Notes under the pieces: model-generated
What the model was told of the DNA's origin: nothing
Seen by the model: the letters and a program-made list of their open reading frames with translations, nothing else
Database searches by the model: none
In this document: one piece after another, positions 1-64,000 of the stretch
Numbering within the stretch: the first letter of the stretch is position 1
Layout: every line of letters begins with the position of its first letter
Source: Auanema rhodensis
Taxonomy: Eukaryota; Animalia; Nematoda
Direction: 5' to 3'
NCBI GenBank assembly: GCA_964057225.1
Contig: OZ059896.1
Location: forward strand, 8,556,001-8,620,000
Length of the DNA stretch: 64,000 nt
Made by a program: the position numbers and the translations under genes

Positions 1-3000
1 ATTCTACTAGCACAAGAATTTGATCATATGAGCCTGTCTTAACTGGACAGCTTAACCTGCATTTTAAAAAATGTATTAAATATCTTATTTGACACCTATT
101 TGTCTATCATAGCACTTTTCTACATCATTCCAAATGTATTACTACTTTGTATATTCTCTAGGGTTGTGGAATTTCCTCTCCTCCTCTGTGTCTATTTCTA
201 TGCACTGCCCCTTCCAGCTCACTTCAGTCATTTCCTTCGTCCATAGACTCTGAAGAGACAACCATCCTCTGCTGCAGAAGACTGCATCAGCGGCCCTGAG
301 GTCCGTCCGTCGTCTTCTGCTTCGCCTCTGCTTGCCTGGCGTCTGCCATCGATTGTAGACTCTCCCCTTCTTCTCTATTCGCTTCTCCTTTACTGTGGTA
401 CCAGAGCATCACTAAAGTATTAGTTTTATTGAACATTTTATCTATTTCAAACGTTTGCTTCAATTGTAGCTTGTATGCCTTCAAACCCTTTTAAATATCC
501 AAATTTTTATGACGCTTACTATTCAGTAATAAAGTTGTTGTGTATATTTTTCTCTGAACAGGCTTCCTGTCTCTCTATTTTCTTCAAATTACCAACCAAC
601 CATCTAAATTCTTAATCTGAAGTAGTAGCCGATCAATTTTTGGAAGCATATTTGAGAATCCATAGTATGCGATGGATTATAACAAAATGACCTCACCGTA
701 TTAGCCAAAGAAATGAGATGCTCGTCATTCATTTCAATTTGATAGCTTGCAGTTTTGTAACCTTTGACCTTAATATCTGAATCAATTATTTAATATATCG
801 GCTAGGTAATTTTTTTGCTGCTTCCTAGCAGCAGATGTGTCTAATGAAGCGGATAAAGTGGTTTTTACTACTGAATACTGCATAGGTTAATCATCGTGGA
901 TTATTATTAGCGTATTAGGCTCACCTACTATGAGTCATGTGAGTAGCAATTTAACCCACTTCAATAGGATGTTTAGAGGCGGCTGTCCTCACGATTTTTG
1001 TTAAATTCAATGTTTAACATGAACTTCCTTATGACGTGCCAGCTTGTCTTTTTCATGTTTTCTTATGAAATTGTGATGTAAATGGTGCTCAAAAGAATAA
1101 AAAGCTTTAAGATTACACCATCTATCATTCTATCTCAAGCGCTTATCCTTCTACTATACAGCCAAAATATTATATATGCGCATTAAATGACTTAACAGCC
1201 AATTCTCATAGCATAGTCACTCATGAAGCCGTATTGATGCCCATCTCGAATAACTAATTTCTATTTGTGAACTATACTTTATACTTTTCTGATGTTTTGT
1301 TCATGAAAAAGGAACAGGAAATTATTAGAAAAGATTGTTTCCTCTCTTCTCATAAGAAAAATTTATTTCATATGTTCTAAACTTATCGACTGCTGCTTTT
1401 ATTATATATAGTTATTCTTAGGAATAGAATTTAAGCCAATCATTGTCAGAATATTAATGGATTATATGTATATAGATAAACTATTTTTGTTTTATTGATT
1501 ATGCATACTCATCATCTATTTATAGTTTTTTTTTAAATATCTACCAAAAATAATTCCAATTGAATTTTGGCCAATTTGAAGTTAACAACGATTTTCAACT
1601 ATATCATTCTGTGAAAATGTTTTATTTTATTTTTAATCAGTATGCATTCGCTATTGAGCTGACAAAAACATGCCATTTGAATGTTTTGATTATTGGTAAT
1701 GTTATAAAGTTTTGATAGAAAAAGTCATTTGAAATACTTTATTCAAAGTTCAATGCAGTTTCCTATTAAAATCTGTTCGATAAACTTCATCATTGTATGT
1801 GAAATAGTCTGCATTGAACTAAAAAATATATGAAAAAATCTGCTTTCACTGAGTTTTATGTATTAAGTGTTAGTTCATGTACAACGATCTGCTGCTCTCC
1901 TATCAGATTTCTGTCATCATATAGACTATTTTTCATTTCTTTTCAAACTTTTTTTCTTTCAAATAAGTTTTTTGATAGTATATTCGTTGTGTGTTGAATC
2001 ATTATGTCTAACCTCGCATTTTAAATTGGAAGTCTTTTCATGATGAAGACATTTATCGACTAAGACTTTTAAGACAAGTTTACCTAATTCAACAATAGCT
2101 GGAATTATAAGGATAACAGCCCGATGTGTGACAGCAACGTTCACATTTATTTTCTTTCGATTTCTTCTTACTATCTTTCAATATCTTTTGACATATCAAT
2201 TTCATTCTTAGAAATTTGTCTTTCAATTCACTCTAATCTATGTATATGCATATATATATGCAAGTTTTCTTTAGTTGTACATACATACATATATCACCAT
2301 TTACTTTTTTTCTTCTTCGAAAATGAGGACTATACATTAGCTAAACTAATCCTTTCAAAAGGATTTAGCATTGTCAGACTTAAAGAGTCTGTTTTGGTTT
2401 TTGTGTATAGTATGTTTGGTCTCGAATGTTCGGAATCCAATAGTACAATTTCTAAGCTATTAAGTAATTGTGGCAAGTGAGCGGAAAGCGATCGAGCTAC
2501 TGGCATATTCAGTCGTCCAATTTGATCTCATGAAATTAGTAATTTGAAGTATGCATCTATTTGAAGATGTTAATATCGAATTGGCTTTCTTTCTTTCCTT
2601 CTTTCCTATTTGTGTAAGATTCCGCTTGCAATCCGTGACTTCTGTCCACTTGAAATATTGAGAAACGTGAAAGCAAAAAATGGATGATCAAATTATTTCC
2701 ACTTATGCGATCAATTGTTTCAGATAATCTAATGCAATTTAATAATACACCAACAGTTTTTGCTTTTACTCAATGTACTATACATGAATTCATATTTTAT
2801 ATTTTGTGTATTGCACATTCCAAATAGCTCTAAGCATTTGCATTATTATCGAACCCTAAGAAAAATGTAATAGGCTATTGTCCATGTCGTACAATTTTTT
2901 GTTGGCATTAGAGAGGGTGGTTATATACTAAAGCCATCAAGTGATGTAGAAGGAATAACTGGTTGTGAGTGATTTGAACTAATGTCAAAAACTTCATATT

Positions 3001-6000
3001 ATATTTCTTTCAACAGTTGCAACCACTTTTGTTCCTTCTATAGCAGATCACAATTTCTCTCATATAATTGATTTTTTCTTTAATCTCGTTCACCTGAAGA
3101 TGATTCGGAACATATCTTCTGGATTGCGGTAATTTTTGCTCGATAGCCTTTTCATTGTTTTTCTTTGATCGTTATCCGTTTGCTCCGCTAATCGAGATGT
3201 CATTGTTCCTCACCGTTTTCGTGTTGAAGATGAGATAAACGGTTGTGCATCTGTCCTTTCCTGTGCACGTGAATATCTCAAAAAGTTGTTTCTTTAACAC
3301 TTTTTGACGTCGTTTTACAGATAATTCTTCTAATATTCTAATGATTATCTTTACATAATAGTTTTCACGTGAACCTTACGCCATTGCTGTTAATGAAATG
3401 ACGCAAACCGGTTGTTGATCTCAAAATTTAGTTAAATTCAAAATTCGAAATTTATATATTCAGTTATTTCTTTTTTTATCTCTCTTAACGTTTTTGCGCA
3501 TATTTATTGTAATTATCTTCGCATTTTAAAGATTTATTTATGACCTTAATCTAAGAGGCTCGAAAGTACAAATTATAAGACTGAGTAGAATAATAGAAGT
3601 AACACTGGTTGTCGATCTGCTCTGTTAAAGACTCAACGTTATTCCTGCCATCAGAAACATGCTATGAACCTGTTTCTATCATCACTAGTATCTCTTCTAT
3701 TCCCTTTTTATATGCAGATATCCAAATGTTAGCTATTTTTGTTATTTTTCCAGATTGACATGAATTTCAGCAGTTAAATATTCAATTATTCTTTTCAATG
3801 TAACATAATTCATTTTTAACCTTGTGTGGAATAGTGAAAGTGGTGGAATTAGAGGAGGAGGGAACTATGAATCATACTTTTAAGATTTTTTTTTTGAGTT
3901 TAGTCATGCGAACACTATTTGATCCCTGATGTAACTGTTTATATTTTATTAGTTTATATCATTTTATTTTATCACGAGGCTTGTTCAAGAGCTAGGTAGA
4001 TCATCTGACATATCGCTGGTTAGATCAAGCCGTTCGGCGTAAAACGATACTGTTTTCCACTTTTCAACCTGCTGTTGATGCGCCTCGTTTATGATACGGG
4101 TTCAGTGCTTATTTCTCTTCTTTCGACGGTTTAGATAATGAGTGAATTTTGACGATTGTTAACTTTGACAATGGATTTTCTATTTTGTTCTGATTAACGT
4201 TGATAAGAATTTTCTATCGAGAATGCTCTGTGTAAAAAGATTGCTCTTTACGAAGATTGCTAAGACTTTTTGAAAAGACTACTTACTAATTCTGGATCAA
4301 ATGATGAAAGGTAAATCGTTTAACTATTTCTTAACCGTTTTGTATATTATATATACTTGCATTGATAATATTTCCCTTAGCAATTTTCAAATTCGTCAAT
4401 TCCCGTTCGTGAAAAAGTTTTCTTAGGCGGTCATATATACCACATTGTTGTAAAAGTTTTCCCGTTTGACAAGAAACTCTTAATTATATTTTCATTTCAT
4501 TGGCTGTTTAAAAGCTATAATTTCTAAATTAATTTAATTAATCTTGTGTTCACTTTAAATCCAACGTTTGCTTGTTTCCACGTGCCTGCTTCTTTCGAGC
4601 AATGGAAATGCTAAATTGAAAACTTATCATTCAAGAATTATGACCCTGAGAGACAGCAAATATTGCCAAGTTGATCTTAAGCTTTTCGATAGATAGTTCT
4701 CATAAATAACATCACGTTATGTATGAATCAGGTTTCCATTCCGCCTTCACTCCTTTTTTAATGTATTGATTTAAAATTGTAAAGAGCATTTGATCAAAAG
4801 ATAGGCTTTATCATTTATTCCACCCGAGCAACTTTTCAGCTTCTCCAAAACTGACAATCGAATTGCGGGTAGAAAAAACAATATTTTTGTACGATGTTGT
4901 TAAACACAATATATCGCTTGTAAGATAATGCTAACATTTATTACCTGAAATTATCATTGATAAGAGTTTGAGCTTATGCTCTCAATTCTTGCAATCATTT
5001 ATCATTGGTGTAACTTTATGAAAATTACATTATACTATCCAATCATTGCATAATTGATTTTCTATTATATATGAATGAAGGTAATATATTCTTCTGGATC
5101 ATCTTTCTTTTGTTATTATCTCGTCATCTTCTTTCTGACCAATTCTCTTTCCGTTTAAGGCCACACCTTCAATATTTTATATAGTATTCATATCTATTAC
5201 CTTTTTTTCGGTTGATATGGGTATCGATTATCAAACGAATTCCTTTCTTGAGAACAAATATTTTATAATTGGTTCAATTTTCTTTTCCATTGTCATGCCG
5301 TCATATGAATGGCAAACCTGATCCTCTTAGGCTTGGACAAAGTTTCTATTTTCTATTGCTAACTTCATTGATTTCTCTATTTCATCTGTTAGTACATTAG
5401 GGGTCGTTTTCATCTGTTTTTTTCGGGTACCCTGTTTGTCCTTTCAAACAAAGGACCTGTTTTTCATCTTGCAAGATAATCGAACTGACAATCTATATAT
5501 GTTATATCATATATGTAATATTAGTAAAAACTTGGCATTTTAAATTTTGTGTGTTTGCTGAACATTTTTAATGCCAATCTATAACATTTATAGTTTCAAA
5601 TAAAAAATTGAAATACAGTTCTTGTCTCATTCTTACAATTGCCGATATTGTTTTAACAAACCTGTATTAGTCTCAATTACGTATCTTAAAGTACATTGAA
5701 TGCAAATGTTGCATTTGCCATACTTCACATAAACGTTATTGCATTTTCTTAATGTATTTGTTGTGTTGAATGAAAGCATTTTATTCTGTATGTAGTAGAC
5801 GATGAAACAACTCTTCTAATAGTCTGTTTGGCTCGGATATCCTTTACAGCCGTGTTCATCTGTATCGGGTTCTTTGAAAGATATTTACTATGGTTAGAGT
5901 CGACATATCCTAACTAATTTGCCATTCTTCTTAATGATTGAATAGATTATTCTCTCACATGTATGTCCTCGATCATGCCAGTCCATTTGCATATTAACTC

Positions 6001-9000
6001 TATTGTCAATTTCGGTCATCATAGATGTGTACTAATGTTTGTAGACCTTTTACTTTTGCCGCCCTTATAATTACTTATTTTGAAATGATTTTTTCTTTCA
6101 AACTATATATTTCACTAATATATTTGTTGTTGACCTCATAATACTTAGTTTATTAGTAATCTAACAACATATTACTTTACACAAGAGGTTCTTCAGTTTT
6201 CGTTTCTTATTACGTCATAATCAATACGGTTATTGTATTTCATATGTATATGTATCGGAGATACTACTATCTTTAGTCGAATTACTTGTGAATTATGGTT
6301 TTATTTATATTCTATTGGACCGTGATCAATAGAATTTGTTATTTGTTTTCATTTCTTTATTTTCTGCAGCAAAAAATCTCCTAGATTTTTCCCACAATTG
6401 ATTTACTGTTCTACGGATTCTTATGAGATTCTAGATTTCCGTCCCCCCCATCGCACGTTAGGCAACTGTTTGTATTCTATGATTCGTAATCATAATATCA
6501 CGTCTGTTTAATAGTGGAGGCTAAGTGTTTAGAAGAACAATAGAACCACAGCAGATGCACTCTTATACTTGCTCTCTGTTAGGCGTTCATATTGCTAGTG
6601 TTATACATCTGATGAAAGAATAACTATTTATAATCGTATCTATATTACTTTTATTTTTGCCCTAGAACTCTGAATGCACTCCTTGTTCTTGTTTTCTGAT
6701 CGTCCAGTACAACCGAATCTTTTCCGGCTGGCCCTTTGCTTGATCCAATATCGATTTTCTTTGGTTATCCCTTCGCTCGCTATCCAGGATGTGTATGTGT
6801 CTGAGATGCTACTTGGTCCTCAACACCAGTTGCTTTTCTTTTTTCCTCACTATAGTTGCAATATGAGGCTAATATATATCCTTCTACTCTTTATGTTATT
6901 TGATAACGAACAACTTGAATGTAAAACTTCTCTGACATTTTCTTGTCTTTGTTTCAAGCATTGAGGTTAAAGTAAGGTTAGGCTAGTAAAATGAAGTTGT
7001 ATGATTGAAAACTTTCAAACTTTCTTTCCGTTGACCCCGATGCCTCTTCCTTTTTCGATATCTAAAAGAATATTGACCCTGAGGACAATTCGCGTTGTCT
7101 ATTTTCACTCAATTTTTCATCGAAACTCTATTAACTTGAAAAAAAGAGGTATCTTATTTAATTCGTTCTTATTTTCTCAGCAGTCTCTTAATCAATTTTG
7201 TAGACATTGAGTAATTTGTTAAAAGCTTAATGTTACATATTTGGATGGTTTGGTGTGTTTTCGTTGTATCTACATCCTCACAATTGCCAATTGTTTTCAT
7301 TTTCTCTGAGCGACTATACGTATAAGTGTCACCTTGAAAGAGAAAGGCTGCATCCTTGCTGTAGTCGGACTGTCATCACCTTTGTGACTGTTACAACACT
7401 CCAGCCTGTAGTTTCACTGAAACTTGCCCATGTCTTTGACTATTCATGTGACATGCCGTCATTTTATTTCGAGTCTTTAATACAAGGAGGACTATTTTCT
7501 ACATTTCTGCATTTGTTGGAATCGAAATATTTGATCTATAATTGGTTTTGAACTGAAATGTTACTAGGAGCAAACCCTAATTGAGGCTCGTTTGACGACC
7601 TCACTTTCTATTGTGTTTGTTTACCAGTATGTAATCTTTCAGTGACTATTCAAACACATTATTTTTTTTCAACTGAAATACACGGATAAATATCCTCAAT
7701 TGATAGTGATAGTTTCAATTTCCTCATTATTTTCTTTAATAAATTTGATCTTTATTTCTGAGTCTGTTCTGTTCGTCTTACAGTTGATCATAACCGGTTT
7801 GGTAAACAACATGAAGAATTCTTTTAAATAGTTCTAACAAGCTATTGATCTACTTTGGTCATCTGAGATTTCTTTTCCTCAGTCCAATTTTCTGACACGT
7901 AGTTATTTTGCTGTGTTCTTAGAATTTTCAAGTTCTGTTGATTTATGTATTACTATGTATTTTCAAAACGATTTTTAATGTTTATAATTCAACTAGCTTT
8001 TTTCTTTTTTTCGCTTACTAGTCCTGTTTTCTAATCAAACTTTTCGATCATCAGTTAATTTTTATGGTACGATTCAGGCATTTTCCTTCTTGTACAATCA
8101 CTAGTGAACCATTGTTCTCTAACCAAACAATATATATTGAGGATTTGTCCAGAATATTCTTCATCTGTTATTTAGACTGACTATTATGATAATGCATTGA
8201 TGTCAGATATTAGTATTCGTAATACAGTGTTGAAAACCGCTTAAATTTTTTTGACTTTTCATCACTTTTAGATCATCATTTTCCATTTTTCACTGATTTA
8301 TATATGATGATACTCATTTTGCAATGCTTCAAATTTAAAATTTATTAATACAAACATACCAAGACCGTTTTCATATCGAGTAATTAAATGTCTAATCACT
8401 GAAATTCCTGACTACTTTCCATCAAATAACAGCTCTCTCTTATCAGGATAAACCCTGTAGGAGTTCGACCTTTATCGCATTTTTGATGCACTTACTTATC
8501 AATCATTTTTGTGCAATCAAAAACACAACGAAACTAGTCACTTTGTTTCCTATTGGGCTATTTCTTTTGTTCACTTTCCTAGAAAATAGGAATTCCTCAA
8601 ATGACTAAAATTGTACCAGATTATGGATCTACTTGTAAGTTCTTTTCTAAATTGCATATGAATTTCTTCTCTTTATGAGACTCTATCCAATGATAATATA
8701 ATAGACATTATGAAAATATGATATATCACCTTTTGGTCTGTCAGAGTTACTATTGTATTATAAGTTCAAAACATGTAAAAGGATTATGTTGGCAGACCCA
8801 ATCAATCAGATGTCGAATTTGAAATATGATAATTATTTCCAATATTGTTTTAAATACTTTATGTTGTGAAATTCAGTGTGAAATCATTTCATTTTCGAAC
8901 ATTATGTAAATGGAAGACCTGTTTGATTTTTCAATTTGTTCATATGTTTCCTAATAACTTCATGACCTGTCTACTTCCTTATTTAAAAAAAGTATGATAA

Positions 9001-9127
9001 TGCTTTAGACAGCATTTTTTTCCATTTCTAACTAACACAATTACATTTTTTTAAATGCGCGCTGATTGATTTATAAAACAGTTGAAGAGTTTTGAAAAGT
9101 AAGCTTATTGTTATATATATTTCAGCC

Positions 9128-10649
9128 ATGGACGACGACGCCGCAGGGTCGTCGTCTCGTGATATTGTGGCGTCCAGACGTGTCTGCGGAAGTGCCGCTT
9201 CTTCGGCTAGTGATAGTGATACAGCAGATGATGCTCCGCTTCTTCGAGGTATGATTGAGACTTTACTGCATTTTTATCATTTTGACATGAAGTCCTGTAG
9301 CTCACTTTTTTTTTGCAGCAGCGAGTCGGGTTCGAATTGACATGCCCGGCGAGAAACCAGCATCTCCTCATGATAGGTTTCCAAAAGAGCATGGAAAGGC
9401 TGTGGTGAGTAATAAGGATTTAAAGAATAATAAAAGATTCTAAAATTATATTTCTTAATATATTCTTAATATTCAGATATCAGTTGTGATGCTCCTCTTC
9501 GCAGCAGTCCTCAACGATATAGTTTTAAGTTTCGTCCATGAAAACGTGCCTGAAGCTCCCCCATTACCAGACATCACTTTTTCTCATATTCCCTATTACG
9601 CTAAAGGGTTGGAAATTTGCGAATATATAATGATTACATCTTTTATTTCTGTCATTTTATTAATGTTTTTTCATAGGTAAGCTTTTTTTTTTTTTTGGAA
9701 TTTACATTTTGTTATAGACATCGTTGGATTATGCTTCGACGTTTGATGGTTCTTGGCGCTTTGCTCTATTTAATGAGATGTGTGACAATGATTGTCACTC
9801 AAGTGCCTGTTGCTGATCCTAACTTTTACTGTTCACCAAAATTAGTAAGTTCACGTTCTTAATTAATAAGTTCAAAATTTTACATTTTGAAACATCGGGT
9901 TTCATATACGGTAGCTTGAGGGCGCAAGCTCATATTGCGTATCAGGAACACTTTTTGCTTGTGACGCTAAACCATTATATTCACCTTTCTATATTTTTAA
10001 TTTTTTTTTATTGAAAAATTCTAGTTGAAAATAGTAAATAGAAATAATTAAATGAATTTTAGGGAGAAAATGCAACGGTTTGGCGTATTGTTGTCCGAGG
10101 ACTCAAAATGGTTGCTGGTGTTGGGCTAAATGTTCAAGGGAAGAACACACTATGTGGTGATTACATTTATTCTGGGCATACAATTGTTCTGGTCATCAGT
10201 GCTTTGTTTATAACAGAATGTAAGTTAATTAGTTTTTCAATTTTTAACATCTTTGATAATTTAGATTCCCCAAAAAGATGGTGGATAATGCATGCAGCTT
10301 CATGGATTGCCGCTGCTGCAGGAGTGATTTTCCTAGTAGTATCACGTGGCCACTATACCTTAGATGTCATTTTATCTTACTATGTAGTTACTAGAATATT
10401 TTGGAATTATCATACACTAGCAGCACATCCTACACTTCGGGTAAATATTTTTTTAAACAATGTTTTAATATGTTTTATTTGCAGAGTTCCCAACACAACC
10501 ATCACCGGAAGGAATATTGGTATTACTTATTCGGCTTTATGGAACGTGAAATTCAGAAGCCAGTTCCTCGTAGATTTGACTTTCCTGTTCCGATAGACAA
10601 TATTCGATCTTTCTTCCGTCGTCGAACAGTTAACTCTCGTATTGAGTAG
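9128..10649 (+). CDS. Sphingomyelin synthase (SMS family), about 7 coding exons
   Basis: Spliced translation MDDDAAG...RFPKEHGKAV...PPLPDITF...CGDYIYSGHT...SRGHYTLDV...RIFWNYH. It contains the SMS motifs PLPD, CGDxxxSGHT and HYTxDV. GT-AG introns restore frame. TTTCAG lies 2 nt before the ATG, so further upstream exons are possible. Confidence 0.93.
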
Positions 10650-11448
10650 AATCGCCAGGCTTCCATTTGTTTTAGATTTAAAGATAAGATGTAATTGAAC
10701 TCGTATTTCCTCTAGATTGAAAACAGGGAAAGAGTAGAGTACTAAAATGTTTGGTCTACATTTTCCCAATTTTCTATTCTTAGGTTGCTCAAACTAGCTT
10801 TCTTGTCAGCAGCCGGTCTCATTTAAATTTTCTGTTTCGAACATCACTTAATTTCTAAAGTTTCCAGGTCATTTAACCTTCTTCTTTGTTTTTTTTCATA
10901 TTATGATTCTTTTCTGACAAGATTAATTTTATGAAAAGCTAATCTTTTTTTTTCAAATTTTATTGAGACCTACCTTTCTCACCTTTTACGGGCTTTTAAC
11001 TCACATTATTTCGATTTGATTTTGTACATTTTCTTCTCAGAGAGAAAGCTTTTATCTTATATTCTTAACAATTTTTTCTAGGTTCGAAATGGCTCGAAAT
11101 CCAAATGATTCTTAATATTGTTCCTAGTGCCCCTTTTCCACTAAAACGAGTTTGCCTTTTTCACAGTATTTTCTTTTTATAATCAGTCTTACGTTTTGCT
11201 CAGCTTGTCGACTTAAATTGTACTGTACATTTAATAGATTTCTACTTTGTTACGATTTTTCTTTCTCAGATTTCGCTTGCCATCTAATTTGTTTGTACAG
11301 ATTCTTGCCTTTACGGATATTTTTTCTATTTTTTTTAAAACTGATTCGCATAAACGTTTCTTGATTATTGATATTCAGTGTAAATTGGTAAAATGGCTTT
11401 GGAATATTTTGTTAATATAGTATGCATGTTGCACGAGCTTTGTAGAAA

Positions 11449-13075
11449 ATGATAAGAGATTTGGATAATGTATTCCGGGGTCGAGAAGAGGATGGTGCCG
11501 AAATGGTCACTGAAGAATGGCTTCTCAAGGAAATAATGTTTCTCGTTAAGCTATTGAAGCGTAAATATCCTCCATGCTACTTCAAAAATTGTTTGTGAAC
11601 AAGCGACTGATTTTTTTAAAAGTCATTAATAGGTGGACCATACGGCGGACTTTCCGGTATATGTTTCGGTTTAGTCAAATCAGAGATGTACTTACCACCT
11701 GAGACTCGTGAAATGCTTGAAAGATTTTTTGTCGCAGCAATGAAAGAAGGGACAGGTTTGTGTATTGTTTTTATATATCAAATACATTCCTCGATATAAT
11801 CAGAGAGCACTTACCGCCGCATATCATATTTTAATGGGTACTTGGGCACTCTTACGGCCTATGCCCATGCTCGAGAAGCTGATATAGATAGAATTCAAGC
11901 AGAGTTTGAGGACCTGGGAAAAGTTTTTGCACATGTAATGAATCACAAATTTGTAGTTATATACATTCGTTTAAATTACAGGAAGCATTTGATTGTAATG
12001 AAATGTTTCATGGAAGGGCAGGATTTTTACAAGGAGTGAAAGCTATCGAGTATATTTTTCATTACATAATATGCATATTGATTTTTTTTTCTCCAGGAAA
12101 GCCACTGGTCGTTTGGTTGTTACAAATGAGCTTTTGAAACAGGTTATTGCATTGACTATCCGGGATGGTAGAAAGTACTTAATTCTTTATTTCTATTTAT
12201 ATTAATGTTGCTTGTTAATAATCTTAATTACTAATTCATTATCTTACGATGCTGTTTTCTAGTACAAGATCTGAGTCTCCACTTATGTATGCTTGGCATG
12301 AAAAGGAATACTTAGGATTTGCTCATGGTCTTGCAGGAATACTGTGTGCTCTGTTCAGGTGCTCTTTCTCCGTAATCGTCAACTTTTTATTTTTAGTCAC
12401 TTTGATTTGTTAACTACTGAGCAAATACAACTGATTCGAAGATCCGGTGATTGGCTATTGAGTGTTCAAGATGAACATGGTAATTTTCCAACTACAATGA
12501 AACATTTAGAAACGTAAGCGCTTGTAATCAAGTTTATTTAAAATATTTTGGAAAGTTTCAGTCCAAAAAAAGAACCACTTATTCAATGGTGTCATGGAGC
12601 TGCAGGAGTAATTTATGTTGCTTTCTTTATGTATCATCATTTCCAAGATGAATCTTATTTGGAAGTACGCAATATCAAATATTGGTATTGATACTGTATC
12701 ATTGTATTTTGTAGATTGCTCTTAAAGCTGGCGAGGCTATTTGGAAGCACGGCGTTTTGAGGAAAGGGGCTGGACTTTGCCATGGTATTTCTGGAAATGG
12801 TATTCAAAAAAATATTTAATACATTTTGAATTGTTCATTAAGCATACTCATTCATTTACTTATGGAGAATAACCAAGGACGAGAAGTGGCTTTGCCGTGC
12901 TAAATGCTTTGCATTGTTAATGATGGATCCTACAGTTATTCAAGAACAGTCTATCATTGATGTCGAGGAATTTACTTTATTTGAAGGATTCTCTGGAGCT
13001 TTATGCTTGCTTATAGACTTGCAAGACACCAATTTGGCTACGGCACAATTCCCTCTCACACCAATGCCATTTTAA
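11449..13075 (+). CDS. LanC-like protein (eukaryotic LANCL family), multi-exon
   Basis: Spliced translation contains YLGFAHGLAGI, QWCHGAAG and LRKGAGLCHGISGN, which are the LanC zinc-binding motifs (GxAHG, WCHG, CHG). Ends FPLTPMPF*. Start MIRDLDNVF...VTEEWL is inferred. Confidence 0.9.
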
Positions 13076-13169
13076 TCATTTTCTGGTAATAATCACAGTT
13101 CATTACGGATACAATTTGATCATAATTTCCATTTAACATAGACACAATGTTTTAAAAATCACAGTAAGG

Positions 13170-14413
13170 CTAGTTTGTTTCTGATGAAAGTTTGTTACAT
13201 TTGGCTTCATGTTTCTCTTTTACTTGCAATCGAGCAAATGCCTGTTCGCAATTTGCACATCTATAACTTATTAATATTAATTAACTTAATTTCTCAAGTT
13301 TTATACACCAAGTTTTATATTCCGATTGTTCTTACCTGTATCGTTTATTGTTTCCATGCGTTTGTTCATGAGCTCTTAAGTTACTTCTATCTGCAAATTG
13401 TCTACCACATTTCTGACATTTGTATGGCTTTTCTCCTAAATAAATCGATTTTAAAAGCTGTATTTCTTTTTTGAAGCATTGAAGTAAAACTAATGATGCA
13501 CCTGTATGAGTTCGTTGATGACCCTTTAACAGCCAAGGACGACTGAAGCTTTTACCACAGACATTACATATACAGGGAAGTGAGTGCGTGTTGAGATGCA
13601 TTTTAAGAGCTCCTGATGAACTGAAAATCATATTCGTACTTGTTTTTCTCTTCAGAAACTTGGCAAATAACTGATCAGTGATCCATCTAATCATCATCTA
13701 TTCGGTTAGGTGATAAAGAGATTGAGTAGTTTTGATATTCGTCAATGACAGTTGTAATAGATTTTGTGTTTCATCAATCCACACAGCTCTCAATTTCTTT
13801 CTCACATACTTTGTTCCCATCTCTCATTCTTAAGCTTTCTAATTCTCATCTAGTATAATACACTCCCACTTGTGAACAATAAGACACAGGTGTGAGATGA
13901 ATCACAGGTGCCGGTTGGTAAGAGCTTCCGTCAATTAACCTTTATTTTCGGAATGAATGAGTTAAATACTCATATCAATAACAGAATAAAAAAGAAAAAA
14001 CAGTATAAAACTTAAAAAAAAACTTACGTGTAATGCTTTAGGCATATTGGGCATATTTGATCTACTTTACCATCTAGATGTGATTTGACATGACGTCGTA
14101 ATCCATAATAAGTTACATAAGCTTTTTTACAAAATGGACACTGAAATAATTAAATTATTAAGTTTTTATTTTAATTTAAAACAAAAATGTACTTACCCTA
14201 AGTTTGGTTGTGGTTTCTTTAATTGGTGAAATTATTACTTCACTCGTTGATGGCTGATTAGTTGATATTAAATCTTCTATATCTAAAAATATTGTATATA
14301 GATAGTCAATATATGAAAATAATTTATATTTTACTTGTGAATATAGATTTCTTCTTTACCATCGGCGAAGTTTTAACCGTATCCTGACACAAATTATCAG
14401 ATTGCGAGCACAT
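13170..14413 (-). CDS. Snail/Scratch-family C2H2 zinc-finger transcription factor (5 fingers, last one C2HC)
   Basis: Exons give [90 protein letters not shown] and [27 protein letters not shown], SRPWLLxGH and [10 protein letters not shown] are diagnostic of the Snail family. Confidence 0.92.
13886..13910. promoter_or_regulatory. Paired ACAGGTG E-boxes in the long intron of the Snail-family gene
   Basis: ACAGGTG at 13886-13892 and 13904-13910. Function is inferred. Confidence 0.5.
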
Positions 14414-14567
14414 TAAAGTAGCAGCTTCAACAACTTAAAAATTAAAATTACGAATAAATGATGAAATTGAAATGGCTACCTAAAGAAAATTCGACAATAA
14501 TACACAGAATATGAATTGAAAAAAGTTGAAGTCTGGCTGGAAGACAATTTCTCCGGATGTGTTGTGT

Positions 14568-14594
14568 CACCTGTGTGGCGGAAGACGACAGGTG
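14568..14594. promoter_or_regulatory. Paired E-boxes (CACCTGT / ACAGGTG) upstream of the Snail-family gene
   Basis: CACCTGT at 14568-14574 and ACAGGTG at 14588-14594, about 160 bp upstream of the ATG. Function is inferred. Confidence 0.5.
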
Positions 14595-14989
14595 CCTATG
14601 AGATTTTCTCTGTTCGTAGCATCATCTCTTACCTGAAGCCGACTTATCAAAGAAGGTGGAGCAGATGAAAAGAGAAAGAGATTTCAGAGTTAAGGTTATC
14701 TCTCTTGTTTATCTGTTATATTTAACATAATAGAAGTATTATAAATAAACTTAAACTGGAGAAATGGACAGATCTGTAAAAGATCAAAAAATCCGACGGA
14801 AATGCGTTAGAATTCACACTTTTCTCGAAATGATATAACACAGAAAGCTACGTCTTTTTCTTATTTCATCACAATACAATATTTTTGAAACTTTATTATT
14901 GATACATGGAATATTTTGTTTTAGACATAATGGTATATTGAAATTAAATTCAAAATTTTTTGAAAAAATCTATTCTGAATCAGTAAGAG

Positions 14990-15624
14990 TTATAAATCTT
15001 CATTGGTAGGTCGTTTTATTAGAGAGTTCAAGTCTTGAATCCATTGTTCTCTATCAAATTGGTGCATGTTTTTCAGTTCACGATTTGCCTGCAAATTCAG
15101 TTTGTTTTTAAGTTCAAGAAAAGGAATGCTACCTTAACAATAATATTATCAACTATGTTAAGATGATGTTTTTTAAAATCTCTCAGTTGAGATGATGATT
15201 TTAAAACCAGCAGTGGTGGCATTATTCTGTCACTCTTAACAATCAAAACTTAAAAAATAAAACTAAAATTGAAACTTACGTTATATGCGATTTCTTCCAT
15301 TTCTTCAGTGGCTTTCGTATGTGAAGCTAAAAGTTCTTGAAGTATATGTAAAGTTTCAGCCAAGTTTTCTGCTGCCTATAAGTTAAGTCACATACATGTA
15401 CATGTTACAATCGGTAATGAAAGATCTTACTTTAAGACATTCGTCAGAACTAGTATCACATGCTTTGTCTAGTTCATGAATGAAATCATCACTTCTTTCT
15501 GAAAATTTGAATGTAAAGTACTTTTTCTTAAATCTGAGATCTTACTTGTAAAAAAATAAATATCATTGTCATGTGCTGAAGCTAGAAAAATCAAAATATT
15601 TAAGAGAAAAAGTGTGCACCACAT
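14990..15624 (-). CDS. Small secreted/ER protein of unknown family (~146 aa, 5 exons)
   Basis: Signal-peptide-like start MWCTLFLLNILIFLASA. Four short GT-AG introns join in frame: ...HELDKACDTSSDECLK/AAENLAETLHILQELL.../SDRIMPPLL.../ANRELKNMHQFDREQWIQDLNSLIKRPTNEDL*. Confidence 0.8.
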
Positions 15625-16236
15625 ACTATCGAATAGATATATCAATGTAACTTTGTGCAATACATGTCAGGTTATTTTTGTTTATTGTTTATTTTATACG
15701 TTTGATAATGTATATAGAAACTGTGAAAAAATTAAATAAATATAACACATATAATTGACCTTTAGAGACAAAAAAAAAGATTTGAAATCATTAAAATTCT
15801 TTTTAGTTTTATTTAAACAGAAATATAATTGTTTTTTGTTTGTTTTAAGAATAAATAAAATGAATTAATCTAATATGATTTTAATATCAAATGAATGAAC
15901 ATAAAATTGAACATAAAAGTGATTAAAGCACAGAATTTACATCCATTGGAAAAAAATTAAAATCTGAAAATCATTGTGATAAGTTCAATATAAGAAAGAT
16001 TATTATTTTTAACTGTTTAAAATAAATATTATTAACAACTTGAACTTTTCTAAAGTTTCTATTATATTTGAATAATATAAATAATCATAGAGGATCATAT
16101 CATATACAGTATATATAAAGTTTTTCATACATACATACATGTATGTAGTTCAGACAATTATATTCTATCAATTATGGATAATAACACTAATTAATTTTGA
16201 TAAAATTAAGATTTGTTTTGTAAAAATACATTCAAA

Positions 16237-17806
16237 TTAGAGATTGTTTTCATTTCCAGCTTGTGATATCTGTATTCTCTGAAGATATTCAGCACTTTCA
16301 ATATCAAGATTTTCTTCTGAAAGATGACCATTATCTCGTCGTCTTTCTATACTTTCGTCCTAAAACATAGAATATAAAACTAAAATCCTTAAAATTGTTT
16401 TTACTTCTTCTTGAATTACTTCCACTGTTTGAGGTAAAGCAAAACGAATCCTATATATAGCATCTTCCTTAAGTATTGAACGGAAGCTATGCCTAAACGA
16501 AAAAAAACTTTATTATTAATAATCTAGAAGACCTCAACTCAAGAAATCTATCATCTAATTCAGAATTTTCCATTTCAAGTTTACTGTAGGCAACAACTCT
16601 GGTAATATGATTAGTTACTCGTCGTATTGTTGAATCTTTACGAGATCGATGTCTTCTAGAAATATATATAAAATTATATAAAATAAAGGAAAATAATACA
16701 TACGTATGACAAAAATTGCTGAGAATATGAAATACATGTGATCGAAACGTCTTACTTATCAAAAAGATTAATGGAAATGGTAACGAGTATGATATAGCAA
16801 ATAATGTTAACTGCAATATGATTAATTATATTTTTATAAATTAAATAATATTACTTTGGTTGAATCATCTATTCGTTCTCCTCTTAATAAAGTAATTGTA
16901 TAACTTAGATGTACAACTGAATGAGCAATAATAATGGAGAATAAGATTGTTCTCAGATTTGATAGCAAAGGAATATGCTTAGCTGCGTATGGAGATCCCA
17001 ATTTAGGTAATATACATCGTTCAGATGTTAAAAATGTCAAAGTGAATAATGTTGTCATCCTACAACAATTAATGTTTTTATTCATTTTATGTATTTACTA
17101 ATAGTTATTTTGTTAGTTTTTACTATACTTACCAAAAAATAATTGTTGGTGTAGCTCGAATGAATTCCAATTTCATACTGTCTCCCTTGACAGCATCTGA
17201 TAATCGTAATTGGCCAATTGCTGCTTGACCGTAAGCAGTTAGACAAATTTGATAATCCAAACTGTATTCAAAGCATAGAGATACATTGGCTATTATTCCG
17301 AATGGTACAATCCAACATGTTTTTCTCCATGCTACCCATCCTTGGGCACTCCATCTTCTACATCGCTGAAAACTTTTCAGTTATTCACATTTCATATTAA
17401 TGATGAATCTTACGCGAACATAATTTATCAACAGTTGAAGACGTACAGCTAAGCAAAAAGCATTAGATGCGATCATAAAATGAAATAATCCAAGTACAAG
17501 AGGAAGAAAATTTGTGGCAAACCAAGTTTGACCACGCTGATAGTGCTCAGTTAATAGCTTTAAAGGAAATGGTAGAATAAAAAATAAAAACTGAGCAATT
17601 CCCAATATTCGTATATAAGTGAAACTAAAAATTGCAAATAAGTTTATTCTATTCTACTTTAAGTAGAATACCTAGCTGTACAAAGTTTTGATCTTCCAGA
17701 AAATGCAGATAAAAGACAAATATTACTGACAATGCCAGCGACATTTAATAAAACATGAAAGATCACATTGGCTCCAACTTCAGAGCTTCCCTATAAATTA
17801 TAAAAA

Positions 17807-17838
<32 letters not shown>

Positions 17839-17909
17839 CATATAAATAAGACGAATACCTGATAAATATCACTACACAGTGGTCGGGTAACATTCGCTTT
17901 CAGAGACAT
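16237..17909 (-). CDS. Divergent rhodopsin-like (class A) GPCR, probably peptide-receptor-like
   Basis: N-terminal NVT sequon, TM1 LLNVAGIVSNICLL (GxxxN pattern), FTYIRILGIAQFLF (TM2-like), further hydrophobic segments, TM7/helix 8 LPFPLIFLISKTF, then a charged C-terminal tail ending NENNL*. Confidence 0.72.
17811..17838. repeat. (AT)n microsatellite in GPCR intron 1
   Basis: Direct dinucleotide run. Confidence 0.9.
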
Positions 17910-18587
17910 TCAGTGATACTCCACAATCCTCTATGAAATACGTATAAACGTATATAACCTCCTTCTTTGGAATACTGAAAATACTGAGATTTGCATCATA
18001 GTGAGAACATTGGCTGAAAACAATAGGAGGTCAACAAATTTGGATGAAAATATATTGCAATCGTAGACGATTGCTTTATATTTTCTTCCAAAATGTATTT
18101 ACGCTCTATATTTGAAAACTATTACAACAAATATAACTAAATTTCAATTGCAATTTGATAATATATATATATATATATATATTAAATTGAAAAAAAATTA
18201 TTTTTTTAACTATATAATATAAATAATTTGAAAAAAATTCAATCACTGATCGGAGCAGGAGCAAGTTTTACACTTCTCGTTCCTCGTTTGCCGTGTCCAT
18301 CGTCGTCGTTTTAGCTCTCCTCCTCCTTTTCTTCCTCCTCCTTCTGCTCTTTGGCAGTTATTTCTTCCATATCTATGGTCTTTTTCCATTTGAAGAAATA
18401 TTGAGCTCCACAATTTCTCTTTCAATAATGTCCTTTTTGCCCGAAAACCAATTGGCATAATCAAAGATCGCAGTATCGTTAAGATGAAGGCTTATTACAC
18501 CTAATTTACTCCCCTCTCCATCTTTCAGCATCTTTGTATATAAGAAAATAAAGTGGTTAGTGTGCAAACAAGTATACCGCTTCATCA

Positions 18588-21500
18588 TCACAATTTTCGT
18601 TCTGAAGTTTTATTGAACCAAATCTCAATTACAGCTTATTTCAAGCAAAATATAGAACTTTTTCAAATGAAAACGAGTGTAATAGTTATAGTTTGAGCCA
18701 TTTATGTATTATACATTACAGAGTTTTCAAACTTTCATTGCATAGCAATATACAAAGCATATTTCTTGACTTAAAAAAATATCAAAATTTCTTTAAATAT
18801 TTCAACAATTTTTTTGAAAAAAAAATGTTAATAATTAGTTCTTGTTGATATACATATCAAATTACTGACGTTCTGGATCTGCACTGTGTAAGCGTTTGTC
18901 TTTCATTCCACCTGTGGATTGACGTCTTCCGGTTCTCATGTAATTATCATCTAAGGCTGAATCTGGTCGAAGATTATTGAATGAGCCCTAAATTTGGAAT
19001 ATCCTTTGTTAATAATAATTAAAAAATTGGTAAAAAATATTTTCTTGAGCCTTACATGTGAGCTGCTCATTTGTTGCATATAATCATCCCGAATATCATC
19101 GTCTTCAAGGTTTTTGGCATTTGATCTAGATGTGTTCATCTCCATTAATTTGCGATCCAATAAATCACTGAACAGACTATAGAGCGCTTCAACATTAGCT
19201 CCTGATTCCAAAACCTGTCAGAAGGTATTAAGTAAGTTGGACTATAATCAACCGAAAAACCTTTTGTACTTGACGGTCTTTAGGTGACACTGTTGTCTGA
19301 TTTGAACTTTCAATATCTTCTACATAAGCATCATTAGTGAATGTTCTTGTTCGGAACGGAGAATCGGCTCTGTAATTGAATTTTTTGTCCTCTTTTTTTT
19401 CTTTTTACTTACATTTTTACGGCATTAATTTGTCTGTGTTTTGGCTGTAATTTTGTTAAGTTCAGAGCATCTTCCAATGTAATTTTAGCGTAAGCTCTCA
19501 CAATACATGACGCATCAAAATCTTTTTTTGTTTCATTTCTTAATAAGATTGGCCTTAGAATTTTGGCATTGAAACGTTCAAAGCTAAAAAAAAATTCTAG
19601 AATATAGTTAAAAGGAATATATGTTACTTATCACGGAATGAATAATGTCCTTGTTGTCCTGCTATATCCTCTAATCCTGACATTATATAATCAAGATACT
19701 GAATCATAATATTTCATTATATTATAAATATAAATAGAATACCTTGTTATATACGCATTCAGTCATAGTTGGAGCATGTTCTTGTTTTCTCTCAACATTA
19801 AGATAATTGACCAGTGGTCGAATTGTTATACCCTATATATCAAATATTTGTATTTTAAAATATAAAAGTAAATATTACCTGGAGGAAAACATTGAAGAAA
19901 ATTACAATAATAGTCGTTGTCACAAACATAGGTTTTGCTTCAATGTCATCCGGAATAGATACCGCTAAACCGAAAGCTATAGCTCCACGTAAACCTCCAT
20001 ATGACAAAATAAACTGATCAACCTAAAATTAAGTTGTTTAAGCAATAATTCATTGAAATAATTATATTTTTTCTTACATAGGAGAAGTTCTTGTGACGGA
20101 ATTTATTTAAGAACCAGCATTGTACTACAACACCTATAAATAATTTTAATTTTATTAATAAAATTTTTTAAAAAATTGTCATTTTCATCAAATATATGTA
20201 TATGTATATATCTTCACCAAAGACCATATTGTCATAGTTGTATATAATTTGCATATATAAGTAAATCAATAATATTATATGATGATGTATATTAAAATGA
20301 AAAAAAAACTCGTTAACGAAATTGTCTATATTCAAAATCATTAATTCTAGTTTCGGTTTTAAAAGGTCAATAATAGTACATATTCAAAATTGTTTCTTAA
20401 TCAAGTGACTTAAATTCTTTTTTTTTAAATAATAAATAAATTAGATTACCTATGGTACGATATAACAGACACAAAAACAGTGTAAAAGCAATAAACCAGC
20501 CATCAAAGTAATGTTGACTACTTAAAGTAGAAATGCCCAAGAACCTGCAAAAAAATCTTTAAATAAACCGATTTGGATAAATGCAAAGCATATGCTACAT
20601 TTGCATATAAACTACGTAGGATAGTATGCTAATTAGACGCATCATGATGTAATAGCTCGTGTTCAAATAAAAAATTATTTCAAACTTTTTTGGGAACACA
20701 GAGCGGTTGTATTTCATTTTTCAATATGATTATTTAAAATCGTTCTTTTCAGAATGAGAAACATACATGAAAATGACAGTTTCTGCAGATTGTGCAAGCA
20801 TTTTTGTGAAATACTTAACAGAGTTAACAGCCGCCTGTGACAGATTTCCTTTGATATACTGCTTCATAGTCATTCCACACACAGCAATACTTAAATCCTC
20901 ATGAATGTAATGTTAATTTCAAAAACAACTTACGCAATAAATGCAGAAAGAGAAAACATTTCAGCAGTTAAATATGCCATATATGGAATAACAAAAATGA
21001 AAACTGGAGCGATTACACGAACCACATGTGAATACCTATGCTTTTTCTATATTTTATAGATAAAGTTCACCTTACTTTGTGATTAAAGCTGTAATGATGG
21101 CAAATAAAACACCGACAAATATTCCTCCCAGAGCAACAACGAAAAAGCTTACGACTCCTGAGAAATAGTCAATATAAGTTAGGTTTTCAGCTCCGAGATC
21201 ATAGAATGATACGAACATTTGATACAAAACCTGGAACATATATTTATATATTTTTTTAGCATACAGTTTTCTTTTTGTAATATACCACTGTCACTCCATC
21301 ATTAAATAGAGCTTCCCCAAATACATTAATGAACAAGAATTCATTTACATTGATTTCTTCAAAGACTGCAATCACAGCAACCTGCAAACTTTCTGAGCAT
21401 TATATAACTAATTCACGTAAAATATACTGGATCCACAGCTGAGATGAGAGCAGCAAAAAGAAATATTTCGAAAAATTCGAATCCCATTGAGAAAATATTA

Positions 21501-22198
21501 AAATGTGATAAAGCAAATAGTGTTCCACCTAATATACGAAATCTTAGAAAAAAGAAATTTTTGAACTTTCAAATACCAATTGCAAATGTATTCCACATAG
21601 TTCCAACTACCGAAAACAGTAAGATTGAATCCATATTTTCAAATAACGCTCGATTTGGCATAAAATATCCTTAAATAGTTTCATGATCTCATGTTCTGAA
21701 TTTTTTTTATTAATTAACCTGCATCAAAAATAATTGGAGGCAAAAGATACAAGAAGAAAATTTTGCTGTCAAGCATGAATCCTACATTTGCTTCTTTTAA
21801 AACTAATCCTATTAGCTAAAAGTTCAAATCAATTAATTCCAGTGAATTGAATTGAATCTTACCAATCCAACGATTACGAGCAGTGAAGAGTCTGGTAAGT
21901 AGGTGGCAATTGGCTTAGATAGGTGGAACACTGTAATTTTCCAGACATTATGATTTATGTTTTATTTTTCATTTTTATACAAATTTTAGCCAGAGCAGCG
22001 ACTAAAAGCCATACAGTAATCATGAAAGGTTTATCTACTTCTTCCCAACGAAATGAAATAATCTAGATAGTGTAATATATGAAATTTGGAAAAATAACAA
22101 TCAAGACTTACCTGAAAACCATTCTTCTCTTCACCTAGTGCGCCCAGAAAGACATTGAAAATCAGCAGCACCAATAGAATTAGATGTTGGTTACCCAT
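18588..22198 (-). CDS. Na+/H+ exchanger (SLC9A/NHX family), many exons; 3' end uncertain
   Basis: Signal-like [19 protein letters not shown], then [74 protein letters not shown] and [12 protein letters not shown], all hallmark NHE motifs. The stop at 18588 assumes a phase-1 splice to the acceptor at 18602. Other terminal exons in 18240-18540 are possible. Confidence 0.93.
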
Positions 22199-24078
22199 AC
22201 TTTTCCAGAGGAGTTGATCTGCAGGCTAATATTTTTTTTCTGCAAAAATAAAATAAGAGATTGGGAAGAATGTGGTTTGTAATAGAAAGAGAAGAAGACT
22301 CGACTGAGTAGTCTAATCCAGAATCAGAATTTATAATGATAAGAAAATGTTTGTATCAATCACAAACGAAGAAAGGGACGAGGACCGCTAATTGGGGTCA
22401 AATATAGCTGATGCTATACAATTTCGAATTTTTGTGTATAACAAATTTTGTATTTTTTATAAAAATTCAATGTAACTTCATGCTCAAACGTATGAGAACA
22501 CAGTTTAATCTTGATGATTGTGACCATCACTATTTGATTTCGAATGATATTTTAGAAAGAATAAGAAAATAATGACATCATATTGAAGAATATAGAGAAA
22601 AACGGATAGAAAAGTGATCTTATTAGAAAAAAGATAAAGACTATTTATTAGATGATGATAGGTTATAAAAGAATAGTTATGTTCATACTTAGAATAACTA
22701 ATAAAAAATAAATTAGTAACATATATATATATTTAGAAATTTATATATTTATTAATATATATATATATATATATATATAAATTACTTACAACTTTAGATT
22801 TTTTTCTAATACATTGTGAGCATTAACAACTTTTTCATTGTAAAAATTGAAATTTGGAGAAACAAAGAGTCAAGTTAGTTAGTTCAGCAGATCATAGACG
22901 TCATGAGCGTATGAACATAACAAAACTTGTTCTTCAAATGAATGTAAAATTTCGGGCATAATATAAACTGACAATCTTTATCGTATCACACATATTGGAA
23001 ATGTTTATCCTATTAAAATTTAAAAATAATAAGTCTTGGATGAAAAAAAGCTTGAAATATTGGAGTTTCTTAAGCGTGGCAACTGAACTTTTATCAGAAA
23101 AGTTCGACCGGTCGCAGAAAGTAAGTTGAATAAGCTCGAAATTGAAATACGAACATAAAAAACCTATATTTCCCTTAAATGCAAAAAAAAACACAATTGA
23201 AACGAAAATGAATCAGAGAATATTTTGTTGAAATTGAATAATAAGAAACGAACAATGGATTTTCGAGAAAACTTCTAGATATAATAAATTAACTTTTAAT
23301 CTATAACTTATAATACATTATTATAAAACTTGTGTGTTAAAAAAAAGTTGGAAAGGAAATAAAGTATCATAGACATGTTTTTCCTTTTTTCTCGTTTTTT
23401 GTTTCATTTTGTTTCGTTTTTCTCTGTTAACAGTAAATTGAATTATAGAAAAATTGATTATGATGCAACATTAAATGAACCGTAACTAATAGGAGAATAA
23501 GTTAATGTTACTGATATTCAATCACAATATCGTTAAAATCTATTATTCTTTGTGTAAACTCTGATTAACTCACTACAGTATATTTACGTTTTACGATTTA
23601 TATACCGATATGAGTTCATAACAGAATTTTAGCTAATTTTGGTAAAATAAAAATTAAGGTTTTGTCTTTATATATAGAGATTATGTTTGTTAATTCATAA
23701 AACCGAAAAAAAAAGTTTTCAATATGATATAGAAACAATTCAGAAATTTTCATTCATTCTTAACATTACATGTTAAATACCACATTTGTAATATTAAAGA
23801 AAATGTTTTGAAAAATTGTTCATTTTTGCTCAATAAAAAATCATTTCTCATTATTTAATATGTGATTAAGAACACAGTGACACCTCCCACTTAAATACCT
23901 GACCAATACAGTACTACTCCAAAAGAAAAGATGACGTGTGCATAAAAATGCTGATGTGTTTGTGACTGTGTAATATAAATAATTTAAGTTTATGATCAAG
24001 TTTATTCAAAATTTTCGTGTTCGATTTTTAAAAAATGTTTTATATATAATTATAGATAGAGAATAATTAACTCTGCGC

Positions 24079-26351
24079 ATGATTGAACCTGTACATGACG
24101 GTATACTCGGGAAGAGACGTCGTTCTGGTCCAGCCGAATCTGGAGTTCTTCAAAAACGAGTAAAGTTTGAACCACAGGTTAAACATAAAAGAAAAAGAAA
24201 GCGAACAAGGACCAAAGGGGTTCGACAATTTATTAAAGATGAGGTGAGTGTGATCTAGCTTTTAATTAAGTGTAAATTAACTATTTAGATTGAAAAGGCT
24301 CTACAATTGAAAAATTCGCCTATAGGGTCCTTGTTCAATAGTCGAAACGAAGATGGCGAACCAGGTATAGTAGTTTTATTTTATTTTTATACTCTTTCTA
24401 TATCAAAACATAAATTATGAATTCAGAAGCTTTATTTTCTGACATTGTCAAGGCTCTAAAGCTAAACAGTATGCAGGTTTTTTGTATAATGCGTTCAATT
24501 TCTTATTATAATTTTTCCAGTTTTCTAAGTTAACAACTGATGCTATTATTCGTATTTCGAATTTAACAACATTGTTCAAAATATATAAATCCGAAAATGA
24601 TTTGAAAATTTCGTATAGGCCTCCGCACGATACAATAGAAGCCTGCACCGTGTATATCGTGAGTTTTCCTTATTGTTGGAGTTGAACTATTGGTTTTCAG
24701 GATAATCTTCCCGCTGCATGTAATGCTGAAAGGCTAGACCGTCTTTTGAATAAATTTGGAACTGTTGTAAAGGTTTTTTTTATCTTTTTAAAATAACCAT
24801 ACATCGTTGTGTTTAAGGTTACTTATCCCCGCACCCCTTCGAGACTCGTACACGTGTATGGCCATTTAGTAGAAATGGGGAAAAAGTATAGACCTTATGC
24901 TTTTGTGCAATTCACTGAACGATCAGCTGTTGATGCCATTATAAAGGTTAATTAATCTAATAATATTCAGTTAAGAATTTATGTGCTTTAGGAATACTAT
25001 GATAATTCAAAATTTCTGACTGGTAAAAGAAGACGAAATGTTCCAAATATCTCGGAATTAAAGTTAAAACTTAAGCGGTATTTCCTTTTTTGTATTAATT
25101 TTTTAATGTATAAGCATTTTTTTCCTCAGATTGTCGTCTAAAAAAGCGAAACGAAGTCGTTACGAATATATTTTGATCGCCCGTCTTAGAAAAATCTATC
25201 GCTATTTTCTAGTAAAGGAAAGAACAGAAAGGAAAAAATCTTTAGAACATAAAGTGCCTGAAACAACTTCCAGAAAAAATAACGCTTCAAAATCTATTGG
25301 TACGCTAGTGTGAAGCTTGTACTTGTATTTTGGAAATGTTTAGGTACCAAAAAAGCTGATAACAGTGTGAAGTGTGGGTCTCGAAAATCGAGCTCTATGA
25401 ATGCTGCTTCTAGTGTACCACAGAAAATAAAAAAATCGAAAAAGAAGAGGTAAAATATTCCCTTTCATATGTTTTTTTTATAACGAATTCCAGGAAACGT
25501 GTTCACCGTCGTCGAGTTCATGCTCCTTACTATTTGCCTTGTTCTGTAGCAGACTATTTCAAGAATATCCAAGTCGTAACATAGTGAGTTCATTTCATGA
25601 GCTTTCAATTTTCTTTTTTTATCAATTTAGTTGTCAATACAAACAATTACGTAACGATTACTTGGATATTAGGAATTCGTCTCAACGTGTTTTCAAAAAT
25701 TTCGTGAATAAACACGATATTTTACCTCATCGTGGTAATGTAAGTTCTATTAATTGTTTTCTAATGTTTCTCTATTTTAAATGTTTACAGATATATCGAG
25801 GTGTTATTGATTTTCGAGATAGAGCTTGGAGTCATCGAGAAAAAGATGCAGCTCTGGTTCCTGAGCTGCGACCATATATAAGCCCTCCGGCATTTTCTTG
25901 CTCTCCTGGTTCTACGTGCTTTTCTCTCAACCCTTTTGATTATCGCATTGACTTCAATGATCTCTTGTTTCGGTCTTTTAGTGTGCCCCCCTCTTCTACC
26001 GAAGAATTTGTGAATCCCTGGCGTAAACGACGATGTCATAGTGAACCACCTAAGTCCTCACTCATTGAACATGTTGTTTCGGATCCTCCAGCTGAAAAGC
26101 CTGCTACTCCCCGTGTAGATCCTCGTTTATGTCCCCGGTTGGGAAGTTCTCTCACTCTCCGATCGTTATCCGAAGGACCTATCTTAATCCCGCTAGAATA
26201 CTCTGAAAACCCTAATAGGCGTAATCAAGCTGCTGCTTATTCAAGAAATTATGTTCCTTTACAGTCACGAAATTATTCTGACGAGAATATTAATGTGCTC
26301 CGCCCAGCTCCCACTAGTCGATCTCCCCCACAGGAGAATCGGGTTCCATGA
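24079..26351 (+). CDS. La-related protein, LARP7-like (degenerate La motif, RRM, basic linker, Pro/Ser-rich tail)
   Basis: FSKLTTDAII...ACTVYIDNLPAACNAERLDRLLNKFGTVVKVTYP...YAFVQFTERSAVDAII resembles LARP7 (KLTTD...TVYVELLP...FGxVxxIxxP...FAFVEF). YKQLRNDYLDIRNSS resembles the LARP7 segment WMDLKKEYLALQK. Lys/Arg-rich NLS-like stretches are present. Confidence 0.7.
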
Positions 26352-26571
26352 CTTATAGTTGAAGTCTAGGTATTGTTCGTTTTAATTATATCGGTGTGCT
26401 TCCAGTTTTATATTTATTTATCACTGCCTTTTCGGGTGCTACGGATCTTAGTTTAAGTTATTAAGTTAATATATACATACATATCTCTATATATATATTA
26501 ATAAAAAATAAAAGTACATAATTGTTATTAAAGAGATCATTTTTTAAACAATTGACGTTGAAAGTCGGACG

Positions 26572-28755
26572 TTAAGCTACTGTGACATCCATTTCGATGT
26601 TTGACTTTACGATAACAGGAGGAAAAATGGGAATGTATGAAGCTAATGGAATCTTTGAGATAACCCTGAAATATTTAACATATTATTATGAATGTATTTA
26701 GAAACTGACCTCATAACTATTGAGGGGAAACAGTAAGCATTATAGTCGTCACTAACATCTTCTCCACCTTTACTATCTAATCCTCTTTGTTTAGATGTTG
26801 CTCCTAAATACAAATTTTAAAAGATGAAGCAAAGACAAATAAATCTACCTGGAACAGTGTTATCTAAGAACACAGCTATACAACCTCCAACTAACATTTT
26901 TATACTCAATAACATATTAAATACACTATCCCATTCTTTTTGTCCTGTTGATATTGGATCTCGTTCAATATGTCTAGGTATAACAAGTCCCAGCATTAGA
27001 GCCAGTCCCATTATTGCCAGATTACGAGTTAGTGTTAGATCAACTTGCTGAATGAATTATTTTCAACTACAAAATTAAATTCTCTACTATATACCTGTAA
27101 ATTACTTAACGTTACACCGGCGATCATTGATATTCCCATGGTTAAAACTCCACCAACTAAAGCATCAGGTATACTGGCCAGAATTGCGGCACATTTAGTA
27201 AAAACTCCGAGTAGAATTAGTATTAATCCAGCTACCTGCATGGTACGACGACTGGCTACCTTAAATTAGAACATATTCTTACGATCATTGGATTTATAGA
27301 GATGATTTTGATATGAAATATTTAAAAAAATTACTTTTGTTATATGAATGAGTGCAATATTCTCAGAATATGTTGTAACTCCTGTTGATACACCCATTGA
27401 AGCTGCAATAATACTTCCAACTCCTAAATATTTGATTGCTTTATATCAAAACTTATTCTTTATTCACCTTCCACCATGATTGCTCGGTTAACAGCATGTC
27501 TAGGGGGCGATTTTTGCTCAGATACTCGTGCTGCTAAATCATACGATCCAATATTCTCAATCATGCTTGAGATACACGAAGCAACATATCCTAGACATAA
27601 ACCAACACTCAATTTTGGGAAACCAAATTGGCCTGAATACTTTAATTGTATTATTTTTTAAATAACTTATTACCTGGATAAGGAATTTGAATCCATGGAG
27701 TTTGTTTTAATACGCTTAAAGTAGCATTTTTATCAGTTCGAGCTTCACCATTTACTGGTTCCAAATCAGTAATTGTCATAATATAGCAGATTGCCCAAAC
27801 AAGTGCTATACTAACCAAATACTTAATTAATTTATAAATTAATTTTATATTTAATAATATGCATTTATTACCGGAAATTGTCCAAATATTGGCAATTTTT
27901 TAACGATTAATGATTCCTTCTTCAATGAATAATATGGAAATGGTACACGTACATTTTCCATATATATTGCCATTCCAGCGACACATATAAGCATTCTATA
28001 TATTTAATAAATTATAAAATATATTTTGAAAAAACAAACAAACTTACACTATAGATATCCAATGTAGTGATAGCTTTTCTTCCATTGTTGGAACAATACT
28101 GATGGTAAGCAATAACATCAGTGGTGTTATAGTTATTGGACCAACAAACATTGAAAGAACTCCTGCTATACCAGTAAATCCAATAATTACAAAACTAATA
28201 CAAGCTATAACTAAGCTTCCACCAATCTATAATTATAATAGAAATATACATATATATTCAAGAATTTAAAAATAAAATTTAGAAACAAAATTATACTTCT
28301 TGAAGCTTTTCCATCCATATATCGGGATCTACATATTGATTCTCGTCAATATTACATGGGTTCAAAGCTCGGTATGCTAGTAATGGAGGTAGAAATGCAA
28401 TAGCAGGACCGTGCAATAACGATAATCTGATTGTATTGATTATAACCAGATTGCAACTTGCAAATTACCGTAATCCAAAGGTTGTTTGAAGTACGGTAGC
28501 TAATCCCGAAGCAACAAAAGTGGCAGCTATCAGTTTTACACGCAACTCTATAGTGGCTTCCCCAGCACATACACACTCAGAAACAATAAATGGATAAACT
28601 AGTAAACCTGATATACAAAGCATTGCTTGCTAAAGAAAAAATATTAAAATGATCTAAATCTCTGGCAGATCAACCTGAAATCCGAACAGCAGACATGAGG
28701 ACCATGATGGAATATCTTCGACTCCAAGATGAAGTCGGCGTTCTGATGAAGTCAT
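26572..28755 (-). CDS. SLC23 / nucleobase-ascorbate transporter (NAT/NCS2) paralog 1
   Basis: MTSSERRLHLGVEDIP...FGFQQAM...ATFVASGLATVLQTTFGLRLSLLHGPAIAFLPPL...GVTTYSENIALIHITKVASR...IPDALVGG...LDNTVPG. Multi-exon with GT-AG introns. Confidence 0.93.
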
Positions 28756-29968
28756 GAAAGTTTGAATGACAGAAAATAGACAGAAGTGCTTGAATTTCAC
28801 TGGAAAACCTGGAACGTTGTCGAGTTTGGCGAATGTGAAGGAAATTTTTTATATATATGTCATTGAATAAATGATGAAAGTACTAAGGATTCATTCGACA
28901 AAAATAAAATTTATAAAATCTATACGTCACAATGGTTAACAACAATTTTTTTGAAAGCAAAGAAAGACGGTTAATGATGATCTGAAAAGAAAAGAAAAAA
29001 ATGCGGTTGGTTTGAAGGGAGGGAACGGTATGATAGTTGTAATACGGACTACATGTAAGGTTCGTTCAATTGAACAGGAAAGACACCGATTGCAGGGAGG
29101 ACGTTTGGCTATAAGCCTCTCAGGGTTCAGAAGCGGGAGTAAGAAGTCATTGAATCAATTAGGTCAGTGATTGGGTCGGAATCAGTTATGACTACAGTTT
29201 AATTCATCGAACTGTAGATCCTTATTTATTGTAAAGCTTAGCAACCAGCTCATATAAGGTTTTATTCATGAAAATAAGATAAAACTTTATCTGATTAGAT
29301 TAAAAGAGTGACAGAGAAAAGAAAATGAATAGGTGAAAAAGAAAAAGAAACGAAATAGAGAGGTTAATGAGGAGTGTGAGAGAGAATAAGAGGGTCTTTT
29401 GTCTTTCAGAAATTGTATTGTTTTTTAATTGTCTTGATCAGTGTTATAAACACTGAAAAAGTACAGTAAATTGGTAAATCAAGATAATTAGCGAAGAGGA
29501 TAAGTTAGTAATTTTCCGTTTTCGCTAATCATTTTTCTTTTTCTTGTCTTACTCTTCTCTTTGAATGCTCAAGATTTTTTTTATTACATATAGTTAGAAT
29601 AGAAAAAGAAATAGTTGATGAAGATAATAGAGAATAAGATTTGAATGGGATCATAAAGAAACGTTTTCAAGTATTGTTAAGAATATGAAGAACAACAGTT
29701 GATGTACATATGAAAGAAAGAAAGATTCAAGAAAAGAAAATAAAACTTTAACAGTTGCCATAATTGGTATCAGAAGCTGTTAAAAACGAAATGGATCATT
29801 TCATCACTGTGAATTCTGAAGAAGAACCATGTCTATATGTTCTTCTTTGCTACATTATGACATAGTCATCTTCTTTTCTTTCTTAATGATTCTAGTTCAG
29901 AGGAAAACGAAAGGCATGAAGAAAAACGAATTTAGGGACAGACAGAACATAAATAATTTGCACGACGA

Positions 29969-30043
29969 TCTCTCTCTCTCTCTCTCCCTCTCTCTCTCTC
30001 CCTCTCTCTCTCTCCCTCTCTCTCTCTCTCTCCCTCTCTCTCT
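29969..30043. repeat. Imperfect (CT)n microsatellite
   Basis: Direct dinucleotide run. It generates the spurious SLSL/ERER ORFs. Confidence 0.9.
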
Positions 30044-32730
30044 GCTTTAATGATAGAAAGGCAGCTTTTACGTGAAGCCGATTACAGGAAAGGTGAGAGC
30101 TGCTGCTGTGAGATGAATCTAGTTTTGGCAATTGGACGAGAAAAGGTGTGAACGAGATACCTCCAGTATTCGGAAAAACGTGAGAAAAGATAAACGGTGA
30201 ACGTAGCTGTGAATCAAGCTCATCTTTACTTTTACTAAATAATATTTTTTTGTTTTCAAAGAAAAACAAAAGGTCTGAAAAAGAAATTGAAATGTTTTGA
30301 AGAATGATATGCATCAGTGCATATAAATTGAATTAGAAATAAGATAAGAAAATCCTATGATATCTGTAATATTTTCGAAAAGCTCACAACCGGTTTTAAG
30401 CAGAAGTTCTTTCTTCATCTTTCGTCCTCTCTTTAAGTCGATCTCTTCCTCTTCATTGGTTTCTTATTCATTATATCTTTATCGGAAAATATTTCAAGTA
30501 ATATCACTAGTATATGACAAATATTAATAAGAAAATCTGTGAAACATTCGTCTGTGTTCCAGTTTTCGCTTTATATTGCTTTTCAAACTCAAAAAAAAAA
30601 GATAAATGAAAATATCAGAAATTGAAGACGAACAAAAAATTCTAAAGAAACACAAAAAGTATTTTCTTAAGCAATTTTTTACAAAAAAAAAAAGAAAATT
30701 ATTGCTTTCATTAAATAAGAATAAATCATAACTGTGACACAATCTATGATTGCCATTTTGATCATTTATCACACAAACATGAATGATGAGAAGTTAAGAA
30801 ACAATTTGTTTTGAAGAGGAACGGCACAGATTGCTAAATATTTCGGTAAATGGAGAAAGGAAAGGGGGGGGGGAGAGAATTGGTTATAATGTTTAAAAAT
30901 TTTGAGTAAATGAGGCTATTCTACTACTATTACAACTAATTTACCAGCACTAAATTTTATAAATATTGTTAAAGTGTTAAATTATAGTTGACAAAATTCC
31001 TTTTTATAAATATTATATAGCGAATCTGTAAAATAAATAGTTTGTCTATCAAACATCATCAAAAAAAAAAATAATCCCATATTAACAATACTAGAAAGAG
31101 ACAAATATTTTTTTAAAAAAAAATAATATGATAATGAACTAGATACTGTGAAAACAAGAAGCAATATTTTTAAAAAATTAACGTAAATATTTGAAGAAAA
31201 TAATATAATTAATATAAATTATATACTATATTGTGGTAATATAATAATATAATAAAAATATATTATAAATAGTATAATATTATAAATTATAATATCTATT
31301 ATAATATTCATATGAAATACAATAATCATAAACTTATCATATTTTAAAATAAACTTTTTATGGGAAAGTTCAAAAAAAGAAAGGCGATTTCTGAACTAAC
31401 AGAAAATATCGTTTTGCTAATTTCTGATTATAATGTATGTGTGGATGGTCAAATGTCGTTCAGAGAGAGGTGGGGAAATCATCATAAAGTGTTTATAAAT
31501 ACAAAATAACATACTAAATGAAAGAAACAAAGAGGGAAACATATACATGACTATAAAGAAAGAGAGAGAGAGAGGGAGAGAGATAGAGAGAGAGAGAAAC
31601 AAAAAAAAAACGAAAGAATGGGTGTGGTTCTTAAGTTTGACAAGAAAAGAAACCAACTAAAAAAGTTGTTAAGGGTAAAAGTTTGTTGTAAAAACTCAAA
31701 AACAAACAACAGATTGATAGAATTCGGGAATAAATTGGGAAGTAAACAAGTTCCAGAACGGACAATAAGCTTTGAGCATACTGTAAACCAAGATGCCTCC
31801 ATCAGGATGGATCATTAGCACGTTATCAAGATAACGAAGAAATAACAGAAAGAAAAATACTTTTGAAAAGAATGATGCATCATGTAGTCACATAGATTTA
31901 TATGAATTTTACCTAAACTAAACTATTTGAAATAGATAGATATGAGTTATTGAAAAATATAATGATGATGATGATGATGAAGAATTATAACTCATGATTG
32001 TACTATATAAATAGTTTTAAATCATATAATTAACAAGGAATTAATGTTTGTTTTATACAAAGATATTGAATGATGAATATGAGTTGATCATATAACTACT
32101 ATAGAAATAAAAGAAATTAAGATGATGTAATGTTTAATTTGTCTTAAATGGAAAGTTGGTTTGAAGATTTTCTCTATTGTTTCAATCTTTTTCTTCTATG
32201 TCAGACTTACTTTTTACCTCTCTCAATTAATCTTTCCTTTTTTTACAATGTTCTCTCATGTTAACCTGCTATTCTTACTCCTCCCCCCCTCTCCCACCTC
32301 TAGCCACGTTTTCATTCTTAAACTTTGTGTATTTTTTTTTAAAATTCTTCCTTTATTCAATGAATAGTATAACGATAATTGATCATGACCGTTTTTCAAT
32401 TTAGCGAAAGAACGATTGATTACTTACTTGATACATTGATTAAATATTGGAAAAGTTCAAAGTTGCTTTTAAGAGAATGCTTGATTCCTATCAAATGTTC
32501 TATTAGATAGAGTAGTTTCTTTATCATTTTTGTGACAATAAGCCACAACGCATTCCGTCATGCATCACTTCCTAACATATCGCACACCTGAATCAGCGGT
32601 GGCTATCAACCTTATCTATTCAATTTCACTCTGATATTCATCTTTTTAGAATTTTTCCATATTATTTCATGTAATATTATTTTTCTTTTTTTATAGTTTC
32701 ATTATATTCATATATATATAATATATAATT

Positions 32731-34632
32731 ATGAAGCATTGCTTAATTTGTGAACGCGAATATGATGGAACGCAACATATGGGATTAGAGGTGAATATTC
32801 AAAACTTTTTTTTACAACTTTTAACATTTGATAGACATGTCGTGCATGCTCCGCTTTTTATCGCAGATGTATATTTTCAAATAAAGTTCGCTTTGTTTGC
32901 CGTCGACGATCCAATAACTGCAATTTAAATAGTAAATTCGCCAAAGAAAAATATTTCGTTATCAAAAAACTTTTTATCAGCTAGCAGAAAAGATATGTGT
33001 CAGAAGTGCAGATTCGATAAATGCAAACAAGTTGGTTTAGAAGTTGGATGTAGGTTTATTTAATCATTATATCTGTATATGGTTAATAGATGGATCACGA
33101 ACGCGCCAGACCCAGATCACAAAATCTGCTGCAAGCTCATCATCATCATCAGTAGTTTCGACGTCACTACAGCCAACATCAATGTCGCCATCATCATCAA
33201 CTGCATCATCATCCGCAGCGGCAGTAGCATTATCGTCATCGTATGCATCAACAGCACATTCAACATCAACGTGGATGTCCAATCCAATCCACCACACAAT
33301 ACGTGAGGTTTGATCCGAATATACTTGAGAAATCTCCAAACAAACATATCATCATCTGGTTTCAGATACATTCTGATAATTCCTGTTTAAACAGAATACA
33401 TAACTGTTATCAGTAAGTGATCTTATCTTATTGTCTTAAGAAATTAAAAATAAATTTAAAGAAGATTATGCGATCGTCGCTGGACAATGGAAGCTTTACT
33501 CAGATTCAACACACAACCCATAACAAGAATAATGAATAATAAGGTAGAAAGTGAGAAATGAAGACTTTTTATAAGATAAATCATGTTGAAGGTATATTCA
33601 ACTTGTACGGAAGCACAGTTTAATGAAATTGTTCATGCTCAGGTTGTGTATTTAGAAAATAGCAAAAGCCTAAAACTTATTTTAGGTTCCTTCTGTAATG
33701 GATTTTCTGTCTGAATCATTTCTTGATATGTATCATTGTACTGTAGATGAAAAAGTAAGTTTATACATGTTCAAACTTTCCAAAAAAATATTTTTTTTGT
33801 ACTTTATATAGTTAACTTTTAATATTTTCAGGTTGAACTATTACATTCATGTTTATGTGAATTTTGGATATTAGATGTTGTAGTTAGAACGACAAAACTA
33901 TGGATATCAGAATCAGAACCAGATATTACTAACATGTAAAGCCAAAATCAATTTAATTATAAATATACTATATGTTTCAGAATATTAATAACTTTAAGAT
34001 ATTATGTTGATTGTCGTAATTTGGAACAACTATTGGAGCGACCAGTTACATTACCAGAAAAAGATGTACAACAGATAATCGGGTAAGTTTCTAGCATTAT
34101 AATTCCAAATATTATTTTTTTTTAGAATTACTGAACGTTGGTTTTTAAATAATAAAGGGATGATTACTGAAATTGTTAAACAAAAACTTTATGAATTTGA
34201 AATAGATGCTCTGTTTGGTTTTCTAATATTTTCAAAAAGTATTAATCTTCTTTTTTATAAATTAATCTATTAAATATTTCAGAAAATGTATTTAATTCTC
34301 TGAAATTACAAAATATTGCTGAAACAATTCAAAATGAAGTTTGTAATGATCTTCATAATTGCTATATGTTTGTTAATTTTTAACAAAAAAAAATATTGAA
34401 AATACTTTAATTTAGGCAACAAGATCATAAAAATTATGCCAGAAAACTACATGATTTGATGATATTAATTATAAGAATTAAGGTTTTTTCTTTATATTTG
34501 TTTGTTTATTTATTTATTTATTTACAGGCATTAACAGAAAAAGCAATAGAAGAAGTACATTTATTAAATTTATTTACAGGAGTTAAAGATAACGGATTTT
34601 TTAATAATTATATAGCATCACTTAATAGTTAA
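32731..34632 (+). CDS. Nuclear hormone receptor (nematode expanded NHR type)
   Basis: C4 zinc fingers MKHCLICEREYDGTQHMGLETCRACSAFYRR...C...C...MCQKCRFDKCKQVGL, with a CRAC P-box typical of the nematode HNF4-derived expansion. Ser-rich hinge, followed by LBD-like exons ending NNYIASLNS*. Confidence 0.9.
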
Positions 34633-34663
34633 TTATTATAATTTATATATTAAATATTATAAT

Positions 34664-37015
34664 TTATTTAATTAAAATATTTGGTTCTAAACCATTTGAT
34701 GATGTTTGTGTTGATGATAAGAATGGTAAATAAGACAATATTGGATATCGATTAATAATTCTGAAAATTTCTTTTTTTTTTCTTTTTTTTTTTAAATTTC
34801 ATATTTATACCTTATCATACATTCTGGTAAAGCATAACCATCATCTGTAAACATCTCATTATCTTGTTCATTGTTTGGATCTGGAAATCCTCTTTGAACT
34901 TTTGTTGCTCCTAAATATATAATTTTATTTATTATTTATAATATTTATTTTACCTTTTACTAAATTATCTAAAAGAAATGCTGTTAATCCACCAATTAGC
35001 ATTTTAATTTTTAAAAGTACAGTTAATACATTATTTAATGTATGATTAGCTTAATTATATTTTTAATTAATATATATATTTATAAATTATATAATATACG
35101 TGTCTGAATCGGATTAAGTGTTACATATTCCGGAATAACAAATCCAACAAGAAGCGATATTCCCATTATAGTTAAGTTTCGTGATATACGTAAATCAATA
35201 TGCTAACAGGGATTTGTTATTATTTTCTGTAAAACAAGTAAGAACTAACCTGAAGATTTGAAAGAGCAACACCAAAAATCATAGACATTCCCATTGCTAA
35301 TATTCCTCCGACAACAGCATCAGGTAATGATGCTAATACAGCAGCACATTTTGTGAAAAGTCCCAGTATTATAAGAATAAGACCAGCAACTTGCATAGTT
35401 GCTCTGCTTGCAACCTTTATGTATGTATTTTCAGTTATAACTATATAAACTATGAACCTTTGTAACATGCATTATAGCAATGTTCTCAGCATATGTTGTA
35501 ACTCCTGTACCAACTCCCATTATTCCAGCTAACATGCTACCAACTCCTTAATCATCAGAATTGTCATAATCTATTATTGTTTTTAATGTAATTTGCTATA
35601 ACCAACCTTCAAATATCATAGCTCTATTAATACTTGAAGGTGGTGGATGTCTTTGATGACTAACTTTAGCACACATTTCATAGTCACCAATTGATTCCAT
35701 CATACAAGCTAAAGTTGAAGCCAAAAATCCTAAGCATAATCCTGGTGAGATGTTTACACTTCCAAATGGAACTAAATTTAAATAATTTGATCAAACATGG
35801 GTTACTGTAGTTTGCATACATGGATATGGTAATTGAAACCATGGAGACTCGCGGATTACGGTAAGTGTAGCATTCTTGTCAATACGAGCTTCACCTTCAA
35901 CAGGTTCAATATCAGTAACAGAGAGTATATAGCATATTATCCAAGCAGCTAGAATACCAATAATATACTTGAAAAATTAAAAAGTTAAAAAAAAATGATG
36001 CAGCTTACAGGAAATTGTCCGAATAATCGAATTTTTGTCGTTTTAATCCGTTTTTCTGATATTGATATGTAAGGTATGGGTACATATACATCTTCTAATA
36101 CTAATGTTAATAAAACCAAAATAGCATATTCTCTATAATAATTATAAATATATTATAATAATAATATATATATATCGATTTATTACATAGTTGATATCCA
36201 ATGAAGTGATACTTTTTCCACAACTGTTGGTACATTGCCAAATGTTAGAAGCAATAACAGTGTAGCTATTGTAATTGGTCCAATATATCGTGCAAAAAGA
36301 CCAACAAGGCCTGTTAATCCAAGAATAATCATTATAAAAACAGATGATAATAGTGATCCTTGAATCTTAATTCTATGATTGAACTATGTGAATTCATTAT
36401 TGTTTGGATTACTGTTGCAATTCGAGTGTTCCAGTCTGCTTCCGGAACATATGTAGTCATATCAGCTTTACATTCATTTTCTGGTAAAGCAGCATATGCA
36501 AGTAGAGGAGGTAGAAAAGCAAATGATGGACCATGTAAAATACATAATCTTAAGATTTTTTTTTGTTTTTGTTTTTCAAAATTATAATTTTATAAATAAT
36601 AAGTAACCTTAAACCAAATGTTGTTTGGAGAATTGTTGCAATACCACTTGTAACGAATGTTGCAGCTATTAGTTTTACTCTAAGAAACATTAAATTTTTA
36701 AAATTTAAAAAGAAATATAAATAATAAACGAATGAATACCTTACCTTAGATCTATAGTTTGCGTGCCAGCACAAGCAATATTTGAAACTAGAAATGGAAT
36801 AACTAATAATCCTGAGACACATAATAATGATTGCTGAAAGTTAAAGATATTTTTATTTAATTTTAAGTAAAATATACTTGAATTCCATATAATATGAGTG
36901 AACTGCAATTGGGAATATCATTAACAGAATAATGAAGAGATTGTCTTTTCGAATGTAAAGGTTTATCTTCAGGAATTGAAGATGTTGATTCACTTATATT
37001 TGAAGTTATTGTCAT
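34664..37015 (-). CDS. SLC23 / nucleobase-ascorbate transporter paralog 2
   Basis: MTITSNISES...LHYSVNDIP...ATFVTSGIATILQTTFGLRLCILHGPSFAFLPPL...GVTTYAENIAIMHVTKVASR...LPDAVVGG...LDNLVKG, ending EPNILIK*. Intron positions largely match paralog 1. Confidence 0.93.
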
Positions 37016-37093
37016 ATCTAAATTAACTTTTAAAATATAAAAATTGAATAAAGTATTAACTATATATATATAGTTAACACTTTATGAACCATT

Positions 37094-37235
37094 AAACAAA
37101 ATAATATAAAACTGGTTTTGATTCATATAATATTTATTTAAAAAATTATATAAATACATATCTATACATGTATGTATATAATTTTTTAAATAAATATTAT
37201 ATGAATCAAAACCAGTTTTATATTATTTTTTGTTT
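37094..37235. repeat. Long near-perfect inverted repeat (fold-back, ~55-bp perfect arms)
   Basis: AAAATAATATAAAACTGGTTTTGATTCATATAATATTTATTTAAAAAATTATATA is followed after a short spacer by its exact reverse complement. Confidence 0.88.
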
Positions 37236-38925
37236 TATTTTTCTTAATCTCTATCAAACTAATATAGTACACACAAAATAAATATTATATTGATTATTAT
37301 ATTTTATATTCATTTTTATAAAAAAAAAACACAAAAAACCTAAAGAATAGTTTAATACGATAAAATATTTTTATCGTAGTCATGTACTTATATGTACGAT
37401 AAGTATCAAAGATTAATGTAATGACTCAAAAATTAAAGTTCTTACCTAAATTTAGATTTTTTTTTAATCAAAATAAACAATTCACTCGATTCTTCATTTG
37501 TAATCTAAATTTCGAGTTAATAATGATATACAACTTTGTGTATTCAGAGGGGGTTGCGGGGGTTGAGTGTTATCTACTAGATTCGTAGTTTAAAAATTGT
37601 TCAACTTAACTAATTTAATAGTTTAACTTAAATAAATTGAAAAAGTTTTTTTTCTTGCCAAGTTTAATGATAAATTTTTTTTTTCAGTGATCATATGAAT
37701 AATTAGTTATTTTTTATTATTTGTTGTTACCTGAAACTTTATGCAGTCGCCACATGTCGACTGATAACATAGGAGGTTAAAAAACAAAAAATAAACTATT
37801 TGTTCTGTTATCCATGTATCTAGAAAACTATTTTGTTGACCCAATATTTCAAAAAGCTTTCCCTTCTTTTTTTTTCCAACTTTCTGAACAACATATTAAG
37901 CTTCTGAATAATCCATAGAATACCTATGAAAACATTTTTGACATAAGTTGACTTGAAACATGATTCTTGTTACAATTGTAAAATATACATATAGTATATA
38001 TAGAACGATTTGTTTTTTATTTTTAATAATATATAACATCTGTCATATATTATTTCAATTTATACTGTATAATATACAAAACAAAACAACAATAAATTGA
38101 AATAAAAGGTTTTATTAAAGTGAAGAAAATGACGAATAATAGCCAAATCAAACAAAAAAAACCAGATAATATCATAATAATATTTTAAAATAAAATATTT
38201 ATTAAATATATGTATCTATATCATCTCTATAAATCAGATTTATACGGAATGAATATAATTAGGAAAAAGAATGGAAATCATTCAACTGAGATCTGAGGTC
38301 TGAGTTAAGAGCAATTATTTCCTCTTAGGTTTTATGACCTTTTGAGGGTCGAAAAATAAAAGATTTTCTTTAGACAAGTGAAACATCTTTGTAGAAGAAT
38401 TCACATGTATGGAATGAGTTATTCGAAATTTGATAAATAATTGAAAACATAATCTCGAATAGAAGGGGAAGAAAGGGAGGATGAGAAGGGCAGAATAAAG
38501 TATTAAGAGAGTTATCGGGGCATAAGAAGAAACTAAGGGAAAATAGATAATAAGCATCAGTAAAGTTAGGAAATAAAAGAAATAATTAATTAAATAATAT
38601 TAATTATACTAATTATACAAAAATATTAATAGAAGTATGTAATTGAAGCTTTAAATCACCGGCCATATAAAACCATTTTTCAGTACAGAAAAGAATGTAC
38701 AGAGAGGGAAAAAAAGAAGAAAAAGAGAACGAAAATTTGGAGAACAGGGGAGAGAAAGCAGCCCGTACATTTGGTCTTAATAAGCACCATTCTAAGCTAT
38801 TCAGATTCCAAAATCATTTTTTGATCCTAGTAACATTATCTTGACGGGAGAGCTTAGAAGATTAAAATAAATTAAAGAATTAGCGAAATATTAAATAATA
38901 TTGTAAACGAAAAGAGAATATTATT

Positions 38926-41900
38926 TTATTTAGATGCGGCAGCAGTAGCTGTTTGAGTTGGATTAGTCGGTTGAGCTGGAGGTTCAGCAAATGGATCATC
39001 CTTAGTACCTTCCGAGACAATTGGAGCGATCATTTGAACGAATTCTTCATAATCAATCTAAATATAATATTTATAATAATTTATATAAATTTCAAAAAAA
39101 AAACCTGTTCATCTCCATCTTTATCAACTTCTTTAATAATCTCATCAACTTCTTCTTCTGTAAATTTTTCTCCCATAGTTGTCATAAAATGTTTAAATTC
39201 TTGAGCTGTTATAAAACCATTTCCATCTTTATCAAATACTCTGAAATAAACAATAATAATAATAAAAATAAATATTATTTGAACATACTTGAAAGCTAAT
39301 CGAATTAACTCTTGATCAGTTTCTTTATTCATTTCTTTCATCATTTTGCAAAATTCTCCGAAATCAATTTTTCCATTTCCATCAACATCATATTCATTGA
39401 CCATATTAAGTAATTCTTCTTCTGTTGGGTTGAGACCTAATGTTCTCATAGCGACCCCTAATTCTTTGATATTCATAGTACCATTTCCATCTTTGTCAAA
39501 CATCTAAAACACATTTTCGTTATTATTTTGAAGAATAAATGAGAAATCGTTGTTTTTAGTCAACCGTATGTGTGGTATATTGGTTCTTAAAAACGAAAAA
39601 CACTAATCTTGACCTTGAAAGCTTGAGCAAATTCCTGTAATTCCTCCTGAGTAAACTCTTCAACTTCCGAAGAAGCAGAATTATTGGTGTATTGACGATG
39701 CATTTCACGGTTTTGCCCTGGAGCTGAAATATGTTGAACGATAAGAATGGATCAATATAGTTTTAAGATTAAAAAAATATGAAAATAGAAGAAAAAGAAG
39801 AAGTAGAAGAAGAAGTAGAAGAAGATAACATGATTGTTTTGAAAAGAAAACAATGTTTCTTGTTTAGTTTATGAAAGAAACAAAAAAAAACGAAATGCTT
39901 GTAACTTCGAATGTAGAATGAAGATGACAAGATTTATATGCTGTGTTGAAGATCTAGTGTGTTTGCAGGAAGTAAAAGAAACTTAACAAAAAAAATTTTG
40001 GAAGCAGCATTTCGAAAAAATTGTTGGAAATATAAAAAAAAATTCATATTCTTTGAAAATAGACTTTGTGTTTCTGTTTTGCGTTAAATTTTCTTTCTCA
40101 TTTTCCATATTTCGACTAATTCAAAACATATGCGATGACTGAATGAGCTTTCATTGGAATGTGAAAAAGCTTAAATTCTAAACAAACTAAACGAAAACGA
40201 AAAATCTGAGCAAATAACTTTTTAGCTAATAGAATATAAAAAGGTATTAAAAGGAATAGTTTAAGAAAAGTTTAGAGAAAAAAAAAGAAAAATAATAAGT
40301 TTAAATGTAATAGATGACAAAAAGTGAAGAAAAAAGAACAAAATGAGATAAAGAGAGGTTATGAGAGGGAAAAAATAAAAGTTTAATAGGGATTGAGAGA
40401 AAAGAAGGAGGGATCTCCGACACTGTTTTCAGAAACTTCATTTACTTCAACAAAAAAAATCATAGCTTTCTCTTTCTTATCCTCGTTCTCTTTTTTTCTC
40501 TCTTTCTCTTTCTCTTTCTCTCTCTCTCTTTCAGAGTAATTTTATACGAGAGGAGAAATAAGTAGAGAATGAAATGTGAAAAATTGAACATAAGATATGA
40601 AGAAGTGTGAGGTGAAAGTATGAGAGAAACAGAATGAAAGGAATAAGTTGAACACATGTAATTGGAGATGGAGGTATAAAGAATGTTTGAAAAAAACGAA
40701 AAGTTTTTAAAACGGAAAGTCATCTAAGGCATATAGAAATGGGAGAAAAACAATGTTTGAAACGAAGATGAAGTATCCGATACCACTATTTGTCAGAAGA
40801 GTTTTACGAGCAAAATACTTAGAAAACATGTCAATTGATTGATGAAGTAAAAAATGAGTTAATTTGTGATTTTATATATTATATACTATATGTATTCTAT
40901 TATTTATTTTATTTTTTATTGTATTTTTATGATATAATTTGTATTTTTACTATACATATTAAAATTAATAATTAAGATTGTAGAAGTTATTTAAGAAGAG
41001 AAGTATAATTAAAGAAGATCTTTATGTAGTAACTTTATGGCAAAATATTTTAAAGTTTTTAGAATAAGAAATATGTTGAAAAGGAATAATAAAAGTCATT
41101 TTTATGTTCAAAGAATTGACAAATATATCATCTTCTTTAGCTAGATATAGATATATATGAATGAATGAGATAGATAGATAGATAGATTTGAGTTGTCGAT
41201 AAGATTCTACATGTTAAGCAAAATGATGGAAATGTTTCAAGTATTGAATGAGCAAAATAGAAATAGATGGATACTATAACTAGGAGAGAAAAAAAAACTT
41301 GAAATGCTTGACATGCTGAAATAGACAAAATAGGAATGAGATAAATGAAGAATGAAGTCTTTCACTTCAGAAAAATCTTCAAAAGAGAATTAAAACAAAA
41401 AAAAAGGAGAAACGAACACAATTCTTTCAAACAAATAGTGAAATCCTTGTGGTTGAGCTGTTTGGGTGGGGGGGGGGGGAATGAAGGTTAAGAACAGCTG
41501 CATGCCGCCTTGTGAAAGATGTCAGAGTTATTGAAGGGAAGACCTATGTCTTCCGGTTGAAGCATATCCGACAAGAAACCATACGAGTGCAAGACCAATA
41601 CGCTTTTATTTGAAAGAAATGGACGTTTTTCGGTAAAAAAAGAAGAAGAAGAGGTGAATCGACGATATCATTGTGGTGATTGATATATGATTAATGAATA
41701 AATTATAAAATAATTTAAATAAATAAATAAATATATATAAACTGTATAAAATTAATAAAAAATATATGTTTATATAGTATAATATTATATATCTTTCATG
41801 ATGTTTAATATAAAATTATTTTGTCCCAATAGATTGTGATAATAAATAAAAATGAACAGAAGGTGGTAGTAAACATCATTATTTCAACTTGCTTCGCCAG

Positions 41901-43263
41901 CTATAAGTCTCATTTCTACCATCTATTTCTCATAGATGATAAGTTCTCAAAAAAATGAGCAAATATCGATTGATAAAGATTCAATATTATAATGTTTTTT
42001 TCTAGAATATATTATAAATAAATATAAAAATAGAAAACTTACTAGAAAATATTTTAAAACTATATGATAGCTATAAAAAAAATTGTATCATGTGTATATA
42101 GTTTGATAATATTATAGCTAATATCTAATATAATATGATCAGATATATGTATTGAAACGAAAATATATAAAAGTGAATTTGATTTGAAAGTTGTAATTTA
42201 CTAATTATAATAATTAAAACATCACTATGTAGATGATATATGAATTTCTAATACTTGTTTGAATCAAATATCATAAATCTTCTAATATTTCAATTTTAAT
42301 TAAAGATTTCATACATATTATATGCTTATAATATACAAATTATGAACTAATATCATTCTTTTAAGTTGATTTTGACAGATTGTTTCCGAAAAATATTTGA
42401 AAAGAATTCAAATTCAGCACTTTGACATTGACAACGAGACGTTAAACTCTCAACACTATCACAGAAAATGACGTCAGGTGTCTCATCCTACTTGAAGCTC
42501 TAGTAGAGGATATACATAGCTTATTTTCCAGTTTATAACTAGAAATTCTAATTGTTATATATGTAAAAACTTATCAAAAACGTCAATCAGGTTTCAAAAA
42601 TGTGAGAAATCTGTCAATGACATCTTCAATACAAATAGATGGATGTAGAAGCGAAATATGATTTCTAAAATTATTATAATAATAAAAAAGGAAATAATTA
42701 TGAATTGAAGAAGCCTATAATACCTAAAGTTAATCGTTTTTTTTACGAAGATGTGAATAGTAATATTATTATTACATATTATAGTTGTTTTTAAAGAAAA
42801 ATTGAGCAAAAACATCCATAATGAGGAAAGAAAAGGAATTGTATTACAATTAGAATGAGAAAATGCCTCGGTTTTGAACGATAATAAAGATAATTTTAAT
42901 GCGAAGAAACGAATAAAGTATAGAATCGAAAAAATAAAATATTTGAATATTAAATTTTATTTTCGAATTTTAAAAAAATGAATGCAAAAAGGAAATACAA
43001 CCACTCATGGAAGCATTCAAAAATCAAATGTCCTTATTGCTTTACGTAAATTTTTCACGTAATTTCAGGATAATGTGGGTGAAATGTGTTCAATGAAAAC
43101 CATTAAACACAAAAAATGAGTGGAAAAAAAATTTTTTAGAATGACATTTAACTGACCTAGACTATTGGGATCGGTAATGGCTGACTGAAAAACACCAACA
43201 ACGTGTACACAGGTTCCTTTAGCTAAGATAGGCTGTGGAGCTTCGATAGCGGGAACGTTACCA
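38926..43263 (-). CDS. cal-4: Calmodulin-like four-EF-hand protein, common exons (about 43157-43263, 39614-39723, 39288-39503, 39105-39240, 38926-39057)
   Basis: [95 protein letters not shown]...[16 protein letters not shown]...[13 protein letters not shown]. This matches my recollection of C. elegans CAL-4; the symbol is from recall. Exon 43157-43263 is open and enters in phase 2 and exits in phase 1. Confidence 0.85.
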
Positions 43264-46061
43264 CTGAAAACAATAAAAGTGTTTAAAGCAAAGAATAAAT
43301 AGTAAGTAAGTAAGTAAGTCAGCTAGTCAGTCAGTAGTAATAGAGTAATTGACAATTCATGTTTGTTTCATTTTTTTCTTAAAAGAAAAAAAATAAAAAA
43401 GAAAAGAAAAAAGACAAAAAGTAAAGATGAAACGACAACAAACATGTGTTTAAACAATATCTATCATCGTTCTACTACTATTCATTCGTCGTTCGTTAGT
43501 ATATCAAATAACTTTCATTCATCTCTCATGTATTTTGTTATCTTTTGTCAGGAACATTTTTTTTTTATTTTCCCCGAACAAACTAAGCTGTTGTTGTTCA
43601 TCGTGATTCAAGATAATAATTATTGAAATAACATAAGTTCTCTGACAGAATATATATCAAAGTATTCACGCTCAAACTTAGGTCATATTAAGTTCATATA
43701 TAGAATTAAGTTTAAATCAAAAGAAATATATTTTAATTTTATAAAAACAAAACAAAATTTTAAACATTTTCAAATATGTTTATAGACATGAATATACATA
43801 GAAATGTTATTTTATTTCTATATATGTATATGTAGTTAAATAACTAATTATTCTATTAAATATGTCATTTAATAGTTAAATGTTTAAGATTTTTGAAATA
43901 TGTGAGTGACAACACGACTGCCAACTTCTTGTAATTAAGATATATAAATGAGTAGCATAATGGATATGTTATAGTAAAAATAAGAATAAAATGAGTAACT
44001 TAAAGTGAAACATGGCAAGAAAAAACTTTTTTTTATGGTAATAATAAATATTTAATTAACTAAATTTAAATTATATTTATAGAATGTTAATTCACTTTCT
44101 CTCATTTGTTTATATTATTTGTAAATAATATAAATAAATATTTATATGTATATTATGTGGATTTAATTTAAGAGCAGATTAATCATAAATATTATTTCAT
44201 TTTTTTTTTTTTTTTGGTTTTTTTTCATATATTTTCAACAAAAATTGATATACCTATAGGATCATATATACACATATACATATGTACATGTACATACATA
44301 CATATATGATATATTTATAAAATAAAATTAACTTAAATTGGCTTTTAAAGTAAAATTATAATAACATTAGCTTATATACGCTGAAAAGTCTTTTACTAGC
44401 TTCTCACAAAATTGAGATGAAGATGAAATTTCTGATGACAAAGCCAGCAGATAGAATGAAGACGACACAATGAATGATCCTCAGAACATGACCTTTATCT
44501 AATCTCTGATTTTGAAGCATTTTTTGTGAGGAAAAAAAATAATTTTAAAGCCCATTAGCCAATCACACATTTTTGTTTTTTTTTTTGAAGTTGACTGAAC
44601 AACTACGAATATATATTTATAATATTTGTCAGATGAAGTTAAAGATAAACTGAAGATTGTTGAGAGAAGACTATTTAAAACGACTAAAAGTAAATTGAGT
44701 ATTCATGTATTCATTGAATTTTATGTATATCTTTTGGTTCTGTTTTAGATTCCATTTCTTCACAAAGATTATTATGCATTTTTTTTATTTCAAGACATTT
44801 GCAATGATAATAAAAATAGTTTTTAACTAATGTTAAGATCAAAATCTCTTGAAATATTATGAACTACAAACTTGCTGTTATAACGAAAATTTTAGAATTT
44901 TTGATTGTAATAATAGAATTTATGAAAAAAAACTTTTCAATAAACTCGAAGAGATTAAATTTGAGAATTTCTTTTTGACTACTCATCAAAACTCTTTTCT
45001 TTTTCTCTTTTCTCCCATCTTCATCATCATCATCCATGTCCACAGGCTACATACATACATTAAAGATTTGTGAGTGTGTAAAACTGAATAAGGATAACCC
45101 AAACGAACAATAATAACTTTTTTTTCTTTAAAATTTTCTTATTTTAGTATAATAAATATAATAATTTTCATATATAAAATTTTTTTTTTCATGTTTTTCT
45201 ATTTAAATTGTATGAAATTGAAGTCGTCTAATCGGGATAACAAGATCAATCAAATCTTTTTTTCTCACGGTTTTCATGAACTTGACTGAAACTTAAGAAG
45301 TTCGCAAGTCCTAAGATTTTGTAGTTCAAAATTAATAAAAATGGATCGAAAACAGTAAAATTGATGAAAATTTTCGTTTTATTTATTAAAAATAACGTCA
45401 ATACTTAGTGCAGTAAACTATGAATGAACAAGAATCAAAATTTAAAAGTTTGATGAAGGAAATAGCAAACTTTGTGTGGGGAATGATGTAAGTTGTCATC
45501 TGTATATCCAAAAATTGACATTTTTAGATGAATTTTTCATCAAATGCAATATGTAATGAGTAATATAATGAAATTTTGAATAAAACATACAGGATCAAAC
45601 GATCTTTCTTCAGGATAATCTCACAGATATTATACAACATAATTTCCAAATAATATATGTTTATTCGGTGAAAAAAAACAAAATGAAAATTTTTGTCTTT
45701 TTCTTTTTCCTTTTTAAAGCAAAAAAACAAAAGAAGTTTGCAGTCATTTGACTCTTTGTAATTGCATCTTTTCTCTCTACATATCATTAAATAAATCCAC
45801 AAATGACACCACTTACTTGCTACAAATTGGTTTCCTCATAAAGTTTCTTATTCTTCTAACTAATTTTTTGTGGCTATTTTCTCAAAAATTATTTGTAAAA
45901 TGCAAATAGAATTATTAAAAATTGATTTTTTCATTTCACAAAGTTTAGGAATTCTAAAACTACAAAACGGTGTTAAAAATAGAAAAGAATTCACGACTAC
46001 TATATCATATTTTCATTATTCCACGACAAGATATAGTTTTGATAAAACCTTATTAACTAAC

Positions 46062-46120
46062 CGAGAACGAAAACCACGTCTGGTGGGTCCACGACGATTG
46101 ATAGGGTCACGTTTCAACAT
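46062..46120 (-). CDS. Candidate alternative first coding exon A of the calmodulin-like gene
   Basis: MLKRDPINRRGPTRRGFRS + CG|GTTAGT. Phase-2 donor compatible with exon 43157-43263. GC-rich island in AT-rich sequence. Confidence 0.6.
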
Positions 46121-46634
46121 CGTTGAAAACACAGTCAAAAATGGTCAGAGCTGGAGCTTCATAAGGATCTGTTAGCTCTAGTCGTCCCAGGCTTTCACAT
46201 GCTTTTACTCCCTCCCTTTTTTCCTCCCCCCACACCACTCTCTTGCTTTCTCTGTCTTGCTCTCTCTCTCTTCTATCTCTCACATTCTGTCTTTCTACTC
46301 CTTTCGTTGTTTCATTTTCTTTTTTTCTCTTTCATTTACCCCTTTCTTTTTTGACTCTTGAGAGACTGAAACCCCGCCTTTTTCGTATTTCTTAGGCTAC
46401 CTCCTTGCTTTTTGGTGGGTGGCTTATATGTCTGATGGCTTTGCCCACCAGCAAAAAAGGAAAATGAAGGGATTGTCCCAAGATAGACAAAAAAAGTTCG
46501 AAAAGCTTTATCATTTTCGAGAATACTCCATAGCGACGCGAAACAACCTTAATTGACCCTATACATCAAGCCCAACATAAAAATCTGATTTTTGAATTTT
46601 TAACCAAAAAAACACTTAGTTCACAGAATAATGT

Positions 46635-46704
46635 GGGGAGTTGGCCTAACTGGTAAACGCCTATGTATAAAGGAGTTGGCTAAGGTTCGAATCCCAGTAA
46701 GTCC
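46635..46704 (+). promoter_or_regulatory. Pseudo-tRNA leader (Pol III A and B boxes) in front of snoRNA copy 1
   Basis: A box TGGCCTAACTGG (46642-46653) and B box GGTTCGAATCCC (46684-46695) at tRNA spacing. D, T and acceptor stems are mismatched, so this is not a functional tRNA. Confidence 0.75.
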
Positions 46705-46778
46705 GCCCGTTGATGACAAAGCATAACCACCGAGATATCTGAGTACTGATTAGTCAACATGCAACACCAACTGAGGGC
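46705..46778 (+). ncRNA. Box C/D snoRNA copy 1 (probable SNORD33/snR55-type 18S guide)
   Basis: Terminal stem GCCC/GGGC, box C TGATGA at 46711, D' CTGA at 46739, C' TGATTA at 46747, D CTGA at 46771, T5 at 46782. The D guide CATGCAACACCAA is 12/13 complementary to the conserved 18S sequence UUGGUGGUGCAUG as I recall it. Confidence 0.85.
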
Positions 46779-46880
46779 CTCTTTTTGGAAGGTTTTTTAC
46801 ATTTTTAAACCTCTTATAACAACAAAAAGATATTTTGTTTCGTATAGACCTTGATTAGGTGATTACAGTTTGTAAATCTT

Positions 46881-46949
46881 GCTTGCTGTATAGCAACGGA
46901 GCAAGTGTTCCGATCACGAGCAGGAGTTAGTAGTTCGAATCCCACTAAC
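46881..46949 (+). promoter_or_regulatory. Second-type tRNA-like leader in front of snoRNA copy 2
   Basis: B box AGTTCGAATCCC flanked by GTTAGT/ACTAAC complementarity. The A box is weak (TAGCAACGG). Confidence 0.55.
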
Positions 46950-47023
46950 GCCCGTTGATGACAAAGCATAACCACCGAGATATCTGAGTACTGATTAGTC
47001 AACATGCAACACCAACTGAGGGC
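46950..47023 (+). ncRNA. Box C/D snoRNA copy 2
   Basis: Identical to copy 1 (offset 245 bp), including the T5 run and about 20 nt of downstream flank. Confidence 0.85.
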
Positions 47024-47574
47024 CTCTTTTTGGAAGGTTTTTTACATTTTTAATTTTTATTTTAAAATAACAGTAGTGTAGCAGACTTCCGGTTAAATAA
47101 TATTGTTCTTTCTATTTCACCTTTCTTGTTACATGAGCTTCTTAGTGTTTGATACGTCTGAGGTTAGAGATTCAATATATCCACGGATCTCTTTCTATCC
47201 TTTTCTTTCTCTGAACAACTATGTTAGCAGAGAGAAGTTTGAAAATTTCATCAAATAATTCAAATATTTACTTCAAACTTTCAGTTCAAGGACACATGAG
47301 ATCCATAATTCGTCCAAAGAAGCAATTCCAAAGAAAAATAGATTGATTCTAGCAAAGATTTTTAATAATTATTCAAATGAATACATTGAAATATATTATT
47401 TCTTCCATTTGTAAATGTTTTAAAGTCTTTTTAAATCTTTGAAAATCATAAAAAGTATTTTGAATCGTATTGACCTTCATTAGGTGAGTAGAGTTTATCG
47501 TCTTTGGTTGCTGTATAGCAGGGGGGCAAGTGTTCCGTTCACGAGCAGGAGTTTGTAGTACGAACCCCGCCAAC

Positions 47575-47648
47575 GCCCGTTGATGACAAAGCATAACCAC
47601 CGAGATATCTGAGTACTGATTATTCAACATGCAACACCAACTGAGGGC
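47575..47648 (+). ncRNA. Box C/D snoRNA copy 3
   Basis: Differs from copy 1 by one base (TAGTC to TATTC just after C'). The upstream ~125 nt are a diverged homolog of the copy 2 leader, with B-box-like AGTACGAACCCC. Confidence 0.82.
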
Positions 47649-48116
47649 CTCTTTTTGGAATTTTTTTATTTAAAAGAAAAGATTTTTAATTTTCAAATTA
47701 AAATAATAATAATAGTGTCACAGATATGTGACAGACTTTAAAAACGTAAATGTTTTTAATTTAAAACATTTTCCCCAGTAACGTATAGTATATGATATTT
47801 GATCTTTTTTTTATTATAATTGAAAAACCTTTAATCAAAAAAATGATGTTTTTTCACATAAAATTAGTCTCAAAGCTGTTTATGTCATTTTTACTATTCA
47901 AAAATGAAGAGATAACAACCGTTCGATAATCTCCTAATGTTAAAATAACAATAAAGCCTCCCACGTAGTATGCATAAAATTCATATCTCACGTAAATGAC
48001 GTGACATTGTTGAATAAATGAAATAACAATTAAAGGGAGGAAAAATATAGCTTCAAGAGTAATAATTTGGAGAACTGATACTACAAACATTAAACGTTTT
48101 GAAATTGAAAACTTAC

Positions 48117-48211
48117 TTTGGATTTTCTATTTGCATGTTTTTTCTAGCAAAAACACTAAAAGATTCGTCTATCTGTCGTTGTCGTGATCGCGTCGACCGA
48201 CGAAGACGCAT
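48117..48211 (-). CDS. Candidate alternative first coding exon B of the calmodulin-like gene
   Basis: TTTTAG|AAG ATG, then MRLRRSTRSRQRQIDESFSVFARKNMQIENP + AA|GTAAGT. Phase-2 donor with a perfect consensus. Confidence 0.62.
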
Positions 48212-51200
48212 CTTCTAAAAATTAAAAACAAATAAATAACATTTATATTGAATATGTTTTTCTTCGTATTTTTTTGAAATTTTAAATTTGGAACAAAATT
48301 TTTGAAACATTTGCTATTCACACTTGATAATTCTATCTGAATTTGAAGTATACGAAACAAAACTTTGTTAAAACTTTGTAATATGATTATATATAAAATA
48401 AATTTTTTTCAACGTCAGGAATAATATAAGTGAAAACAAAAACTGTTTCGTGAGGAAGTTTTTCTATAATTGTTTGAAAACAATCAGCATAATGTTTAGA
48501 TTTATAGATCAAGAATTACCTTTAAAATGAAATCCAGATTGAATATTTTCTTAATTGCTCATCTCTTGTTCCATTTCTACAAAACTAATAATTATCAAAA
48601 TATGATAAATATATAAGTTTAATGAAATCAAATCAACAAAAAAAAATATTTTCTTATGAAAAAAAAAATACAAAAACAACAAAACATAACTATAAATTGA
48701 ATAAATATCAATTGGGCAAATGATAAATTATATTGTGAATATATGGTTTTTTCAACATAAAACTTTATGAATCAATGGAAAAAATAAAATAAAAAATGAA
48801 ATAATACTAAAAAGAAAAATGAGTTAAAATGATAAATGATTTGAATTAATCGTCAGAAATGGATCAGATGACGTAAATGGAAATTATACATTATGTAACA
48901 ACATATGCACATGTGCATAGATGCTTTGAATATTTCTATATATAAACTAGAATTTTAGTTTAGTAAATAAAATAAATTATTATTTTAATAATATTAGGAA
49001 TTATATTATTATTTATAATTAAAGAAAAATTTATATGTATAAAGAATGATGTATGTTTCACAAAATTTATAAGAAAAAATACTAAAAATTATAAAATATT
49101 CTTCAAGCTAAGCATCGATCATGTTCGAGAATCATCTCTATTGTCAATTTATTCTTATTTTGATTATTATCGTATAATAATTCAAATAAATCTAAACTAT
49201 ATAGTATATATTTATATATAATATTATTAAAATAAACTGACAAAAGTCAAAAATTATGAAAATAAACGAATGGAAATTGAATAAACAGACATGACTACTT
49301 GAGAAGAAGAAGCAAAAAAATGATAGAGAAGATAAAAACAAAAATCGTTTTGGCAGTTTTAGTTTCTGTTTTCTTTGACAAAATCAAGACAGAAATTCGT
49401 ATGTATCAGATTATATGAAAGTTAACTGACAACAGATTAACTGTTATTTTAAACAATTTTAAGAATAAAAACGATAAATGTGATTGATGTTTGATTCTGA
49501 AATTCAGAAAGAAAACAATTTTTTTCAACCAGGATGACGTCGCAGAGAGATCTGTGGATTCGGACTGAACACGCAGATTAGATTTTTGTCTTTAGGGACA
49601 TACTTCTTCATTTTTAGAGATACAATGCATCATAGAAAAGAGTAAGGATAAAATGGAGTGTAGAGATAAAGTGTATGAGAAGATAAAGAAACTAAGAAGA
49701 TAAAGAGATGAATAGAATGAAGAAAAAGAGATATGTATATGGATGGTTGAAGCGGAAGAGGAAGATACGAGAAGATGAGCAAAATGAAGTTCACAAGAAA
49801 AGAAAAAGGAAGAAAGAGTGAAGAACAAAGCAATGAAACTACTTTAAGTGCATCTAAAGCGAAAATTGAAACATTTTTGGCAGAATGAAGCTTAAGCTTC
49901 GACAGCTATTTTGAGAAGTAATGAGATTCTAAGAAGAGGAACGTAGTTGATATGTGATAAGGAGCGAAAAACATAATTATAATATCTAAAAGAAAAAGAA
50001 GATATATAGATAAATTTTGAAGACAAAAATAAAAGAATACAGAAGAAAATAAGTGGGTTTTCAGGAAATTTGTATACATCTTCTCTCTCAATTTACTTGA
50101 AAGTAATGGTCAATTGCGATAAAATAGAAAGAAATTTAGGATACTTTGAAAGAAAAACATACTATAGTATATGTATACTACTTTACATAGTATGTACATA
50201 ATATATAAAGAAATCATAATATGAATTATGATGATTTATGTATAAAAAAGTTTAAAAAATCAGAAAAGATTCAGAAAATATAACTTGAAAGACAAAAGTT
50301 TCAGCTTTTATCCTTTTTTTTTATTAAAATGATGTCAATTAGAATAAAGTTCAAGAAATTTGACATAAACGGCTAAAAGATCATCGAGCTCACATGTCAA
50401 AGAAAATTCTAAATCTATGAAGAAATTCCAGGCAATTTCTATAAATATAGAAACTATATATATATATATATATATATAATCTTGTTAATATCATGATAAT
50501 AATGAGAAAAATGAAAAACACAATGAGAAGCAATTGTAAGTATGTATGTTATTTCTTGTAGATAAGTTCAGTTGAACGACGTTTCTCGTTTATGTGATGC
50601 CTTCTCTATTACTTCGAGCAGTTTTTTTTCACCAAAAGGTTTTTCAAGTTGTAGCAAGTTGTGAACATTGTACTACTAAGTAGAGTAATTAGCATTCGTC
50701 GACAGAACATTTTCAAGCCTTTTGTGAAAGAAAGAAAGGACGATTTTCGCATAATAAATAAATGAAATTAAGGGAATATCCAGATGCTAAAAGAAATATT
50801 CATTAGACGAATCTATTGAATTGGATAAATGATAAAAACCTTCATAAATAATGACAAAAAAGTATTTTGAATAGGATTATAACAACTTTAATTGAAATTA
50901 GAGTAAAAGAATTAATCTAATAAATGAGAGGGAGTAGTATGTGAAGTGAGGTAGGTGGTGGTGAGGGGGGGGGATAAGATGGGGGGAGAGAAAAAGTAGA
51001 GCGAAAAGTTCAATTATGAGTATAAAATAGTTTCAAATAGAAAATTCAGATAAAGCGATAGAAAGTTTATATGAATGAAAATTATTCACATATTTCTAAC
51101 AACAGAAAACATCATAAACTTCTCTTTTTCATCATTGAAATGAATGAAGCTTGAGAGGACCAATATTACGTATATTCTGATGAATGAAGCAACATGTCTC

Positions 51201-51917
51201 TTCTCGTTTTTGTCTTTCCTTCTATATTCTCTCATTCGTTTCTTCCTTCTATTCGTCCAATATTCCGAATAAAAGTTTTATGTGACGAAAAGAGTTCTAG
51301 TGGCACTAACGACTGAACGCAACAAACTTGAAAGCCAGATGTATTGACTCTCAGATTTCAATATTCGTCTATTTTCTTGTAATTATTAAGAAATGAATAA
51401 GATGTGAATTGAAAAGTTTGAATAATCATCGTATTCAAAAAGTTTTTTTTAGTTAATTTATAAAATTTTTATATATATATAGAATTATAATTATAATTAT
51501 ATAAACATAAAAGTTATATAAAAAGAAAAAAAAATTGAAAAAGATAATGCTAAAGCTTGTTAAGTTAGTTCAAGATTAGTATGAAAACAAGCGTGGAAAC
51601 ACAATGTCCCTGGTGACAACTATTAAGATGACAATGATATCGTCTTCAGCGACACAAAAAAAAGAAAAAGGAAGAAGCTCAGCTGTAAATGAACAATACT
51701 TTCTTTGTTTGTTTATTTGTTGTTTTACAAATTTCTTTTTCTTCTAAACATATATCACTGTTGGTTTCAAAAACTATATTCTGAAAAGAATATATATCTT
51801 GAATTATTAAAAAATATATAAATAATAAAATTATATATATATATTTTTTAATTTTGAATAATTTAAGACATACTTCTTCATCATTTGAACAAATTTGTAT
51901 CTAATTTTAGAAGGGAA

Positions 51918-51987
51918 AGAGAGGGAGAGAGAGGGAGAGAGAGAGAGAGAGAGGGAGAGAGAGGGAGAGAGAGAGAGAGAGAGAGAG

Positions 51988-52029
<42 letters not shown>

Positions 52030-52032
52030 AGA
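51918..52032. repeat. Long imperfect (GA)n microsatellite
   Basis: Direct dinucleotide run of about 115 bp. Confidence 0.9.
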
Positions 52033-53190
52033 GGAATATGATTATAAGCTTTACATATATACATAATACTTTTTTTTTAATTCATAAAAATAAAATAATT
52101 ATATATACTATATACTATATATAAATCTATGCATATATAAGTATAAATCAATTGATATTTAAATATAGAAAGCTTAATTAAAAAAGAACAATTGATGTGA
52201 TATTATGAGAAGACTGTAATGTTTCTAAATGAAGAGAAAAATAATACAAAGGGAATTGAACTTTCTAGTTCAAAGTAATATTCAGATTGAAAGAGAATTG
52301 AATCTCAGGAAAACAAAGTATTTTGATCAAAAAAAAAGAAAAAAAAAGAATAATGGAATAAGTTTTTTCTAAACAGTATTCATCTTAGTTTAGAACAATA
52401 GATAAAAAGAATATGAAGCTGACAAAAAAAAGCTTTTTTTGGAAGAAAAAAAGAGAAAATATAGTAAAAATTTGTGAATAAGGAATAAGTGCATACATGA
52501 ATTGTTCAGTAGCATCATAGAAATGTGTTATTTTACACACGAATTTAAAAAAAAAAAAGAAAATAAATGAGATTTTATGAGGAAAATAAAAAGAAGACTA
52601 ATAGTTGCATTTCAATAGTAATTATGTAATTTATGTAATTAAATATATGATATTTATATATTATATAATAATTAAATATTTAAATATACATATATGTTAT
52701 TGCAGAGATTTAAAAATATCTTTTTTTATAAAATCTGTATGATTTTCAATTGAAATAAAAAGAATAATACATACATTTAAATTTATTTTTTTACATCATG
52801 TGTAGAAAACGAAAAAAAAAAGAAATAAAAAACTTTTTTTTTGTGGATATAAGGAGGTAAGGAGAGAAAACTTAACGCAGAAGCTATTGAACTTCCTCAA
52901 TACTAAAACATCGTTATCCTTTCGTTTTCAATAAGGAAAAGTGCATGTACAGCGTTTAGATTTGTAAAAAAAAATAGTTTAAACAGAAAATAAATGAAAA
53001 TATATGTTCATTCATTAATGAAAATATGAAACTAATAAATATTTTAAATATTTGAATATATAATAATATAGTATTTGTGTTAATAGTTTTTTTTAAGAAT
53101 AACGAATGAAAATAGAATGTAAACGAAAGTCGTCGACCAAAATCATTTATGACAAATCTTAACATAAGCTCCCTCTCTTTTTTTTTCTCA

Positions 53191-53222
<32 letters not shown>

Positions 53223-54918
53223 GTCTTTCCCACTCCTTTTTTTCTCTCTCTTTCTTTTGAAGAATTCTTATTGTATCTTCATATGTCTCTATTTCTATCT
53301 CTTTTCTCTTTAGTTGTTTTCTTCCTTTTGAAATAAACAATGACTATACCAGATTATTTCTGATGAAGACGAAAAATTCACGAAATCGAAAAATTGCTTT
53401 TTTCAATTGAAAAAAAAATTTTTTTTCACAAAATCGGTATAAACTGAAAATTCTCGAGAGAACTGAATAATATAGTTATAATCATGTTTATATACATAAG
53501 AATATACATATGTATAGGTATACATACATACATAGGTATGTATATCTCAATTTCCTTTTTTTTTCTTTTCATTATCAATCAAACATATTCATTTAGATTT
53601 TCTCTTATATCTTTTAATGAATATATATTTATATATATCTTTATATCTTTTATATAAATATATGTATGTAAAATGAAAATTGTATTAATTAAAATTTTGA
53701 AAGAGAGGAGGGAGAGAGGGAGGGGGAATTGGGGGAGGTCTATATGAAAATCATTTTGACGTTATTCATTCAAAAATACTAAAGCTTGTTTATAAGAGAA
53801 AATAAAATATTTTTAATATAACAATATTTTAATTTTTAAAATTTTAAAATATAAATTATGTTAATTTTAAAATTTTAATTTAAATTTTAAAAAATTAAAT
53901 TGAAATAAAGGTGAAGAATTATTTCAAATGTATATAATATATGTATATGAGATAAAAAGCTGAACAAAAAATAAAAGTAACATGAGATAGAGAGTTTGGA
54001 AAGGAAGTAGAAAAGTATTATAAAAGAGAAAAAGAGATAGAAATATATATAAAGAGTTGAAGAGAAAGAGAGATAGAAAGAGAGAGAGAGAGTGAGAAAG
54101 AGTAAGAGAGAGAAACAGAAAGAGATAGGGTGGGAGAAAGGGGAGGAGGAAGATATATAATCCTTTATAGGAAGAACTTACATCCGATAAAACATGCAAA
54201 TTTCTGATGAAGAGAGCAAAAGCTGTTGAACGAAAATATACTTTTTGAGGATATTTAAACAAGAATCAAAGTTTGATGAAACACTAAAGCTGATTATAAG
54301 GAATATTCAAGTATTGGAAACCTAGACACATATGTACATTAGAAGAAAATCAAAGATGAATTCAAAAAGCAAAACAAATTTAAATCAAGATAAGACACAT
54401 GACCAAATATATATATATATAGATATACATACATACAGCATTATAATATATAAATAAGAAAAACATGTTATTTTCATATACACATATATGTATGTATATG
54501 AGAAATGTAAAAAAAAAGTTTAATTTTCAAGACATTCTGATTAATTTTACCTCATTACAGCATATTCTTTCTCTCTCTCTCTCTCTCTCTCTAGCTATTT
54601 CTCTCTCTCTCTACTCTCTGTATTTCTCTTTCACTTATTTTTTTCAATTCTTAGATTGATAATCATGTAAATTTATATTATTTCTATATAAATATAGTAA
54701 TATTATAATAGAAAAAGTAATACTATCAATAGTGTTGCAGACATAAATTGAAAAAAATATATAAATAATGAAAACAAATTTCTTTAAACATAATTTTGGA
54801 ATAAACTTCACTTTTTGGGGCATTTCTCGTCGTTTTTTTCTTCTGTGTCTTACTTAAATGCCCCTCCAAAATAGATGTATACTATATGTATAGAGAGAAC
54901 TCAGGGCAGCGTTTTTAC

Positions 54919-55013
54919 GCAGACCCATGGAGATAGAGGATGTCTTCTCGTCGTAGAGCCATTTCGTGACTTATTCTGCATCTGGAGCTGATGGAACTCC
55001 AGTGCCGGATCAT
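54919..55013 (-). CDS. Candidate alternative first coding exon C of the calmodulin-like gene
   Basis: TATTCAG|CG ATG, then MIRHWSSISSRCRISHEMALRREDILYLHGS + GC|GTAAAA. Phase-2 donor. Confidence 0.5.
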
Positions 55014-55260
55014 CGCTGAATACAGCTTTCGGTGTGGGCGTATAAGAATAAAGCAACAAAAGGAAAACTAGTGAACTAAAGCTAAGAGATAAAGAAAAAT
55101 TCGGCTTCGTCATCATAGTTTTCTTCTTCTTCTTTTTTTTTGAAGAAAAAGCCGATACGAGATATTCATGTGAAAGAAGAGGTAAGTGCTAATGAGAGTT
55201 AAATCGAAAGTTCAAGAAATAGAATACCAAATAAGAGATTGAACATATAATAAAAGAGAG

Positions 55261-55264
<4 letters not shown>

Positions 55265-55292
<28 letters not shown>
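55265..55292. repeat. (GA)n microsatellite
   Basis: Direct dinucleotide run. Confidence 0.9.
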
Positions 55293-55300
<8 letters not shown>

Positions 55301-58300
55301 ATAATAAAAAGGATAAATGAAAAGAGTAGGAGTTGGATAAATGATATGCAACATGTTGTCTATATTATGATGATGAGCTCTATTTAAAATATTATTTTTC
55401 TTATTAATTTCCTTATTTATATTTCAATTGTGATAATTTGACGTATTAACTATATATTTCTCATATTAATATCAGTTAATCAGCTTTATTTCCATTCTTA
55501 ACGCTTCGGTTTTCCTTCTTCTGCATCTCTCATTCTCTCTCCCCTTCACTCTCTCTCTCTGTTTATCTCTCTATCTCTCTCTCTAACTCTCTCTCTCTCT
55601 GTTTTTGTTCCTCTTCCATTTCATTTTACTCTCTTAATCACTCTACTCTTCTAATACTTCTTTCTTTCGTCATTTCTTTCTGCAACTTCTCAATCCATCG
55701 TTCCTCTATCCTACTGCTCTTGCTAGTAGTAGCAACACAACGTCAGTAGATGGAAAAGCCTCTCTGAGCAACAGCCGTTTCCATTCTAACATCGCTTTCT
55801 CTTTCATTTCTCTTCTTCTCTGTTTCTCCTTTACATTCCTTTAAACATCTCCCTCTCTCCCTCATTCTCTCATTCTCTTCAGAATCGCCGTTGCCTTTCA
55901 TGGTTTGCGAGAGCAGTATGACTAGTCAGAAGCTGAGAGAGAGAGAGAAAGCATTAAAGAGTGAGAGTAAAAGACAGAGTGGGAGCTAGATAGAAAACTG
56001 CTATGATGGCGCTAACGCTCAAGCTTTTGGCTGTTGTTGGTTTTGGTGCGCTCTACACAGTTGTTGTTCATCGATTCATACTTCCTTTATACGTAAAAAA
56101 TGAAAAGAAAGGTAGTGAGCTAGAAAATATGTTAAAAGAAATATTCATCAAATAAAAAAAATATCAAATTAAATGATAATTCGTTCGAATTTTAAAGAAA
56201 AAATTGAAAAAATAGACACATCTTCAAAAAAATCTTATGTTCCAGCATCTATTCTGAAGTATAAACATGGGAATATTTATCTCAGCTGGGTTTATGCGTT
56301 CAGTTTTTTTTCTCAAACTGCCTATATATTACATATAGCTTGTTTCTACTGAATAGTTCATTCAGAAAAAAAATTATCTAGAGAAATGACTGCAATTATA
56401 TATGAAAGTTAAAAGTGCTTTGAAACGACAGATTGGAAGAGAGTTAAACAAGAGAAAGAGACATAGAGAGAGAGAGAGAGAGATAGAGAGAGACATAGAG
56501 AGAGAAACATAGAGAGAGAGAGAAAGATTTCACAAAAATGAGGATAAAATAGCCAAAATTCAAAGAATAAAATGAGGAAACGCAGGAAATAGTTTTAGAA
56601 TTAAAAAATAAAAAGAAAAGTATACATATACATATACATAAATGCAATACAAGGGGTGGAAATGAGCAAAAGAGAAATAGTAAAAGAGGGAGGGAGAAAG
56701 ATAGATAGATAGAGAGAAAAAGAGAGAGAGAGAAAAGGGAGAGCATGAAGTTCATGATGCCGTAGATTAGTTTATAATATTATATTTGATAATTTATATC
56801 AGACACCTAACGCTTATATTAATATATATATATATGATAAATTATGTTATTATAATTATAAATTATAATATAAATATAAATTTATTGTTTATTTTTTGAA
56901 AAAAATATCTTTTTTAACAGAAAAAAAAGATTTGAATAAATTGGTATGAGTATTTGGATGAATAACTGGATGGTTGGCTGATGGTGGCTGTGAAAAGGAA
57001 ATGAGCCGGGCTTGTCCGCTAGAATAGTCACAAAGTTTCGAACAACTCATTCCACTCGAATTCAAACAAAATTTCATTTTGAAGAGTCTTATACGTAAAT
57101 GTATACGGTCTTTCCATTTCTCTCTATCTATCTATCTATCTTTTTTTGGTTAATTCAGATGTATGTAAAACAGAAAAAAATTATATAATTTCAAATATTT
57201 GAAACAATCTCATATTACATTTTAAAATCATTCAAATCAAACTTTCAAAAAGTTTATCAACTAGTTAATATGAAAAAGCAACTTTTTCTGACGTTTATGC
57301 CATATTTGCATATTCCTCAAGATTTTCAAGCGAATATGCACGTCGCAACCATTTCACGCATCTACAGGCGCATTGAATAGTTGTTCTTTCTTCTTCAATC
57401 TCCTTTCTCTCAATTCTTTTTCTTCAACACTCTCTTAACCACTCAAATTCTTTTTGTGTTTTCCACACATCTCTCTCTCTTTCTCTCTCTCTTCCTCTTC
57501 CTCTTTCTCTCTTTTTTTCTTTTCTCTCTGCTTCCCTCCTTTATTCCTTTACATTTTCTTCAATTATTTAAAATCTCTATTATGATCAGAAAGGATTCAT
57601 CAACTTCTGATTTTAATGTAAAACAAATTTGAAAAAGCGGATTAAAAATAAATTTTCAACACAATATAACTATTTTAATCATGTATTATAAATTCAAAAA
57701 ACTATAATTAAAACTCTGCAAGCTCATACATGGAAAAATCAAACGTTAAGTTTCTTTTTCATGTCTATATATAGTCTGCTCACATTTCAGCTTAAAGATT
57801 TAAGGATTTTCTACTTGTGATGATCTCAATTCTTACTAATGCCGATAAATTAGTTTCTCCATTTTGCACATCTATTAGGATGACTTCGTCCTGTTCAATT
57901 AAATCGTCATTTAAAAATCAAATACGATAGTAAAGCAAATCGAGAAAACGAGTATAAAAGAATAAAAATGGCTTTGAAGACCTTTATTGAATGAACGAGA
58001 CGACGGAAACGTCCGTATAAAGCTGGGTAATTGAGAGTTTCTGTGGTTCAAAGAACAATCATTAAAGCAATACATGGATACTCTTAACCATACAAAGAAT
58101 TACTAGAAAATATTATTATAAATCAATTATATGTTATAAAAATAATAATAATCATCAATACTTTTCAAAATCATTATATATTATTAATTATTATTTCAAT
58201 GTTGTGTTATATATTTTATGGGAAATGATCATGATTTTGAACCAATGTTATATATTCTATAAAATTATTTTAAAATATTTAAATTAAAAATATATTTAAA

Positions 58301-58325
58301 CTTACTATAGAAAATTTCTTTTTTT

Positions 58326-58762
58326 TTAATTACAAAAAGCATTTAACTGTCCAGCTTCTGATTTATTTACTGTTATCTCAAATGACTTCTGATGACGACG
58401 TCTCTCAAGCTTTTCCATGAATACAGCATGATAAGACTGAAAGCAAGATTAAAATTTTGAAAAAAAATTAGAAGAAAACCTTGGTACAATCATCATATCG
58501 CATGGTGTTTGAACGTTTTACTCTCTTTGTATTTTGACCCAATGAATATGACTTCTGAGACTGCAAGGATAAGAATACTATTAAGAAAATACAAAAATAA
58601 TTATAATTATTATAATTATATTATTATATAATTATATTAACTATATTAACTATATTAACTATATAAATATAATATTTAACATACTTTTATACGTGATGCT
58701 ACTCCAATATCATCTAAGGTACAAGGAGTAAATGAACGAACACGAGATGTTGATGATCCCAT
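58326..58762 (-). CDS. Small 89-aa basic protein with N-myristoylation motif, unknown family (3 exons)
   Basis: Exons 58685-58762, 58480-58560 and 58326-58436 are all phase 0 with GT-AG ends: MGSSTSRVRSFTPCTLDDIGVASRIK/SQKSYSLGQNTKRVKRSNTMRYDDCTK/SYHAVFMEKLERRRHQKSFEITVNKSEAGQLNAFCN*. A TTTATCAG acceptor lies about 24 nt upstream of the ATG. Confidence 0.72.
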
Positions 58763-59289
58763 AATGCTTTGTTGTTGTTATCAAACCTGATAAAATAATT
58801 TTATATGAATTTATATGAATTAAAATATAAAATAATATATAAAAATAATTATTTTATAATAATATTATTAAAAAATAATAAAATAGATCTGGGAATTTTT
58901 CTACTTTTTTTGAACGTATCATCGACTTGATAAAGGCGCCTTTTTTTATTTATTAGGATCTTAAATATGTGAACACAACAACACAAAAAAAATAAAGAAA
59001 TAAATGATTTAAACAGTTTTACAGTAATCTCTTGAAAATAAAATTTATTTGTTAAAGCAAAGAAATGACATTTCTTGTGGAAATTTGTTATTCTTATATG
59101 AAATCATCAATATTTTTTTTAATCACTGATTAGGTTGTATAACACGTAAAGTTTTATTAAACGTTAACAATAGAATCTTTTCTTCTCATTATGAATAATT
59201 GATGAATTGTTTTCTGCGTTTCTGTGCTATATCAATCTTTTATCTTATCGAATGGATGACCTAATGAAAAAAATTTAAGTTGTAGATGT

Positions 59290-59363
59290 GCCGCCATAGC
59301 TCAGTCGGTTAGAGCGTGGGTCTAATAAGCCCAAGGTCGCAGGTTCGACCCCTGCTGGCGGCA
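59290..59363 (+). tRNA. tRNA-Ile (anticodon AAT)
   Basis: Complete cloverleaf: acceptor GCCGCCA/TGGCGGC, D arm GCTC/GAGC, anticodon stem TGGGT/GCCCA with loop CTAATAA, T arm GCAGG-TTCGACC-CCTGC. Confidence 0.97.
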
Positions 59364-61084
59364 AAACATTTTACATTTTCCTGTTTATAATCAAATTATA
59401 ACTTTCTTTCTCTATAAAAGAATAACGTAAGCGTGTTAACATAAAATTATTTTATAAATTTTTCTTTGTAGAAATCAAAGAAAAAAAAGAAAAAGTTTTC
59501 TTGATTTTCGCTATTTGATACTTTTTACAATTTCTCAGAAAAAACCCAATAATCATAAATATGGTTACTGTAATAGGATTTCATCATTTCCGTTCCTGCA
59601 GATGTCAGTACATCTGGTAATATCTGGGAGTTTCCACAAATATTCTGCTACGAAACTGTTTTATTTATTTATATTTATCACATTGTATTATATCTTTATA
59701 TTTCTCCTAGTATTATAACAAAATTATGGATATAGAGAAAGAAGTAAGCCATAAAAGCAGGCTAAAAATTAATATATTTTGCAATCTTAAGCCTATTTTT
59801 ATCTAAATTAATTACTAATACAATCAGTCTTGATCTTCGCTCTATGAAATGTCGTAGTTTTATTTTATAAATTAACAATTCTTTCAATACATAATACCAC
59901 TCACTATTTAGAATTTTCATATTTCAAAAAATTGTCTATACTAACTTTATCATTTTATTAACCAACTGATAAACAATTCGCAAAGTAAGGCATTTTTTTT
60001 TTTTTGGATTCAATTTTTCCTGTTTATCATCATTTTTACAAACAAAAACTTTTTTATTCTCATTTTTAATAAATTCGAATATGACTACCAATGTCAACGA
60101 TTTATTGATAATAAGATTATTGTTTTCATAGACATATATTCTATATCAACCTTTATAATTGTTGTTTTTGTTTTTTTCACAATGTTTAGTCTCTTTCTCT
60201 CTATTCAATCACTTCAATTAAATTGTATTGAATCAAATTTACAGCTTATCTTTTAATCGAAGAAGAAATTAGTTCCCCAATATTATTGCTACAACGACAC
60301 AATGTGTTATACATAATTTTATTATATATATACATATATATTTAAATTTTTTGTGTATTCATTAGTTTATTTGATCAATTTCAACGTTGTGACGAAATGT
60401 TTAACGTCTTGTTTGCCACGAAACTTCTAACATTTCTCTCTCTTTGTTAGACAGTTTTTTCTCATCTTTTCTATGTGTTATTCAACTACTATCTTCTTTC
60501 AATTCAAACTACTGCCTCAACGGTACTACCTTCGTTTGAACTTTCAACCTATTCATTCGAACAATTCTCAATTTAAAATAGTCTTGGACCGACTATTTGT
60601 TTATTTTTTACTACCAAAGTAATATGTTATCAGCTTTCGGTTAATTAAAATATTTATATCTTTTGCACTTCTTCATTATAGTTTAATATTTTAAAATTTC
60701 GTTTTAGTGTTGACGTTTAGTGAATCTAAGATGAATCTAGGGTTTTCATTATATTGTATTGTCTCCATATATTTTATCATTTGCAGTAATTTTGCTCGTT
60801 CTCGCCTGATTTGCTGTTCTTTTCTTACTTATCTTAACTGTATTAGTTGTCGTTTCAAGTTCTGTTTATGGTTACTACATGTTCTAACATAAGCGATTAA
60901 ACGAAATTCTCTATTAATCTATAGCCCCGTGTGGTCTGGTTTGTCGTTTGATTATACAATAATGTTTGCAAAGCTAAGCCTATTGCTCGTTGATATTGTG
61001 TTCTATATGATTATATTGTAAAATATTCTTCATTATCTGTTTTTTCAGCTATTTTCTTTGTTTTTTTTTCAGGTGTTATCAAAC

Positions 61085-63168
61085 ATGGCTGAACCGGCTG
61101 AGATTGAACCATTAAATGTGCAAGTTTGTCTTTTATAAATTTATTTATGTATCGACTCTAATTTCCAGAAGCCTGCACCAGCTCAGTTGGAGATTGAAGA
61201 AAGTGGGAATGAAGAGGGCAAAGGTTTAGCTAAGAATCTTAACCTGTTCAATGGTGTCTCAATCATTGTTGGCTGTATTATTGGTTCCGGAATTTTTGTT
61301 TCTCCAACTGGAGTTCAAGAAAGTAGCGTCTATTCTCAATTGTTAAATTAATTTCCAATTTTAGTGGCTGGATCTGTTGGAATGTCATTGATTGTTTGGA
61401 CTACATCTGGCTTATTTACTGCCATAGGAGCTTATTGTTATGCTGAATTGGGTATCAAATACTAAGTACTCATAATTATTCTAGTTTTACAAGTTTAGGT
61501 ACTTTGATTAAGAAATCTGGTGGTGATTATGCGTATATCATGGAAGCTTTTGGGCCCTTCTTAGCCTTTGTTCGCTTATGGATTGAAGCCATTGTTGTTA
61601 GGTAACACTATTATACGAATTTGTATTTATTTTTTTGCTTCTATTATAGACCATGTACTGTAACTATAGTGTCTTTAACGTTTGCTCTCTATATTCTACG
61701 TCCATTTTACCCAGATTGTGATCCTCCTGAGGGACTTCCTCAGTTATTGGCAGTTCTTCTCATAAGTAAGTTATTGAATTGTGTTGATAATTTAAATGAA
61801 ACATTAAAGTTCTCATGACTGCCATCAACTGCATCAGTGTTCGGGCTGCAACGTTTGTTCAAGATTTTTTCACTGTTGCTAAAGTTTTTGCACTTCTTCT
61901 TATCATAGGAGCTGGCTTGTTCCTTCTTGGAACAGGTATAACATTTAATTTGTAAATTTAAAATACTTGTAATTTGTAGGAGCACCACAGTATCGGGAAT
62001 CATTCGAAAATATATTTGAAGGAACAGCTAAAGATCCTACTCAAATTTCTTTAGCTTTCTATTCGGGTCTTTTCGCTTATTCTGGATGGAACTTCTTGAA
62101 CTTTATTGTGGAAGAAATGAAAAACCCCAAAAGGCAAGCCCTGTCTTAATGATACAACTCAACTCATACTTACAGAGACCTTCCCTATGCTATTGCTATA
62201 TCAATCTCAACTTGCACTTTAATTTACGTGCTAACCAATGTTGCTTTATATGCAGCAATTTCTCCAGATGAGATGCTTGAGAGTCCAGCAGTTGCTGTGG
62301 TTTGTACACGACTAACAAAGGCTTTAGAAAATATATTTCAGCTTTTCGCTAACAAGTTGTTCGGACCGTTTGCCTTCTTGATGCCACTGTTTGTTGCATG
62401 TTCTACTATTGGATCAGCTAATGGTGTTATCTTCACATCTTCTAGGTATGTTATAGTTTTAAATTTTTAATTTCAAAGTCATTTTACTTAAGATTGTTTT
62501 ATGTTGGTGCCAGAGAAGGCCAAATGCCCATGGTTCTTACAATGATTAATAAGAAAACCAGAACTCCAATTCCAGCTGTTCTTCTTACTGTAAGCCATTT
62601 TGTTTTTAAATTCTAATAGTACTTTATGAATCTCAGGGTCTTCTATCTATGTGTTATTTGGTTCTTTCTAAGAATATCTATGCTCTTATCAATTATATTC
62701 AAATTTCTTATTGGTTAGCTATTGGTGCTGCTATCGTTGCTCTATTTTATCTGAGAAAGAAGATGCCTGATGCTCCCAGACCAATTAAGGTATTTATTAA
62801 AAAAAATCATCTTCATCTTATTATTTCTTATAGGTTCCTCTTATTTGGCCGATTATTTTCTTAGCAGGATGTATTGCTTTAGTCATTATCCCTATCGTTG
62901 CTGCTCCTAAGGATACCGGTAGCAAAATTCTTTTAGACTAAACCAAATTATAACTATTATAGCTGTTGGAATTCTTATAATGTTATCAGCTGTTCCAGTT
63001 TATCTTATCTTCATTTCTTGGAAAAACAAACCAGCATTCATTGACAAGTTGACAAGTAATCTTTATGATCTAATTTTTAAAGAAAAAAAAACATTTAATG
63101 TTATAGCTTCGTTCACTATTTTCATCCAGAAGATGTTCTTAGTAGTTGATGATTCTAAAGAAGATTAA
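61085..63168 (+). CDS. L-type amino acid transporter light chain (SLC7 LAT / aat family)
   Basis: [78 protein letters not shown] and [14 protein letters not shown]. The conserved extracellular Cys (PFYPDCDPP) for the heavy-chain disulfide is present. Ends VDDSKED*. Confidence 0.95.
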
Positions 63169-64000
63169 GAAAACGTAAGTTCTTCTGAGTAATCAGCTCT
63201 AGTTGATGATTTTATTGAAAATCTGTCGCGGTCGAATCTTGTTATGTTCTACTTTTGTTTGATTTTTTTCATTTACTGTTTTTGCTCTAAGTGATGTTCG
63301 AAGGGTTTTGCATTTTGTGCTTTTCGTATTTCTTTCTTTTTTTTTCGTAACAAATAAAGAGGTTTGTTTGAATGAGCATAAGTTTATAATAATTTAAGGA
63401 TGCAATATCACTGCAAAAATGAAACTCAAATAAATTTCACAATTATTTAAAAACGGTATGTTGAAAACCCGAAGATATTCTACTGAGTTGTCAAAGAAAA
63501 AGGATATTGTTCAATTGATCGCATTTGAATGAAATTAACTGATAAGTAACAAGAAAAAAAAATTAAAAATATTTGAGAAAATCACAAACAAGAACTAAAA
63601 TTGTCAATAAATCACAGTGATTGATATTTGAAAATATCTGTACAAAAACGTTACAATGAAACAACTTAAGGACTTGGTTTCTATTTAATTTTTTCAAAAA
63701 CGGTGGTAGCATCTAAGAAACAAGGTATAGGTTTTATGAAAGCTTTTATACTATACTTTGTAAAACTAATAATAAATATAGTAGAAATATATTTTTTCTT
63801 CTTTCATAACTGATATATAGTTGGTAGAAATTGCAAAATCAAAGAATCTAATCTCAAATTTGAAAATTCTATCGGTAAGTTGAACTGTGCCTAGAGTAGC
63901 ATACCCGATGAAATCTACTTATACTAAAGAGATCAGGATGGAATTTGTTGAGGGAAAAGGCAAAAAAAAGGAAAAAAATCTACAGTAGATAGGTCCTCCT

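Follow-up and report, generated by a model that had tools for sequence, protein, structure and literature searches.

In Caenorhabditis elegans, snoRNA genes can be preceded by a tRNA-like upstream motif with A and B boxes, as the initial annotation of the DNA analysed here correctly stated; the motif is named UM2, and loci of this type were reportedly described by Deng et al. in 2006. The box A- and B-like submotifs of UM2 lie about 33 bp apart and begin about 60 nt before the mature end; transcription initiates 70 bp ahead of that end, at a point 9–13 bp 5' of box A (PMC2527325). Mutation of the two boxes reduces expression to 7–26%, joint leader–snoRNA transcripts have been sequenced at four loci, and transcripts end at at least four T (PMC2527325). 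The leader fragment was never recovered, leaving both cleavage followed by decay and 5' exonuclease trimming as possible routes of maturation; loci of this type include CeN37, CeN39, CeN53, CeN55 and CeN119 (Li et al. 2008, PMC2527325). According to the account of Ikegami and Lieb (2013) given in PMC5364375, Pol III, TFIIIC and TBP occupy box A/B at 51 C. elegans snoRNA genes, and knock-down of NPP-13 leaves long unprocessed snoRNA transcripts. The leader–snoRNA layout, its promoter function and its occupancy by Pol III are already published for C. elegans, the layout having been described since 2006–2008.

We analysed a 64,000-nt stretch of the Auanema rhodensis genome (assembly GCA_964057225.1, contig OZ059896.1, positions 8,556,001 to 8,620,000, forward strand), hereafter the window, whose coordinates are used throughout. 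It contains a cluster that we consider likely to comprise three independent tandem Pol III genes for one nematode box C/D snoRNA, the counterpart of C. elegans sn1502 and of SNORD33. The cluster shares with the UM2 loci box A/B motifs in a leader of about 60–70 nt adjoining the mature snoRNA, an oligo-T stop soon after the 3' end and a leader that is a decayed tRNA, both animals being nematodes; it differs in belonging to another species and in comprising three tandem copies with diverged leaders. Saccharomyces cerevisiae SNR52 and the Pol III snoRNAs of Drosophila resemble the arrangement proposed here in having an internal type-2 promoter within a transcribed and then removed leader of a box C/D snoRNA, but belong to other lineages and are other snoRNAs, the yeast case being a single locus (as outlined in PMC2527325). 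Plant dicistronic tRNA–snoRNA genes likewise combine a tRNA-type promoter and a downstream snoRNA in one Pol III transcript, but keep a functional tRNA that is cut by RNase Z (also in the outline given by PMC2527325), whereas no tRNA structure is left at our locus.

The trio is real but ordinary and opens no new question. It adds a delimited set of three snoRNA genes with predicted rRNA targets to nematode annotation and, if the proposed reading holds, would place the Pol III leader–snoRNA layout of C. elegans in use outside that species, amplified in tandem.

Three copies of a box C/D snoRNA unit

Reading of the sequence and a repeat finder located three copies of a 74-nt unit, which, together with the oligo-T runs that follow them, are as follows:

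46705–46778 (+), box C/D snoRNA copy 1; Rfam sn1502, 42.8 bits, E 1.1e-7
46711–46716 (+), copy 1 box C
46726–46738 (+), copy 1 D' guide
46739–46742 (+), copy 1 box D'
46747–46752 (+), copy 1 box C'
46758–46770 (+), copy 1 D guide
46771–46774 (+), copy 1 box D; terminal stem of the copy GCCC/GGGC
46782–46786 (+), T5 run after copy 1, putative Pol III terminator
46950–47023 (+), box C/D snoRNA copy 2, same sequence as copy 1
47027–47031 (+), T5 run after copy 2
47575–47648 (+), box C/D snoRNA copy 3; sn1502, 43.3 bits; T at 47623
47652–47656 (+), T5 run after copy 3

The claim that this unit occurs three times, at 46705, 46950 and 47575, with at most one difference was borne out: copies 1 and 2 are identical and copy 3 carries one substitution, a G to T change at unit position 49 (47623), immediately 3' of box C' and outside the boxes and guide duplexes. 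Re-reading also confirmed every detail of the anatomy first described for it, namely a GCCC/GGGC stem, boxes C, D', C' and D, and a T5 run 3 nt downstream. The terminal stem is 4 bp long in all three copies. Box C (UGAUGA) occupies unit positions 7–12 and is preceded in each copy by U rather than the R of RUGAUGA; box D' (CUGA) lies at positions 35–38, box C' (UGAUUA) at 43–48 and box D (CUGA) at 67–70, the last again in all three copies. The three nucleotides between each copy and its TTTTT run are CTC. These features support the view that the three units are genuine, locally triplicated box C/D snoRNA genes.

Leaders carrying A and B boxes

Each unit is preceded by a leader of about 70 nt, in which B boxes were scored against GGTTCGANNCC (11 positions) and A boxes against TRGCNNANNNGG (12 positions):

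46635–46704 (+), leader of copy 1, with A box TGGCCTAACTGG at 46642–46653 (12/12)
46684–46694 (+), B box of leader 1, GGTTCGAATCC (11/11)
46880–46949 (+), leader of copy 2, with A-like box TAGCAACGGAGC at 46891–46902 (10/12)
46932–46942 (+), B box of leader 2, AGTTCGAATCC (10/11)
47505–47574 (+), leader of copy 3, with A-like box TAGCAGGGGGGC at 47516–47527 (10/12)
47557–47567 (+), weakened B box of leader 3, AGTACGAACCC (9/11), T to A in the GTTC core

In all leaders the start of the A box lies 41–42 nt before the start of the B box (29–30 nt between the motifs), and the A box starts 59–63 nt upstream of the snoRNA 5' end. TTTT is absent from the 142–144-nt leader-plus-snoRNA units, and only 18% of 144-nt background windows are likewise free of it. 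Measured against the UM2 layout, the box spacing, the distance to the snoRNA, the T run after the unit and the lack of one inside all agree, the box motifs themselves being perfect in copy 1 and weaker in the other two. A search of the 181-Mb genome for an A box, a B box and box C in succession gave a single hit, copy 1, against zero in the reversed control; a B box followed by box C occurs four times, against two in the control. Strict patterns of this kind find few loci and therefore do not recover the family.

No leader contains a recognisable tRNA. ARAGORN (default, -ps and several thresholds) called none in the leaders, even when a leader was given alone, and the Rfam tRNA model RF00005 matched none at E values up to 10, even when a single leader was submitted; the sole Rfam match on the leaders, to mascRNA (11 bits, E 5.3), is not credible. 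Minimum-free-energy folds of the leaders contain neither a cloverleaf nor an acceptor stem and are not unusually stable. In the fold of leader 2, the B-box hairpin ends exactly at the snoRNA 5' end. A genome pattern search allowing three mismatches for a parent tRNA or further copies of either leader type returned the leaders themselves only. The initial annotation had described a leader that keeps a B box, and in copy 1 a clear A box, while its cloverleaf has decayed, which the box scores and folds uphold. It had also expected pseudo or undetermined calls from tRNAscan-SE; ARAGORN and the Rfam tRNA model made no tRNA call at all. The term pseudo-tRNA thus stands for no more than a pair of tRNA promoter boxes set at tRNA spacing.

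The leader–snoRNA layout has a parallel elsewhere in the genome, in a homologue of sn2903 (RF01194) on the minus strand of contig 6 near 11895100, which scores 60.6 bits, above the gathering score of 50. Upstream of this gene, the B box GGTTCGAACCC sits 8 nt from the 5' end, and an A-like box precedes that B box by 41 nt; on the other side, T6 comes 4 nt past the 3' end. Such a layout is thus nothing unusual in the A. rhodensis genome.

Relationship to sn1502 and SNORD33

An Rfam scan of the units, proposed by the initial annotation, matched a box C/D family, but below its gathering score. With E-value reporting in place of gathering thresholds, all three copies match the full model of the C. 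elegans box C/D snoRNA sn1502 (RF01189) at 42.8–43.3 bits, with E values of about 1e-7 locally and 2e-6 genome-wide; scores of 43 bits lie under the Rfam gathering score of 60 and do not confer formal membership of the family. Under the same reporting, SNORD33/SNORD32 (RF00133) matches the three copies more weakly, at 24–28 bits. When the window was searched at gathering thresholds, the snoRNAs stayed below them and the tRNA-Ile at 59290 alone passed. A covariance-model scan of the whole 181-Mb genome returned the three copies as its sole sn1502 matches. Since the genome has no other match, the three copies are probable orthologues of sn1502.

With sn1502 and SNORD33 the units share the terminal stem, the surroundings of box C (CCGUUGAUGACAA) and, just ahead of CUGA, the D-guide block CAUGCAACACCAA. 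The unit is shorter than the Rfam sn1502 model (74 nt against 87 nt), and its D' guide departs from the sn1502 consensus, yet with either guide the fifth position would fall on the same C of AGAUC. Relative to SNORD33, the predicted 18S target is identical (human U1326).

Two pattern scans of metagenomes for nematode homologues found none, the first giving 0 matches and the second 18, mostly coding sequence. Five microbial-mat metagenome contigs carry a 65-nt element of the form TGATGA...ATGCAACACCAACTGA that has the 16-nt D-guide block in common with our units; CCATCATGATTC borders it on either side, and an A/B-box leader is absent. This element could be a SNORD33-like snoRNA from a eukaryote of the microbial mat.

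Predicted rRNA targets

Both guides were compared with the 18S and 26S rRNA of the same genome, using 400 shuffled guides as a control. The D guide forms 12 of 13 pairs with 18S 1227–1239 (UUGGUGGUGCAUG), a match equalled by none of the 400 shuffles; the fifth guide nucleotide, counted upstream from box D, faces 18S U1231. One A-G mismatch interrupts the duplex, at 2 nt from the target, and is implied also for sn1502, whose Rfam consensus has an identical D-guide block. By sequence context, U1231 is the equivalent of human 18S-U1326, the target of human SNORD33 (PMC6466398). A weaker 10-bp match around 26S 3418–3427 is an alternative target for the D guide.

The D' guide also forms 12 of 13 pairs, 11 of them contiguous, with 26S 1478–1490 in the conserved AGAUCUCGGUGGUAGUAGCAAAUAUUC region, with C1482 as the target; 4 of the 400 shuffles did as well. 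This 26S target is not known to be methylated in yeast or human. From these pairings we infer methylation at the guide targets: the mature 74-nt RNA would guide fibrillarin to 2'-O-methylate 18S U1231 through its D guide, and the D' guide probably also directs methylation of 26S C1482.

Position relative to the calmodulin-like gene

One claim of the initial annotation is not supported, namely that the cluster lies antisense within an intron of a calmodulin-like gene. The gene lies wholly at 38.9–39.7 kb, and the cluster is about 6.9 kb upstream of its start codon:

38926–39703 (−), compact calmodulin-like gene, EF-hand exons 39081–39703

Its exons were examined one by one rather than as a joined spliced model. 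EF-hand coding sequence at 39081–39503 (−) matches Pfam EF-hand_1 (1.6e-27) and EF-hand_7 (4.7e-27), coding exon 1 occupies 39590–39703 (−) with its ATG at 39703, and the 140-aa ORF includes one short intron that reads through in frame. A TTTCAG acceptor 20 nt upstream of the ATG suggests that the gene may be trans-spliced. We take the gene to be most like cal-1. A tblastn search of the whole window with the EF-hand exons found no further EF-hand exon, and no convincing coding ORF was seen from 39.7 to about 60 kb of the window. The snoRNA cluster is on the opposite strand, divergent from the gene and outside its coding introns; only an unseen long 5'-UTR intron or outron could contain it.

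History of the three copies

Scanned throughout by BLAST, by pattern and by covariance model, the genome yielded three copies, all within 1 kb, and local amplification, as first proposed, agrees with this, no copy lying elsewhere. Over a tract of 105 nt (46704–46808 and 46949–47053), which comprises the snoRNA and 30 nt of 3' flank, copies 1 and 2 do not differ at any position. Because the identity extends 30 nt into this flank, it points to recent gene conversion or duplication, not selection alone. The leaders of the same two copies are about 80% alike in the B-box half and not alignable in the A-box half, and the A-box half of leader 1 is unrelated to those of copies 2 and 3.

A 218-nt unit is common to copies 2 and 3. 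Between them, 24 of 125 positions differ in the upstream region and leader (10 of 68 in the leader itself), but the snoRNA differs at just 1 of 74 (Fisher p = 9e-5), so that constraint or homogenisation acts on the RNA body and the leader is left to drift.

Leader 1 has a perfect A-box half that cannot be aligned with that of the other two leaders, yet all three copies have the B-box half, the snoRNA and the terminator in common. A tentative and rather doubtful reading is that leader halves were swapped or re-recruited during tandem duplication in a modular fashion; if true, the halves of Pol III leaders would be exchangeable. Equally speculative, and separate from this, is the proposal that the D' guide specifies a nematode-specific 2'-O-methylation of 26S C1482. 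That position lies 9 nt upstream of the equivalent of the conserved A1511 site, and the D' guide may have co-evolved with the rRNA since the Caenorhabditis split.

Proposed transcription and processing

On the reading that we favour, TFIIIC would bind the A- and B-box-like motifs in the tRNA-derived leader of about 70 nt, and Pol III is predicted to start about 9–13 nt upstream of box A. It would transcribe leader and snoRNA together, as an RNA of about 150 nt, and stop at the T5 run 3 nt past the snoRNA. Box C/D proteins would assemble on the kink-turn that boxes C and D form together with the GCCC/GGGC stem. The leader could be removed by endonuclease cleavage and decay, or by 5'–3' trimming, with the bound proteins setting the mature 5' end. 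The RNase Z-like cut suggested by the initial annotation is a conjecture, and the leaders have neither an acceptor stem nor a cloverleaf. What the sequence shows is the anatomy, the copy number, the resemblance to the family, the complementarity of the guides and a divergence far lower in the RNA body than in the leader; we infer the polymerase, the start site, the removal of the leader and the methylation. The initial annotation had proposed independent Pol III units; the sequence lends this support, in that every copy comes with a separate A/B-box leader and oligo-T stop. The GTTC core of the copy 3 B box is changed, and copies 2 and 3 have A boxes of middling quality; with these weaker boxes, not all three copies need be active.

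It is unlikely that the snoRNAs are instead made by Pol II, either from an upstream promoter of their own or within a long plus-strand host or read-through transcript, with the A/B boxes surviving as fossils. The roughly 55 nt that copies 2 and 3 share further upstream, detected by the repeat finder, could hold another promoter, and the leaders evolve fast, as their 10 differences in 68 positions between these copies attest. However, there is no plus-strand coding gene around the cluster, a T5 run closes each unit while TTTT is absent inside, and the spacing of the boxes and their distance to the snoRNA match the tested UM2 promoter of C. elegans (PMC2527325). Copy 1 moreover has perfect A and B boxes, in the only such arrangement with box C in the genome. 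A functional tRNA as leader, its 3' end cut by RNase Z so that both RNAs are freed as in plant dicistronic genes, would account for the leader length of about 70 nt, for A and B boxes at tRNA positions 8 and about 50, and for the copy 2 hairpin that ends exactly at the snoRNA 5' end. This reading is very improbable given that ARAGORN (default, -ps) and the Rfam tRNA model are silent, also for an isolated leader, that no fold has an acceptor stem or cloverleaf, and that the three leaders differ greatly, those of copies 1 and 2 having 5' halves that cannot be aligned. The tRNA-like 5' part and T-rich 3' end also recall a tRNA-derived SINE or a retroposed pseudogene family, for which the initial annotation would have expected hundreds of dispersed copies with decayed boxes. 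Three local copies with intact boxes and conserved guides were found in their place, and at that copy number, within 1 kb by all three kinds of genome scan, the SINE reading is refuted, and we give it next to no credence.

A variant of tandem Pol III genes, a refinement of that explanation and not a true alternative to it, holds that only copy 1, or copies 1 and 2, are working and that copy 3 is a decaying duplicate with an impaired promoter. We regard this as possible, though less probable than not. Copy 3 has a T to A change in the GTTC core of its B box and an A box of 10/12, as compared to 11/11 and 12/12 for the B and A boxes of copy 1. Its snoRNA body, on the other hand, has changed at only 1 of 74 positions against 19% in the flanks, which speaks for selection or conversion still at work, and so for use or for a recent homogenisation.

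Genomic surroundings

The genome is very AT-rich, and its tandem SL1 RNA genes, numbering more than 50, mark it as that of a nematode; GGTTTAATTACCCAAGTTTGAG followed by GT, as the best of them reads, is the 22-nt canonical nematode spliced leader with its donor. A GC-rich hairpin, UUGCUUUUUGGUGGGUGGC ... GCCCACCAGCAAAAAAG, spans 46402–46461 (+), some 180 nt ahead of copy 1; it folds at −24 kcal/mol (z = −2.7 on the plus strand) and has no Rfam match, and a search for non-coding RNA over 45700–46640, upstream of copy 1, gave no significant Rfam match. An island of about 41% GC at 46040–46400, in a region of about 25% GC, could be a promoter or an untranslated exon; a CT-rich tract runs through 46200–46350 (+), and small palindromes, GTTTCAAC-ATC-GTTGAAAC, lie near 46112. 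Between 51880 and 52040, a low-complexity tract rich in GA/CT dinucleotides gives rise to long SLSLSL and ERERER ORFs. The only true tRNA of the window is an intact tRNA-Ile(AAU) at 59289–59364 (+), found by ARAGORN and by Rfam (71.8 bits). ORF fragments at 62086–63168 (+) resemble exons of an amino-acid transporter or permease.
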